Source of the DNA: an uncultured Planctomycetota bacterium
Lineage (GTDB): Bacteria > Planctomycetota > Planctomycetia > Isosphaerales > Isosphaeraceae
Reading direction: 5' to 3'
Assembly (NCBI GenBank): GCA_963823665.1
Contig: CAWGMQ010000004.1
Location: forward strand, 1,184,001-1,248,000
Length of the DNA stretch: 64,000 bases
Below the pieces are notes generated by a model, which saw nothing but the letters and a program-made list of their open reading frames with translations, was not told where the DNA came from and searched no databases. Made by a program: the position numbers and the translations under genes. Below, piece after piece: positions 1 to 64,000 of this stretch (the first letter of the stretch is position 1; every line of letters starts with the position of its first letter).

Positions 1-215
1 AGCCGGTTCCACTCTCGCAGACCGGGTCCGAACGGATAGTAATAGGCCGGGACCCAGAGCCGCATCTGGACCGTTTTCGCGTCGGCATCTGCCTTCTTCT
101 TGCTCTTGGGCCGCTGAGCCGACACGGCCACTGAAGCAGATAACCCAACGACGACGAAGGCGATCAGAGACTTGCTGAACAACAGAGCCGGCAGACGCAC
201 CGTGGAAAGACGCAT
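1..215 (-). CDS. Spherulin-4 family (GH135-like) exported protein, 5' part only (runs off the window)
   Basis: Manual translation from ATG 215 (RBS AAAAGGGGG): signal-like MRLSTVRLPALLFSKSLIAFVVVGLSASVAVSA, then MRLWVPAYYYPFGPGLREWNR, which resembles the spherulin-4 N-terminal motif (xVPAYxYP..W). Confidence 0.6.
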   Translation of the reverse strand, partial: MRLSTVRLPALLFSKSLIAFVVVGLSASVAVSAQRPKSKKKADADAKTVQMRLWVPAYYYPFGPGLREWNR

Positions 216-241
216 GATCGGAGCCCCCTTTTGTCGACACC

Positions 242-1690
242 TCACCTGCCGGACGGTTTCTTCAGTCGCGGAAACACCCGATCCGGCAGCGGTTTGCCGG
301 TCTCGCGATCGGCTTCGTCGGCCCTTAGCGTTTCGGGCATGACATCCCTCGTCGCCCGCATCCATTCCGCGAGCGCGCTTCGCATCTCGCTGATCGTCTT
401 GGCGTACCTCGGGTCGCCGGCCAGATTGACCAGCTCGTGCGGATCGGTCTCGAGATCGTACAGTTCCTCCACGGTCCGCGGCGCCGCGAAGCATGCCCGC
501 TGTGCTTCAGTCAACTTGCCCGCGTCACGGAGTCGGCGCATCGCTTGAAATGTCGGGCTTCGCACCGCGTCGGCCGGCGGTGTTAGCGCGCGGGTGCTGT
601 CATCATTCTTGATGTATTTGAACCGTTCGGATCGGACCGCCCTGCCGTGGGACGCATAGTCGTGCCAGTTCCGCTCGGCGAAGATCAGCTCGTGCACCTT
701 CGCCGTCGGGTCGGCGAACAGCGGCGAAAGATCCTCGCCCTGCACGCTCGGCCCGGGCTCAATTCCGGCGAGCCTGAGCATCGTCGGCGCGATGTCGATC
801 GTGCTCACAAGGCTCCCGCATCGAGCTCCAGGCCGCACGCGGCCGGGCCACCGCACGATGAACGGCGTCCCGATGCCGCTGTCGTAAAGCGTTGTCTTGC
901 AGCGCGGGAACGGCCGGCCATTGTCGCTCAGAAACAAGACAACCGTGTTATCCGCGATCCCCTGCCGGTCCAGTTCAGAAAGCACCTCGCCAACATGGTG
1001 ATCGAGCCGGCTGATCTCGTCGTAGTAGAGTGCCAGGTCTTCGCGCACTTCGGGTATGTCGGGAAGGTAGGGTGGAACCGTGACATCCTCGGGACGGTGC
1101 GGCGCAGCGATCGTCCCTCGCTCGTATTCCCGATGCGGGTCAATGGCGGCCAACCAGAGAAAAAAGGGCTTGCCCTTCGGTCGGTCGCGCAGCACAGGCA
1201 ACCACTGGTCGCAACCACTCTGCAACGCACCAGAGTCTCCGGCAGTCGTCCGCCCCGCATTGGCTTCCCGGATCACCTCGAAGCGCGCCTTCGCGAATGC
1301 GCCGAGGTGCCACTTGCCCGCTTGCGCGGTCCAGTAGCCCGCCGCACGCAGCTTTTCCACGAACGTCACCTGGTCCCGAGGCAACGGCGAATGCAGCTCT
1401 GCGGCACCAGTGTTGTGCGGATAGCGCCCCGTGATCATGCTCGAACGGCTGGGGCTGCACGAGCTGGCCGTGACAAAAGCACGGTCAAACCGCATGCCCT
1501 CTCGTGCCAGCCTATCGATGTGGGGTGTTTTGACCTTCAGGTTCCCATACGCCCCACAGTCGTCCCTGCCCATGTCGTCAGCAATGATCAAAACGACGTT
1601 CGGTCGAGCTTCCTGTGCGCAAGCCGGCGATGACGCAATCATTACGTTTGAACCGCACACCAGCAGCACCAAAGTAAACATTCTCATCAT
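242..1690 (-). CDS. Formylglycine-dependent sulfatase (N-sulfoglucosamine sulfohydrolase-like)
   Basis: RPNVVLIIADD, CSPSR signature, GKWH, SDNG, ELYDLETDPHE motifs; signal peptide after MMRMF. Start shortened from ORF-track 1774. Confidence 0.92.
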   Translation of the reverse strand: MMRMFTLVLLVCGSNVMIASSPACAQEARPNVVLIIADDMGRDDCGAYGNLKVKTPHIDRLAREGMRFDRAFVTASSCSPSRSSMITGRYPHNTGAAELHSPLPRDQVTFVEKLRAAGYWTAQAGKWHLGAFAKARFEVIREANAGRTTAGDSGALQSGCDQWLPVLRDRPKGKPFFLWLAAIDPHREYERGTIAAPHRPEDVTVPPYLPDIPEVREDLALYYDEISRLDHHVGEVLSELDRQGIADNTVVLFLSDNGRPFPRCKTTLYDSGIGTPFIVRWPGRVRPGARCGSLVSTIDIAPTMLRLAGIEPGPSVQGEDLSPLFADPTAKVHELIFAERNWHDYASHGRAVRSERFKYIKNDDSTRALTPPADAVRSPTFQAMRRLRDAGKLTEAQRACFAAPRTVEELYDLETDPHELVNLAGDPRYAKTISEMRSALAEWMRATRDVMPETLRADEADRETGKPLPDRVFPRLKKPSGR

Positions 1691-1899
1691 CGACCCTCGA
1701 ACGCCAAGTCGCATTGAACGATCCCGGGAAAGACGAAACTCCCGGTGCGGCGAGCCATTCCTCACGAATTTCAACAGTTCGATCCCCCGTCGACTCCGTC
1801 CTCCGCCCTCCGCTCTCTGTCCTGCATCCCGTCCGCTCGGGCCTGGTTCAATCGCGCCGCTGCTCGGGTAACACGTTGCGCACCCGTCCTGGCGACTAC

Positions 1900-1955
1900 A
1901 CTAGCCCGAAGTGTAAGCGAGGGTTCCGGTTAGTCTTGATCCCGCTTCGCGCTAT
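1900..1955. repeat. REP-like planctomycete extragenic element (degenerate)
   Basis: ACTAGCCCGAAGTGTAAGCGAGGG with a decayed complementary arm (CCCGCTTCGCGCT); resembles an abundant planctomycete intergenic palindrome family (recalled, not searched). Confidence 0.4.
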
Positions 1956-2316
1956 TGCGCCGGCGCTGTTTCCCGCGATTGAACCGGGCCTCCTTTCGTT
2001 TTGATTATTTGACGATGCCCCATGGCTTGCAACGGTTAAGGAAACGACCTGGCGTCGCCGCAGGTCAGGCTTCAGCCTGACGATCTCCGCAAGACGGGAC
2101 CGCGATCGATCTGCGCAAAAGATGTCGACGTCGTCCATTTCGAGTGAGCAAGACACCAAATTCAGATCGCCCTCCACTCACCACCCACACCAGCGATTTC
2201 GTTTTGTATATTTGTCTCGCGCCCTTACGCCACAAGGATTACGGGAACAGCACCCGGCCGTGCCGGTGACTGCGATCCGCTCTCCGTCCAGCGCCCTTGT
2301 CCCGGGCATCGGCTCC

Positions 2317-2659
2317 TCCAATCCAAAATCCAAAATCCAAAATGCGTTGTTCGTTTTGTAAATTCGTCGCGCACCGTTACGCCACAAGGATCACGGGAAC
2401 AGGGCCGCGGAGCACTGGTGGCTGCGATCCGTTCTCGACCAACAGGGGCTCCAGTCGTCTGAGGACCGTGCTCGCACGATGAGAATCCGCGATCAAGAGC
2501 TCGATCTCCCGTCCCGCCTCATCTCCGTGACTCACCGCATCACGCCCGCTCCAGCTCGTACTCGTACTCCCACTCTTACTCGTAATCATAACTCGCGAGC
2601 CCACCCTCAGTCCCGCCCGCTCCCCCGGCAACTGACCCCTGACAACTGACCACTGACAA
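2317..2659 (+). repeat. Short tandem hexamer/heptamer tracts
   Basis: (AAATCCA)n at 2317-2343, (CTCGTA)n-like at 2555-2595, (CAACTGA)n-like at 2629-2659; similar (TCCGYCC)n at about 1795-1816. Confidence 0.8.
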
Positions 2660-3333
2660 TCGCGCTCTCAAGCACGCCAGTGATCCGATCGCCGCGCCTT
2701 TCGCTCGCAGTTTCCGCATCAAAAAAAAGCCGCTCAAACATAGTGAACAACACGGCCGCATCGTTTTGGCAATTTGCGGTGGCATATGCCATGAGATTTT
2801 TCAATCGCCTGGAAACGCACACGCCAGCTCGGATCCTTTGATTTTGATTGGACATGCGAAGCGGCCGTCCCCGTTCCGAATGACCGCTCGAACGATCGAA
2901 AAGTGGCAAAAAGTGGCAATACTTAGAGGCCTGTAAAGCATCCGTACACAAGTGTAAATTGGCGGCTATCAGCGGCGGCCTGTGGTCGTCATCCATCGCG
3001 TGTCGAAGCTCGCTCAATGCAGTTGGAATCATGGTCTCTTTTCCGATGGACTGGATTTGAAAGAAGCAGCGGGTCGTCAAGCATCCCGAGCAGTAGATCA
3101 GACTTTCAACCTGACGTTCAGCAAGATCACCCCCTTCAGCCTGCAACGCGAACGATTTGCTCCCTGAGTTCCGAGCTGTTGGAGTTGGTCTCAGCGGTTC
3201 CCGCACCGCCCGCCGGCGCACGCGCGGCTCCTATCTAGATGATCTACAAAACCCCCGATCCGTTTGCGCCAAAGATGTGGTATTCGTCCATTTCGAGCGA
3301 GATTCCTCGGCCCTCCGTCCTCAAGCTCTTGTT

Positions 3334-3379
3334 GGGCGCGGGTCTCTGACCCCGCCCCGAGAGCGGGACCGAAGGTCTC
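3334..3379. repeat. REP-like palindrome
   Basis: GGGCGCGGGTCTCTGACCCCGCCC hairpin followed by GACCGAAGGTCTC. Confidence 0.5.
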
Positions 3380-3647
3380 GCTCCGCCCCCCACGCACGAT
3401 CGCCCTCCGTCCTCCGCCCTAGAGTTCGGGTGGGTTCGTTTTGTAAATTCGTCGCGCGCCCTTACGCCACAAGGATTACGGGAACACAACAGCGTTTCTC
3501 CCCTCGTGGAGGAGGTGCCGCCGCAATCGGTGGCGGGGGACTCGCGCGGGGGAACACCACGCAGCGCAGCTTCCCCGCGCGGCGAGTTTCAGTCTCGCCT
3601 AGCTGTCCCGCCACATCTCCGTGACCTCGGTGCACGCCATCGTTCAT

Positions 3648-4106
3648 ATTCTTGTCTGACTCCGCCATCATCCCCTGGCCCTGACCAGCGAGTTCGTTTT
3701 GTATAATTGTCGCGCGCCCTTACGCCACAAGGATTACGGGAACAGCGCTCGGCCGCGCCGGTCACTGCGGCCCGCTCTCCGTCCAGCGCCCGTGTCCTGG
3801 GCATTGGGTCCTCCAATCCAAAATCCAAAATGCCTCGTCCCCCGGCCCCATGCCTTTTCTCCGGGACGTCTGCGCACTCCGCGGTTCAAATTCTTGTCTG
3901 ACTCCGCCATCATCCCCCACCCCTGGCCAGCGAGTTCGTTTTGTATAATTGTCGCGCGCCCTTACGCCACAACGATTACGGGAACAGCGCTCGGCCGCGC
4001 CGGTCACTGCGGCCCGCTCTCCGTCCAGCGGCCGTGTCCTGGGCATTGGGCCCTCCAAATCCAAAATCCAAAATGCCTCGTCCCCCGGCCCCATGCCTTT
4101 TCTCCG
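3648..4106 (+). repeat. Tandem duplication, period about 242 bp
   Basis: 3648-3863 and 3890-4106 are near identical (ATTCTTGTCTGACTCCGCCATC...CCATGCCTTTTCTCCG); a diverged partial third copy lies at about 2190-2345. Confidence 0.92.
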
Positions 4107-4759
4107 AGACTCGTCATAGTCCTTCATACATTGGCAACTTCCAATGGGACGAAATGGGACGAAATGGAACTCCTGACCCCAAAAACAGTCTCATTCTGAT
4201 CGCAGTTTTGAACCTCGTGCAATTGCTGCCCGGACCGCCCTCCAGCAGCACGGAAATGCTGTGAAGCAAGGAGGATAACGCCACAAGACCCGCTCGACGA
4301 TCCCGTGGCCCGCCCGGTGAAAACTCACCCTGCCCGCGGTCCACGCCCGTCCCACGCTCGGCGTCGCTCAAAAATCGAGTACCGTGCACTCCGCGCCGTT
4401 CCCCCTCCGCGGGCGCAGGCCACCCCCTGCGTTTCCGTCGCATGAGCATGATCACGACGCATTGAGATCCTCGAGCACACGCTCGAGCAAACGAAAAGAG
4501 CATTCGCGGTTCCAGATCAGAGGTGGGTGGTATCTCGCGCCGACTCCAGTGTCGGCGATCGAGATTGAGCTACATATAATATGTGACGGTTTTCCCGGAC
4601 TTGGCCATTTCGTGGCCCGGTAATCCGCGATTCTTATGCAGCTCGCAACGGATATAACGACCAACCCGATTGAAACCGCTGCTTTGCGCGTGACGCGGCT
4701 GAAAAACGGGGAATAACATCCGGCGCGATTCCCTCATCGAGCTGGTCGGCTCGGTCCGC

Positions 4760-5294
4760 TCGAGCGGATTGTCGGTGCCGCGATTGACCGTTTCGGCCGC
4801 ATCGATACCCTCGTCAATAACGCCGGCATCTCATCTCCAAGCCGTTCGTCGATTACACCGTCGCCGACTACACGGCGGTTCTGTCCGTGAACCTGGCGGG
4901 CTTCTTCCACCTCACGCAGAGGGTCGCCAGAGGGATGCTCGAGCGAGGGTCGGGCCACATCGTCAACATCACGGCGGCGCTGGCCGAGCATCCGCTGAAG
5001 GCGGTGCCCGCGGCGCTCGCGGCGTTAACCAAGGGTGGGCTCAACGCGGTCACCCGATCCCTGGCGATCGAGTTCGCCGACCGGGGCGTGCGGGTGAACG
5101 CGGTGGCGCCGAGCGTCATCAAGACCCCCATGCATACGGCGGAGACCCAGGAGTTCCTCAGCGGCATGCATCCCCTGGGACGCATCGGCGAGGTCCAGGA
5201 GGTCGTTGATGCCGTGCTCTACCTTGATTCGGCCGCCTTCGTGACCGGTGAGATCCTCCACGTCGATGGGGGCGCCCACGCCGGCCACTGGTGA
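4760..5294 (+). pseudogene. 5'-truncated, frameshifted short-chain dehydrogenase (SDR)
   Basis: ERIVGAAIDRFGRIDTLVNNAGI, shift near 4830, then SKPFVDYT...TKGGLNAVTRSLA...VTGEILHVDGG. No upstream TGxxxGxG cofactor motif was found. Confidence 0.75.
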
Positions 5295-5315
5295 CCGACA
5301 GCGCCGACCTTTCAC

Positions 5316-5345
5316 ACCGGATTTCCAGTCCGGTACTTCTGCCAC
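5316..5345 (-). other. tRNA-Leu-derived fragment 1 (3' D-loop plus anticodon arm, mutated loop)
   Basis: Minus strand reads GTGGCAGAAGTA-CCGGA-CTGGAAA-TCCGG-T; same stem as fragments 2-4. Confidence 0.55.
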
Positions 5346-5434
5346 TGCCGCGGTATCGATCGGCAAAGGACGCATCGAGGAGCTGCCTCCACACGGGACA
5401 CGAGTGTGATACAATCCTGCTGAGGAGGCGGCCG

Positions 5435-6160
5435 ATGCCGATTCACGACTGGACCCGGGTTTCAAGTGGGACTTTTCACGACTTCCACCAGGGGTGGACG
5501 ATCGAAATCCGCAATACCTTGAACAGCGGCGTTCTCCCGGACGGCTACTACGCCATGGCCGACCAACGGGTCAGCGGACCAGAACCCGACGTCGTTGCGC
5601 TTCGGTTACGCAGCCCGGATCCCAAGGGTGGGCTAGTAGTCGCGGAAACACCTCCACGCATAACGCGCGCCGCCCGGGTCGAAACCGAGACCGCTCTGTA
5701 CGCGCGAAAAGCCAACCGCATTGTGATTCACCACGAGCTCGGCCGGGTTGTGGCGATGATCGAGGTCGTCTCGCCCGGTAACAAGGACACCAAGCACGCG
5801 ATTGCGTCGTTTATTGCCAAGGCGGTCGACTTCATCCGCAACGGGATTCACTTCCTGATGGTCGACTTGTTCCCTACCGGACCTCGCGACCCGCAAGGTA
5901 TTGCCCAGGCCATCTGGGACGAACTGGTCGGCGAGTCGTTGGGAGCTCGGCCGGCTGACAAACTCCTGACCGTTGCTGCTTACGACGCCGGCGATGCGTT
6001 GACTGCCTACGTCGATGCGCTCGCCGTCGGGGACCCTCTACGCGATGCCCCTTTATTTCTTGCACCGGGCTGGTACGTGAACGTCCCGCTCGAACAAACC
6101 TACACGGCCTCGTGGGGCGTGACCCCCAAACTCATACGCGACCTCGTGGCACGGCCCTAG
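5435..6160 (+). CDS. DUF4058 family protein (PD-(D/E)xK-like fold)
   Basis: MPIHDWTRV..FHDFHQ.W, EPDV, IEVVSPGNK, VPLEQTY; RBS GAGGAGG before ATG 5435. Confidence 0.85.
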   Translation: MPIHDWTRVSSGTFHDFHQGWTIEIRNTLNSGVLPDGYYAMADQRVSGPEPDVVALRLRSPDPKGGLVVAETPPRITRAARVETETALYARKANRIVIHHELGRVVAMIEVVSPGNKDTKHAIASFIAKAVDFIRNGIHFLMVDLFPTGPRDPQGIAQAIWDELVGESLGARPADKLLTVAAYDAGDALTAYVDALAVGDPLRDAPLFLAPGWYVNVPLEQTYTASWGVTPKLIRDLVARP

Positions 6161-6340
6161 AACGGCGGTTGCAGCCGCCGCGAGTGTCATGAACGAGAAG
6201 GCGTGAGTGCACCGAGCCTTCGCTCGAAGGTGCCGCCCTGGTTGGCGACACGCGGGAATTGGGCTGACGCGGTCCAAGGGCCTGGCGGGCAGCTCAGACT
6301 ACCCGCGAAGCTCCACGTCACCAGCTCCTTGCCAATCAAA

Positions 6341-6398
6341 TACCGAAGGCGGGACTTGAACCCACATGTTGTTAACGGGACCGGATTTTGAGTCCGGT
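6341..6398 (-). other. tRNA-Leu(CAA) 3' half (att-like remnant, not a functional tRNA)
   Basis: Minus strand: CCGGA-CT CAA AA-TCCGG, variable arm, GTGGG-TTCAAGT-CCCGC, CTTCGGT-A. The 5' acceptor strand and D arm are absent. Confidence 0.85.
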
Positions 6399-6533
6399 AC
6401 TTCGTATTGGAACACGCCGCAGTGATACATAGACTCGCAGGAAGACGTGAGGATCGCCGCCGTGGTCCGGGTGATGGTGGTTCGCCAGGAAGCGGTGGTT
6501 TCGCTGAAAGCCTGGTGACACTATGATGAGGAA

Positions 6534-6815
6534 ATGGGCAAGCTCTTTGAGCAGATTCGCTCGGCGGTCGCGAACGATCGGTTCTTCGTCGCCTGCCATG
6601 CCGACGAGCGGTGCGAGGAACGAGGAATCACGGCTTGGCAACTGGTAGCGGGTCTCGAAGAGGCCGAGCTGGTTCGAGAGCGCCCCAGGAGCAAACCAAA
6701 TCCTTCCGTAGTAGTCCGGCAAGTCCTTGAGGACGGGAGTGAGGTCGAAGTGATCTGGTCCTGCTTAGGCGAAACGAGGCAGGCCAAGCTTGTCACTGTT
6801 TATCTGGTGGAGTAA
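6534..6815 (+). CDS. DUF4258 family putative RelE/BrnT-like toxin
   Basis: 93 aa; HADERCEERGI and C-terminal AKLVTVY; RBS GAGGA. Confidence 0.7.
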   Translation: MGKLFEQIRSAVANDRFFVACHADERCEERGITAWQLVAGLEEAELVRERPRSKPNPSVVVRQVLEDGSEVEVIWSCLGETRQAKLVTVYLVE

Positions 6816-6820
6816 GGGAA

Positions 6821-7048
6821 ATGAAGGAACGGCGGGAGAAGCGTAAGCGTTGGGTGCGTCGCGGTCGATATGCCGTCGAGGTTGAGGTCGACGTGGTTTA
6901 TCCCGCGGGAGATCCATCCGAACCGTGCCTGGAACCAGCCACGGTGCGCTGGCTCGATGAGGTCGCGCGCCGCGCCGAGAAAGGAGATGTCGCCTACCTC
7001 AAGTCCGTCGGCGAGGTATTTCGGGCCGTTCCTCCGCGAACAAAATGA
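6821..7048 (+). CDS. Small protein, putative antitoxin partner of DUF4258
   Basis: 75 aa, 5 bp downstream of the toxin-like gene; GRYAVEVEVDV...GDVAYL..GEVF. Confidence 0.65.
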   Translation: MKERREKRKRWVRRGRYAVEVEVDVVYPAGDPSEPCLEPATVRWLDEVARRAEKGDVAYLKSVGEVFRAVPPRTK

Positions 7049-7088
7049 TTCGCTACCGAGCTCGGTGCGACCGCGCCGGTTGTTTTAC

Positions 7089-7146
7089 TACCGAACGCGG
7101 GAGTTGAACGCACACCCTCATGCGATGACCGGATATTGAGTCCGGG
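7089..7146 (-). other. Degenerate tRNA-Leu(CAA) 3' half
   Basis: Minus strand: CCGGA-CT CAA TA-TCCGG...GTGCG-TTCAACT-CCCGC-GTTCGGT-A; aligns end to end with 6341-6398. Confidence 0.75.
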
Positions 7147-7153
7147 ACTGCGA

Positions 7154-8524
7154 CTACACGGCAGCCTGCTTGCTACACCACCGCCTCCACATTTCACGGT
7201 AAGCGGCTTCGACCCCGCGCGCAAAGCGCGACGCATCCGAGAGTGGAGAAGCCTGCAGACCATCACGAAGAGTCGCACGCAGCTCACAGAGACGCGGCAC
7301 ATCGCCGGCCAGGGCGACCGCGATGCTCACGAATTGGTCGGGTGTCTCGCCAACCAACTCCGACAGACCCAGGTTGGTGAGCAATGACAGCCCCGCTCGT
7401 GCGACGGGTGAATCGCCCTCGAGAGTGACGACGGGAACACCCTGCCAGAACGCGTCGAGGCTGGTGGTGTGTCCGTTATACGGGAAAGTGTCGAGGCCGA
7501 TGTCGATGCGATGGTAGAGTTCCAGATACTGCAGGCGAGGCTGCCTGGCAACGAAGGTCACCTTTTCGCTTTTCACACCTTCCCGTTCCAGCAGATCCAA
7601 GGTATGCCGGCGAACGGATCCTTCGGGGGCCAGGAGCAACAGCCGCGATTCGTCGACAGCGGTGAGGACCTGCGCCCACACCTTCAGAACCCAATGATTC
7701 ACCTTGCAGAAGTTGTTGAGGCAGCCGAACGTGATGCAGCCGTTCTCCACCGCTGGCACCGCGCTGATGGCTGGTTCCTCCGCGAGCGGATCGTAGCACC
7801 AGAAGGCGTTCGGAAGGAGGATCGATTCCTCCGAGTAGTCGTGTTCGCGAAGCCCCGGAGGGTCGATGTAGGGGTCAGTGAAGCGGTAGTCAATAGTCGA
7901 CAGGCCGGTGGTGCCTGGATAGGCAAGCCAGGAGACCTGAACGGGCGCTGGCTTGCGGGCGAAGACCAGAAGTCGATTCCCGGCCATGTGCATACTAAGG
8001 TCGACGAGAATGTCGATCCCGTCCTGGCGGACGAGCCGGGCAACCTGGGCGTCGGAAAGACCGCCGATGCCCCGCCAGACGTCGGCCAGAGGACGGAGAC
8101 GCGCTGTGATTTCGTCAGGACGGGCGACATCCGCGTCGCAGTAAATCTCAAAGTTCTCGTGATCATGTGCGGAGAGAAGGGGCGTCGTGAAAAACGACTG
8201 GGCATGGTCGCAAAAGTCGGGCGAAACATAGCCGACTCGTAGCCGGCGCTGGGAAGCGCAGTCGTTCGAATGCGGTTGAATGAGGCGTGAGAGCGGCTCG
8301 GCGAACCGCCGGCTCCAAATCCGGTGTTCTTCGAGGATCGCTCGTGCGTCGTAGCCGGGGCAGAAGAGCAGCGTGTAGAGCAGGTTGCTGTGCGCCGTAT
8401 GAACGTCCGGCTTCAGCTCGATGGCCCGGCGGAAGGAGGCAACCGCTTCGTCCAGGGCCCCCTGATCCTTGAGAGCATTGCCCAGGTTGTTGAGTGCCTC
8501 GGCGTAGGCAGGGTCGAGTCTCAG
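7154..8524 (-). pseudogene. 5'-truncated TPR + O-GlcNAc transferase (SPINDLY/GT41-like)
   Basis: Frame reads open from a TAG at 8546-8548 with no start codon until 7993: AEALNNLGNALKDQG, HSNLL, RVGYVSPDF, DILVDL.MH, PVQVSWLAYPGTTG, DTFPYNGHTT. Confidence 0.85.
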
Positions 8525-8589
8525 TAGTTTCTCTAAACGGGTCGACTAGAGCCGAAGTTTACCAATCGAGCCCATCGAGAACGACATCC

Positions 8590-8949
8590 GTGATACTCCC
8601 TCGCGTACGGTTCACTCTCCGACGGCTGCTCATGATTATCGCATTGTTGGCGGTGCTGATGGCCGCAGGCCTCGAGGCGGCGCGGGCGAGCCGCCGTGTG
8701 CGCGCGTACCGGCAATATGCGGTTGCGCACGCCGCCTTTCGGGACCTGGGCCTCGCGGAGGCCGAGGAGTATCGATTTGCTCTCGTCCATGGGGAATGGG
8801 CCGACGACAAGGCAAGAACCGAGTTGCTCCAGCGGGAGGCTGGCGAACGGGCGCTGACCCGGCACTGCGATTCCCTGGCCGCCAAGTACCGCGACGCCGC
8901 TCGGTTCCCTTGGCTGCCGGTCGAACCCGATCCTCCCCAACCGCACTGA
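8590..8949 (+). CDS. Planctomycete small membrane-anchored protein
   Basis: RFTLRRLLMIIALLAV N-terminus and KYRDAARFPWLPVEPDPP C-terminus; GTG start at 8590. Confidence 0.75.
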   Translation: MILPRVRFTLRRLLMIIALLAVLMAAGLEAARASRRVRAYRQYAVAHAAFRDLGLAEAEEYRFALVHGEWADDKARTELLQREAGERALTRHCDSLAAKYRDAARFPWLPVEPDPPQPH

Positions 8950-9533
8950 AGTCGTTCGCGAGAAACTCGTGGATTAGCGTGGCAGGCCAAAACCACTGGC
9001 GTCGTTCAAACTATCGAGTCAGCCCTTTTGTTCCCTGCGTCTGTGGAAGTAAGACGCAGAGCGCCAGAAGTGCGACACAGAACGGCTAAAGCCCCACAGG
9101 ACTCGCCGAATCGTGGCGGCCCGTGACGTCACGAAGCTTCGTCTTGCCGATCATGGTTTCGTGCCTTGTCACCTGCAGCCAATGTCAGCGGCCCGATCGG
9201 CCAAGCGCGGACGATCACCGGATGCTGGACCACCAATCTTGGTCTCGCCGGCTCGATGATCCGCTCGCGATCCGTTGGATTGACCGTTCGATCTGCCCTG
9301 ATGATAATCGACCACTCGTCCGAAAACAGCTACTCAGACTCCTTGAGCTGATTATGCCAATGCGAACACCCCTACGTTCGTGGTGCGCGCCCGCATCAGC
9401 GTCATCTCCGCCTCGCGAATGGTCGACAACGCTCGACGTAAACTTCACTGCGCCTTCTCGCTGACGCCTTGTCGCTACGGCGCTTCACCAATTATTCTGG
9501 GATGTCCGCGCCCTTCTCTCGAAAGGATCAGTC

Positions 9534-11642
9534 ATGCCCAGGTTTATTCCGCTGTCTTTTGCCGTCGGATTGCTTACCAGCGTCTGTGGTAGCGCGATGG
9601 CCCAGCAGTTTGCGGACCCCGAGTTCGACGCCAAGGCCATTCGCCCGGCCTTCACCGACACCCACCCGCTTGTCCTGGTCGACGAGGCCCACAATAACTT
9701 CCACACCACCTTCGGCCGCTACAAGCCGTTTGTCGATCTCCTCAAAAACGACGGTTACAATGTCTCGCCCAACAAGGAAAAACTCTCGGCCGATGCCCTC
9801 AAAGACTGCTCGGTTCTCGTGGTGGCAAACGCAATGGGCGCGCCGGCGATGAGAAGCCCTGAGGCAGCAAAACCTGCGTTCGAAAAGGCCGAATGCGACG
9901 CCGTCTACAAATGGATTCAGGCAGGCGGCTCGCTGCTGTTGATCTCCGACCATCACCCCTTTGGCGCCTCGAGCGATCAACTGGCCACGCGGATCGGTGT
10001 CGAGATGGGTAAGAGCACGACATATGACCCGGCCAATTCCGAGACGGGGCTGCCTGCGCAATTGAACTTCACCCGCGTGAACCGCCTGCTCGGTGATCAC
10101 CCGATTCTCTCAGGCCGCGACGGCTCCGAGCGAATCGACCGGGTGCTCACGTTCGCCGGACAATCCTTGAAGGGCCCGAAAAACGCGGCCTCGCTCCTGA
10201 AGTTTTCCCAGACAGCCGTCGACCAGCCCGGCCCCGCCGCCCCCGGCCGCACCGGATCCGCCAGCGGGCGTGCCCAGGGAATCGCCTTCACACTGGGTAA
10301 AGGCAATGTCGTCGTACTCGGAGAGGCCGGAATGCTCTCCGCTCAGGTCAACCGCGGTGGTGGGCGAATGGGCATGAACGTGCCGGGCACTGATAACCGC
10401 CAGTTCGCGCTCAATGCCATGCACTGGCTCTCTCACGTGAAGCTCTCTGCCAAACCCGCGGAGATCGCGGCCAAGTCGGCCAAGGCAGGCGACTCCGGCG
10501 CAGGCTCGAGCGCCGTCGCATCGACCTCATCCGCCGGCACAGCCAAGTCTTCGGCAATGCCCGCGCACCGCACCGAGCCCGCACGCCCGCTCTCCTCTGC
10601 CGACATCGCCGCGGAGTCGGAAGCATCGATCGCCATGATCACTGGCGATGGATCAGTCGGAACCGGCTTCCTTGTCCGGCCCGGAATCCTCGCGACTAAC
10701 GCCCATGTCATCGATAGCGAATTCATCACGACTCTTCGCGTGCGTTTCCCCTCTGCCGAAAAGGATCAGCAGGGCCCGATGACCACCGAGCTTCTCTTTG
10801 AGGATACCCGCCGCGACCTCGCTTTCCTCAAGGTAAAATCGTCGCTGTCGCCACTGCGCGTCGCCCAGTCCTACACCTTCCGTAAGGGGGAAGACATCAC
10901 TGCGATCGGAAATCCCGGCGCCGGCCGTGAGCTGATCCTCGAAAACGCAATTAGCCGCGGGGTCATGAGCACCAAGACGTCGATGGAAGGTCAGCGATAC
11001 TATCAGCTCGGAATCGCCGTGAACCCGGGCAATTCCGGCGGCCCTGTGTTCAATTCCTTCGGCGACGTCATCGGAGTCGTCACTCGCAAAAGCGCCATGC
11101 AAGAGCAGCTTGCCTTTTGCATCCCCGTCGAAGACCTCACTCTCGCCCTTGAAAAGGTGCTAACCTTCCCGCAAGACGCAATCGATCACCAGCAGTCGCA
11201 CCATCGCCTCGTGCTTGCGGTCAAGGAGCTAGGCGCCGGTGGCGCGCTCTACGGCCTCGGCATCGGCATCAAGCGCAATCAAACGTCTGCGAAAGCCAAA
11301 AGAAAAGTCTTCGGCGGCTTTTACGACGCGGCCATCAAACGTCTCGAGCAGCAAACCTTTCCGAGGATGAAAGCGGAAGCGGCCCGGGTGCGAGACGACC
11401 GTCTCGTCTCCAAGGCGACTCGCGACAAGGTCGGTCAGCTCGCCGACAACCTTGAAAAACTCCGAGCTCTCTACGTCGGAAACACCCCGCCCGGCCCAGC
11501 GAACAACCAGCTTGCACAACTGAAGGCCACCCACGTCCGGCTGCTGGTTGACCTGTGCAAGGGCCTGGATCTCGAGATCCCAGCCGAATTGCTCCTCCTG
11601 CTTGGAAACGAGCCAGGTCCAGGAACGCCAGACTCGCCGTGA
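9534..11642 (+). CDS. Exported fusion: DUF4350/GATase-like domain + trypsin-like serine protease
   Basis: Signal peptide; VLVDEAHNNFHT and GGSLLLISDH domain; Ser/Ala linker; TNAHV, RDLA, GNSGGP triad motifs. Confidence 0.85.
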   Translation: MPRFIPLSFAVGLLTSVCGSAMAQQFADPEFDAKAIRPAFTDTHPLVLVDEAHNNFHTTFGRYKPFVDLLKNDGYNVSPNKEKLSADALKDCSVLVVANAMGAPAMRSPEAAKPAFEKAECDAVYKWIQAGGSLLLISDHHPFGASSDQLATRIGVEMGKSTTYDPANSETGLPAQLNFTRVNRLLGDHPILSGRDGSERIDRVLTFAGQSLKGPKNAASLLKFSQTAVDQPGPAAPGRTGSASGRAQGIAFTLGKGNVVVLGEAGMLSAQVNRGGGRMGMNVPGTDNRQFALNAMHWLSHVKLSAKPAEIAAKSAKAGDSGAGSSAVASTSSAGTAKSSAMPAHRTEPARPLSSADIAAESEASIAMITGDGSVGTGFLVRPGILATNAHVIDSEFITTLRVRFPSAEKDQQGPMTTELLFEDTRRDLAFLKVKSSLSPLRVAQSYTFRKGEDITAIGNPGAGRELILENAISRGVMSTKTSMEGQRYYQLGIAVNPGNSGGPVFNSFGDVIGVVTRKSAMQEQLAFCIPVEDLTLALEKVLTFPQDAIDHQQSHHRLVLAVKELGAGGALYGLGIGIKRNQTSAKAKRKVFGGFYDAAIKRLEQQTFPRMKAEAARVRDDRLVSKATRDKVGQLADNLEKLRALYVGNTPPGPANNQLAQLKATHVRLLVDLCKGLDLEIPAELLLLLGNEPGPGTPDSP

Positions 11643-11859
11643 ACTTGAGCTCGCGGTCTATGCCGCTTATGAGGCCAAGCGTGTTTCAGAGGAGATCGGA
11701 ACCGTCGGCAGACAGACGGATATGGCAATTGTCAGCGCCGGACAGAGCGCACGGTTTCTCTCGGAGCAACTGGTAAATGATCGAGAAGAGATGTATCAGC
11801 GCCGGCTCACATTAGGGAAGTCCTACAAGAATGCGATCAGGCGGGCGATCTCACTGTAG
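11638..11859 (+). pseudogene. C-terminal stump of a possible proteasome/Ntn-hydrolase-like gene
   Basis: LAVYAAYEAKRVSEEIGTVGRQTDMAIV resembles the last helix and strand of proteasome-type subunits; no own start codon or RBS. Confidence 0.35.
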
Positions 11860-11896
11860 CGAACAGCACAGAGCGGCGAGTCGCCGACACCCACCC

Positions 11897-11926
11897 ACCG
11901 GATTTTGGGTCCGGCGCGTCTGCCAC
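11897..11926 (-). other. tRNA-Leu(CAA) fragment 4 (3' D arm plus anticodon arm)
   Basis: Minus strand: TGGCAGACGCG-CCGGA-CC CAA AA-TCCGG-T. Confidence 0.75.
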
Positions 11927-12156
11927 CAGCCTGAAGTTGGGCTGACGTTGAATTGACATTGATTTCAGTGGTTTTGCAGGGGTTTACGATAACCCCCACT
12001 GTGCTTCGCATTGTAGTCGCGGTGGGCTGGCACGGGCAACATGTGCAGAAGAATTGCAGAAAATCCTCGACATACCCCGCCTCGCACAGAACGCGTTTCG
12101 ACTGTAATCACAGCAACGCGATCCGATTACACGGACCACCGCACGCAATCGCCTAG

Positions 12157-15100
12157 TTACTTCGCGAACGGGTCGGCGGGGAAGATCGGGTCGTAGAGAA
12201 TCACGGATTCCGCCTCGGTCCGCAGGATGCTGTTCTCCACCTCGTCCCAAAACATATTAGGTTCCACGCTCGGCTTGTAGACGCGCAGCCGCTCGAGAAA
12301 ACGGCGCGCCTCGTCGCGATGACCGAGGTGGTGGTAAGCCATCGCCAAAAACACCCAGTCCTCCGGGCGGCTGTCTCCTTGCCGGTTTCGGATTGCCTCC
12401 TCCAGCCGGACAATGGCGTCTTGGAATCTTCCTGCGCGGTAAAGCGCGGCACCGAGTCTGTTGAAGCCATATGCGCTGTTGCCGGTATTGCCCCGGACGC
12501 CTAACTCAGCCAATCGTACCACCGTTTCATCGTCGGACTTCGCGCCCGGCGCTAGTACGCAGTGACACGCGACCCAGAATGCGACGTCAGAATTGCTTGT
12601 CTCGCCTAACCGGCGGGAGGAGGTTGGAACATAGCTGCCCGTCCAGCTCATGACTCCTGGATCCGACGCTTGGCAACAGCGCCACGACGCGGTCGAAAAC
12701 AGCATGATTACTTGCGATCTCATGCAGGAAATCGGGTTGGCCTTCCCACAACGAGAGGGCGCGCGCGAATTCGGTGGCTGCTTTCTCCGCTTTGTCGCGA
12801 GCTGCATAAAACCGGGCGCGTGCGATTGCGACTTTTCCGCTGAGTGGCCATGCGCCACGGCGTCGTCGAGGGCCGCCTCGGCTTCAATCCAGCGCTTCCG
12901 CTTCGTCCAGACGCTCGCCCGAACTGTTGGATCGGCACCGTAGCGGATGGGGTCGATGAGTAAGCCGGCGTCGGTCGGCGGGGCCCCGCCTAGTCGCCGG
13001 AGTTCTTGACGTCGCTCATGCCATGCCGAGGAATCCAAATGCTGAATGACTCCCTGATCGTCCGCTGCCAAGCCAGTGATGGTCGCGATCCAATTTGCAA
13101 TGCGCGGCAGGTCGTCGTCCACTTCGACGGGGAGCTGCCACTCCCGCCACGTATTCGGCCCCGTCGAAACGAGTGGTCCGTCCCCGGCAGGGACCGCGGT
13201 TAGGACGCTTTTGCCATCGGGTCCGTACGCCACGCGATTGACCGGAAACTCATGGAGCAGAGGTGGACCGACTGGCTGAGAAGTCGCCGCGTCCTAGTTG
13301 AGGCGGCGTTCCAGCGTTGCACTTCATTGCCGCCCGCGGTGAATATGGTCTTGCCGTCGGCGCTATATGCCACGAGATTAACGTAAGAGCTTCCAAGTTG
13401 ACCGAGAGGCCGGGCTGCAGCAGCGTCCCAGAGTCGCGCTCCGTCTGAGCCTCCGGTTACGACGGTGTGGCCATCCGGACTGAACGCGACGGACGAAACC
13501 GACTGCTGATGCATCATTGGCGGCCCGACAGACTGGGCTGAACTGGTCTGCCAAAGCCGTGCACTCCTGCCACTGGCGATGATGATTAACTTGCCGTCGG
13601 GACTGTAGACCGCGGATGTAATGGCGTTTTCATTTCGTATTGCGCGACCTATGGGTTCGCACGTATCGGGATCCCACACTTGCGCCGTCACACCTCGCGT
13701 GACGGAGAGGATTGTCTTTCCATCGGGGCCGAAGGCGACGTACGAGACCGGTCCTTCATGGGAAAGTAATCCTCGGAGTTCCGGACAGTGGTATCGCCAA
13801 TACGACAAGTTCATGCGGGCCAGGCGTTGCCAAGCGTGATCCTGTGCCAGCGCCGCGGCCCGCCACGTCTCGACAAGCCAGACCAAGCCATCGCTAGCTT
13901 GGTTGCCTTCGAACGCGCGTTTTGCTCGCTCGAAGTAAAGCATCGCCAGCCGACGGTTCGTGTCGGCCAGCGAGATCTCCAAGTTGTTGTTCAGCCCGCT
14001 AATCTTCGCGGCCGCCTCGGCTCGCTCGTCGCCGCGCTGGCGCTGCTCGTTCGCGTAAAGGGTGGTGGTTTCCACCAGGCGAGTCTGCTGAGCGGCGTAG
14101 AGTAAGGACAACACAGCCACGGCCACGATCGCGGTTGTCACGAGCGTAGCTGCCACCGCCGCGACAGGATTTCGGCGGCACCACATCCAGAAACGCGCGG
14201 CGTTCCCCACGGGCCGCGCCGCAATCGGCTCGCCGGCAAGCCAACACCTCAAATCCTCAGCAAGCGCATCTGCACTCCGGTAACGCCGACGTGGATCCTT
14301 TTCCAGACACTTCAGGCAGATTGCCTCCAGATCGTGTGGCACCCGTGCGTTCCGCTTTGAAGGAGGCTCCGCTGGCCGCTCGCGCACTTGCTCGAGCGTG
14401 TCGATCACCGAGTCGCCGCCAAACGGCGCTTTACCGGTCAACAGCACGTAGAGGACGGCCCCCAGGCCATAGACGTCGGTGGCCGTCGTCACGGCCCCCC
14501 GCTTACCCGACGCCTGCTCGGGAGCCATGTAGGCCGGTGTCCCTAAGATCGCGCCCGTCTGCGTGAGCCCGCTGTCTCCTTCGACCCGCTTCGCCAAACC
14601 GAAGTCCGTGACATGAGGTCTCCTCTCCGCATCGATCAAGATATTCGCCGGCTTCAGATCACGGTGGAGGATGCCTCGCTGATGCGCATGGTGGACCGCA
14701 CCCGCGGTGATCGACATGAGCTCGGCGGCCTGCTTGGGTTTGGCCATATAGTCCCTCGGCCGCCTGTCGAGGCTCGCGCCCGCGATCAGCTTCATGCTGA
14801 AGTAGTGCTGATCCTCAAGCTGGCCGACCTCGAAAATCGGCACAATGTTCGGATGATCAAGCCGGGCGACCGCCTCGGACACATTCTGAAACCGCCGGAT
14901 CTCATCGGCTGACGCGAACCGTGCGGCCTTGATCATCTTCAAGGCGACCAAGCGGTTCAGGCTGAGCTGCCGAGCCTTGTAGACGATTCCCATTCCGCCC
15001 TCGCCAAGTACATTCTGCAGCTCGTAATCGCCGAAGTAGCCGACCAGCGTCCCCGCTGGGAGGGGAGACGCATTCGGACCGTTCTGAACAGCCGACGTCG

Positions 15101-15410
15101 CGTCGACAAGGCCCGTTTCAGACATGCAAGGACGATCGGAGGAGTCCACCGTGACGCCATCAGCGACTGGCGATCCGGTCAGCGGACCAGCGGCAAGCGG
15201 TTGTTCAACGGCCGGCATGCCCGATCCTTCCGCGGGCTGGCGGAGCCGGTCGACGAAACCGTCAGGCTCTATCTCAGCAACCTGACGCCGGCAATCGGAG
15301 CAGTGCTCAAGATGTTCACGGACGATCGCGGCCGAGGCGTCATTGATCGCGCCCAAGGCGTAAGCACGTAAGGTCTCGGGCGTCGGATGAGGGGAGGCTT
15401 GGGCGTCCAT
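12157..15410 (-). CDS. Ser/Thr kinase with TM segment, WD40 repeats and C-terminal TPR (frameshifted near 13280 and 12600-12860)
   Basis: Zinc-finger-like HLEHCSDC; GEGGMG, VALK, HRDLKPAN, DFG, YMAPE; WD40 VAFSPDG repeats; TPR and ILYDPIFPADPF end. Confidence 0.85.
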
Positions 15411-15814
15411 AAAGGAAATCTCCCGCTTCGGGTCGCCCCGGCCATCGGGGCCCGCCTCAAACACAAAGACGTCTTGGGCGGGGCAGACTTGCAGAGTAAA
15501 CCAAAATCATCTCAAAAAATCGCCGGCACTGCGCGTGCTGAGTATTCGACACTTGGATGGATCGGCGCGTTGTCGGCGAGCACCGTCGCGCCCAGCCCGG
15601 CGTCGGAGCATTCGAGCATGTGAGAACGTACGGTAATGTACCGCGTGCTGAGTTGCCGCTCCAGTGAGTGCGGTCAATTACATATCCGCAAATCCTGCAC
15701 GATTCTCGAGTGACGATAGGAATGCCGGCGCCGACAAGGGGTTGGGCACTCGCACATCGACGCACTTCACAACAATGTCGGAGCCCGCCCGGCTGACGCG
15801 GAACATGCGAGGAA

Positions 15815-16663
15815 TCACTCCGCGGAAGTAGCGGCGGGCCATTGCAATTTGAAGGGGATTTCTGTCATTCCGATTTCCGTGAATATTCGCAATGCGCACT
15901 CAAAAACCCTTGCTTGTTCACGGCAGGCGGGGCTGTCAGCCAGTTCGAAATAGGCTCCCGCGCGAGATATCTCTTGTGGCAGCAGTTCACTCCTTTGGGT
16001 ACACATGACAAATCGATCTCGCTTTCCAAGGTCTATCACGCTCGACTGGTCTCCTACAAATAACAGGCGATCGGGAAAAACGATGGCGAAGCGGGTGCGT
16101 CCGATATTAACCAAAGTGTTGCTCGAATTCTTGAGATCGTAATTCAAAAGAAGTTGATTAGGATTAGGCACTCCCCAACCTGGTACAAATGCATTCTTTA
16201 CAAGCTCTATTCCGTTTATGTAATGCTTTAGCACAGAAGGAAAGCCCAGTTGCCGCTCATCGGGATACCTCGCAAAGTGTCTCACACGAGCCTTCAACTC
16301 TTTCTTGAGTCGCGTGACACTTTTCTCGTAAATGATGTGAGGATAGTGCATCAGGTCGAATGGGATGTCGCTTACGTTCTGTGTCAATAGGATTGTCCGC
16401 TTACCCAGCGCGTGAGCGTAACCGGTTTCGTAAAAAACGTTCGCATTTCTTCCTGTCATGTCGGCAACGATGATGTCAGCTTTTGAGATTTGGTTGTAAA
16501 TACGCTCAAGCATACTCTCATGAAACATCTGTTCATCGACCCTCGCGCAATACGTCCCCGCTTCCTGGCACGCAGCTTTGATGCCGAGCTTGTAGACATC
16601 GTCGAACGCTGTATCAAACGGCATGAGCACAAACACGAATGGTTTTGGGGTCGTGCCTGACAT
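15815..16663 (-). CDS. Nucleoside 2-deoxyribosyltransferase/TIR-like domain protein with an unknown C-terminal domain
   Basis: FVLMPF, ADIIVADMTGRNANVFYETGYAHALGK, IPFDL; RBS GGGAGG; visibly AT-richer than the flanks. Confidence 0.8.
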   Translation of the reverse strand: MSGTTPKPFVFVLMPFDTAFDDVYKLGIKAACQEAGTYCARVDEQMFHESMLERIYNQISKADIIVADMTGRNANVFYETGYAHALGKRTILLTQNVSDIPFDLMHYPHIIYEKSVTRLKKELKARVRHFARYPDERQLGFPSVLKHYINGIELVKNAFVPGWGVPNPNQLLLNYDLKNSSNTLVNIGRTRFAIVFPDRLLFVGDQSSVIDLGKRDRFVMCTQRSELLPQEISRAGAYFELADSPACREQARVFECALRIFTEIGMTEIPFKLQWPAATSAE

Positions 16664-17751
16664 CTCGTAGCGCCTCCCCGCTAAGGCGCTCCCGTTGTCG
16701 GCGCCTTCAATACGCCAACGAGCGCCTGAACCTGTCACGAGCGGCAAGGTTGACCGGGTCTCAGCGCTCCATGGTAACGAACGGGCTGTCGCGAATCATC
16801 ACGCTGGAAAGAGCCGTGTCAAATCGATCGAGGCTTGGTTCCGTGGACACCCTGTCGATGTTGTTCTGCCAGTCCCACGGATTCCCGGCCGCGAAACCGC
16901 CACCGGACCCGCCAGGAATCACGCGGGCCAAGGATCAGCCTCAACACTGGCTTTGCTGAGATGTCAGCTTCAACGCTTCGTTGGGCTGTTTGAGATACGG
17001 CTCGCGCATGAGCAGAAAAAGCGGCAAGCCAATGGACACACCAACTAACAGCGTTCCGACCACGGGCGCCCAAAGCTGCTTCATGTTCAGCCGACGGCCC
17101 TCAGCGAGAACGAAACCCATGGGCGGAGAGCGTGCCGCCGGCGGTCCACGGTTTTAGAGGACCGCCGCGGCTTGCGGCGTTCGGCATCGCGCCCGACATT
17201 CGTGCAACAGGCTAACCGCGCCAAAGCATCGCCCCAGCCGAGCAACATCCGCCGGACTCCCTTGGCTGGGATCGTGCCAGCATCGCGCAGCCGGATCGGG
17301 GGACAGGATCGGGGAACAGCACGAACGGGGCCGCGTCGCCCCAGGGATTGCTCCCTGGGGCTCCCACAGATCCTGCAGACGGTGTCTCGACCGCGCTGAT
17401 CTCCAGCGACGGAGGCGAAGCTCATTGACAGATACTCTGCCAGCATCAGGAGCCCAACCGCATCGACACGTCCGATGGTAGGAGCTTGACGGCGAATACC
17501 AGACATGTTGAACTTGTGTTTAACCTCCGCGTCGGACCAGCTCCATGGCTCCAGGGTCGGCCATTGCATCGCGAATTCTCTCGGCTTAACCACTTACGAC
17601 GATTCGTATCGCCGCTCGATTTTTCCTTTCAGCGATCAGAGTTCGAAAGGTAATCCTCCCCGCCGAGGAGTGCCGGATCCGCCCGGCGCGGCTTTCCTCG
17701 CGCGGGCCGAGAAGCCGCAACAACCCCGGTATCTGATCCCCGTGAGGAGGC

Positions 17752-18411
17752 ATGGCGATGACAGCGACGACGACTCAGCCCGGACTGTTCGACGACATGC
17801 GTGATCGCGCCAAGCAAGGGCCGGCGTGGTCTCGGTTCAACCAGATGTACGGCCCCGCTATCCATCGGCAACTGGCGCGCTGGGGCTTACAGGAGGCCGA
17901 CATTGAAGATGTCAGGCAGGAGGTCCTGCTGGCTGTCTTCAGCGTCATGCCCGGGTTCCGCTATGACCCGTCAGAGTCGTTCCGGGGCTACCTCTACCAG
18001 GTGGTGCGGTCGAAGTATCTGACCCACATCAGACGTCCAGCGAACCGGGCCAAGGCACGAGGGGGCACCTCGACGGCCCAGTTCCTCGCTGCGCAGCCCG
18101 ACACGCGCGGTTCATCGCGGGATGCCGAGGCGCGACTCCGCCAGGCCCTGCCCGAGCAGGAGGTCCCGCTCGACGAGGAGCTCTGGAAGCAGGATTGCAG
18201 CAAGGCGGTCCTGACCTGGGCTGTCAAGCGCGTCCGGGTCAGGAGCGAGATGCACGATCGCTCGTTCGAGATCTATGTCCGGACAACGATCAACGGCGAA
18301 GCGGTGGCGGAAGTCGCTGCGTCTCTCGGTGAGTCCCCCGGCGCGGTCCACGTGGCCAGGTCGCGGGTCAAGAAGCTGGTCAAGGCAGAGTTGGAGCATT
18401 TCGTCGACTGA
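17752..18411 (+). CDS. ECF sigma-70 factor (kinase-associated type)
   Basis: AWSRFNQMY, EDVRQEV, FRYDPSESFRGYL, region 4 GAVHVARSRV; RBS GAGGAGG. Confidence 0.9.
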   Translation: MAMTATTTQPGLFDDMRDRAKQGPAWSRFNQMYGPAIHRQLARWGLQEADIEDVRQEVLLAVFSVMPGFRYDPSESFRGYLYQVVRSKYLTHIRRPANRAKARGGTSTAQFLAAQPDTRGSSRDAEARLRQALPEQEVPLDEELWKQDCSKAVLTWAVKRVRVRSEMHDRSFEIYVRTTINGEAVAEVAASLGESPGAVHVARSRVKKLVKAELEHFVD

Positions 18412-18526
18412 AAAAACCCGGGCGGGCGGGGCAGACTCACCGTATCCGCCTCTTCGCACGGACATCTCCCTGGTCGATTGGTCGGCAGCCGGTCATGCAA
18501 AGGGTTCAGGCCCTGGAGGTGCCACC

Positions 18527-20623
18527 GTGAGTTCGGGCAGTATCGACGTCAGCAATCCGGGCCGTCGACTCGTCGAGCAGCATGAAGGTCTGCCACTGAA
18601 CTTCCTGGACCACCCGAATGATCTCGAGCCAGGTCTCGAGGGGCGGATCGGTCGGCGCGGCGACGGTTACTACCTGGACGTGCATAAGAAGCTCACGCCG
18701 GGGGCAATGGCGGTCGTGTTCCTTGCGACTGAGAAGTCGCTTGTCCCGGGGACGCAGACTTGGGCCAGTCGTAAAGTCGTCGTCAAGGTGATCCGCGCCA
18801 ACCTCGCCTCCGACCCGCTCATTCTTCAGCGCTTCGTTCGCGAGCTCGAGGCGCTCCACGAGATCCCGTCACAGTTCATCGTCACCGCTCACCGTGTGAG
18901 TGAGTGGAAGAATCTTCCCTACTTTGTGATGGAGTATCTCGACGGCGGCGACCTGACAGCGTGGCGGCGGCAGTTCGACAAGTCTCCCCGCCACGCCGAG
19001 TTGGTCAGGGTCCTGATCGCTGTGACCAGCGGACTTCGCGACATGCATCTCAAGGGGCGGAAGCACCGCGACCTGAAGCCCGCCAACGTCCTGTGGAATC
19101 GCACCGAGGACTTGTTCAAGGTCGGCGATCTCGGGCTCGTGAAGCACGAGCGGCCCGGCCAGCCCCAGACGCACATCCCGGGTCGCCCCTTCGGCTCCGT
19201 GGGTTACATCCCGCCCGAACAGTTCGACGGCGAGGAGCCCGGCATCCGCGGCGACCTGTACTCGCTGGGGTGCCTCGCGTACTTCCTCGCCTCGGGCGAC
19301 GCGCCGTTCCAGGACGAGGTGGCCAACCGCCGCGCGAGACCCATGCCGCTCCGAGGACGGGAACCTCCTTTGCCAGAGCCCCTCGTCAAGCTCATTGAGA
19401 AGCTGATGGCGCGGAAACCGCGTATGCGCCCGGCCTCCGCGAGCGAGGTGCTCAAGGAGCTCGAAGAGCTTCAGATGCAGCCCGCAACGCCGGCTCCTCG
19501 CCCGCGTGCTCGATTCCTGCCCAGGGTCGCCGCGATCGCCGTCGCCGCGGGCCTGGTGGTCGTCGCGATGGCCTGGGCCCTTCGCGACAGGCTGCAGCAG
19601 CTCCTCGCAATGGACCCAAATACGAAGTCGAGAGTCTCGGAAGTGCCGGGACACCACGCGGCACCTCCGCCCGGGCCGGCCCAAAAGGACCTGGGCACCG
19701 TGACTGTTCAACGGCCGGTTCAAAGCGAGGCGAGCGTCCCGGTGCCACCGAAACGGGTCGAACCGCCCGATGACGGCAAGCTATTTGGTCCCCGGCCCGG
19801 CGACCCTTCCGAGCCGCCGACCGATCTCGCGAATGTCGAGGCAGCCACCGACGCGGCGAGTCCAGGTCGCCCGGTCCTTTCCCTGGTCGATCTCAACCCC
19901 GACCCGAAGTTCTTGATGGGCGACATCGGGGATATCCAGACATCGGGCGCAGGCGGGTCAATCCAGTATGCTGTCTCATTCGAGGGTCGGGCACCCCACT
20001 TCTGGGACAAGCAGTTCGTCGCGCCTGACGACCATCCTGGCACCCTCGCCATCCGTTCTGACAAGCACGCGGGGTTCGTCGGCGCCCTGTGGCTCGCAAA
20101 GGGATCCCGCACGCCGGGACAGAGATGGTGGGAACAGGAAGACGCCGGCCGCGACCTTCGCCGCATCCGCCCGACCCACGTGACCTGGGATGTCTCGGTC
20201 TCCGATGTCGAGCCGAAGGAGGCTTCCGTGCGTGTGGAGTTCTTCCTCGGCGTCGAGGACCGGTGGGTCTGGGTGCCCGAACAAGACAATCCCGACCGTG
20301 CCCGCAAGGTGGACATCAAACGCCCCGACTCGCTCGGCCGTCTCACCCTCGCCGTCGACAACCAAACATTCAAGGACGGCGAGAGCCGGACGCTCCGAGC
20401 CCAGTTCCCGACTCGAGAAGACGCCAAGCTTTCGAACGTCCGCGGGCTCTTCGGCTGGTCCATCACGGCCCCGACGTCCCCGGTCTCCGGCGCCGCGACG
20501 GCCCTGAGATTCACGATCTCCAACGTCCGTTATATCCGGGAGGACCCGACCCATGACTCATCCCGCGACCAGACCCAGCCCCGAACTGAACCCGCACCAT
20601 CGCCCGCGGCCGGCACGCCGTGA
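18527..20623 (+). CDS. Membrane Ser/Thr kinase with an extracytoplasmic CBM-like beta-sandwich domain
   Basis: GTG 18527 with GGAGG; GAMAVV, VVVK, HRDLKPANVL, DLG, YIPPE; TM VAAIAVAAGLVVVAMAWAL; Pro-rich linker; MGDIGDI module. Confidence 0.85.
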   Translation: MSSGSIDVSNPGRRLVEQHEGLPLNFLDHPNDLEPGLEGRIGRRGDGYYLDVHKKLTPGAMAVVFLATEKSLVPGTQTWASRKVVVKVIRANLASDPLILQRFVRELEALHEIPSQFIVTAHRVSEWKNLPYFVMEYLDGGDLTAWRRQFDKSPRHAELVRVLIAVTSGLRDMHLKGRKHRDLKPANVLWNRTEDLFKVGDLGLVKHERPGQPQTHIPGRPFGSVGYIPPEQFDGEEPGIRGDLYSLGCLAYFLASGDAPFQDEVANRRARPMPLRGREPPLPEPLVKLIEKLMARKPRMRPASASEVLKELEELQMQPATPAPRPRARFLPRVAAIAVAAGLVVVAMAWALRDRLQQLLAMDPNTKSRVSEVPGHHAAPPPGPAQKDLGTVTVQRPVQSEASVPVPPKRVEPPDDGKLFGPRPGDPSEPPTDLANVEAATDAASPGRPVLSLVDLNPDPKFLMGDIGDIQTSGAGGSIQYAVSFEGRAPHFWDKQFVAPDDHPGTLAIRSDKHAGFVGALWLAKGSRTPGQRWWEQEDAGRDLRRIRPTHVTWDVSVSDVEPKEASVRVEFFLGVEDRWVWVPEQDNPDRARKVDIKRPDSLGRLTLAVDNQTFKDGESRTLRAQFPTREDAKLSNVRGLFGWSITAPTSPVSGAATALRFTISNVRYIREDPTHDSSRDQTQPRTEPAPSPAAGTP

Positions 20624-22832
20624 GACGGCCGCGCGGAGGCTCCGCACCTCCGCCCTGGCCCTGGCGTCGGCGATCGCCGCGGCCGCCCCGGCGCCAGCGC
20701 TCGCCGCCCAGGAACCAGCCCCCCCGCCGGTCCTCCGAGCCACGCCGGCGCGATGGGCCGAGACCCTCGACCGCCTGCGATGGGTCTGCTACACCTCGCC
20801 CGACGGCAACTTGGCGCAGCACGTCGAGCCCTCGCTCCACGCCATCAAGCAAGACCTCCGCCTGCTCCGCCGCGCCGGATTCGATGGAATCATCACATAT
20901 AAATCTTCAGGAGTGATGGGCCGCGATCTCGCCGAGGTCGCCCAGGCACTGGGGTACCGAGGCCTGCTCATGGGCATCTGGGATCCGCGCTCGACGGACG
21001 AGCGCGAGCAGGCGATGGCGTGCAAGGATCTACCGGTCGTATTCGGATACATCGTTGGCAATGAGGGGTACCGCAAGCGTTACTCGCTTGACGACCTCCG
21101 ATCGGCGATCGACACGATCCGGGCCGCGACCGGCAAGCCGACCACCACAAGCGAAGAGATCGATGACTATACCGACAAGGGTCTCCGGGACATCGGCGAC
21201 TTCGTCTGTGCGAACGTACACCCATTCTATCACAACAAGCCGGGCGTCGAGGATGCCGTCAATTTCACGGTCGGGGCCTACCGCGAGTTGAGCCAGCAGG
21301 CCAAGCGAACGGTCTTCTTCAAGGAGGTCGGATTGCCGACGGCGGGCGTGAGGGGCGTCAGCGAGCAGGCGCAGCTCCTGTATTACCAGTCGTTAGAGCG
21401 GAAACGCGCCGACGGCAAGGTGCAGTTCGCTTACTTCGAGGCGTTCGATCTGGCGAGCAAAGTGGACACGCCCGTCGAGCCCCACTGGGGGCTCTTCAAA
21501 GTGCGACTCGCGCAGGGAGGCGGGCTGGAGGCAGTGCCCAAGCCGCTGGGTCGCGAACTGCTGGATCACAACCGCGGCGTCCGCCTGCCGGATGATGCCG
21601 GCCAGATGCTGCCCACGTCAGCCCGGTCGATGATGTCCGTCGACAGCCTCTACGTCGCCTCCGGGATCACCGGAGACGTCGGCGACGTGAAGGTCGGCGC
21701 CGGCGGCGAGGGCGCCGTCGCGATCTCGTACCGGCCGCAGGGCCGCGGGCCGCACGAATGGGATTTTAAGTACGTGAGCAACGAGGAGATCGCCCGGCCG
21801 GCGCGACATGGCGGTGCAACCTGGCTTAGCCCCCCCGGACACTGGGGCGATTCTCCCTCCGGCGGCTACGACCTGCGGCCGCTCCAGCCGGTCGCCATCA
21901 CCTTCGAGGCGCGGAGCACGGGGCCCCCGGTGTGGGTGCACTTCTCCGCCGGTGGCGTGCGGTGGCGATGGCGGCTCGATCCCTGGCGCCACTGGGTACG
22001 CTCCGAAGTCCTCTACCCCGACACGCTCCCCCCCATCTACCTGGGCACCTATCCACTGTCGAACAACTGGCAAAAGGTCACCTGCCGGCTCCCGCTTCTC
22101 AGCCCCGACCAGCTCCGCCGGGTCGTCGGCGCATTCAGCACGGCGGTCGCCTGGGCCGAGAATGGCCTCGGGCCCGACCCGGCCACGCACCCCAGGGCCG
22201 CGGATTTCCAATTCGAGGTGCGCAAGATCCAGTACCTCTCCGCCGCGGCCGCGCCCGCCGACCTCCCGCTCCCCCGCCACGGGACGTTCGCCGTTTACAC
22301 CGACGCGGCCGCGCCCGACAATCATTTCGTGCCCTCCGGCCTCATGGGAGACATGGGCGACGTCGCGGTCAATACCGCCTGCCCGCTCCTGCCGCACTCG
22401 GGGAAGACGTGCATCAGCCTGACCTACGCCGCCAAGGGCCTCGAGCCACGGTCGCCCCACGACTACCCCGGCCCCTGCCGCTGGGCCGGCGTCTACTTCC
22501 AACACCCCGCGAATAACGCCGGGGCCGACGCCCACTGGGCCGGTGTCGGCTTCGACTTGAGCGCCTACAGCCGCGTCGAATTCTTCGCCCGCGCCGACCG
22601 CCCGTGCCTGGTCGAATTCCTGGTCGCCGGCCAGACCGGGCCCTACGGCGATTCACAGGCCTTCCCCCGCAAGAAGGCCTTCTCGCTCGGCACCGAGTAC
22701 GCCCCATACGTCATCGAGCTCGACGGCACCGACTTGAGCCACACCATCGGCGGTTTCGGCGCGGTGCTCACGATGGACAATAACAAGGAGGCTGTGACCA
22801 TTTATATGGATGATATTTCATATAAAAGGTGA
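20553..22832 (+). CDS. Exported GH17-like beta-glucanase/transglycosylase with two C-terminal CBM-like modules
   Basis: RBS GGAGG; Arg-rich signal peptide; VGNE, KEVGLPT, FEAFD, EPHWGLF motifs; two SG..GD.GDV modules. Confidence 0.85.
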   Translation: MTHPATRPSPELNPHHRPRPARRETAARRLRTSALALASAIAAAAPAPALAAQEPAPPPVLRATPARWAETLDRLRWVCYTSPDGNLAQHVEPSLHAIKQDLRLLRRAGFDGIITYKSSGVMGRDLAEVAQALGYRGLLMGIWDPRSTDEREQAMACKDLPVVFGYIVGNEGYRKRYSLDDLRSAIDTIRAATGKPTTTSEEIDDYTDKGLRDIGDFVCANVHPFYHNKPGVEDAVNFTVGAYRELSQQAKRTVFFKEVGLPTAGVRGVSEQAQLLYYQSLERKRADGKVQFAYFEAFDLASKVDTPVEPHWGLFKVRLAQGGGLEAVPKPLGRELLDHNRGVRLPDDAGQMLPTSARSMMSVDSLYVASGITGDVGDVKVGAGGEGAVAISYRPQGRGPHEWDFKYVSNEEIARPARHGGATWLSPPGHWGDSPSGGYDLRPLQPVAITFEARSTGPPVWVHFSAGGVRWRWRLDPWRHWVRSEVLYPDTLPPIYLGTYPLSNNWQKVTCRLPLLSPDQLRRVVGAFSTAVAWAENGLGPDPATHPRAADFQFEVRKIQYLSAAAAPADLPLPRHGTFAVYTDAAAPDNHFVPSGLMGDMGDVAVNTACPLLPHSGKTCISLTYAAKGLEPRSPHDYPGPCRWAGVYFQHPANNAGADAHWAGVGFDLSAYSRVEFFARADRPCLVEFLVAGQTGPYGDSQAFPRKKAFSLGTEYAPYVIELDGTDLSHTIGGFGAVLTMDNNKEAVTIYMDDISYKR

Positions 22833-22896
22833 TGTGTTGATCCGCCGATCGCCCGCCCGCGCACCGGATCATGCCGGGCGCGGCAGGGCGATCGCG

Positions 22897-23868
22897 TCAG
22901 GGGCGAAGGGGAGCCGCCGGCGACGTGCCCCGGCGAACGCCCCCATCCGGGATCCGGCGGACCCACGCCTCGGACACAGGCCGGACGGCCATCGCCAGGC
23001 AGACGCCGTCGCGGCCGATGGCCGGGTCGCGGCCCAGGTCGGCGGCCCCGATGACGTCCAGCCTGTGTCCGGCGCAGAACCAGGCGCTGTTCGCATCGAT
23101 GACCTCGGCGGCGAGTCCCCGGGCGAGCCGGGCTCGCTGGGCGATCCAGCCGATCCCGCGGAAGTAGTCGATCGCCGCGTTCGCCGCGCCCGCGGCCACT
23201 TGGACCATCAGGCACGCCGCGCCGCCGGCGCCCGGCGGCTTGGCCGCCAGCGCGGCCGGCCCCATCGCCCGCCGTAGGCCAGTAACCACCTCCTCCAGAT
23301 CGGCAGGGACATACCGGCCACCCGACCACTCCTGGAAGAGCCCGACGTAGCGCTCGATGGCCAGCGCCACAGCGAGCTCGTCGCAGCGCTGCAGGGCGTC
23401 GGCCGCCTCCCGCGCCAGAGCAGAGATCTCGTCCACAAATCGGCCGGCCTCCGGGTGGTCCAGCATCTCCGAGAGCTGCGTCGGCGCGTGATGCCGCGGA
23501 CCCGTCGGGTCGAAGGCCCACACGAACCGCCGAAACAGCCAGCGTCGATCACACGCCAGACGCCGGACACCGACGTGGCCAGACCGACCCGTTCGCACCA
23601 TCACTACGCCCCCGCAGACGAGCGCTGCAACGTCCTGCGTCCCCACCAACCGTCCCTTCGCCCGCGTTCGCTCTGTCCGGAGCGCGCGGATCAGCACCTC
23701 GCGGCGAGACGGAATCTCGCCCGTCTCGAGAAAGTAGCCACTCCCCGCGCGGAGTACGCCCTGGTTGGCCGACACCGAGATGCCGGCACCGCTCGGGGCA
23801 CGCCAGGCGAAGGTCTCCAAAGCTGAGGCCAGCTCGTCGATCACCGGCAGACTTCGGCTCATTTTCAT
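22897..23868 (-). CDS. GHMP-family sugar kinase-like protein with permuted motif order
   Basis: RBS GAAGGAG before ATG 23868; APSGAGISVSA (motif II), ER...GTQD....GG, KPPGAGG (motif III); motif-I-like AGHRLDVIGAAD...GVCLAMAV lies at the C-terminus. Confidence 0.7.
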   Translation of the reverse strand: MKMSRSLPVIDELASALETFAWRAPSGAGISVSANQGVLRAGSGYFLETGEIPSRREVLIRALRTERTRAKGRLVGTQDVAALVCGGVVMVRTGRSGHVGVRRLACDRRWLFRRFVWAFDPTGPRHHAPTQLSEMLDHPEAGRFVDEISALAREAADALQRCDELAVALAIERYVGLFQEWSGGRYVPADLEEVVTGLRRAMGPAALAAKPPGAGGAACLMVQVAAGAANAAIDYFRGIGWIAQRARLARGLAAEVIDANSAWFCAGHRLDVIGAADLGRDPAIGRDGVCLAMAVRPVSEAWVRRIPDGGVRRGTSPAAPLRP

Positions 23869-24136
23869 TGCTCCTTCCTCCCCTGGAAAAGGACCCGGGC
23901 GCGAGCCCGCAGCGGCCGACCCGGCCAGGGGAGGTCCGGGCGGGTCTCGCGACCCGGCGCCGGGCCTGGAGACACTACCTGTTGAGGGCCGGCAATTTAC
24001 AGACATTCCGTCGGCGACTCGTAAAAAAGGTCTGTCGAACGCGTAGTTGTACGTTGGAGCACGCGGCGACGCCGCGCGGCCGGCCCGGACGGGACTGTCT
24101 CGCCCGGGGCCACGCATCCACACCGGAACGCTTGCG

Positions 24137-24847
24137 ATGAAGAACAATGACCGCTGGAACGACGTCGAGCGATTGCTGTCGGTTGTCGCCGACGTTGAAA
24201 TGAACCTGATCCTGTGGGGGCCCAGCGGCACGGGCAAGTCGCACATGGCCCGCCGCCACGGGCTTGCTCCCGGCCAGCACGTCTACACAATCACGCTCAC
24301 CGACGAGACCCCAGCAGCCGAGCTCCGCGGCCTCTTCCTGCCGGGAGACCACGGCTTTCGCTGGCAGCACGGTCCGGCCATCCGCGCCTGGCTCGACGGC
24401 GGCCGCCTCGTGCTCAATGAAGTGGACAAAGCATCAAGTGACGTCCTGTCCTTCCTGCTGGCGCTGATGGACCACTCCGCGGTGGCCGGAATGTCGCTGC
24501 CATCCGGCGAGGAGGTTGCCCCGGCGCCGGGTTTCCACGTGGTGGCAACCTCGAACGTTTCGCCCGACCAGCTTCCCGCGGCCCTTCGCGACCGGTTCGC
24601 GGCGTGCGTCCACGTAGACACGGTGCACGTCGAAGCCTTGCGGCAGCTCCCGCAGACGTTGCGCGAGGTCGCGGCGAACACCTCGGTCATCGAACAGGCT
24701 CAGCGCCGGGTGAGCGTGCGCTCATGGCACGCCTTCGCGGCCCTGATGGAGCACTGCGGCGACGAGGGTTTCGCCGCCCGCGCGGTGTTCGGTCCCAGGG
24801 CCGCCGACGTCCTTGCCGCGATGCGCATCGGTCGCGTCGGGCAGTAA
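24137..24847 (+). CDS. MoxR/CbbQ/CobS-like AAA+ ATPase
   Basis: GPSGTGKS Walker A, LVLNEVD Walker B variant, ATSN sensor I, ALRDRF arginine finger, SVR sensor II. Confidence 0.9.
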   Translation: MKNNDRWNDVERLLSVVADVEMNLILWGPSGTGKSHMARRHGLAPGQHVYTITLTDETPAAELRGLFLPGDHGFRWQHGPAIRAWLDGGRLVLNEVDKASSDVLSFLLALMDHSAVAGMSLPSGEEVAPAPGFHVVATSNVSPDQLPAALRDRFAACVHVDTVHVEALRQLPQTLREVAANTSVIEQAQRRVSVRSWHAFAALMEHCGDEGFAARAVFGPRAADVLAAMRIGRVGQ

Positions 24848-24913
24848 TCCCCCAGGCGCCGGTCGCGCGGAGGCCGGCCCAAGTCGATTCTAACCGGTAC
24901 GAGGAACGCGACC

Positions 24914-26407
24914 ATGAGCGATTACCCGCGACCTGAATCCATCGACGTCTACCCGCTGCCCGAAGCCCTCGGCCGAGAACGTGGAGCCGGATGGGCGATC
25001 TTCCGTTCGCCGATGGCGGGGGTGGATCTCCCGTCGCGCCGCATGTTCGTGCCGCTGGGTCCCGGGCCGGACGATTACTGCGCCCGCGTCCATGAGCTCG
25101 GCCACGTCGCCTGGACCCGCGGCGATCCCGGGAAGCTCTCCGCACGCCTGGGCGTTGACGAGTTGGTGTACCAGGCCGTCGAGGACAACCGCATCGAGGG
25201 CTGGCTCTCCCGAATCGCCGGCGTGAACCTGTTCCCGCTCGGCCTGGCCCTTGACCGGGTGCGCGACGCGGCCGGGCGGATCGTCGCCTTGCGAGACCAC
25301 CGATCGGCCTGTCTGCTCCTGATCGCCACAACCCACGCGGCCGCGGGGCCCGTTGTCCGCGCCACCCTCGAACGTGCCGCGCGGAAGTCGCTGGGTTTCC
25401 GCGTGGCCCTCGAGGTCGCCGACGGCGCCACGGTCCGACTCTGGCGACACCCGCGGCCCACACAGGATCAGACCGGGCGCGTCGCCCGCTGGGTCCAGCG
25501 CCGTCTCGAAGCGGTCCATGATCACGAACCCCACGGCGAAACGTCCGCGAGCACCGGCGATGCCTGGTCGTCTCCGATGCCGGATTGCCCCAGACCACCA
25601 CTGCGACAGCACCTGATCCGCCGCGCCAAAGCCATCCGAGGCGCCCTCCGGGAGGCACTTGGCCTCGTCCCCGTCCCCTCGGAGGACGAGCCGACAGACG
25701 ACTTTCCCTCCGCCGGCTCGCTGACTGCACTTCCGGATCGCTCCGCTATCCACGATGGACTCGAACTCCTGCGGCTCGCCCTGACCATGGACGCGGGCGC
25801 CGGTCACAACTTCGTCCCGTGGGGACCGATGGACGTCCAAGAGCCCGAGCGGGTCATCGCCCACGCCGGTCGCCTGGGGCGATGGAAGCGGCCGACCGAG
25901 GAGGGCGTTTATCTCCGCTATCCTCATCGCTACCTGTCGGACCGCCGGGTATTCGCGCACCGCCGGAGGGTGCCCGGCGGCGGCGTGCTCATCGACGCCA
26001 GCGGGAGCATGCACCTCTCGGCTGGCGACGTGGATCGGGTCGTCGCGGCCGCGCCGGGGGCGCACGTGCTCGGCTACGCGGCGTCAACCCACCGGGGCGT
26101 CCTCCGTGTCCTGGCGCGCGACGGCCGCCGCGTCGCCCCGGAGGACTGCGACTTCTCCGCCGTCGGCACATCCAACGTCATCGACCTCCCCGCGCTCGAA
26201 TACCTTGCCCGGCTCCGCGTCCAGCCCAAGCTCTGGGTCTCGGACGGGTTGGTAACCGGGATCGGGGACCGTACCGGCTCCGAGAACTTGCGCCAGGTCC
26301 ATTCGTTGACCGAATCGAAGGGCATTCGGCGACTGGCCAGCCTCGATGAGGCGGTCGCGCTGCTCAATCGGCTGTCCCGTCGCGAGGTCTCCGTGAATAC
26401 CTGTTAG
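24914..26407 (+). CDS. HExxH metallopeptidase-like + VWA (CobT-like) protein
   Basis: HELGH followed by EDNRI; VLIDASGSM MIDAS motif; WVSDG. Confidence 0.8.
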   Translation: MSDYPRPESIDVYPLPEALGRERGAGWAIFRSPMAGVDLPSRRMFVPLGPGPDDYCARVHELGHVAWTRGDPGKLSARLGVDELVYQAVEDNRIEGWLSRIAGVNLFPLGLALDRVRDAAGRIVALRDHRSACLLLIATTHAAAGPVVRATLERAARKSLGFRVALEVADGATVRLWRHPRPTQDQTGRVARWVQRRLEAVHDHEPHGETSASTGDAWSSPMPDCPRPPLRQHLIRRAKAIRGALREALGLVPVPSEDEPTDDFPSAGSLTALPDRSAIHDGLELLRLALTMDAGAGHNFVPWGPMDVQEPERVIAHAGRLGRWKRPTEEGVYLRYPHRYLSDRRVFAHRRRVPGGGVLIDASGSMHLSAGDVDRVVAAAPGAHVLGYAASTHRGVLRVLARDGRRVAPEDCDFSAVGTSNVIDLPALEYLARLRVQPKLWVSDGLVTGIGDRTGSENLRQVHSLTESKGIRRLASLDEAVALLNRLSRREVSVNTC

Positions 26408-26758
26408 AGCCCGGAGCTCGGGGCGGACGCCGGCGGACGCCCGGAGGATAGTGTTCCAGCGTCTCTCGACCCGACATTCGGTCTGGCTCCAGGTCACTCT
26501 TGTAAGTCTACGCTGCGTTGGTAAGCATTCCAGAGCCTTCCGCAGCAGACGCTGCTCTTGGGATCGCTCACACCTATGTCCGCACGACTCTGCGCCAAGG
26601 ATTTCGTTGGTCCCGTAGCTGCCGCCTTCAGCGTTGTGGCCTCGACACTCGTTGAGGCCGGCTTGACGCGCGAGGCAACGGTGGCCAATAATCCGAACGA
26701 TGTCGAGCCGAGCCAAAACCCTCATCTCAGTGTCGGTGTAGGCGCGGAGACTGGCGCC

Positions 26759-26902
26759 ATGTCAGAAAGACTGAAATTCCTGTTATCGCTCGCGCGTCAA
26801 TTCCCGATGACGCCCGGGGACCGGCGCGAACAAGAGATCCGCCTCGCCTTGGAGAATGCTCGGTTCGAGATTCCGTCAGGAATCGGTCGCACCGTTCAAT
26901 GA
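26759..26902 (+). CDS. Small hypothetical protein (47 aa)
   Basis: GGAG RBS; MSERLKFLLSLARQFPMTPGDRREQ, helical and antitoxin-sized. Confidence 0.4.
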   Translation: MSERLKFLLSLARQFPMTPGDRREQEIRLALENARFEIPSGIGRTVQ

Positions 26903-26942
26903 TGCCGTCCAACCACCGATGGAGTTGCCGAAGGGGGTCTGA

Positions 26943-27953
26943 ATGCAAAGCTCGGAACCGGCATCGGCCGTTCTGACGGAGAGTCGCTCGATCGCATCTC
27001 GACGGAACCGGAGCTGGGCGTGGCTGGTTGCCATTGGTCTCATCACCATCGGTCTGATTGTGCTGGGAGGAGCGGTTATTCTCAACGTGAACCGAATCAT
27101 GGTTCACCGAGTTGGCGACTTGAACCGAGCAATGGCTCACCAGCTTGACCAGGTACAATACCAGCTTATCAAGATACAGCACCAGCTCGGACCGGTAGAG
27201 GTGTCTGCCCTGGGAAGCACCTTTTATGTCCAGCCCGAGGATGACGTTATCACGAGAGAGCTACTCACATCGGGATACTGGGAGCTGGACGAAACCCTGG
27301 AGGCACGCGCGATCCTACGCCCCGGAGATACCTTCATCGACGTCGGTGCCGACTTCGGCTGGTACACGGTGATCGGAGCGAAGGCCGTGGGGCCGACAGG
27401 CCGGGTCATTGCCTTCGAACCGGTGCCTCGGAACCTGGAGTTCCTGAGGCGAAACGTCGCGGCCAATGGTTGTGCGAACGCCAAGCTCGAGCCGATCGCC
27501 CTCTCGAATAAAAGCGGCAAAATCACAATGCACCTCAATCGCACCAACTTGGGCAATCACAGCATGCTCGAAGCCCAGGATCGGCCCGACTCGATCGACG
27601 TCCAGGCGATGACGCTCGACGAATACCTGAAGGACTACTCCGGCAAGATCGCCCTGATCAAGATCGACACGGAGGGGGCCGAGGGGTACATCTTGGAAGG
27701 GATGCGTGAGACCCTTCGAAAGCACCCGGAGACGGTGATCTTCATGGAGTTTACGCCACGCTGGCTCCAGCAGAGTGGTTACGACCCCGAAGCAATGCTC
27801 CGTAAGATGTCCGACCAAGGCTACGAGATCCAGTACTTCTTGGACGACCACTCAAAGCAGCGGACGGCGCCGGTTCCCGAGTCCCAGATCTCCGAGTTCG
27901 TCAAGAACACTGGGGCCAAGAATCTGCTCATGAGGCAACGGGTACAGCGTTGA
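26943..27953 (+). CDS. FkbM family SAM-dependent methyltransferase with N-terminal TM anchor
   Basis: FIDVGADFGWY, AFEP, IKIDTEGAE. Confidence 0.9.
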   Translation: MQSSEPASAVLTESRSIASRRNRSWAWLVAIGLITIGLIVLGGAVILNVNRIMVHRVGDLNRAMAHQLDQVQYQLIKIQHQLGPVEVSALGSTFYVQPEDDVITRELLTSGYWELDETLEARAILRPGDTFIDVGADFGWYTVIGAKAVGPTGRVIAFEPVPRNLEFLRRNVAANGCANAKLEPIALSNKSGKITMHLNRTNLGNHSMLEAQDRPDSIDVQAMTLDEYLKDYSGKIALIKIDTEGAEGYILEGMRETLRKHPETVIFMEFTPRWLQQSGYDPEAMLRKMSDQGYEIQYFLDDHSKQRTAPVPESQISEFVKNTGAKNLLMRQRVQR

Positions 27954-28037
27954 GAGCGGCATCATGCAACAACACCCGATCGACTCATGGCGGCTCTCGC
28001 AACTCGAGGGAAACCAGGCGAGTTGAACTTCGTTCAT

Positions 28038-28410
28038 TCACTTCTCGATTTCCGGCGACTTGACATCAATGACCGGTTTGAAATCGCGGGGTGAACTGAA
28101 TGCTCCTTCATCATATTGTTTCCAGAATTTGTTGCTGGGGATCATTTTGTCGCCTGCAGTCCCAATTTCCACCAGGCTGTTCATCTGTCGAATGGCTTGC
28201 AGTCCCTTCAGCTCTGGATTTGGCGTGAACGACAACTTCTTCAGCTTCATACCCGCCAGTGGCGAAACGTCCGTAATGAGCGTCTGATGGCAATACAGCT
28301 CTTCCAGCGGCATTCCCTCAAGCGGTGACAGGTCAGCCACTTTTGTGACATGGCAGACCAGAACTGTGAGTGGCATCCCAGAGAGCGGAGAAAGGTCTGC
28401 GACTTTTTCA
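28038..28410 (-). pseudogene. C-terminal leucine-rich-repeat remnant
   Basis: Three V(A/T)DLSPL.GM.L repeats and a FWKQYD end; no convincing 5' gene body. Confidence 0.65.
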
Positions 28411-28462
28411 GCCCTTGGCGCCTCGAACACCTCAAACCACACCACACTCCGCCTGCCCCCGC

Positions 28463-28508
28463 GTTACAGATTTCAAATATTGACTTCTGTAACCAAATCG
28501 CATAAAGT
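28463..28508 (+). promoter_or_regulatory. Palindromic operator overlapping a sigma70 promoter of the AKR-TetR operon
   Basis: GTTACAGA-tt-TCAA-ata-TTGA-ct-TCTGTAAC at 28463-28493; TTGACT at 28480, 17 bp spacer, TAAAGT at 28503. Confidence 0.75.
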
Positions 28509-28544
28509 TCCTCGCGTCAATCACCTTTCAAAAGGAGGAAGGCA

Positions 28545-29435
28545 ATGAGTGAGTCCACTCTCGGCGGCTGGTTCACGTTCCCCGGCACGTCATTGACGGT
28601 CGAGCGGATAGGCTACGGCGCAATGCAGTTAGCCGGCCCCGGTGTGTTTGGGCCGCCCAGCGACCCGGACGATGCCGTCGCCATCCTCCGCGAGGCCGTA
28701 GCGGCCGGCGTGAACCATATTGACACGTCCGACTTCTACGGCCCGCACGTCACCAATCAGATCATCCGGCAGGCGCTGCACCCGTACCCCGCGGGGCTGT
28801 TGATCGTCACCAAGCTGGGAGCACGCCGCCCGCCTGATGGGTCGTGGCAGCCGGCCATCTCACCTCAAGAGCTGACGGCCGGAGTCCACGATAACCTCCG
28901 CAACCTCGGCCTGGACGCGCTCGACATCGTCAACTACCGCGCGATGGGGTCCGTCCACGGCCCCAGGGAGGGGTCCATCGGCGAGCAAGTGACGGTGCTG
29001 GCTGATCTTCAGCGAAAGGGCGTGATTCGCCACATCGGGCTGAGCAACGTAACGGCCGCCCAGGTGGCCGAGGCGCAAGACATCACCAATGTCGTGTGCG
29101 TGCAGAACAACTACAATCTGGCCCACCGCCACGACGACGCCCTGATCGACGACCTGGCCCGCCGCGGCATCGCGTACGTACCGTTCTTCCCGCTCGGTGG
29201 GTTCACGCCGCTGCAGTCGTCGACTCTCTCAACCGTCGCGCACCGTCTCGGTTCCACCCCGATGCAGGTGGCCTTGGCTTGGCTGCTGCACCGCTCGCCC
29301 AACATCCTGCTGATCCCCGGCACCGCGTCACTCGCACACTTGCGCGAGAACATGGCCGCCGGAAAGTTGAACCTGTCGCCGCAGATCTTGGCTGAGCTGG
29401 ACACCATCGCCGCCGCCACGGTGGCGGCGACCTGA
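28545..29435 (+). CDS. Aldo/keto reductase
   Basis: GYGAMQL, DTSDFYG, IVTK, IGLSN, LLIPGT; RBS AGGAGG. Confidence 0.93.
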   Translation: MSESTLGGWFTFPGTSLTVERIGYGAMQLAGPGVFGPPSDPDDAVAILREAVAAGVNHIDTSDFYGPHVTNQIIRQALHPYPAGLLIVTKLGARRPPDGSWQPAISPQELTAGVHDNLRNLGLDALDIVNYRAMGSVHGPREGSIGEQVTVLADLQRKGVIRHIGLSNVTAAQVAEAQDITNVVCVQNNYNLAHRHDDALIDDLARRGIAYVPFFPLGGFTPLQSSTLSTVAHRLGSTPMQVALAWLLHRSPNILLIPGTASLAHLRENMAAGKLNLSPQILAELDTIAAATVAAT

Positions 29436-30037
29436 TGTCCCCCGCTGACACCCCGCTGTCGCGCGATCGAATCCTCGACACGGCCGAGGACGTCATCCGC
29501 CGGTTCGGCCCAGCCAAGGCGACCGTGGTGGATGTCGCCCGGGCGCTGGGTGTGAGCCACGCGGCCGTCTACCGGCACGTGGCGACCAAAGCCGAGCTGC
29601 GCGACCTGGTCGTCGCCCGGTGGCTGGAGTCGACGATGCGCCCGCTCCGGGCCATCGCCGCCAAGCCGGGCCCGGCTTTGCGGCGGTTACGGCGGCTGGT
29701 CGACACCCTCATTGCGATCAAACGCCGCCGGGCCGCCGAAGACCCGGAGCTCTTTCTCGCCTACCGGACGCTTGCCGCCGACGCCCAGTCCGTCGTCGCC
29801 GCCCACGTCGACGAGTTGGTCGCCCTGGCCGCGACAGTCATCCGCTCCGGCGTGCAGGAAGGCACATTCCGAACAGTCGACCCCGTGTCCGCCGGCCGGG
29901 CGGTGCTGTTCGCCACGTCCCGGTTCCACCACCCCGCCCACGCCGCCGCCTGGGTCGACTCAGCCATCGACACAACATGCAACGACGTGTGGAATCTGCT
30001 TATGGACGGCCTGTGCGTCCCGAAGACCTCCCCTTAG
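29435..30037 (+). CDS. TetR family regulator
   Basis: HTH ATVVDVARALGVSHAAVYRH; TGATG translational coupling to AKR. Confidence 0.93.
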   Translation: MSPADTPLSRDRILDTAEDVIRRFGPAKATVVDVARALGVSHAAVYRHVATKAELRDLVVARWLESTMRPLRAIAAKPGPALRRLRRLVDTLIAIKRRRAAEDPELFLAYRTLAADAQSVVAAHVDELVALAATVIRSGVQEGTFRTVDPVSAGRAVLFATSRFHHPAHAAAWVDSAIDTTCNDVWNLLMDGLCVPKTSP

Positions 30038-30119
30038 AGTGAGCAGCCGCGCAACCCGGATGGATTTCGCCCCACCCGAGGAAATGGCTGAGAACCCCCA
30101 CGCGACCGGAATCGTCAAA

Positions 30120-30163
30120 GGCCCCAACGCGGGCCGCGGTCAATCGCCACGGGCTTTAGCCCT
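30120..30163. repeat. Degenerate REP-like double hairpin
   Basis: GGCCCCAACGCGGGCC followed by GGGCTTTAGCCC; same architecture as 34429-34495. Confidence 0.35.
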
Positions 30164-30323
30164 TCGCATCTTGAACCAAAGCACGAAAACTTCGACCACG
30201 ATAACACCTCAACAGCGCATACGCCGCCACCCATCGTCTCTTGCTCCTCCATTGAGCACGTGGGATAGTCTGCCTTGCATTCCGCGGAATAATTGACGAA
30301 GCGACTTGTGGAGACGATTCCCG

Positions 30324-32762
30324 ATGAGTCGATCGAACGCAGAGTCCAAAACATCACGCAACGAAAGTCCCATTTCACCTGAACAACTCGCCAGAATGGA
30401 CGCCTACTGGCGGGCCGCCAATTACCTCTCGGTCGGCCAGATCTACCTCTTCGACAACCCGCTCCTGAAAGTGCCGCTCAAGCGCGAGCACATCAAGCCG
30501 CGCCTGCTCGGCCACTGGGGCACCACGCCTGGTCTCAATTTCATCTACGTCCACCTGAACCGAATCATCAAGGAACACGACCTGGACATGATCTACGTGA
30601 CCGGTCCGGGCCACGGAGGCCCGGGACTGGTCGCCAACGTCTACCTGGAGGGAACCTACACCGAGGTTTACCCGAATATCAGCCAGGACGAGGAGGGAAT
30701 GAAGCGGCTCTTCACCCAGTTCAGCTTTCCCGGTGGAATCCCCAGCCACGTCGCTCCTGAGACGCCCGGCTCGATCCACGAGGGAGGCGAGCTGGGATAC
30801 GCCCTTTCGCACGCCTTTGGCGCGGCCTTCGACAACCCCGAGCTGATCGTTGCCTGCGTCGTCGGCGACGGCGAGGCCGAAACCGGGCCGCTTGCGACAA
30901 GCTGGCACTCCAACAAGTTCCTGAACCCCGCCCGCGACGGCGCCGTCCTGCCGATCCTTCATTTGAACGGATACAAGATCGCCAATCCCTGCTTCCTGGC
31001 GCGGATACCCCAGGACGAGCTCCGCAAGCTCCTCGAAGGCTACGGCTACAAGCCGTATTTCGTCTCAGGCCATGAGCCCGCCCTCGTGCACAAGGAGATG
31101 GCCGCCACCCTCGACTCGGTCATCGCCGACATCATGCAAATTCAAGCCGACGCGCGAGCGAGCGGATTCAAGGACCGGCCCGCGTGGCCCATGATCGTGC
31201 TCCGCACCCCCAAGGGCTGGACCTGCCCGGCCGAGATCGACGGCAAGAAATGTGAAGATTACTGGCGCAGCCACCAGGTTCCGATGAGCGATATGTCCAA
31301 GGAAGAGCACATCCGAATCCTTGAACAGTGGATGAAGAGCTACCGCCCGGAAGAGCTTTTCGATCAGAACGGCCGGCTGATTTCGGAGCTGGCTGGCCTG
31401 GCTCCGAAAGGCCATCGCCGCATGGGTGCCAACCCCCATGCAAACGGCGGGCTGCTGCTCAAAGACCTGAAACTGCCCGATTTCCGCACGTATGCGGTCG
31501 ACGTGAAGAGCCCCGGCGTTTCCTTCGCTGAGGCGACACGCGAGCAGGGGAAGTTTCTCCGCGACGTCATGAAACGGAACCTGGAGAGCAAGAACTTTCG
31601 TCTGTTCAGCCCGGACGAGAACAATTCGAATCGATGGCAGGACGTGCTCGAGGTGACCAATCGCTGCTACACAGCCGAGATCTACCCCGAAGACGATCAC
31701 CTCTCGCCCGATGGCCGCGTGATGGAAGTCTTGAGCGAGCACCAGTGCCAGGGATGGCTGGAAGGCTACCTCTTGACCGGCCGCCACGGATTCTTCTCGT
31801 GCTACGAGGCCTTCATCCACATCATCGACTCGATGTTCAACCAGCACGCCAAGTGGCTCAAGGTGTGCAACCACATCCCGTGGAGGCGCTCGATCGCCTC
31901 GCTCAACTACCTGCTCTCGAGCCACGTCTGGCGCCAGGACCACAACGGCTTCAGCCACCAGGATCCCGGCTTCATCGATCACGTGGTCAACAAGAAGGCC
32001 GAGGTGATTCGCGTCTATCTGCCGCCGGACGCGAACTGCCTCCTCTCCGTCACCGACCACTGCCTCCGCAGCCGCGACTACGTCAACGTGATCGTCGCCG
32101 GCAAGCAGCCTTCGCTTCAGTGGCTCACCATGGACCAGGCCGTCAAGCACTGCACGGCCGGGCTCTCGATCTGGGACTGGGCCAGCAATGACCAGGCCAG
32201 CGAGCCCGACGTCGTCATGGCCTGCTGCGGCGACGTGCCGACGCTCGAGACCCTGGCCGCCGTCCACCTTCTGCGCAGCCACGTGCCCGATCTGAAAGTG
32301 CGTGTCGTCAACGTCGTCGACCTGATGAAGCTCCAGCCTGCCGAGGAGCACCCTCACGGCCTGACGCACAAGGAGTTCGACACGATCTTCACCAAAGAGA
32401 AGCCGATTATCTTCGCGTTCCACGGCTACCCATGGCTCATTCACCGCCTGACCTATCGCCGCACGAATCATCCGAACCTGCATGTCCGCGGCTACAAGGA
32501 GGAGGGAACCACCACAACTCCGTTCGACATGGCGGTGCTCAATCAACTCGACAGGTTCAATCTGGTCAACGACGTGATCGAGCGCGTGCCCAAGCTGGGC
32601 GAACGCGCAGCCTATTTCCAGCAAGCGATGCGCGAGAAGCTGATCGAGCACAGGCACTACGTCGCAAAGCACGGCGACGATCTACCCGAAGTGCGCGATT
32701 GGAAATGGGGCAGCGGAGCGACGGCTCACGGCAGAGCGGATACCGCCGCGGATAACGTTTGA
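30324..32762 (+). CDS. xfp: Xylulose-5-P/fructose-6-P phosphoketolase
   Basis: [60 protein letters not shown]. Confidence 0.97.
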
Positions 32763-32879
32763 GCTGGTTCAGGACCTACACCCGTCTGGCACTTCCATCG
32801 CGCTTCGAGTACGGTTGCAAGATCAGCCGGCCGAATGCGCCCGCGAAGCGATTCGCCTCTTTTCTCAGGGATAACAGAT

Positions 32880-34388
32880 ATGAGAACTCTCATCATGGTT
32901 GCACTGGTCGCTAGCAGTGGATCGTTCTCCGTCGCTCTCGCCGCCGGCGAATCGCCGTCTCTGCCGCGCAGTCAACCGGAGGCGCACGGTATATCGTCCG
33001 CCGCGATTCTCACCTTCGTCGACGAGGCCGAGAAAAAAATCGATGCGCTGCATAGCTTCATGCTCGTTCGCCACGGTCACGTCGTGGCCGAAGGGTGGTG
33101 GTCGCCGTACCAGGCAGAATCTCGCCACGAACTTTACTCGCTCAGCAAGAGCTTCACCTCCACGGCCGTGGGCCTGGCCATCGCAGAGGGAAAGCTGAGT
33201 ATCGATGACGAGGTGCTCAAGTTCTTCCCAGACGATGCTCCCAAACAGCCAAGCGCGAACCTGAAAGCGATGCGCGTGAGCGACCTCTTGCGCATGTCCA
33301 CCGGCCACCAGGCCGAGCCGCGGCGCGAGCCCGGCGCGGTCTGGACCAAACGGTTCCTGGAGCAGCCGGTCCCTTTCAAGCCGGGCACTCACTTCCTCTA
33401 CAACACATCTGCGACTTACATGCTCTCGGCCATCGTTCAAAAAGTCACGGGGATGACCGTGCTCGACTACCTGAAGCCAAGACTCTTCGAGCCGCTGGGC
33501 ATCGAAAACCCGACCTGGGGAACCAGTCCGCAAGGAATCAGCCTGGGCGGATACGGATTGAGCATCCGCACCGAAGACATCGCGCGTTTCGGCCAGCTCT
33601 ATCTCCAGAAGGGGAAGTGGCAAGGAAAGCAGCTCGTTCCGGCCACGTGGGTCGAGGCAGCCACCGCGCGCCAGACTTCAAACGGCAGCAACCCCAAGAG
33701 TGATTGGGACCAAGGTTATGGCTACCAGTTCTGGCGCTCCCGCAACGGTGCCTTCCGCGGTGACGGCGCCTTCGGCCAGTATTGCATCGTCTTGCCCGAT
33801 CAAGACGCAGTGATCGCCATCACCAGCGGCGTGAAAGACATGCAGGCCGTGCTCAATCTGGTGTGGGATCAACTCCTCCCTGCAATGAAACCCACACCGC
33901 TCGCGAACGATCAAGAAACCCAGATGAAGCTCGCGCAGAAGCTGTCGGCTCTGTCGCTACCGCCGCAAGCAGGAAATGGCACGCCCGAAAGAGCATCGAC
34001 CGCAGCCCCCAAGACCTACGTGTTTCCCGCCAACGACCGCAAGCTCGAATCAATCACGCTTCGTTGCGACAACCCGGACGGAGCTGCCAATCTTGAGGTC
34101 CAATCCGGCGGCATCGAACACAAGATTACGTGCACCCCGGGCAAATGGCACAAAGGTCGCTTCGCCTACGGCACGTTCCCGGAGGAGCCCGCAGCGGCAA
34201 GTGGTGCCTGGACCGCCAACGATACGTTCACGGCCAAGATCTGTTTCTACGAAACCCCGATCTGCATTACGATGACCTTGAAGTTCTCCGGCACGGAACT
34301 GCTCCTCGATACCACGTCCAACGTCGGTTTCGGGCCGACGAAGCAACCGCAGCTCGTCGGGAAGGAAAAGCCAACGAAAGTCGACTGA
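32880..34388 (+). CDS. Exported serine hydrolase (beta-lactamase class C-like)
   Basis: Signal peptide; SLSK, FLYN, YGYQFW, GDGAFGQ. Confidence 0.9.
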   Translation: MRTLIMVALVASSGSFSVALAAGESPSLPRSQPEAHGISSAAILTFVDEAEKKIDALHSFMLVRHGHVVAEGWWSPYQAESRHELYSLSKSFTSTAVGLAIAEGKLSIDDEVLKFFPDDAPKQPSANLKAMRVSDLLRMSTGHQAEPRREPGAVWTKRFLEQPVPFKPGTHFLYNTSATYMLSAIVQKVTGMTVLDYLKPRLFEPLGIENPTWGTSPQGISLGGYGLSIRTEDIARFGQLYLQKGKWQGKQLVPATWVEAATARQTSNGSNPKSDWDQGYGYQFWRSRNGAFRGDGAFGQYCIVLPDQDAVIAITSGVKDMQAVLNLVWDQLLPAMKPTPLANDQETQMKLAQKLSALSLPPQAGNGTPERASTAAPKTYVFPANDRKLESITLRCDNPDGAANLEVQSGGIEHKITCTPGKWHKGRFAYGTFPEEPAAASGAWTANDTFTAKICFYETPICITMTLKFSGTELLLDTTSNVGFGPTKQPQLVGKEKPTKVD

Positions 34389-34428
34389 AATGGCTTTATC
34401 CCCCAAAACCGCGCTGCAAAAAACCAAT

Positions 34429-34495
34429 GCCCCGAAGGGGCGCAACAACAAAGCCCAGGGCATCGCCCTGGGTTTCCAACGCATCGCCCTGGGTT
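34429..34495. repeat. REP-like element
   Basis: GCCCCGAAGGGGC hairpin, AGCCCAGGGCATCGCCCTGGGTT hairpin, and a duplicated CATCGCCCTGGGTT. Confidence 0.65.
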
Positions 34496-34506
34496 CCCTC
34501 AACAAC

Positions 34507-36202
34507 ATGCTTCGTGCATTCGTCGCTGCGTTTGTGGGAATCTCGCTTGCCACGACCGTCGGCTGTAAAAACGATGCAGCCCGGCCGACTCCAAAGCCGC
34601 AAGCCCACCCTGACCCACTCGTCTTCCGCGCACAGGACCTTCCGTTTCAGTACGACCGTGGCGAAACCGGATCGGCGTGGCCGGTCGAGACGACCGGCGG
34701 AGGTGTGGGCCTTCTCGATTTCGACGGCGACAGCCGGCTCGATATCTTCCTGGCACAAGGAGGCCCGCTCAAAGGGCCCGTCGATCCCCGAAAGTCAAGC
34801 GATGTGCTGCTCCGTAACTCCGGCGACGGAGATTCGAAGACATCTCCGAGCGCGTCGGGCTATCCGCGAAGGGATACGGTCAAGGAGTGACGGTGGCCGA
34901 CTACGATGGTGATGGCGATCCCGACGTCTACGTGACGCGCTATGGCCGAAACACGCTCTGGCGAAACGACCGTAAAGAAGGCCGATTCACCGATGTGACG
35001 GAAGAGGCCGGCGTCGGCTGCGGTAGCTGGAGCTTCGGCGGCCGCATTCGGCGATTACGATTTCGACGGCGATCTTGATCTCTTTGTGGCCAATTATTTC
35101 GCGTTCGACGAGTCAAAGGCGCCGTTCCGGCGCGACCCGGTCACCGGCGCCGCAGACTACGGCCTGCCCCAGGATTTCGCCGGCTTGCCCGACGTTCTGT
35201 TCCGGAACGAAGGCAACGGCCGGTTCAAAGACGTCACGAAATCGGCGGGTGTGGCAGGCCTGGGACGCGGCATGGGAATCCTGGCGAGTGATGTCGATGG
35301 CGACGGCCGGCTCGATTGGCTCGTCGCCAACGATGCCGAAAGCAACTCACTCTGGCGAAACCGCGGCGACGGAACTTTTGAGGACGTGGCTGACCCGATC
35401 GGCCTGGCGGTGAACGGCCAGGGGCTCTCCGAGGCCAACATGGGCATCGCCTTCGGAGATACCAACGGCGACACACTTCCAGATGTCTTGATAAGTCACT
35501 TGTACAATGAGCACACAACACTCTGGCGCGCGCACCGGCCGCCCGGAAGATGGCCTCCTCTTCCAGGACCAGACAAGCGAGGCCGGTCTGGCCGTCGATT
35601 CCCGGCCGCTCACCGGCTGGGGAATCGTGCTGGCCGACCTGGATCTCGACGGTGATCTCGACGTCCTCACCACGAACGGCCATATCCGCCACGAGCCATC
35701 GCAGCTCTACCGCTACGAGAACCCGCCGATGCTCTGGCGAAATCTCGGCAACGGGCGCTTTGCCAATGTCACCGCGGATGCCGGCCCGTACTTCACAGCA
35801 CTTCACATGGGCCGCGGCCTGGCCGCCGGCGATCTGGACTCCGACGGCGATCTCGATTTCGTCGTCGTCCACCATCACAAGCCCAGCGCCGTGCTCTGGA
35901 ATGAGTCGCCACGCCAGGGCAATTACGTGATCATGAAACTGCGAGGTGCCGGCGCAAATCGCGACGCCATCGGCGCCCGGCTCGTCGCCCACGCCGGCCC
36001 GCGAACATTCGTTCGCACCGTCGACGGCGGCGGAAGCTATATCTCCGCGAGTGACAAGAGCGTCCATTTCGGCCTCGGCGACGCCAAGCTGATCGATCGC
36101 CTGGAAATCCGCTGGCCCTCCGGCAAAGTCGACGTGAAAACCGACGTGCCGGTAAACCAAACCATCGAATGCGCCGAAAGCAAGCGATCCGCAGAGCGTT
36201 GA
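34507..36202 (+). CDS. CRTAC1/FG-GAP + ASPIC-UnbV lipoprotein (frameshifts near 34835, 35035, 35540)
   Basis: Lipobox-like TVGC; repeated D(F/Y/L)DGDGxxD; NRDAIGAR, VHFGLG, IRWPSG, spread over four ORFs. Confidence 0.85.
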
Positions 36203-36228
36203 TCGCCCGCAGCGTACGCTGCGCAAAG

Positions 36229-36262
36229 CTTCCCCCCTTTAGAAGGGGGGGCCAGGGGGGGT
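36229..36262. repeat. GC palindrome between convergent genes (REP-like or terminator)
   Basis: CCCCCCTTTAGAAGGGGGGGCCAGGGGGGG. Confidence 0.55.
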
Positions 36263-36289
36263 GCATTGCGGTCGCCGCAGCACCGTTCA

Positions 36290-37049
36290 TCAACCCCTGC
36301 CAACGTACGGCATCTTGGTCGCCATCACCGTCATGAACAGCACGTTGGCATCCAGCGGCAGGCTCGCCATGTAGACGACAGCCCGCGCCACGTGCTCGAC
36401 ATCGAACGTGGGCTCGACGACGATCGCACCGTTAGGCTGCAAAATCCCGTCCTTCATCCGGGCGGTCATCTCCGTGCCGGCATTGCCGATGTCGATCTGC
36501 CCGCAGGCGATGTCGTACTTGCGCCGTCCAGGCGCTGTCGACTTGGTCAGCCCCGAGATGGCGTGCTTGGTCGCGGTGTAAGGCGCTGAGTTCGGGCGCG
36601 GTGTGTAGGCCGAGATCGATCCATTATTGATGATGCGGCCGCCCCGAGGATCTTGCGCCTTCATCACGCGAAATGCCTCGCGCGTGCAGAGGAACGCACC
36701 GGTCAAATTAACGTCGACAACGCGTCGCCACGCATCGAATTCCAGATCTTCGAGCGGCACCGGCGGAGCGCCTGTCCCGGCATTGTTGAACAAGATGTCC
36801 ACGCGCCCGAAGGCCGCCGTGGCCGCGCCGAAGAGCGCCGCGACCGACTTCGGGTCCGTGACGTCGGTGGGAACGGCCAGCGCCGGCGAGCCGTCGCCTC
36901 CTGCTCGAACCACAGTCTCCGCGAGGGCCTCACTCCGGCGGCCGGCAAGCGACAACCGCAAACCCTTCTCTTAGCAGTGCCAGGGCCGCCGCCCGGCCGA
37001 TGCCCGAGCCCGCGCCGGTGACGATCGCGGTCCTTCGTGGCGAGTTCAT
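36290..37049 (-). CDS. SDR oxidoreductase (frameshift near 36955)
   Basis: [24 protein letters not shown]. Confidence 0.9.
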
Positions 37050-37086
37050 GCTGAAATGGCCCCCGCGGTCAAACCGGCACGGTTGG

Positions 37087-37626
37087 TTACTTCGAGCTTC
37101 GGGCACTCTTGCGGGCCGGAGCCGTTGTTGATTTTGCGGTCTGCGCCGCCTTCCGCGCCGGTGCCTGCTCCTTGGCCGCCTTGAGCCCGGCCTCGCAGTG
37201 CGCAATGTATTTCTTCGCCGGCACTCTCTTGATCAACTCGCCTATCACGTCGAGCGCGAGGTCCTCGACCTTCTTGAAACGCACGCACGACTTGCCCATG
37301 TCGAGCTTCTTCCCGGTCTTGGCCCACGCCTCCTGAAACCATTTCGCGAGGTCTGTACCGCCGTAGACGCACATGAGATAAAGTGACATATGGTTCTTTT
37401 GCGAGGCCAGCGCCGCAAACGGCAACGGCTGCTTGGGGTCGCAATGGTATCCCGCCGGGTAGACACGATGCGGCACGAAATAGCCGATCATGCCATACTG
37501 GATTCCTTCCTCGTAATCCTTGTCGAGGTTCTTGAGAACGACCCGCCGAACCGCTTCGATGGCCTTGCGTCGATCCTCCGGTAATTCGGCGAGGTACTGT
37601 TCGACTGTCGTCGCTTTGCTTTGCAT
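37087..37626 (-). CDS. DUF1801 domain protein
   Basis: MQSKATTVEQYL, YPAGYHC, ASQKNHMSLY, LDMGKSCVRF. Confidence 0.85.
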   Translation of the reverse strand: MQSKATTVEQYLAELPEDRRKAIEAVRRVVLKNLDKDYEEGIQYGMIGYFVPHRVYPAGYHCDPKQPLPFAALASQKNHMSLYLMCVYGGTDLAKWFQEAWAKTGKKLDMGKSCVRFKKVEDLALDVIGELIKRVPAKKYIAHCEAGLKAAKEQAPARKAAQTAKSTTAPARKSARSSK

Positions 37627-37769
37627 GGAAGGACTGTCTTGTCGAAGAGTGTTGATCCACGGTGATGCTTCGGCCCGAACAGCCCGCAGCCGATGCACAA
37701 TCTTTGGTATTCTACAAGCTCGTACCACCAGTTGCAGCAAGGCTCTCCAGCCCAGGATAGGCCCGACTC

Positions 37770-38897
37770 ATGAACCAGGTGAGTATGTTGGATTCCGTGC
37801 CGGCGGCTACGGCCGGCCTGTTCCTATTGCTACTCCTTGCAATGCCAGCACAGAACCACGCAGAAGAACCGAGGCCGGCATTGACCAAGGAACGGGCGTC
37901 CGCGTTCGCGCGGCTCGCGCTCAAGGGACTGAACAAGGAATACCCCAACAAACCCGAGCACGTCATGGCCGGCCCGTCCGATGTGGCCGCGCCGAAGGTA
38001 CTCCACCCCGCGTTCTTCGGCTGCTACGACTGGCACTCGTCCGTACACGGCCACTGGATGCTGGTGCGCCTGCTGCGGCTCTTCCCGGACTTACCCGAAG
38101 GAATCGAGACCCGCGCCATCCTGGCCGCACATTTCACCGCAGCGAATCTGAAAGCCGAGGCCGATTACTTCGGCCGAAAGGAGAGCAAGTCGTTCGAGAG
38201 GCCCTACGGCTGGGCCTGGCTGCTCAAGCTCGCGGAAGAGCTCCACGGCTGGGACGACCCCGATGCCTTGGTCTGGTCCAAGAACTTCCAGCCGCTCGCC
38301 GACATGATCGTCGCGCGATATCTCGATTATTTCCCCAAGCAGACGTACCCGATCCGAACGGGCGTGCATCCCAACACAGCCTTCGGCCTTGCGTTCGCAT
38401 ACGACTACGCCCGCGCCCTGGACGACAAGCGTCTTCTGGCGCTGGTGCAGGAGCGGGCGCGCACCTACTTCGGCGCCGATTCAGGCATCCCAGCGGCCTG
38501 GGAGCCCGGCGGTGCAGATTTCTTCTCGCCGAGTCTGATCGAGGCCGACCTGATGCGGCGCGTCCTCTCGCCGCCTGATTTCCGCGCCTGGTTCGACAGG
38601 TTCCTGCCCTCGGCCTCCCGGGGTGAGCCGGTTGCCCTTTTCGCACCCGTGACGGTCACGGATCGAACCGACCCGCAGCTCGTTCACCTGGACGGACTGA
38701 ACTTGAGCCGCGCGTGGTGCATGATGAGTATCGCCGGCGCTCTTCCCCGCGGCGACGCAGCCCGCGCCGCTCTCACGGCTTCGGCTGCCCGTCACGCCGA
38801 GTCTGCCCTCGAGCACGTGGCCAGCGGCGACTATGCGGGCGAGCACTGGCTGGCCTCGTTCGCGGTGTATCTTCTCTCGGCGCCGGCTGTCGACTGA
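37770..38897 (+). CDS. DUF2891 family exported protein
   Basis: EYPNK, FFGCYDWHSSVHGHW, FERPYGWAW, HLDGLNLSRAW, GEHWLASF. Confidence 0.88.
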   Translation: MNQVSMLDSVPAATAGLFLLLLLAMPAQNHAEEPRPALTKERASAFARLALKGLNKEYPNKPEHVMAGPSDVAAPKVLHPAFFGCYDWHSSVHGHWMLVRLLRLFPDLPEGIETRAILAAHFTAANLKAEADYFGRKESKSFERPYGWAWLLKLAEELHGWDDPDALVWSKNFQPLADMIVARYLDYFPKQTYPIRTGVHPNTAFGLAFAYDYARALDDKRLLALVQERARTYFGADSGIPAAWEPGGADFFSPSLIEADLMRRVLSPPDFRAWFDRFLPSASRGEPVALFAPVTVTDRTDPQLVHLDGLNLSRAWCMMSIAGALPRGDAARAALTASAARHAESALEHVASGDYAGEHWLASFAVYLLSAPAVD

Positions 38898-39080
38898 CCA
38901 AGCCATCGCGGCGCCGCAAATAGTCGCACTCGGCGGTGGCCGCAGAGCGCCCGGGCTGATATAATCTTCCAAAGCTCCGGATCGGCTCATGGGAACGCCG
39001 CGTGCGAATGATCGGCGGCGATTCCGTTTAGCATGAGCCTGCCGGCATGTCGCGATCAGCGTGTCAGTTAACAATCGAGG

Positions 39081-39650
39081 ATGAGAATCATGAGACGACT
39101 GATGTTCGTTGGCGTCGGGGTTATCGTTTCGTGCCTTGCGCTCTCGGTCAAAGCGCAGGATTCAAAGTCCGACGATCAGTCGGCCTACAAACTGCTGGCG
39201 AAGGAAGAAGGCGTTTGGGATGCCGACATCAAGGTGATGATACCCGGCGCGGATGGAAAGGTAGAGACCTCGACTTCCAAGGGAGTCGAGACCAATCGGA
39301 TGCTCGGGGGTAAATGGCTGATCAGCGATTTCAAGGGCGAAATGGGCGGGTCGACATTCGAAGGCCACGGCACCAACGGATACGATGCCAAGAAGAACAA
39401 GTACATCGGAACCTGGGTCGATACGATGTCCGTACGCATCGACACCATGGAAGGCACGTACGACGACAAGACCAAAACGCTGACCTTGAACTCCGATAGC
39501 GAGACACCCGACGGCAAGCCCATGAAGATGCGGCTAGAGACCCAATTCAACGACGATGGAACGAGAACCTTCAGCCTTTACATGCAGGCCGAGGGCCAGA
39601 AGGAATTCGCCAAATCGATGGAGATCAAGTACACGAAGCGGAAGAGCTGA
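39081..39650 (+). CDS. DUF1579 family exported protein
   Basis: Signal peptide; EEGVWDA, FEGHG..GYD..K.KY.GTWVD, MEIKYTKRK. Confidence 0.82.
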   Translation: MRIMRRLMFVGVGVIVSCLALSVKAQDSKSDDQSAYKLLAKEEGVWDADIKVMIPGADGKVETSTSKGVETNRMLGGKWLISDFKGEMGGSTFEGHGTNGYDAKKNKYIGTWVDTMSVRIDTMEGTYDDKTKTLTLNSDSETPDGKPMKMRLETQFNDDGTRTFSLYMQAEGQKEFAKSMEIKYTKRKS

Positions 39651-39688
39651 ATTCCGCGCCGCAAACGCCCATTGTGCCCGTGAAGCTA

Positions 39689-39716
39689 TTGACATTCGAA
39701 AGCCCGATCGTAAGCT
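39689..39716 (+). promoter_or_regulatory. Candidate sigma70 promoter
   Basis: TTGACA-16 bp-TAAGCT upstream of 39864. Confidence 0.45.
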
Positions 39717-39863
39717 GAGAAGTGTAATCCTGCTCATGGCGGGCGGGCTGAATGTCGGGCGGCTATGGTGGCCTCGCAGTGCGAAATATCGCACCGCGAG
39801 GCTTTCGTGTTTTCTGGGCCGATCAAATCTCGATCAACCTCGACCCCGAGGGAAGGAAGTGCG

Positions 39864-40271
39864 ATGAAGAAGTCACTCGCTACGCTCGCAGCGCTCATCC
39901 TGATCACCGCGCCCCTGGCTATACAGCCCACTCGCGGAGATGATCAGCAAGACAAGGAAAAGGAGAAACCCGCCAGCATCTGGATGAAAATGAAGCTCTC
40001 GGCAACGCAGAACATCCTGGCCGGGTTGACAAAGGGTGACTTCGACGAAATCGAAAAGAACGCTCAATCAATGCTGTTCGTGGACCATCTTGAAAAGTGG
40101 CTGCGCGCCGATACGCCCGGTTACAACATGAAGCTGAAAAACTTCGAGTACGCGAACAAATCCTTGAAGCTGGCGGCTCATGAGAAGAACATCGACGGTG
40201 CAGCCATCGCCTACGTCCAACTGACCCTGAGCTGTGTGGAGTGCCACAAGCTCATTCGCGACGTGAAGTAG
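39864..40271 (+). CDS. Exported four-helix c-type cytochrome-like protein
   Basis: Signal peptide; C-terminal CVECH heme-attachment motif. Confidence 0.8.
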   Translation: MKKSLATLAALILITAPLAIQPTRGDDQQDKEKEKPASIWMKMKLSATQNILAGLTKGDFDEIEKNAQSMLFVDHLEKWLRADTPGYNMKLKNFEYANKSLKLAAHEKNIDGAAIAYVQLTLSCVECHKLIRDVK

Positions 40272-41669
40272 CGTCCGGGCGCAAGTCGTACTCGCGGATC
40301 TTGTCGAAGAGCTGCCGGCGGCTGATTCCCAGCCGTTCGGCGGTTTTCGTGCGATTGCCGTTGCAGGCAGCCAGAGCGCGGGCGATCTCTCGACGCTCGA
40401 CTTCGGCGAGGAGTGCCCGGAGTGGAACGGGCTCTGCGTCGTCTACGACCGCGGCGGCATTCGCGTCGAGTAGATCCTCCGAGTCGAGGTGATCGGGAAG
40501 AATGGCTCTCCCCCGCGCGAGATCGCAGCCCTCGCCAGTGCATTCTCGAGCTGGCGGACATTTCCCGGCCATGATCGCTCCTTGATCGCAGCGAGCGCCT
40601 CGGGCGAGAGAGACAGCTCACCCCAGCCATGCCGTTGCTCTACACGCCGCAGGATGTTCTCCGCAAGAAGCGGTATGTCTTCGGCACGATCGCGTAGAGG
40701 AGGGATGACGATCCGACCAACATTCAAACGGTAGAAAAGGTCTTCCCGGAATCGGCCGGCGGCGACCTCTTTTGCCAGATCGCGGTGCGTCGCCGAGATC
40801 ACTCGAGCGTCGGCACGCAGCGTCTCCGTGCCGCCCACCCGCTCAAATTCGCACTGCTGAATCACACGCAAGATCTTCGACTGCGCCGATTGTGGCAGCT
40901 CAGCCACTTCGTCGAGGAAGATCGTGCCGCCGGAGGCACGTTCAAAGCGTCCCGGCTTCTGGCGGTCGGCGCCGGTGAACGCACCCCGCTCGTGGCCGAA
41001 CAACTCGCTTTCGACAAGACCTTCCGGAAGCGCGCCACAATTGACCCTGATGAAAGGTCCGCTAACGCGATTGGAGTGGCGATGGAGCGCGGCCGCGACT
41101 AGCTCCTTCCCGGTCCCGCTCTCGCCAACGATCAACACCGGAGCATCGGTGGCCGCGGTGAGGCCGATCAGCTTGAAAACCTCTCGCATCGCCGCACTTC
41201 CGCCGATGAGCTCCGGCTCGGACTCGCCGTCTTCATCGGGCACATCCTCGGGAGTTCGATCGGACCGCGCTCGCAGCGCCTTGACCTCGGACGCCAGTGC
41301 TCGCTGTCTGAGAGCTCGTTTCAGTGTGAGCAAGAGCTCGTCGAGATCAAATGGCTTGGTCAAGTAGTCGTACGCGCCGCGCCGCATCGCCTCGATCGCA
41401 GCGGCCGAGCCCCCGAAAGCGGTGACGACGATCACCGGCAGGTCCCCGAGCGCCGGCCCCAGCTCGTGCAGGACCTCGAGGCCGTCACGCCCAGGCATCT
41501 TGAGATCCAGCAGCACCGCGTCAGGTCCGTTCGAGCGGATGGACTTCAGCGTCCCGTCGCCGTCTGATGCTTCGAGCGCTCGATAGCCTTCGGACTCCAG
41601 GAGCTTGACGAGATTTCGGCGAATCGTGCGGTCGTCGTCGGCTACCAGGATCTTCGCAGTTGCGTCCAT
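40252..41669 (-). CDS. Sigma54-dependent NtrC-family response regulator (frameshift near 40515)
   Basis: REC domain, GESGTGKE, GAFTGA, WPGNVRQLEN; Fis HTH (GNRTKTAERLGISRRQL) in a second frame. Confidence 0.92.
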
Positions 41670-43057
41670 CAGAGAGAATCTCCATTCCGGCCGGGGATGT
41701 ATGCGGGCAGGGTCACCGTGAAGACCGCGCCGGTTCCCTCGGTCCGGTTGCCGGCGCCCAGCTCGCCTCGATGTGCCAGCACAATCTCGCGGGCAATGGC
41801 AAGGCCGAGCCCGGTGCCTTCGGGTTTGGTTGTGAAGAATGGCTCGAAAAGATGACCGAGTACCTCGGGCGGCAGCCCAGGTCCGGAATCGGCCACGCTG
41901 GCCGTGACGGTGGAACGGCTCAGGTCGCCGCGTGTCGAAACACGAAGCGTTCCTCCCCTCGGCATCGCCTGGATGCCGTTGCTCGTCAGGTTGCGAAAGA
42001 CCTGCAACAGCGCGGGTGCGGCCATGGCCACAGCCGGCAGATTCGGGTCGAGCTCGATCTCGACGCGCACACCGCTTGGCTCGGCCTGGCTCGTCGCAAG
42101 CCGCCCCGCTTCAGCCAGCACAAAATTCAGATCGCCCGCCGCGAGTTCCTGGGCGTCGGCCCTCGAGAACTGAAGCAGCCGCGAGACGATTTCCTCGAGG
42201 CGGTCGACCTCGTGGACCAACCCGCCCAGCGATTCGTCATCCAGCCCGAGAACTCCGCGCTGCCAGAGCTGGGCCGTCGATCGAATGCCGGCCAGCGGGT
42301 TGCGAACCTCGTGTGCAACCCCGGCGAGAAGCTTGCCCAGCGCGGCCAGACGCTCGCTTCGTCGCAGGTCGGTCTGCAATCGTTCCCGCTCGACAGCCTG
42401 ACGGCGAACGGTCAGAGCCAAACCCGTGGTCAGCGCGAACGCGAGGGCGATGCCCGCCAGCGCCAACCCCGATGCAAGCCGGTAGCCCTGGAGCGAAGCG
42501 TCGACGAACAACGGATCGAGCAGGCGAGTCATCACCCAGCTCGCACCGACGACTCGCCCCTTGACCTCCAGCGGTGCAGTGCGAATGGCTACGGTAACCG
42601 GGCGTTCGCCTTCCAGCTCCTCGACGGAAAAGAGCACCTGCTTTCGTCGAATCGCGGCGTCGACCTGGATGTCGATCAGGTCGGCCTCGAGCTCGGGCAG
42701 AGCGGTGCCCAGGAAACTCTTGAACCTCAGGACGAAGTAGCCGCCCTCGATCTCGATCCCTGCGAACGTCGCGAGCGCCTGGTTGGTCGTGGCCGAAAGG
42801 TGCCGGTCTAGCTCATCGCGTGAACGTTCCTCCGGGTAGTCGAAATCGCCCGCTTCCGCAATGAGCTCGCGGCCGCGAGCCGCAAGGTCATTTCCCGCAA
42901 GCTCGAGCAGGTCCTTCGCCTGCGACCTGCGCCTCTCGCGCGCCACGACAGCCGATCCAGTCGTCCAGAGCACGACGAGGGCCGCGACGAACAGCGCTGC
43001 CACCACACTCACCTGAAGCGCGAGAGGCACCCTCAGCTTGACCCGGCCAAATGACAT
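41669..43057 (-). CDS. Membrane sensor histidine kinase
   Basis: Two TM segments; AHEVRNPL, DSGPG, FEPFFTTK, GTGLGL. Confidence 0.92.
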   Translation of the reverse strand: MSFGRVKLRVPLALQVSVVAALFVAALVVLWTTGSAVVARERRRSQAKDLLELAGNDLAARGRELIAEAGDFDYPEERSRDELDRHLSATTNQALATFAGIEIEGGYFVLRFKSFLGTALPELEADLIDIQVDAAIRRKQVLFSVEELEGERPVTVAIRTAPLEVKGRVVGASWVMTRLLDPLFVDASLQGYRLASGLALAGIALAFALTTGLALTVRRQAVERERLQTDLRRSERLAALGKLLAGVAHEVRNPLAGIRSTAQLWQRGVLGLDDESLGGLVHEVDRLEEIVSRLLQFSRADAQELAAGDLNFVLAEAGRLATSQAEPSGVRVEIELDPNLPAVAMAAPALLQVFRNLTSNGIQAMPRGGTLRVSTRGDLSRSTVTASVADSGPGLPPEVLGHLFEPFFTTKPEGTGLGLAIAREIVLAHRGELGAGNRTEGTGAVFTVTLPAYIPGRNGDSL

Positions 43058-43185
43058 CCTCGAAACCTCGACTCTGCGGCCTTCTGATGACAACCAGGAA
43101 CCACGATCACTTCCTCCGCTCCATATTTTCGCAAAACTCGCGCCATGTCGCCAAATGCTCGTCTCGTTGGAATTCGTCGCAGCAG

Positions 43186-43229
43186 GTGGGCGGAATTCCC
43201 ACACACGGTTGGGCGGCACACCGCCCAAC
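43186..43229. promoter_or_regulatory. Two adjacent palindromes, candidate enhancer (UAS) sites
   Basis: GTGGGCGGAATTCCCAC at 43186-43202 and perfect GTTGGGCGG-CACA-CCGCCCAAC at 43208-43229. Confidence 0.55.
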
Positions 43230-43278
43230 AATCGCAAGAGATCGCTCCGAATGGGCCGAAAAGGCCCCTTTCGCGAAT

Positions 43279-43293
43279 TGGCACCAGGCGTGC
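43279..43293 (+). promoter_or_regulatory. Sigma54 -24/-12 promoter
   Basis: TGGCAC-CAGGC-GTGC with correct GG-N10-GC spacing, about 85 bp before ATG 43379. Confidence 0.7.
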
Positions 43294-43378
43294 GTTATGC
43301 CGATCCTTGTCGTCCGGCGACCCCCGTCGCCGATCACTGAGGCAAGCCGAGAACGATTCGTTTCAAGAAGGAAGAACA

Positions 43379-44172
43379 ATGATAACCAAGCTGATTGCCA
43401 CGGTTTCCTCCGTCGTGGCGAGCGTCGCCCTGGCGGCCCTTTTTCCACCACAAACGCGCCCACCGGCGCCCCCCCGCCGCCGCCGAAAGCCAAAGGCAAA
43501 GGCGAGGGCAAGAAGAAAGCCGAGCGAGAGCCCGGCGGAGATTTGCGAAAGGCGTACACACTCCTGCGCCGGTTGCGAGCGAGCGACGGAATGGCGGGCC
43601 GGACCGACGAGCGGCTCCGTGAGTGGACCGATCAGGCGGCCAAGCTGTACCGTAAAGCACTCACGGCGCAGACTGGCGGCGACGCCCTCATCGCCCGCGA
43701 GTATGGCGCGGCCGCTCACGATCTGGCGCGGGCCGTCGACCACGCACGAAACGCAGCCCGGTACGACCGCCCCGATCCGGATCTTCCGGATCCATCCGAC
43801 GACATCGAGGGCGACGAGACTCGCGAGCGAGCACAGCGCGACCTGCGCCGCGCTTACGAACGAATCACTTGGCTCGGGACATGGGAGCCCGCGGCGGATT
43901 TGACGGTTTATGTCAAGGCCGCGCAGGACTTGTATAACGCCGCAAGGCGCGACCTCGCGGCAGGCCGTGACGAGCGTGGGGACGAGCTCGCCCGTGCTTC
44001 CGAGGCGATGACCCACGTGCCCGAGCACCTCGCCCAGGCCGGCGATCGCGACCGGTTCGCACCGCGCCCGGCCCCCGTGCCACCACCCGAGTCTCCTGCG
44101 CCAAAAGGCAAGCGGGCCGAGCGCCGCGAGCTTGAAAACTCGGGTCTACCGCCGATCCTGCCGCCGCGTTAA
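43379..44172 (+). CDS. Exported helical protein with Pro-rich ends (frameshift near 43445)
   Basis: MITKLIATVSSVVASVALAALFPPQ continues in another frame with PPPPKAKG and two DLR(K/R)AY...A..LY..A repeats. Confidence 0.7.
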
Positions 44173-44256
44173 GTCGGGCGAGACTCCGATCGCGGACCAA
44201 CCGGGCGTGCCTCGCGATTTCTGCCGAAGAGCCGTCACCAGAAAGGCTGAGCACAC

Positions 44257-45498
44257 ATGGACTGGCGCAACCGCATCGGGCTTTACGGATCCTACTTCTT
44301 CGGCGTCGCCGGCATCGGCTTCACACTGCCATTCCTTCCGCTCTATCTCGGGCAAGAGGGGCTATCCGACCGGGCGATCGGCCTGGTGTCGACACTCGCA
44401 GCGCTTGCCGGCCTCGCCCAGTTTCCCATAGGGATCTGGTCGGACCGGCTATCCACGCGCCAGCCGTTCCTCATCGTTTCATTGGGCATTCTGACCCTGG
44501 CGACGTTGCTGCTCCATGAAACGCATCAGCCAATCTGGGTTGCGCTCCTGGTCGTGCTCTTCGCTGAGAACGGAATCTGCCGCGCGGTGGTCGAAAGCCT
44601 CACCGGCGCCGAGGCTGCCGCGCTGGCCCGTGCGGGCCAAGTGGGCGCGGCGCTCGGCGCTCTGCGGATCTGGAAGCCGATCAGTATCGTCGCCGTCGCG
44701 CTCGCCGGGAGCTGGCTCGCCGAACGGTACGGCCTCGGCTCGATCCTGATACCCCTCACGGTCGTGCAAGGGCTCGGTTTCATCGCGGCTTTCCTGATTC
44801 ACGAGCATGGGAAAACCGCAAGATCGCCGGCTCCTCGAGCCGACACGCCCACCCGAGCACGGCTCTGGAGTGACCATGCCGTCTGGGCGTTCGTAGCGGC
44901 GATGGTCTTGTTCCACGTCGCGAATGCACCGGGCGGCGTGTATCTCGGCCTGTTCTTGAGTCGCGATCTCCATGCGCCCGCGCGCTATCTGGCATACGCC
45001 TTTTGCGTGAGTATGATCAGTTGGGCGGTGGTCGTGTGGCCGGCGGGGTGGCTCGCCGACCGCTGGGGCCGTCGTCCGCTCTTGATCCTGGCTTGGGCGG
45101 GAATGGCTCTGCGCCTGGGAGTGGTCGCCGTGGCTCATACTGCCGCGCAATTGATCGCCAACCAGGCCCTCGACGGCACCTGCAACGCCATGTTTGCGGT
45201 GGTGGCCGCGGCGTGGGTGACCGACCGCCTCGGCGACCAGAGGCGCTCCGGCGAAGCCCAGGTGATCGTGGGCTCCTGCCTCGCCCTGGGCTCGGCAATC
45301 GGCCCGGCGGTCTCCGGCTATCTGGTGGAGGCACTCGGCTACCGTGGGCTCTTCGGCGCGCTGGCGGCCGCGGGCGCCGTCGCAACGACGATCGTCGTCA
45401 TCGGCGTTCCGGAGACCGTGGCCAGGCCCCGCGACGAGCACAGCCGGCCAACCGAAGATCTCGTGGTGGCGGGAGCAGAGCTTGCCGATGTTCCGTGA
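44257..45498 (+). CDS. MFS transporter
   Basis: About 12 TM segments; GIWSDRL and GWLADRWGRRP motif A copies. Confidence 0.9.
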   Translation: MDWRNRIGLYGSYFFGVAGIGFTLPFLPLYLGQEGLSDRAIGLVSTLAALAGLAQFPIGIWSDRLSTRQPFLIVSLGILTLATLLLHETHQPIWVALLVVLFAENGICRAVVESLTGAEAAALARAGQVGAALGALRIWKPISIVAVALAGSWLAERYGLGSILIPLTVVQGLGFIAAFLIHEHGKTARSPAPRADTPTRARLWSDHAVWAFVAAMVLFHVANAPGGVYLGLFLSRDLHAPARYLAYAFCVSMISWAVVVWPAGWLADRWGRRPLLILAWAGMALRLGVVAVAHTAAQLIANQALDGTCNAMFAVVAAAWVTDRLGDQRRSGEAQVIVGSCLALGSAIGPAVSGYLVEALGYRGLFGALAAAGAVATTIVVIGVPETVARPRDEHSRPTEDLVVAGAELADVP

Positions 45499-45558
45499 CG
45501 TTCACGAAATCCAGACCGTTCCTCGATTCTCTGATCCGCGTTCGATTCGGAGGAAGCA

Positions 45559-46809
45559 TTGTCACTGACCACATCCTCAGCCTCAGTTCCCCTGGTTTCG
45601 ACGATCTTCGGCCTGACCTACCTCGGGCTGGCAGCCGGAAGGATCCCCGGCCTGCGGATTGACCGTGCGGGCATCGCCCTGGTCGGTGCGGCCGCCATGC
45701 TAGGCACCGGCGTGCTCTCGATGCGAGAAGCCGCCAAGGCTGTCGATTACGCCACGATCGTGCTTCTCTTCGGCATGATGGTCCTGGTCGCTCATCTGCG
45801 CCTGGCGGGCTTCTTTGCCCTGGCAACGGAACGCATCGCCGGACAGTTTTCCGGCCCTTTTACACTTCTCGCAGTGACCATCGCGCTCTCGGGTGTCCTC
45901 TCCGCATTCCTGGTCAACGACGTGGTCTGCGTGGCACTCACGCCGCTGGTGCTCGAGCTATGCCCGCGACTCAAACGGCCGCCGATCCCCTACCTCGTCG
46001 GTCTGGCCACAGCCTCAAACGTGGGATCGGTCGCCACGATCACAGGCAACCCCCAAAACATGATCATCGGCTCGCTTTCACAGATTTCCTACTTGCGCTT
46101 TGCCGGACGGCTCGCACCCGTCGCGCTCGTCGGGCTATTTCTGAATTTCGCGGTCGTGGCGCTCGTCTACCGCACTACGCTCCTGGCAACAGCTCGAGCC
46201 GCCGATATGGCGGATGAGACGACTCGCCCCAGAGTGCATCGCGCGCTCCTGGGAAAAAGCCTGCTCGTGACCATCGTCACGGTCGGGCTCTTCTTCGCGG
46301 GCCTACCAATCGCGCTCGTCGCACTCGTGGCGGCGGGGGTGCTCTTGCTCGGGCGCGTGCGCCCCGAAAAGGTGTACAACTCCATTGATTGGCCGCTCCT
46401 CGTCATGTTTGCCGGCCTTTTCGTCGTCGTGAATGCATTCGAGACAAATGTCGTACAAACCTGGGGGCTCGAGCGCTGGGACGCACTTCTGCAATCGCCC
46501 GTGGTCCTCGTCAGCGGGTTATCGCTAATCTTGTCGAACCTGGTTTCAAACGTACCGGCCGTCTTGCTCTTCAAGCCGCTCATGGAAGTGATGCCAGAGC
46601 GCGAGCAGGCGTGGCTGGCGCTGGCGATGTCGAGCACGCTGGCGGGAAACCTGACGGTACTGGGATCGGTCGCGAATTTGATCGTCGTCGAAAGTGCGCG
46701 GCGCTCGGGAACACACCTGGGGTTCCTCGAATACCTCAAGGTGGGCGTGCCGCTAACGATCCTGACAACGCTCGCGGGCGTGGCGTGGCTAGCTGTGACC
46801 CACTATTAA
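45559..46809 (+). CDS. ArsB/NhaD superfamily anion permease
   Basis: DRAGIAL, SAFLVND, ASNVGSVATITGNPQN, SNLVSNVPA, AGNLTVLGSVAN. Confidence 0.9.
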   Translation: MSLTTSSASVPLVSTIFGLTYLGLAAGRIPGLRIDRAGIALVGAAAMLGTGVLSMREAAKAVDYATIVLLFGMMVLVAHLRLAGFFALATERIAGQFSGPFTLLAVTIALSGVLSAFLVNDVVCVALTPLVLELCPRLKRPPIPYLVGLATASNVGSVATITGNPQNMIIGSLSQISYLRFAGRLAPVALVGLFLNFAVVALVYRTTLLATARAADMADETTRPRVHRALLGKSLLVTIVTVGLFFAGLPIALVALVAAGVLLLGRVRPEKVYNSIDWPLLVMFAGLFVVVNAFETNVVQTWGLERWDALLQSPVVLVSGLSLILSNLVSNVPAVLLFKPLMEVMPEREQAWLALAMSSTLAGNLTVLGSVANLIVVESARRSGTHLGFLEYLKVGVPLTILTTLAGVAWLAVTHY

Positions 46810-46829
46810 CCGAATGAAGTGAGCGTGAC

Positions 46830-47106
46830 ATGGACAACGGGAAATCACCTCCCTCGCGCCAAAGCTCACGCGCACTCGACGTGGTCAATTTCCTGCTTGC
46901 CGACGTCCGGGACGGGCTCGGCCCGTATCTGGCGATTTATCTGAGCGTGCGCCGGTTTCTTCACGCTTGCGGCAATCGCCGTGGTCGCGCTGGCGTTCTA
47001 CGCTCCGGCCATGCCCGAGACCCGCCCGCTTCCCGTTGCCGTTGATCACGCTCAAGCCAAGGTCGCCGCTCCCCACACCAGTTTCTTCATAGACCCGACA
47101 TATTGA
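46830..47106 (+). pseudogene. MFS transporter with a large internal deletion
   Basis: N-terminus RALDVVNFLLADVRDGLGPYLAIYL joined out of frame near 46950 to a last TM helix AGFFTLAAIAVVALAFYAPAMPET. Confidence 0.75.
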
Positions 47107-47110
47107 GGAC

Positions 47111-48175
47111 ATGATTCCAATGCCAGCAGAACCGGTCATCGTGGTGATTCCCGGAGACCTTCACCTCACGGAGCCGGGCCTGGAGAATCACCGCGTTGCG
47201 CAATGGATGGTTGAAGATGTCAACCGAATAATCAAGCCCGACTTCGTTCAGTTCATCGGCGACAACGTCCAGGACGCAACGCCCGAGCAGTTTCGCCTCT
47301 TCGACGACCTGCGTCTGAGGCTGAATAGCCCGCATTTCGTCCTGGTTGGCGACCACGACGTCAAAGGCGATTCCTCGGCTGAGGAATTCCGGCGGAATGT
47401 CGGCGCCCCCTACGGCTCGCACTCCCTGCGCGGCTTCAAGTTCATCCGGCTCAACACACAGGAGTCTCGACCGCTGGGGATCTCCAAGGAACAGATCGCC
47501 TGGTTTCGCGAGGAAATCGAGCTGGCCCTCGCTGCGGACGAGCGAATCGTCATCTTCCAGCACAACTATCCCTACCAGATCTGGGAGAATTTCAGCGGAC
47601 CGGGAATTGACGCATGGCGTACGATCGTCCACACGAGGCGAGTCGAAACCATCGTCTGTGGCCATACTCATTACTGGCAGATAGCCAACGACGGCTGGAA
47701 CGTGGCCATCGCCACGCGCTCGATCGGCGACCCCGAAGGCGGGCCTCCCTGCTACACACTGCTCTACCTGCATGAAGACGACTTGGCCGTGACCTACCGC
47801 ACGGTGGAAGATCGCACCCCGCTCGTTCTGATCACGCACCCCAGAGCTCGTATTCTTGCGACGAGTGCGCATCACGTCGTGAAGGCCGCAGACGAAGTGC
47901 GCGTGTGCACTTGGTCCGACAACCGCGTCTCCTCCGTTCGCTACCGAGTGAGTGATGCCGCGTTCAGTGACATGGAGCCACGTGGTAACGGCGTCTGGTC
48001 AGGGCCGCTAAAATCGGATCGGCTCTCGAAGGGCGTCCATGCCCTCGAAGTCATCGCCACCTCTGTGGATGGCACCGAAGCATCAGAGCGGCTGGGATTC
48101 ATGTTCGACCCGACAGGTCGCTACACAGCCGTGCCCGAAGCGCAGCCCGCCGTGGTGTCCACCGCGTTCTGCTGA
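47111..48175 (+). CDS. Calcineurin-like metallophosphoesterase with a C-terminal Ig-like domain
   Basis: GDLH, GDN, GDHD, GHTH motifs. Confidence 0.88.
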   Translation: MIPMPAEPVIVVIPGDLHLTEPGLENHRVAQWMVEDVNRIIKPDFVQFIGDNVQDATPEQFRLFDDLRLRLNSPHFVLVGDHDVKGDSSAEEFRRNVGAPYGSHSLRGFKFIRLNTQESRPLGISKEQIAWFREEIELALAADERIVIFQHNYPYQIWENFSGPGIDAWRTIVHTRRVETIVCGHTHYWQIANDGWNVAIATRSIGDPEGGPPCYTLLYLHEDDLAVTYRTVEDRTPLVLITHPRARILATSAHHVVKAADEVRVCTWSDNRVSSVRYRVSDAAFSDMEPRGNGVWSGPLKSDRLSKGVHALEVIATSVDGTEASERLGFMFDPTGRYTAVPEAQPAVVSTAFC

Positions 48176-48216
48176 GCGCGCGCTTGCGAATTTCTTCGCA
48201 CCGCGATCCGATCCGA

Positions 48217-51200
48217 TCAGCGAGCTCGCGGGACGAAGACGTCGTCCGGCAGATCGATCTGGCCCGGAGTCGCGCGCTTGATTCTTCCGGTCCACTCGGC
48301 CGCCCTTTCGGGCTTTCCCCAGGCCTTGAAAAGGCGAATGACTCGCTCGGCAGCCTCGCCCAGGCGGTGCTTCGAGAGCAACGGGATCTTCGCCTCGCGG
48401 GCTTTCATGCCTTCGTATCCGCCGACGATGAGTGGTTCGGCCGCGACGAAGTTGATCTGCCCGAGCACGCAATCACCGAGCAGGGAGCGGGTGTAGAATG
48501 TCGACCAATCATCGGGCTGAGCCTTTTCGCGCAAGGCAAGGCATTGCTTCAAGACCGACTGCGACTCGGCCCATTTCTGCTGCCTGAGCAGCGCAGCGCC
48601 GAGCGTTGCAATCATCGCCGCCGTGCGGGGATCTTCGGGGCCGAATCGTTTGCCGGCCCGAGGCAGGCTATCCCGAACGAGCAACTCGGCCAGCGCGAAG
48701 CTGCCGGCGGACAGGTACGCATCGGCGAGATCCTGGCGGGCGGCGAGCGATTCGGGATGGTCCGGCGTGAGCTTTGAATCCGCGAGCTTGACATTGATTT
48801 CGTGCATGGCGACCGCCTCGGCGCTCTTGCCCGAGGCGAGCAGGGCATTGGCGAAACCCTTACGGCAACTGATCGTGGTCACATTGTCACGACCCAGGAT
48901 CGGCTCCATGCTCTTGATCGTCGGCTCAAATAAAGCGATCGCTTCGCGTTGGCGTCCAGCGGCTGAATAAGAGAAAGCGAGCGACGACCGACTGAACAGT
49001 GTGTCGGGATGGTCGTGCCCTTGTTTCGTCTCGCGCAGCTTGAGGTTTGCCTCGTGGAGCGCGACCGCCTCGGCCACCCTGCCGACACGTCTGTAGGCCG
49101 AGCCGAGGTTGTTTCGGCTTAGGAGCGTGGCTCGGTGATCGGGCCCGAGCGTCGACTCATTGAACTTGAGTACCTTCTCGACCAAAGGGAGCGCATCCGA
49201 TATCCGCCCCACAGCGTAATAGGCCGCCGCGAGATTATTCCGGCTCATCATCGTCTCGGGGTGCGTTCGCCCGAGAGCCCTTTCGCGTCCCTTGAGTGTT
49301 TTCTCAAACACCGCCGTCGCCTCGGCAACGCGGCCGGATTCGAGATAGGCCTTGCCAAGGTTGTTGCGGCCAAGAAGAGTTTCGGGATGGTCTGGACCGA
49401 GTTTCGGCTCCTCGATCTTGAGGATTGATTCAAGCATTGCGATCGCCTCGCGCATTTTCCCCACGGCCAGGTAAATGAGAGCGAGATTATTGCGGAGTTG
49501 AAGCGTGATCTGATGGGCCGGTCCGAGCGTCGACTCCGCAATCGGCACGCTCCGTTCATTGAGAGCCAGGGCCTCAGGGATCCTGCCGGTCTCGTCGTAC
49601 GCCGTGCTGAGGTTGATACAAGTCGCAAGCGTGTCGGGATGCGAGGGCCCTAGCTTCGCGGTCTGGAGCTTCAGTGCCTGTTCCAAGAGCGCGATCGCTT
49701 GCGGCGCTTTGCCGGCGTCTGTGTAGCAAGCCGCCAGGTGAACGCGCGTGCTGAGCGTTTGGGGGTGATCGAGCCCGAGCTTCGCCTCCTGAAGCGTGAG
49801 CGCGGGTTCGAGAAGCGCGATCGCTTCGCGCGTTCGTCCTGCATCCTTGTATCCAACCGCGAGATGATTGTAACGGGCGAACGTGACGGGATGTTCGGGC
49901 CCGAACTTCGCTTCCACGAGCTTGAGGTTCGACGTCTGCATGGCGATTGCCTCGTCAATCTTGCCCGAATCGCGAAGGGCTGCCCCCAGGTTCTGGCGGG
50001 TGATAAGTGTCGTCGGGTGGGTGGCGCCGAGCGCGGCTTCGGCGAGCTTGAGAGTCGACCGGAAAAGCGAAACCGCATCGGATATTCTGCCGGCTGCCAG
50101 GTAGTCTCTCGCCAGGTCGTTGCGGTTGCCGATCGTTACCGGGTGAGTCGGCCCCAGCTTGAACTCGCGCGCCTTGAGTGTCTCCTCGTGCAGTTTGATC
50201 GCATCGTTCGTGCGGCCGGCGGCGATGTAGGCGTCGGCGAGGCCGCTGAGAAAGACGAGCCTGTCAGGATGTTCGGGGCCAAAGTTCGATTCCACATCCG
50301 GCCGCGCTTTCTCATAGAGTGCGACGGCCTCGGTGGTCCGGCCGGCGGCGATGTAGGCATCCGCGAGGTTGCCGCGGCTGTGAAGTGTATGCGGGTGCCC
50401 GCGCCCCAGCGTCGCCTCCCGCGCTTTGAGAGTTATCTCTTGCAAGCGGATCGCATCGGCCGTGCGGCCTGCCGCGAGTTTGGCCTGAGCAAGGCCGTTG
50501 AAGAAGATGAGCGTATCAGGGTGCTCAGGCCCGAGCATCGTTTCCGATTCTTCGAGCACCGCCTCATAAAGTGCGATCGACTCGGGAATTCGACCCGCCC
50601 GCAGGTAGTCCAGAGCCAGATTGTTCCGGATCTTGCGAGTGTTAGGGTGATCGCGCCCCAACCTCGATTCCATCAGCTTGAGCGTCGACTCATGCAGCTT
50701 GATCGCAACGTCAGTGCGTCCGTCGTCGAGATAAGCACCGGCGAGGTTATTGCGACTGTTAAGTGTATGAGGGTGCTCGGGGCCGAGCTTTGCCTCCCGG
50801 AGCTTCACTGTCGCCTCATGCAGCTTGATCGCATCCGCAGTTCGTCCTGCGGCGTTATAACAGGTTGATAGGTTGTTGCGAGTAACGAGCGTCTCGGGAT
50901 GCTCCGGGCCGAGCTTCGACTCCTCCATCAGTAGTGTCGACTCGTGAAGCTTGATTGCCTCACCCGTGCGTCCGGCGGCTTCATAAGCCTGCGCGAGGTT
51001 GTTGCGGCTGGTGAACACCCGGGGATGGTCTGGGCCGTGCTCCGCCTCGAGCATCTTGAGCGTGGCTTCATGCATCTCGATCGCGCGCGCCGTCTGCCCG
51101 TCGGCCAGGTAGTCTTGGGCGAGATTATTGCGGCCCATGAGTGTCGCTGGGGCAAGGGCGCCCAGCAATCGCTCGTTCAGCTTGAGCGTCGCTTCATCCA

Positions 51201-53216
51201 TCTTGATTGCTCCGGCAGTACGGCCCGCGTCGAGATTGGCGCCGGCAAGACCGGAGCGGCTCTCCAGCGTGTCGGGATGATCGGGGCCAAGCTTTGATTC
51301 ACGCGCCGGGAGTGTCGCCTCATGCAGCTTGATCGCAAGGGCGGTGCGGCCTGCGGCGCGGTAGGCGTTGGCAAGGTTATTGCGACTGCTGAGCGTGAGG
51401 GCGTGGTCTGAGCCGAGGGCCGACTCACGCACCTGGCTGGCCTTCGTGAGCGTCGACACCGCCTCGTCATAAAGCCCCAGACCTCGATAGGTCTCACCCA
51501 GCGCGTCGAGGAGCGCCCCTGGGTCTCCTGCGATCCCGTGAACTCCTGGTCGAGCTGGATGGCAGCGCGGTCCAGCAGGTCAGCCACCTGCACAGTCCGG
51601 CCATCCAGAGAAGGGTCCGGGCTGCGGAACGCATCCGTGAGGAACTCACTGACAGCTTCGGCCTGCCTGCGCGACTCTTCCGATTGCACGAGCGCCCGCT
51701 CGGTCGATTTCTTCGCCGCACGAGTCTCGTCCAGGCGCTCGAGCGCCAGCCCCTCGGCGTCGACCGCTCGGTTGCGATCCGCGCGCCTTTTTCGGCGCAC
51801 TGCGCACGAACTGCCAGAGCCGCGCTCACCACCGCCGCTGCGACAAGCAATAGCACAAAGGAACCCGCCGTGATCAGGCCCGTCCGGTGCTTGCGCGCAG
51901 CTTTCGCAACCGGTACACCGCGCTCGGCGGACCGGCTTCCACCGGGTCGCCCGCCAGATGACGCTCGATGTCGCGCGAAACCCGCTCGCCGACTCGTACC
52001 TCCGAGTCCGGTCTTTCTCCAGCGCCTTCATCACGATCCAGTCGAGATCACCGCGCATCAGCCGGCTCAGACGCGCCGGCTCTGTCTTCCGCAGCGCCGC
52101 GACCGACGCCAATGTATCGCGCACTCCGCTCAGCCGCGTGCTCGGCTTGGGCGGCTCCTCTTCTCGAATTCGCCGCAGAATCTCGGAATAGCCGGCCTCC
52201 CGCAGACGCGGGCGCTCCAGCGGCGTCGAACCCGTCAGCAGCTCATAAAGCATCACTCCCAGCGCGTAAATGTCGGCGCGAGTGTCAATGTCCATCGCCG
52301 AGATCTCGGCCTGCTCGGGGCTCATGTATTCCAGCGTCCCGATGATGGCCCCGTGCTGTGTAAAAAACGTTTGCTCGGTGAGCCGCTGGTCAATCGCTTT
52401 GGCGATGCCAAAGTCGATAACCTTGGGCGTCGGCTTGCCGTCCTGCATCGCGACCAGCACGTTCGACGGCTTGATATCGCGGTGAATGATCCCCTTCTGG
52501 TGGGCGTGCTGGATCGCCTGGCATACGGGAATGAACAGCTCGAGTCGTTCCTTGGGTGTCAGATGCACGGCGTCGCAGTACTCGGTGATCGGCACTCCCT
52601 TGACCAGCTCCATCACGAAATACGGACGTCCGCTGTCAGTAACGCCGGCGTCGAAAACCTTCGCGATGCTGGCGTGGTCCATGATCGCCAGCGCCTGGCG
52701 CTCGGCCTGGAACCGGGCGACGACCTGTTCCGTGTCCATGCCTGGCTTGATGACCTTGAGCGCAACTCTACGACGCACGGGCCGCTCCTGCTCGGCGAGG
52801 TAGACGGCCCCCATACCTCCTTCGCCAATTCGCTGCAGAAGCTTATACGGTCCGATGAGCGTACCCAGGCCCTCGACCAGATGCGGTGCGCCGGGTGATC
52901 CAGTTGCTTCGCGCGCGCCGGCGGACGCAACATCCGTGCAAGTCGCGTTCTCCTCGTGCCGCACCGGACCAGACGGCGAGGTGGAAATCGCCGCCGGGAC
53001 CGACTCCGGATCAGCCGTTGCCAGAAGGTCTGGCGGCCCTTCGAGAAAACCACTGGCCTCACCCAGAGCCCGAAGCAGGGTTTCAACCTTGCGCCGCAGG
53101 TCTCGATCGCCTGCACAGGCGCCATCCAGATAAGCCGCTCGCTCTTCAGTCGACGCGATCTCGACAGCCTCGTCGAAGATTGCTTTCACGTCACCGCGGG
53201 GGCGTTCGCTGGGCAC
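48217..53216 (-). CDS. Ser/Thr kinase with a long array of about 42-aa TPR repeats (frameshifts at about 51500-51980)
   Basis: GEGGMG, HRDIKPSN, DFG, YMSPE; more than 20 LGPxHPxTLxxRNNLA repeats. Confidence 0.9.
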
Positions 53217-53304
53217 GACGTGGATCTCCGTCTTCGGTCACTTGGACGATTTGCTCTGTAATGCGACAACTGGCATCGATCTGTGCCACGAGCGCCCGGT
53301 TTTT

Positions 53305-53916
53305 TCAGACGGGCGCGTCTCCGTGCGGATTGAGCTCGTGGTAGAGCCAGGCGCGTGCATAGACCCAGTGGCGATTGGCGGTGCGGAGCGAGACACCCAT
53401 GACCGAGGCAGCCCGAAGCGTTGTAAGCCCCCCGAAATAGCGCAGCTTCACGATCTGGGCAGCGGCCGGCTCTTCCTGTGCCAGGCGGTCGAGGGCCTCG
53501 TCAAGCGCCAGCACGTCGTGTGCCGCCCCTTCACCGGCCGGCACGAGCCGCTCGAGCTCGAGGCCGACACGCGCTCGCCCACCGCCGTGCCTTAGCCGCC
53601 GCTTCCGCCTGGCGTTCTCGACGAGGATCCGCCGCATCGCTTCGGCCGCCGCGGCAAAAAAGTGTCCGCGACCATCCCATGGCTTCTCGGGATCGGACCC
53701 GACTAGACGTAGATACGCCTCGTGGACGAGCGCCGTGGCCTGGAGCGTTTGGCCCGCCGCCTCCTGGGCCAACCGGACGGCGGCGAGCCGGCGCAGCTCG
53801 TCATAGACGAGCGGTAAGAGCTGCTCGGCCGCGCGCGGCTCGCCGTTCAAGACGGCATCGAGCGCCCGCGTGACTTCCGTGCTTGCGGGTTCGTGGTCTT
53901 TCCGCGTGGGCGCCAT
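53305..53916 (-). CDS. ECF sigma factor, TIGR02999/ECF43-like
   Basis: LLPLVYDELRRLA, TLQATALVHEAYLRL, W..ARAWL. Confidence 0.92.
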   Translation of the reverse strand: MAPTRKDHEPASTEVTRALDAVLNGEPRAAEQLLPLVYDELRRLAAVRLAQEAAGQTLQATALVHEAYLRLVGSDPEKPWDGRGHFFAAAAEAMRRILVENARRKRRLRHGGGRARVGLELERLVPAGEGAAHDVLALDEALDRLAQEEPAAAQIVKLRYFGGLTTLRAASVMGVSLRTANRHWVYARAWLYHELNPHGDAPV

Positions 53917-54460
53917 GAAGAGGTATGAGATTCTCGATCTCACGTCCGGATTGTCAAAACTCAGCACAACTAGAATCCTTGACCGCAACGAGCAGCGATT
54001 ACCAACGTAGGGCCGGTACGAGCAGCCGGTCAAGGGCCCGCCTGAGAATGCTGATACCGTCCGGCACACCGCATCACGATGGGAAAATGTCATTGTTGCT
54101 GGTCGAAGCGCGGTTCATGCGGATCACGGTCGTGCCATCAAGAGCGAAACAACCCGTCCTTCGAGGGCTTCGAGCGCCGGCCGCCAGCGGTTGCCATGAG
54201 TTCGCCGCTTCCGACGCCAATCTCGATCGTCGCGGGTCGTAAGCTGACGGCTGTTCAATTGATACAACATTGCGGATGTGTCCTGAGATGGTGCCGCCTG
54301 CGAAAGCGAGGAGACGCGTATCGGACAGCCGATTCAGGACACAATGCGACGTGCCGAGGCGGGATGTGCCACGACGACCGATTTTTTTTGGCGGGAGCGG
54401 ATCCGAGCAAGGGAACCTGAACGCCGGCGCAACCTCGCTTACCTTCGAAGCCACTCGACT

Positions 54461-57400
54461 TTAGCGCGACCTGCGCAAACGATGCACTCGCTCCGAATCG
54501 AACAGGGAATCGACGGCCAATGCCGACAACGGCATCACGCGCATTTTCAATTCCACCCGGGCGCTAGCGATCTCTGACTTGTTCAGCGTCGCCGCGAAGT
54601 TGCCGCCGGGCGCGCCGTCGTCATTGCCATCAAGAGCGCGCCCGTACGAGTCCGTCAGATCGGCTGCGGTGATTCGCAGTTGCTCGGGCCCGGCAAGGTT
54701 GAACTGGCTCTTAGGTGCAAGAGTGACGGTGAGGGTCGACGGATTATAAACGGCCGACTCGAGCGGCACAGGTTTCTTGAAAGTCGTGACGTGTTTCTTC
54801 GTCGTGCCCGACAGAACCTCATAGGCGGCGAGATTGCCTGCGCCGCTCAAAGACCCGCTGAACTGAACTTCGAGCACTTTCTCTGCCTTCGTCTTGACCT
54901 TCTTGCCTTTGCCGACCTTCACCTTCATCGTCGCGAATTGAACCGACGTGACGGTTACCGGTGGCGGGATTGCGATCACCTGGGTCGTCGCCTCCGCCGC
55001 GGTCGGCGTCGATTGGATATGGCCCACGTTGTCGGTCGCCACGCTGTAGAAGGCATAGGTGTGGCCGGTGATGCCAGGGAAGGCGACCGAAGCCGTATAG
55101 CTTGATCCCGCGCCGAGCTCGGCAGAAATGCCCGCTTGGAAGAGCTTGAATGGACCGCCGTCGTCGGAGACGTAGAGGGCGAACGAGGCGATTCCTGAAC
55201 CGTGGGGGTCGTCGGCGCCCGTCATGTTCACGGTGAAGCTGTTCGACGTGGTCAAAAGGGGAAGCGGGCTGACGCTGCTCGTGGGTGGGCCGGTGTCGAT
55301 TGTGTTAGTCGCGGTCGGCGTGGCGAGCGGCGCGTTGGTGTCGAAGACGACGGAAGCTTGCGCGCTCAACGTCGTGCCCGTCGGATCCGACGCCTTGGGA
55401 TTGATGCTGTACGAAACGTAGGCGTCTCCCATGGGGGGGCTCTTGTCCGGTGGCAGAAAGCCCTCGAGCGAATTGGAGGGCGTGTCGAGCGTGGTGGGGT
55501 CAAGCGATGTGAAGGTCCACGTCACAAGGCCGGTGAGCGGATTGAGATCGGCCGCGATGCTCACCAAGACACCCACGCTGGCGGTTGCATCGACGACCGT
55601 CTGGTAAGAGGTGCGGCCTGGAGGAACTTGCACCGTGATGTTGCCGAAGCCGATGTCGCCGAGCCCGAAGGTGCTCCAGTCGAGGCCCGTGCTCAGTTGC
55701 TCGGTGACGACCGCTTGTTGCACAGGGGCGGTGGCGATGGGTTTATTCTCAAAATCAATGGTGTAGTTGAGCGTCTGGTTCGGCGTCACGAAGCCCTGGG
55801 AACCGTATCCGGCGGGGCCGATCAAGTCGTTGGGGTCGCTGCTGAAAAGACTGGCCAGGTAGGCGTCAAGCTTCTTCACGGCGGGTATCATGCCGATGAG
55901 TTTGCCAATGGAGTAACCGAGCCCTGAGGCGTTTTGGACACCGGAAATGCCCAAGCCTATGGGCCCGGCCAGCCTCCCGGCGGCGCCGAGCGCCCCCCCA
56001 AGTCGGCCTGCAGCGCCGGCGGCAGGTGCGGCGACCGCGCCAGCGGGTATGCGCGGCGGTGGTATTTCCGGCATCGGCGTCCCATGATAAGGATTGAATT
56101 CGCTCCAATACTTTTGCGGTCCGTAGATGTCCTCAAAATCCCAGTCATTGAACCAGACCGATCTCATCACGTAATCCGCGGAGTTGTAGGAGTAAAAACG
56201 ATTGCCGTTCACTGTCGCGCTCCAGAAACCCCCTGACGCGTCTGCATCATAACCAGTGAAAGGAGGCGGTCCGCTGACGGGACCGGACGCCTGGTCGCTA
56301 AGTCCGGAGGGATCAATGAAATCCGTGGGGCTAGCTCCAGCGTAACGGCGAATGTTCGTGTCCCCGCCCGCCAATCCCGATGGATCGTTCGAAGCGAATT
56401 GCCCCGTGGCGGGATCGTAATCGCGGTAACTCATGTGCAAGAGACCACCCGCGCCGGCCGACACGCCGAAATTGCCGATGAACGTGAATGGGTTGGCAAC
56501 CGTGCCGCTCGACGCAAGAAGCGATCCGAACGGGTTGTACGCGTAACTCGCGACAACCGAGCCGGTGGCATTCGTCATATCCGCTGTCGAACCGAGTGCG
56601 TCAAAGTCGTAGTAATAATTGCCGCTCGCAGTCACCTGGCTAACCAGACCAAGGCCGTATGTGTATTGAGCGATCGTGTTGCCGCTGCCGTCGAACGCGC
56701 CCACGACCGTGCCGAGCACGCCGCCGAATCCTGTCGGATCAACGAGGTATTGCGTGGTTTGTCCGTTCGTCGTCACGGAGCTGTGGTTACCGAGCGCGTC
56801 GTATGCATAAATCGTCGTTCCCGTCGGGGTCGTGACGCTGGTGAGCTCGTTGAGCGCGTTATACCTATAGCTGTTCGTGCCGTCGGAAATCAGGTTGCCA
56901 GCCGCGTCGTACGTATCGGTCGTGCCGCCGACGCTCGTGTACTCATTCACGTCGTTGCTGGTGTAGGTCGTGGTCACACCGTTAACAACAGTGCTGGTGC
57001 GATCGCCGGCCGCGTTGTAGGTGTAAGTCTGGTCCTGACTTGGCACGGACGGGTCAGTCGAATCGAGCACGGCCTGAATCAGCTCGCCATCGGGATCGTA
57101 TGTGTACGTCCACTCGCCGTACGAGGTCGTCATCGTTGCCACTTCGCCAACAGCGTTGTAGGTATACACAAAGCTGCTGTTCAAGCTCCCGGCGGGCGCG
57201 AAGTTCAGCACGCTCAGCACATTCCCATCGCCATCGTACGCGTATGTGGTGTACGTCCCATTGCCGTTGTCGGTGCGCGTCAACTCGTCGTCGGCGTTGT
57301 AGGTGTAGGTGACGATCGGGTTGCCGTTCGAATCCGTCAGCCCCGCGAGCTGGCCATCGGCGGTGTACTGGTAGTTGACCGTGTATCCCGTCTGGTCCAC

Positions 57401-60400
57401 CATCTGCGTTCGCCGCCCGGTGGCATCGAGAGTGAACTTGAGGAACTCTCCGTTCGGGTAGCTCACCTCGGTTAGCTCGTCTGCCGCGTTGTAAGTGAAT
57501 GTCGTCGTACCGCTCGCATCGGTCGCGGTGGCGAGGTTGCCGTGGGCATCGTAGGTGTATGTGTACACGGTGCCGTCGGACAAGGTCTCCTGGGTCATCT
57601 GGCCGCTCGCGTTGTAGACTGTGCTCACCGCTTCGCCGTCGGCGCTCACATACGAGATCGGCTCGCCCAGAGGGTTGAAAGTACTCGTCGACGTGGTCCC
57701 GTCGGGGAGCGTTGTCGTAAGCTGGTTGCCGGAGGAATCGTAAGCATACGTGGTCGTGTTGCCGCCTGCGTCGGTCATGGAGGTAATCTGGTTGTCGATG
57801 CCATACGTGTAGCTCGTGGTGTTGCCCGCCGGGTCGGTCACGCTAAGCAGGTTTCCCTCGGCGCTATAAGTGTAACTCTCGGTCTGGCCGAGAGAATTCG
57901 TCACCTGGGTCGGCAGCAGAGTCGCGGGATCGAAATCGATTGATGTGACCTTGCCGAGTGCGTCGACCTCTTTCGCGACCTCGCCAAACTCGTTGTAGTC
58001 GAGCTCGGTCGAGTTGCCGAGCGCATCCGTGACGGTGATCTGGCCGGGCGGCCCGTAAGTGAACGTTTCCTTCTCCGCACCGCCGTTGAGCGCGATGGTG
58101 GCGATGCGTCCCAGTGCGTCGTACGTCAGCACTTGCTGTGTGCCATCGGAGAGCGCGATCGACTGGAGCGCGCCAGCCGTTGGCGTTCCGGTCTGCTCGT
58201 TGTAGGTGTACTGCGTCGTTCCCTGCGGTGTGGTGACGCTCTGGAGGTGCTCTTCGGAAGCGTCGTACGCATAGGTCGCGACCCGCCCGTATGAATCGGT
58301 GACGCTCGATACCAGTCCCGCCGCGTTATAGGCAATCGCTAGGCTCTGACCGGAAGACGCGGTCAGGGTCGTCAAGCGGCCGTTCGAGTCATAGCCCGCG
58401 GTGATGCGATTCCCATTGGTATCTTTCTCGTATTCGAGCGTTCCGCCCGAATTGAAGACCTCGAGCGTGCCATCTTGCTCCTCGAGCTGAAGCCCGCCGC
58501 TGGACAATCTCGTCAATGTTCCAAAGTCGCCCGGCTGGCTCTGAAACGTGCCGCCAGGCAACAGCGTGAACGTGCGAATGGTGCCGGCGTAATCGACCGT
58601 CACGTTGCCAGAGGTGTCGGTACTGGCCACGATATCCCAGTCATCGCTCCAACCGAGTCCGAACGGCCCCAGGGCCTCGCGGCCGCTCAACGGCTGCATG
58701 AACGTGCGTGTGAAGTCGAGCGAAAGGCTGCCGGGCGTTGGAACAGAGGCGTCGGTCTGAGTGCCGAGCGTGGTGATCGGGAGCTCGGCATCGGCATTCA
58801 GGATTTCCTGGCTGAAGAGCGTGTCCACATCGTTCGTACGCTCGCCCAGCATGCCAAGGTACGTAGCAACCGAGTCGAGCGCGGATTGAAGCTGCCCTTC
58901 CGTCGTTCCGATCAAGGACTGGAGATTCGCCACGATCTGGCCCCAGGCTTCAGTCCCTGTGAACGCGGGCGGGCCGTCAGACTGAAAACCAGACCACTCG
59001 ACGTTTTGTGTGGGATCGACCGGACCGACGGAAAGATTGACCCCGGTCGAGCCCGTCAGCGATCCTTCGAGCACGAGCGTCTCGGACCCGCTCGCGCCGG
59101 GGGGCAGAACACCGGCGGGACCGGTCGGGTCAATTCCGAGGAAATCGACCGTGTTGCCGCTGAACGTGTCTTGCGATGCGAGACGCACCTGCACCGCGTC
59201 GGCCGAGAAGACCAGGATCGGCGCGGGGATGTCGGTCGCTCCCGTGTTCGCGTAGGTCACGGTCACTGGAGTTGGAACATTCGCGAATATTCCAACGGGT
59301 AGATTCATGTGGAGCCAGAGATTCCCCGGTGCGGCCGTGTTCACGGTGAACAGGGCCGAGGCCGTCGCATGGCTGCCGGCGCTCGAGGCCTGAACGTGGT
59401 ATGCACCAGGCGCAAGACCGCTCAGGTTAAACGTTGCAAATAGCGTGGAATCGTCCTGATCGATGACCTGACTGGCCGGCGTCGCCGCGCCGCCGATTGG
59501 GCTCACGAGACTGACGCTGGTGCTGGGCGTGAACTTGGAACCGTTCAGTGTGACGGTCGCCTGGCCTTGGTTGCTGTCGGAGGCGGGAGCGAAACTGAAG
59601 ATGCCGAATGACTGCACCGCGGCGGTGAGCGAATAACCAGCGCCCGAGCCCGAGGGCGCGCCGCCGCTCACCATGATGTAATACGTGCCGGTCTGGGTCC
59701 CCGGAATCGCGATCGTCTGTGTGGTCGACGTGGAGTTGAAAGCGTAGTCGTCGTAATCGGACGACGTGGGCTCGGCCTGGTAGAGCGCGAAGAGCCCGGC
59801 TCCGCCTGGGCTGGGCGTTGTGAGCGTCAGCGTCACGGCCGACCCGGCGGCCACGGCTAGCTGGTAGTAGACCTGCTCGCCGCTGCCAATGGTGCCCGAG
59901 ACTGCCGCGCCGGGCACAAGCGCATTGTTCTGCACGCTGATCTCGCTCGATGACGCGAGCACGCCGTTCGCGCGATTCGTGTCCGTGACCTGTCCCTGGC
60001 TGTCGGCGACCACGATCACGCGGTAGCTTCCCGCCGCCACGCCGGGCAGCGCGGCCGTGATCGTGCCTGTGTACGATCCGTCGCCTGCGACCGTGCCGCT
60101 GTGCCCAACACGTCCAATCAGCACGGCCGAGGGCGAGAGCGTGGTCGAGAGATAAACCGAGTCTTGCCAACTCGTCACGTTCGTGCTGCTCGGGTCTTCG
60201 TTCTCGACCGTGTAGGAAACGGTTGTATTCTGGCCGACGACACCGGTGGGCTGCACCATCACATTGGTGACGGCCAGGTTCGAGCCCGCGCCCTGACGAG
60301 TGACCGTAACATCGGTTGCGTTGACCGCGACGGCCAGAAGCTGGCCCGCGCCGGCCGAGGTGCGACTGATTGAGGCGAAGCTACCAGTCTCACCCGCGTC

Positions 60401-63066
60401 GGAGACGATCTGGAACGATTCACCGTTGGCCGGAACGAAACCGTTTGCCAGCGCCAGGCCAAGCGTGCCGCCGAGCGTGATCTGGCCGGTCGCCGTGAGC
60501 GTGCCAAAGTTGCCACTCGAGGAAGCGCCGCCGAACTTGACGTCGAGCGCGGCAGTAGATTCCTCGGTGAGAGCCCCGTTCACCCCCAGTGTCGCCGATG
60601 AGCCGAGGATGATCGTTCCGCTGTTGTCGAGATTGCCGGGCGTGGTGAACGACGCGCCATTCGAGAGCGTCAAGCTGCCGGATTCCGACGACAGAGATCC
60701 GAGCGCGGGAAAGCTGGCTGAAGTGCCGGCGAGAGTGATGTCCGCCTGGTTGGTTGCGATGGTGATGCCGGCGGGGAACAGCAGCGAGCCGCCATTGAGC
60801 AGATTCCAGGTGCCGCCGGTGAGCGTCGTTCCGGTCATCTGGGTGATCGGCGCGTTGGAGGGCGACGAGAAGTCGAGCGTGCCCGAATCGACCTGAACGA
60901 TACCGGTGTTGTTGAAAACCTGGATCGCCAGCGACGTCGTTCCCGTGCCGGCGGTCTTGGCGAAGGTGCCCTCGTTGTTGAGCTGACCGGTATGCAAGCT
61001 GTTGCCGGGCACGTCGCCGACGTCAAATGTGCCATAATTGTTGATCAGAGCATTGTTGAAGGCGAGCGTGCCGCCCGTCCAGTTGATCGTCCCGGCGTTG
61101 TCGAGCTCTCGCGACAGAATCTGGGTGCCGTTCCCGGTCAACGCGAGCGTGCCGCCGGAGGGAATGGTCGTCGTCCCGGTCCCTTGCATCTCGCCGCCGG
61201 TCCAGTCGAGCGTACCGGTGACCGTGAGATCGCCGGTTCCATCGACTGCCCCGTCCATCAAATCCAGCTCAGGCGCGATCAGATTGGTGTCGATCAACAG
61301 GTCGACAAATTCGCCGTCGACGACGAGGCTGCCGGCGCCCTGCCAGGCCGCCCCCGGGCCGATCGTGTAATTCTGTGTGCCGTTGGTGCTGATGTAGACC
61401 AGCGACGATCCTGCGGCAACGTCGAAGATACCGGTGTCGGTCCCGTCGTTGTAGAGCGTGATCGAGCCGGAGTTGATGTTGACGGTGCCCGTGTTATTGA
61501 AAAGGAAGGCAACGAAGCGGCTCGAGCCGGTGCCTGTGGGGCTAGTCTTTTCCAGGGTGCCCGCGTTGTTGACTTGGGGGCCGAACTGTTCGTCATTCTC
61601 GATGCTGAACGTGCCGCCGGAGAGATTGTCGAAGACCCCGCTGCCGCCGACGCCCTCGGTGCCCGACCAGGTTGCGGTCCCCGAGTTCTCCAGCGTGCGG
61701 TTGAGCTCGGGCGAAGCGCCGCGCCGGCAAATTCGAGCGTCGCCCCCGACGGAATCGTCGTCGTTCCGGTGCCTTGCATTGTGCCGCCGGTCCAGTCCAG
61801 TGTGCTGGTGATCGTCAAATCGGCCGTGCCGTCGACGGCTCCGTCCATCAGCTTCAGATCCGGAACGGTGAAATCGGTGTTGACCAGAAGGTCAACAAAT
61901 TGTCCGTCGATGTCCAGGCTGCCGGCGCCCTGCCAGGTGGCTCCCTGGGCGATCGTGTAGTTCTGCGTGCCGTTGGTGCTCGTGAAGTAGAGCGACGCGC
62001 CGGCGGCGACGTTGAATACGCCGGTGTCGGTGCCGTCGTTTTCGAGATCGATCGAGCCGGCATCCACGTCCACCGTGCCGGAGTTGTTGAAGAGGAACGC
62101 AGGGAAGTTGACCAAGCCTGTGCCCGAGGAGCTGGCCTTGACGAGCGTGCCTGCGTTGTTGACTTCCGGATCGAATTCGCCCGCATTGCCCATGGTGACC
62201 GTCGCCCCGGCGAGGTTGTTCAAGACGCCACTCCCCGCGACCCGCTCGGGCCCCGACCAGACGACGGTGCCGGAATTGTTGACCGTGGTGTTGAGCTCGC
62301 TCAAGTTTGAGCTGCTGCCGGAGATGTTCATGGTCGCGCCGGCGGCGACATCGACTGTGCCGGCTCCGGTGAGCGCTCCGCCGGATAATTTGAATGTGCC
62401 GGGGACCGTCAGGGCGTCATTGACTTGAATCGTCCCTTCTTCAAACGTCACGTTCTGGGGAGCGCTCATGCTCGTGTTGAAAACAAGGCTCGTGAAATAG
62501 CCGTTGATGTCGTAGTCACCGCCGCCCGAAAACGACGCACCGGCGTTGAAATCGACGGGGTTCTGGCCGTAGAAGCCCAGGGTGGCTCCGGTGCTGACGC
62601 CCACAGGCCCTGCAATCGACCCGCCGTTAATCACAGACAGCGCACCTTCTTGGACATCAAGACCGGCGCCCGGCGCGAGCATGAGCGAGCCGAAGGAGCT
62701 GTTCGCGGAGCCGGCATTCTCGATCGTGAACGTACCGCCGGTGACGTCGAACGTCTGAAACTGGTTGCCGATGATGCTGTTGACCGAGGCTGACCCGGTG
62801 ACGTCGATCGTCATTTCGCCGCCCAGCTCGATCTGGTCATTGACCCCGGGAATGCCGGGAGCGTTGTTGATTCCCTCCCAGTTGCTCGGAACGTCGAAAT
62901 CTCCCGAGGAGCCCCCGACCCACTGATTGACCGCCAGCAACCGCCGCTGCTCAAGAATCTCCACGCCGAACCGGAGCCGGCGCGCAGCGCGCTTGCGGGT
63001 GGCGCCATGGCGCTCGGGTGTCTTTGCGTTCGCGCGGTGCGTGTCGAAGCGGCCTTCAGGAAACAT
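54461..63066 (-). CDS. Giant exported RHS/YD-repeat protein (about 2860 aa, one frameshift near 61720)
   Basis: EILEQRRLLA export motif, beta-helix passenger-like repeats, CARDB- and PPC-like domains, YD repeats, RHS core ending DPSGL, DPND domain, LDGNDDGAPGGNF tail. Confidence 0.88.
61160..62060 (-). repeat. Intragenic duplication, period 590 bp
   Basis: GCCGGCGCCCTGCCAGG at 61331 and 61921; CCGGTGTCGGTSCCGTCGTT at 61431 and 62021. Confidence 0.8.
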
Positions 63067-63257
63067 GGATGTGGGTCCTGTCGGCGTATTGCGGCTCTTC
63101 TCGCAGTCCTCAACCAACGGCGACGAGTGCCTCCAATCGAGGTAAGCGAAGCGAACTTCGAGCTCGGACATCGCCCTGTCGAAAAAAATCCGATTCGTTC
63201 TTGGACGGCGAATCAGTATGATAGGATGGATGCAAAGGACCGGAGAAATCAGCGCAA

Positions 63258-63869
63258 ATGAGCGGCGATACCACCGCAGACGTTCGCGACCTGATCAAAC
63301 GGCTGGAACAGAACGAAGAGTCGGCCCGGCGCGCGCTCCTGGAGCGAGTGCACGAACGACTGAGGCGAATTGCCGCCGCGACACTGCGCAAGGAGTTTCC
63401 CCGGCTGCAAGCCCGGCATGAGCTGGGGAGCATCGTCGACGAGGCGTGGATGCGGCTGCTCCAGACTTTGGAGCAGCACCGGCCGGCGTCTCCGGAAGAC
63501 TTTTACGGGCTGATGTTTCACAAGGTGCGGCAGGTGCTGCTCGACCTGGCGCGGCGGCAGACGCGGGACGACAACCGTTGGCGGCAGCCGGCGCCCGGAG
63601 GGCTCGAATCGGGGACCGCGGCGGCGTTCGACGTCGCCGACTCGAGCCATGATCCGGTCCGGTTAGCGTTCTGGACCGAGTTTCACGATGAGGTGGCTCG
63701 CCTGCCCGATAACCAGCGTACCGTCTTCGACTTTCACTATTTCGCCGGGTTTCCCCAAAGCGAGATTGCGGTGCTGCTGAAGCTCGAGCCGAAGCAGGTG
63801 AGCCGCTTATGGCTATCGGCAACCCGGCGTCTTGCGCAGTGGTTGAGCGAGGTCGAGGAGCTTTCGTGA
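63258..63869 (+). CDS. ECF sigma factor
   Basis: ERLRRIA, IVDEAWMRL, RQVLLDLAR, region 4 LPDNQRTVFD...EIA. Confidence 0.88.
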   Translation: MSGDTTADVRDLIKRLEQNEESARRALLERVHERLRRIAAATLRKEFPRLQARHELGSIVDEAWMRLLQTLEQHRPASPEDFYGLMFHKVRQVLLDLARRQTRDDNRWRQPAPGGLESGTAAAFDVADSSHDPVRLAFWTEFHDEVARLPDNQRTVFDFHYFAGFPQSEIAVLLKLEPKQVSRLWLSATRRLAQWLSEVEELS

Positions 63870-64000
63870 TGGGGCGAGACGCATCATCGGACCCATTCGC
63901 GGAGAACGGCAGCGGGCCAGAGGCGCCGTCGGCCGTCACGGTTGAACTTCGCGCGCAAACGATGCCCGACCGAAAGATCGATGCCCTGAGCCCGACCGAC
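63869..64000 (+). CDS. 5' end of a gene coupled to the ECF sigma (possibly a kinase)
   Basis: TGATG overlap; open to the window end (MGRDASSDPF...). Product inferred only from context. Confidence 0.45.
   Translation, partial: MGRDASSDPFAENGSGPEAPSAVTVELRAQTMPDRKIDALSPTD

Follow-up and report, generated by a model that had tools for sequence, protein, structure and literature searches.

A naturally permuted GHMP kinase of the HddA/fucokinase type from Planctomycetota and the family to which it belongs

Results

The locus and its reading frame

The whole stretch of DNA analysed here (hereafter the window) comprises 64,000 nucleotides from the genome of an uncultured Planctomycetota bacterium (G000:C4:1184001-1248000). 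On its minus strand, an open reading frame at 22897..23868 encodes a permuted GHMP-type kinase of 323 aa (P0001), or of 321 aa when translation starts at the second ATG at 23862; the 321-aa form is the database protein P0002, and a homologue from another source (P0003) is 82% identical to P0001. The codon-position GC of this frame (0.75/0.57/0.84) fits that of a coding frame. The preliminary description of this DNA had credited the gene with a strong ribosome-binding site, and the printed sequence contains two overlapping Shine-Dalgarno-like words, GGAGG and AGGAG (23871..23881, minus strand), each located 8 nt before an in-frame ATG (23868 and 23862). The motifs that it had pointed out likewise stand in the translation: APSGAGISVSA at residues 24-34, ER at 66-67, GTQDVAALVCGG at 76-87, KPPGAGGAAC at 210-219 and AGHRLDVIGAAD..GRDGVCLAMAV at 266-295.

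Genes on the plus strand at 17752-22832 converge on P0001; they encode an ECF sigma factor, a Ser/Thr kinase and a protein of 759 aa that weakly resembles GH17 and carries unannotated modules at its C-terminus. Between the stop codon of P0001 and the GH17-like gene there is a 24-nt inverted repeat (I12, 22846..22894, 79% complementary), one of 141 such pairs in this GC-rich region, which is possibly a terminator-like hairpin shared by the two genes. Divergently from P0001, the plus strand at 24047-26407 encodes a MoxR/AAA_5 ATPase followed by a 497-aa protein without a Pfam match, whose DASGS motif we take to be vWA-like. A nucleoside 2-deoxyribosyltransferase-like gene (E 5e-5, below the Pfam cut-off) is located at 15815-16747 on the minus strand. 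The neighbouring MoxR-like AAA ATPase and GH17-like protein point to no sugar pathway. The GH17-like protein was considered as a conserved partner of the kinase and rejected; the resemblance between the proteins of the window and of locus L044 is only distant (28% over 169 aa). Elsewhere in the same genome there are three PF00288 matches above the cut-off (C10:2112697-2113368, C11:902674 and C3:1653123), none of them at this locus, and P0001 is thus an additional GHMP gene and not the sole one.

A family of proteins with the GHMP fold

As a single sequence, P0001 had no match in Pfam, NCBIfam or the PDB sequences, and no curated NCBIfam model matched P0001 or P0003, the two members scanned; standard annotation is therefore nearly blind to this family. 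An exhaustive HMMER search yielded 75 representative matches at E<=0.001, of which 60 have the core together with the tail described below, and 55 have a core longer than 180 aa. A word-based homologue search found 2-3 members only. From P0001, P0003 and 47 of the 75 matches we made a 49-sequence alignment (A2), omitting fragments, four long forms and the mevalonate-kinase-like P0077; the core and tail HMMs were derived from it, and the median pairwise identity of the aligned members is 32%.

That the protein belongs to the GHMP kinases, as had been proposed from its motifs, was borne out by alignment-based profiles and by the fold. In an alignment-based search, 20 of the 49 members matched GHMP_kinases_N at E<=0.1, and the A2 profile matched solved HddA-type kinases from approximately residue 100 onward (4n3o 101-324, E 2.5e-9). 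ESM Atlas placed P0001 among GHMP clusters (0.93-0.94). The top clusters there consist of unnamed proteins of 226-262 aa from Planctomycetota, Verrucomicrobiota and Bacteroidota, below the length of a whole GHMP kinase, which are possibly N-terminally shortened forms or fragments. The AlphaFold2 model of P0001 (pLDDT 93.2, pTM 0.89) has the two-domain GHMP fold; Foldseek ranked the heptokinase WcbL first and gave a probability of 1.00 to WcbL, MVK and GalK. With VIA, residues 6-257 of the model were aligned with residues 685-949 of FKP (Z 18.8, rmsd 3.4, 242 aligned). The 37 chains at Z>=8, which are GHMP-fold rows, include none that is aligned past residue 259 of the model, as is expected of a sequential aligner when the protein is a permutant. 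The predicted homodimer of P0001 scored 0.47, and one control 0.30; we count this prediction neither for nor against dimerization.

Circularly permuted order of the conserved segments

GHMP kinases such as galactokinase, mevalonate kinase and HddA have a textbook fold, the N-terminal domain of which is treated as fixed. The canonical order of their motifs is I-II-III, whereas in the present family it is II-III-I in all of the 60 matches with both parts. We compared the family with 30 canonical-order GHMP ORFs. In a profile-profile alignment (hhalign), residues 16-253 of P0001 correspond to canonical residues 93-323 with a probability of 99.5, and residues 261-311 correspond to canonical residues 2-54 with a probability of 49 within the full protein; the tail profile alone against the canonical N-terminus gave a probability of 83 (E 8.4e-6). 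The chain may thus be divided into a segment B (aa 16-253; 23110..23823, minus strand; canonical ~93-323 by hhalign and VIA), which starts with the strand ahead of motif II and ends with the last strand of the canonical protein, and a segment A (aa 261-306; 22951..23088, minus strand; canonical ~2-50 by hhalign), which holds motif I with R269 and D277 and then the next long strand. The canonical C-terminal strand and a new linker of ~7 residues to the canonical N-terminus (23089..23118, minus strand) form a beta-hairpin in the model (DSSP E253-258 / E261-273). The pLDDT over residues 251-300 is 98, the model packs the relocated motif I well into the fold, and the spacer from G251 to R269 is 16-18 residues long in 45 of the 49 members. 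Given the homology, the confidence of the model and this short, near-constant linker, the tail probably occupies the slot of motif I.

The tail profile found its best match at motif I, ahead of the core, in all 30 canonical ORFs, with low single scores (-3 to 12 bits), and in the reverse test the profile of the canonical N-terminal part fell within the last 100 residues of 46 of the 49 members. The junction is bridged without gaps by soil contigs from two studies, X4 record 15 (22963-23174, 7 differences) and X3 record 9 (23039-23189, 6 differences); their depth is 2-2.5, and no single piece spans the whole gene. The permuted order could in principle be an assembly artefact or a chance resemblance to the motif, a reading favoured by the absence of a family match for P0001 alone and by the weak score of its isolated tail, which was equalled by 3 of 300 shuffles. 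Against it are the uniform order in every informative match, the relatives in six genome records and at least four metagenome contigs, the reverse test and the gap-free bridging by contigs of different studies. We regard it as extremely improbable, and it was rejected because independent homologues have the same order.

P0001 was thus confirmed to be a naturally occurring, circularly permuted version of a GHMP kinase of the HddA/fucokinase type. The proposed relocation of the motif-I strands from the N- to the C-terminus within one open frame agrees with the tail profile, hhalign and the hairpin in the model; the homologues of the same order that the preliminary description had suggested looking for exist, the tail following the core in every one, and the misassembly of which it had warned is contradicted by the two bridging contigs and by these homologues. 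The permutation itself therefore stands, but three points had escaped the earlier account: the family has at least 55 full-length members, ~38 canonical residues have been lost, and the permuted domain also occurs fused with a guanylate kinase (GMK).

Residues of the active site

Conservation was counted in the 49-sequence alignment, and the roles of residues were mapped by profile alignment to WcbL and FKP. The phosphate-binding loop of motif II (23764..23790, minus strand) has the family form GxG[FL]SxSS, in which the GxG...SS core is retained (G27 in 37/49, G29 in 49/49, S33 in 47/49 and S34 in 43/49); P0001 itself has Ala at position 34, the second Ser of the loop. The loop has been remodelled in other respects: the leading Pro is kept in 8 of the 49 permutants versus 30/30 canonical proteins, and the third Gly (position 31), present in 29/30 canonical proteins, is found in 6/49, being mostly Ser or Ala. 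At 23632..23673 (minus strand) are encoded E66, the equivalent of FKP E751, and Q78-D79, in which the Asp is the putative catalytic base (equivalent to WcbL D163 and FKP D762); both E66 and D79 are invariant (49/49). The residue before the catalytic Asp is Q in 26, N in 12 and D in 6 of the 49, and Q in P0001. Motif III, KPPGAG(G/A), follows at 23218..23241 (minus strand; K210 45/49, G213 and G215 49/49) and retains the KxxGAG form. Motif I with the catalytic Arg and the sugar-binding Asp is present as well, but is C-terminal: R269 (WcbL R13, FKP R592), D277 (WcbL D22) and G288 are each found in 49/49.

In WcbL, R13, D22, Q162, D163 and S118-S120 are essential, and R13A, D22A, D163A and the SSS-to-AAA replacement are dead (PMC4691232). 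Similarly, R592, D762 and S719/S720 are described in the same roles in FKP, with E751 as the metal-ligand counterpart (PMC11982464). All of the residues known to be necessary for HddA-type catalysis are thus, as judged from the alignment, kept in the permutants. The contacts of AMP-PNP listed for WcbL are mostly with phosphate and ribose (PMC4691232), which implies that catalysis need not depend on the base pocket.

Loss of the base-pocket segment

In the profile-profile alignment, canonical residues ~55-92 (~38 residues) have no counterpart in the permutants. The leader and tail together have a median length of 58 residues (37-107, with 34 of the 49 under 70) versus 80-95 in the 30 canonical proteins, and the model of P0001 has no helix before residue 32 or after residue 280. 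The strand-helix segment that walls the nucleotide base ahead of motif II, which we take to be a left-handed beta-alpha-beta crossover in canonical proteins, is therefore not found, the permutants being ~30 residues short of it. Canonical D60 (26/30) and L79 (27/30) fall in the lost segment and, when mapped by their offset from the motif-I Arg, correspond to FKP D644/M645 and P666/I669, that is, to four of five modelled adenine contacts. These FKP contacts come from a model and not from a liganded structure (PMC11982464).

A profile of the lost segment was run against the 49 proteins and against 10 loci and 22 kb of the window translated in six frames; its best score was 8.2 bits, below 26 of the 30 leave-one-out controls. 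A highly diverged copy could have escaped this search, which likewise gave no separate small gene for the segment in these loci. Judged by sequence, the permutants retain the ligands of phosphate and sugar and have lost the wall of the base pocket. Loss of the wall together with the third Gly of the loop could abolish ATP binding.

Distribution and phylogeny of the family

Relatives were found in six genome records (five of Planctomycetota and one of Verrucomicrobiaceae), in one more genome and in at least four metagenome contigs. In the family of the host, the permutant is present in 2 of 121 genomes and was not found in G029 of the same genus (84% complete). Among 401 sampled genomes of the phylum, with five candidates scored per genome, a full-length match was obtained in G000 only, and around the other carriers the permutant occurs in 1/301, 2/267 and 1/145 genomes. 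No relatives were found in plasmid and phage collections with P0004 as the query or in viral contigs with A3 and A5, and the genome and metagenome contigs gave no loci with P0001 or A1. The GC content of the gene is within 0.05 of that of its locus in 8/8 cases. We infer that the permuted gene is rare, patchy accessory cargo, mainly of PVC bacteria.

In a quick, midpoint-drawn tree with a limited canonical sample, all 49 permutants lie on one side of a branch and the 31 other rows on the other (SH-aLRT 99*), which fits a single origin; the end branches within the family are long. One member (P0009) carries a C-terminal extension of ~125 aa (aa 305-428) without a Pfam match. At G033:C74:6546-7423 (L008, L039), a homologue of the same order is split into three frames; the apparent fragmentation of further genes there points to sequencing indels. 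Short representative matches were considered as split forms of the gene and rejected, as they were fragment-like on inspection.

A guanylate kinase domain fused to the permutant

In two of the 75 matches, P0021 (aa 1-200) and P0039 (aa 26-219), a permuted guanylate kinase domain is fused ahead of the permuted GHMP domain. The two proteins are 44% identical to each other, are named guanylate kinase by their source and have the cluster mates P0078 and P0079. Compared with 16 canonical GMKs, residues 86-219 of P0039 correspond to GMK 2-122 (hhalign probability 99.5), and the preceding residues 26-85 to GMK 129-184 (probability 84.7 and E 6.6e-6 when this piece is aligned by itself, and 73.9 as part of the whole domain). 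Phmmer gave the same swapped second stretch, weakly, and in shuffle tests the observed score was reached by 4/300 (P0039) and 1/300 (P0021). The domain has the P-loop and the GMP-binding motif TTR..R.GE, and departs from the canonical order of core, NMP, LID and last strand. In the model of the fusion the GHMP part is resolved, the pLDDT of the GMK part is <50 over most of residues 97-200, where three rows are aligned, and VIA returned no GMK row. This second putative permutation, based on two sequences, is less firm than that of the GHMP domain.

No GHMP part was found in 23 other long GMK proteins. We found no support for the possibility that the fusion is an intermediate of an ancestral insertion: the pair branches from within the family (FastTree support 88-91), and the deepest branch differs between trees. 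Nesting at this modest support favours a later fusion over an ancestral insertion.

Genomic neighbourhood of the permuted genes

Eleven independent loci were compared (the window, L039-L046, L048 and L052; L047 is a near copy of L044). The scan covered ORFs chosen by a codon-bias rule, several loci are short, and the upstream neighbour is visible in nine. In three of these nine, a divergent SorC/Sugar-bind-like regulator lies 150-350 bp away (L041:1347-2564, L046:2475-3635 and L052:79-1233, all on the minus strand; Sugar-bind E 2.7e-4 to 6.5e-3); the three regulators score below the Pfam cut-off for Sugar-bind, which relatives of the regulators pass. In four, a co-oriented sugar-related gene lies directly upstream, namely an NTP transferase (L042), a DUF4922 gene (L044), a methyltransferase with a canonical GHMP gene (L045) and a PIG-L deacetylase (L039). 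The remaining two are the window, with its divergent ATPase, and L040, in which an Ig/cadherin-repeat protein is encoded upstream and SIS and BadF-type genes downstream. No neighbour is common to all loci. HddA/WcbL kinases sit in an operon with genes for phosphoheptose isomerase, phosphatase and guanylyltransferase; of such partners, the scanned ORFs, some from short loci, offer no more than a single NTP transferase (L042) and a SIS protein that looks unrelated (L040).

Eleven of 267 genomes from one order carry the SorC/Sugar-bind-like subfamily (relatives at L058-L067), ten of them without the permutant, and it was not found in the carriers G000, G033, G521, G523 and G525. Elsewhere its members adjoin GNAT and glutamine amidotransferase genes, a GH88 hydrolase or an inositol monophosphatase. 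Upstream of the NTP transferase-kinase pair of L042 is a gene for an XRE-HTH protein with an unknown C-terminal part of 350 aa (L056:12242-13597, plus strand).

Cassettes combining ThiF, ubiquitin-fold and Pup-ligase-type genes are familiar from comparative genomics, although the literature searched here yielded no account of them. Genes for ThiF, ubiquitin-like or Pup-ligase proteins occur within ~10 kb of the permutant in three of the eleven loci (L039, L041 and L044), with a ThiF and UEV-like pair in L039. L053:4401-14327 and L055:2066-11795, one a Planctomycetaceae and the other a Verrucomicrobiaceae record, hold a cassette of ThiF, a proteasomal-type AAA ATPase and two Pup-ligase-family genes; a YukD-like ubiquitin-fold protein was detected weakly, in L055 only.

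Discussion

Proposed function of the permuted kinase

Our preferred reading, to which we give about an even chance of being right, is that the permutant is an active GHMP-fold sugar (or sugar-phosphate) 1-kinase that arose from the HddA/fucokinase branch and has relaxed specificity for the nucleotide base. A short hairpin now links the old C- and N-termini and the chain starts inside the N-terminal domain, which would be the outcome of one ancient circular permutation. The sugar would be bound between D277 of the tail, the Q, N or D at position 78, and D79; D79 would deprotonate the anomeric OH, and R269 and the GxGxSxSS loop would hold the Mg-triphosphate. With the base pocket open, NTPs (ATP or GTP) would probably be accepted with little base specificity. 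The resulting sugar-1-phosphate may enter a neighbouring nucleotidyltransferase-type step of NDP-sugar synthesis or serve as a signal to the divergently encoded SorC-like regulator.

Alternatively, the enzyme may have given up nucleotides for another phosphoryl donor, with PPi, polyphosphate or a PRPP-like pyrophosphorylated sugar held by the retained loop, and the base pocket would have been lost for this reason. It is the stretch with the conserved base-contact positions that every member lacks, the phosphate and sugar ligands are invariant, and motif II is remodelled across the whole family; furthermore, there is a precedent within the fold, ForT, to which the model of P0001 aligns with Z 14.6 and which binds the pyrophosphate of PRPP at the site of the ATP beta and gamma phosphates (PMC8183095). 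However, both sequence and fold bring the permutants closest to ATP-dependent sugar kinases and not to ForT, the guanylate kinase fusion retains a link to nucleotides, and the neighbours scanned include no enzyme of PPi or polyphosphate; we consider a switch of donor rather unlikely. The missing wall might also come from elsewhere, either in trans (a partner or a second copy) or in cis (the fused guanylate kinase domain), leaving an ordinary but regulated ATP-dependent kinase. In fact, the permuted GMK of P0021 and P0039 ends exactly at the would-be joint of the lost segment, and HddA-type kinases are dimers (PMC4691232). Nevertheless, the lost-segment profile drew a blank in the proteins, loci and window sequence searched, the loci share no neighbour, and the fusion is confined to two nested members, so that a supplied wall seems quite improbable.

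It is also conceivable that the protein is not a kinase in vivo, but a sugar-phosphate-binding sensor, or a sugar-1-phosphate phosphatase or mutase, on regulatory or conflict islands. The rare, patchy and fast-diverging nature of the family, as seen in its long end branches, would be in line with this, as would the ThiF, ubiquitin-like and Pup-ligase genes near three of the eleven loci and the regulators near four (L041, L046, L052 and, with the XRE-HTH protein, L042). On the other hand, the whole array of catalytic residues (Arg, Asp, Asp, Glu, Ser-Ser and Lys) is kept at ~32% identity and would be needless in a pure sensor; we therefore hold a non-kinase role to be unlikely. A more far-reaching proposal, which we offer as speculation with a rather low chance of being correct, is that the permutation excised the adenine-binding helix and thereby produced a base-free (PPi/polyphosphate- or any-NTP-dependent) sugar phosphotransferase that makes a signal for SorC-like regulators on accessory islands of PVC bacteria, and that the order GMK-C, GMK-N, GHMP-C, GHMP-N in the fusion records head-to-tail joining of genes followed by reopening.

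Two features set this family apart: it has lost the base pocket, apparently without losing catalysis, and it includes the doubly permuted fusion. If the preferred reading of a base-indifferent kinase is correct, or if the enzyme uses polyphosphate, it would be an anomeric kinase useful for the production of sugar-1-phosphates. The permutants offer a means of testing to what extent a GHMP kinase can do without its nucleotide pocket and whether a permutation can switch the phosphoryl donor, and two separately permuted kinases in one chain are an unusual case for the origin of permutations.

Comparison with known systems

In the literature searched, which excluded supplements, permutation databases and most subscription papers, we found no description of permuted GHMP kinases, of a SorC-GHMP pairing or of a permuted guanylate kinase; in passages of the Lipocone preprint, PMC1079889 and PMC9503650, the terms GHMP and permutation occur in unrelated places. 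The best relative by profile and Foldseek is the HddA-type WcbL, whose R13, D22, D163 and Ser cluster have invariant or near-invariant counterparts in the permutants. WcbL has the order I-II-III, whereas the permutants have II-III-I, ~38 residues fewer and a GAAD loop one residue shorter than GGGTD; furthermore, the heptose-specifying Q162 is kept in only 26/49 permutants, and an operon of the heptose pathway was not seen in the scanned loci. The fucokinase domain of Bacteroides FKP (PDB 9iit, 9iip) is the top VIA match, and its R592, E751, D762 and S719/S720 have counterparts in the permutants. The NTP-transferase neighbour and the GMK fusions suggest that a link to guanine nucleotides is also shared with FKP. 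In contrast, the modelled adenine-side residues 644-669 of FKP are lost in the permutants, which moreover lack the pyrophosphorylase fusion and are permuted in order. Because the motif order differs and the base-pocket segment is absent, the permutants are placed outside both the HddA and the fucokinase families, despite their homology.

The nearest canonical-order relatives found are uncharacterised GHMP kinases of Planctomycetota (L010-L038, APxRIDLAGGT.D), which have in common with the permutants the RID form of motif I and His 126 (25/30), and differ in their ordinary order, their intact base-pocket segment and the long branch that separates them from the permutants. The C-glycoside synthase ForT (PDB 6yqq) also has the GHMP fold, and its loop binds a non-nucleotide pyrophosphate; it is more distant (Z 14.6, 13% identity), homoserine-kinase-like and of other chemistry, and aligns in the ordinary order. 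Finally, the fused domain of P0021 and P0039 shares the P-loop and the TTR..R.GE motif with guanylate kinase (PF00625), but differs from it in that the LID and the last strand-helix precede the P-loop and in that a GHMP domain is attached.
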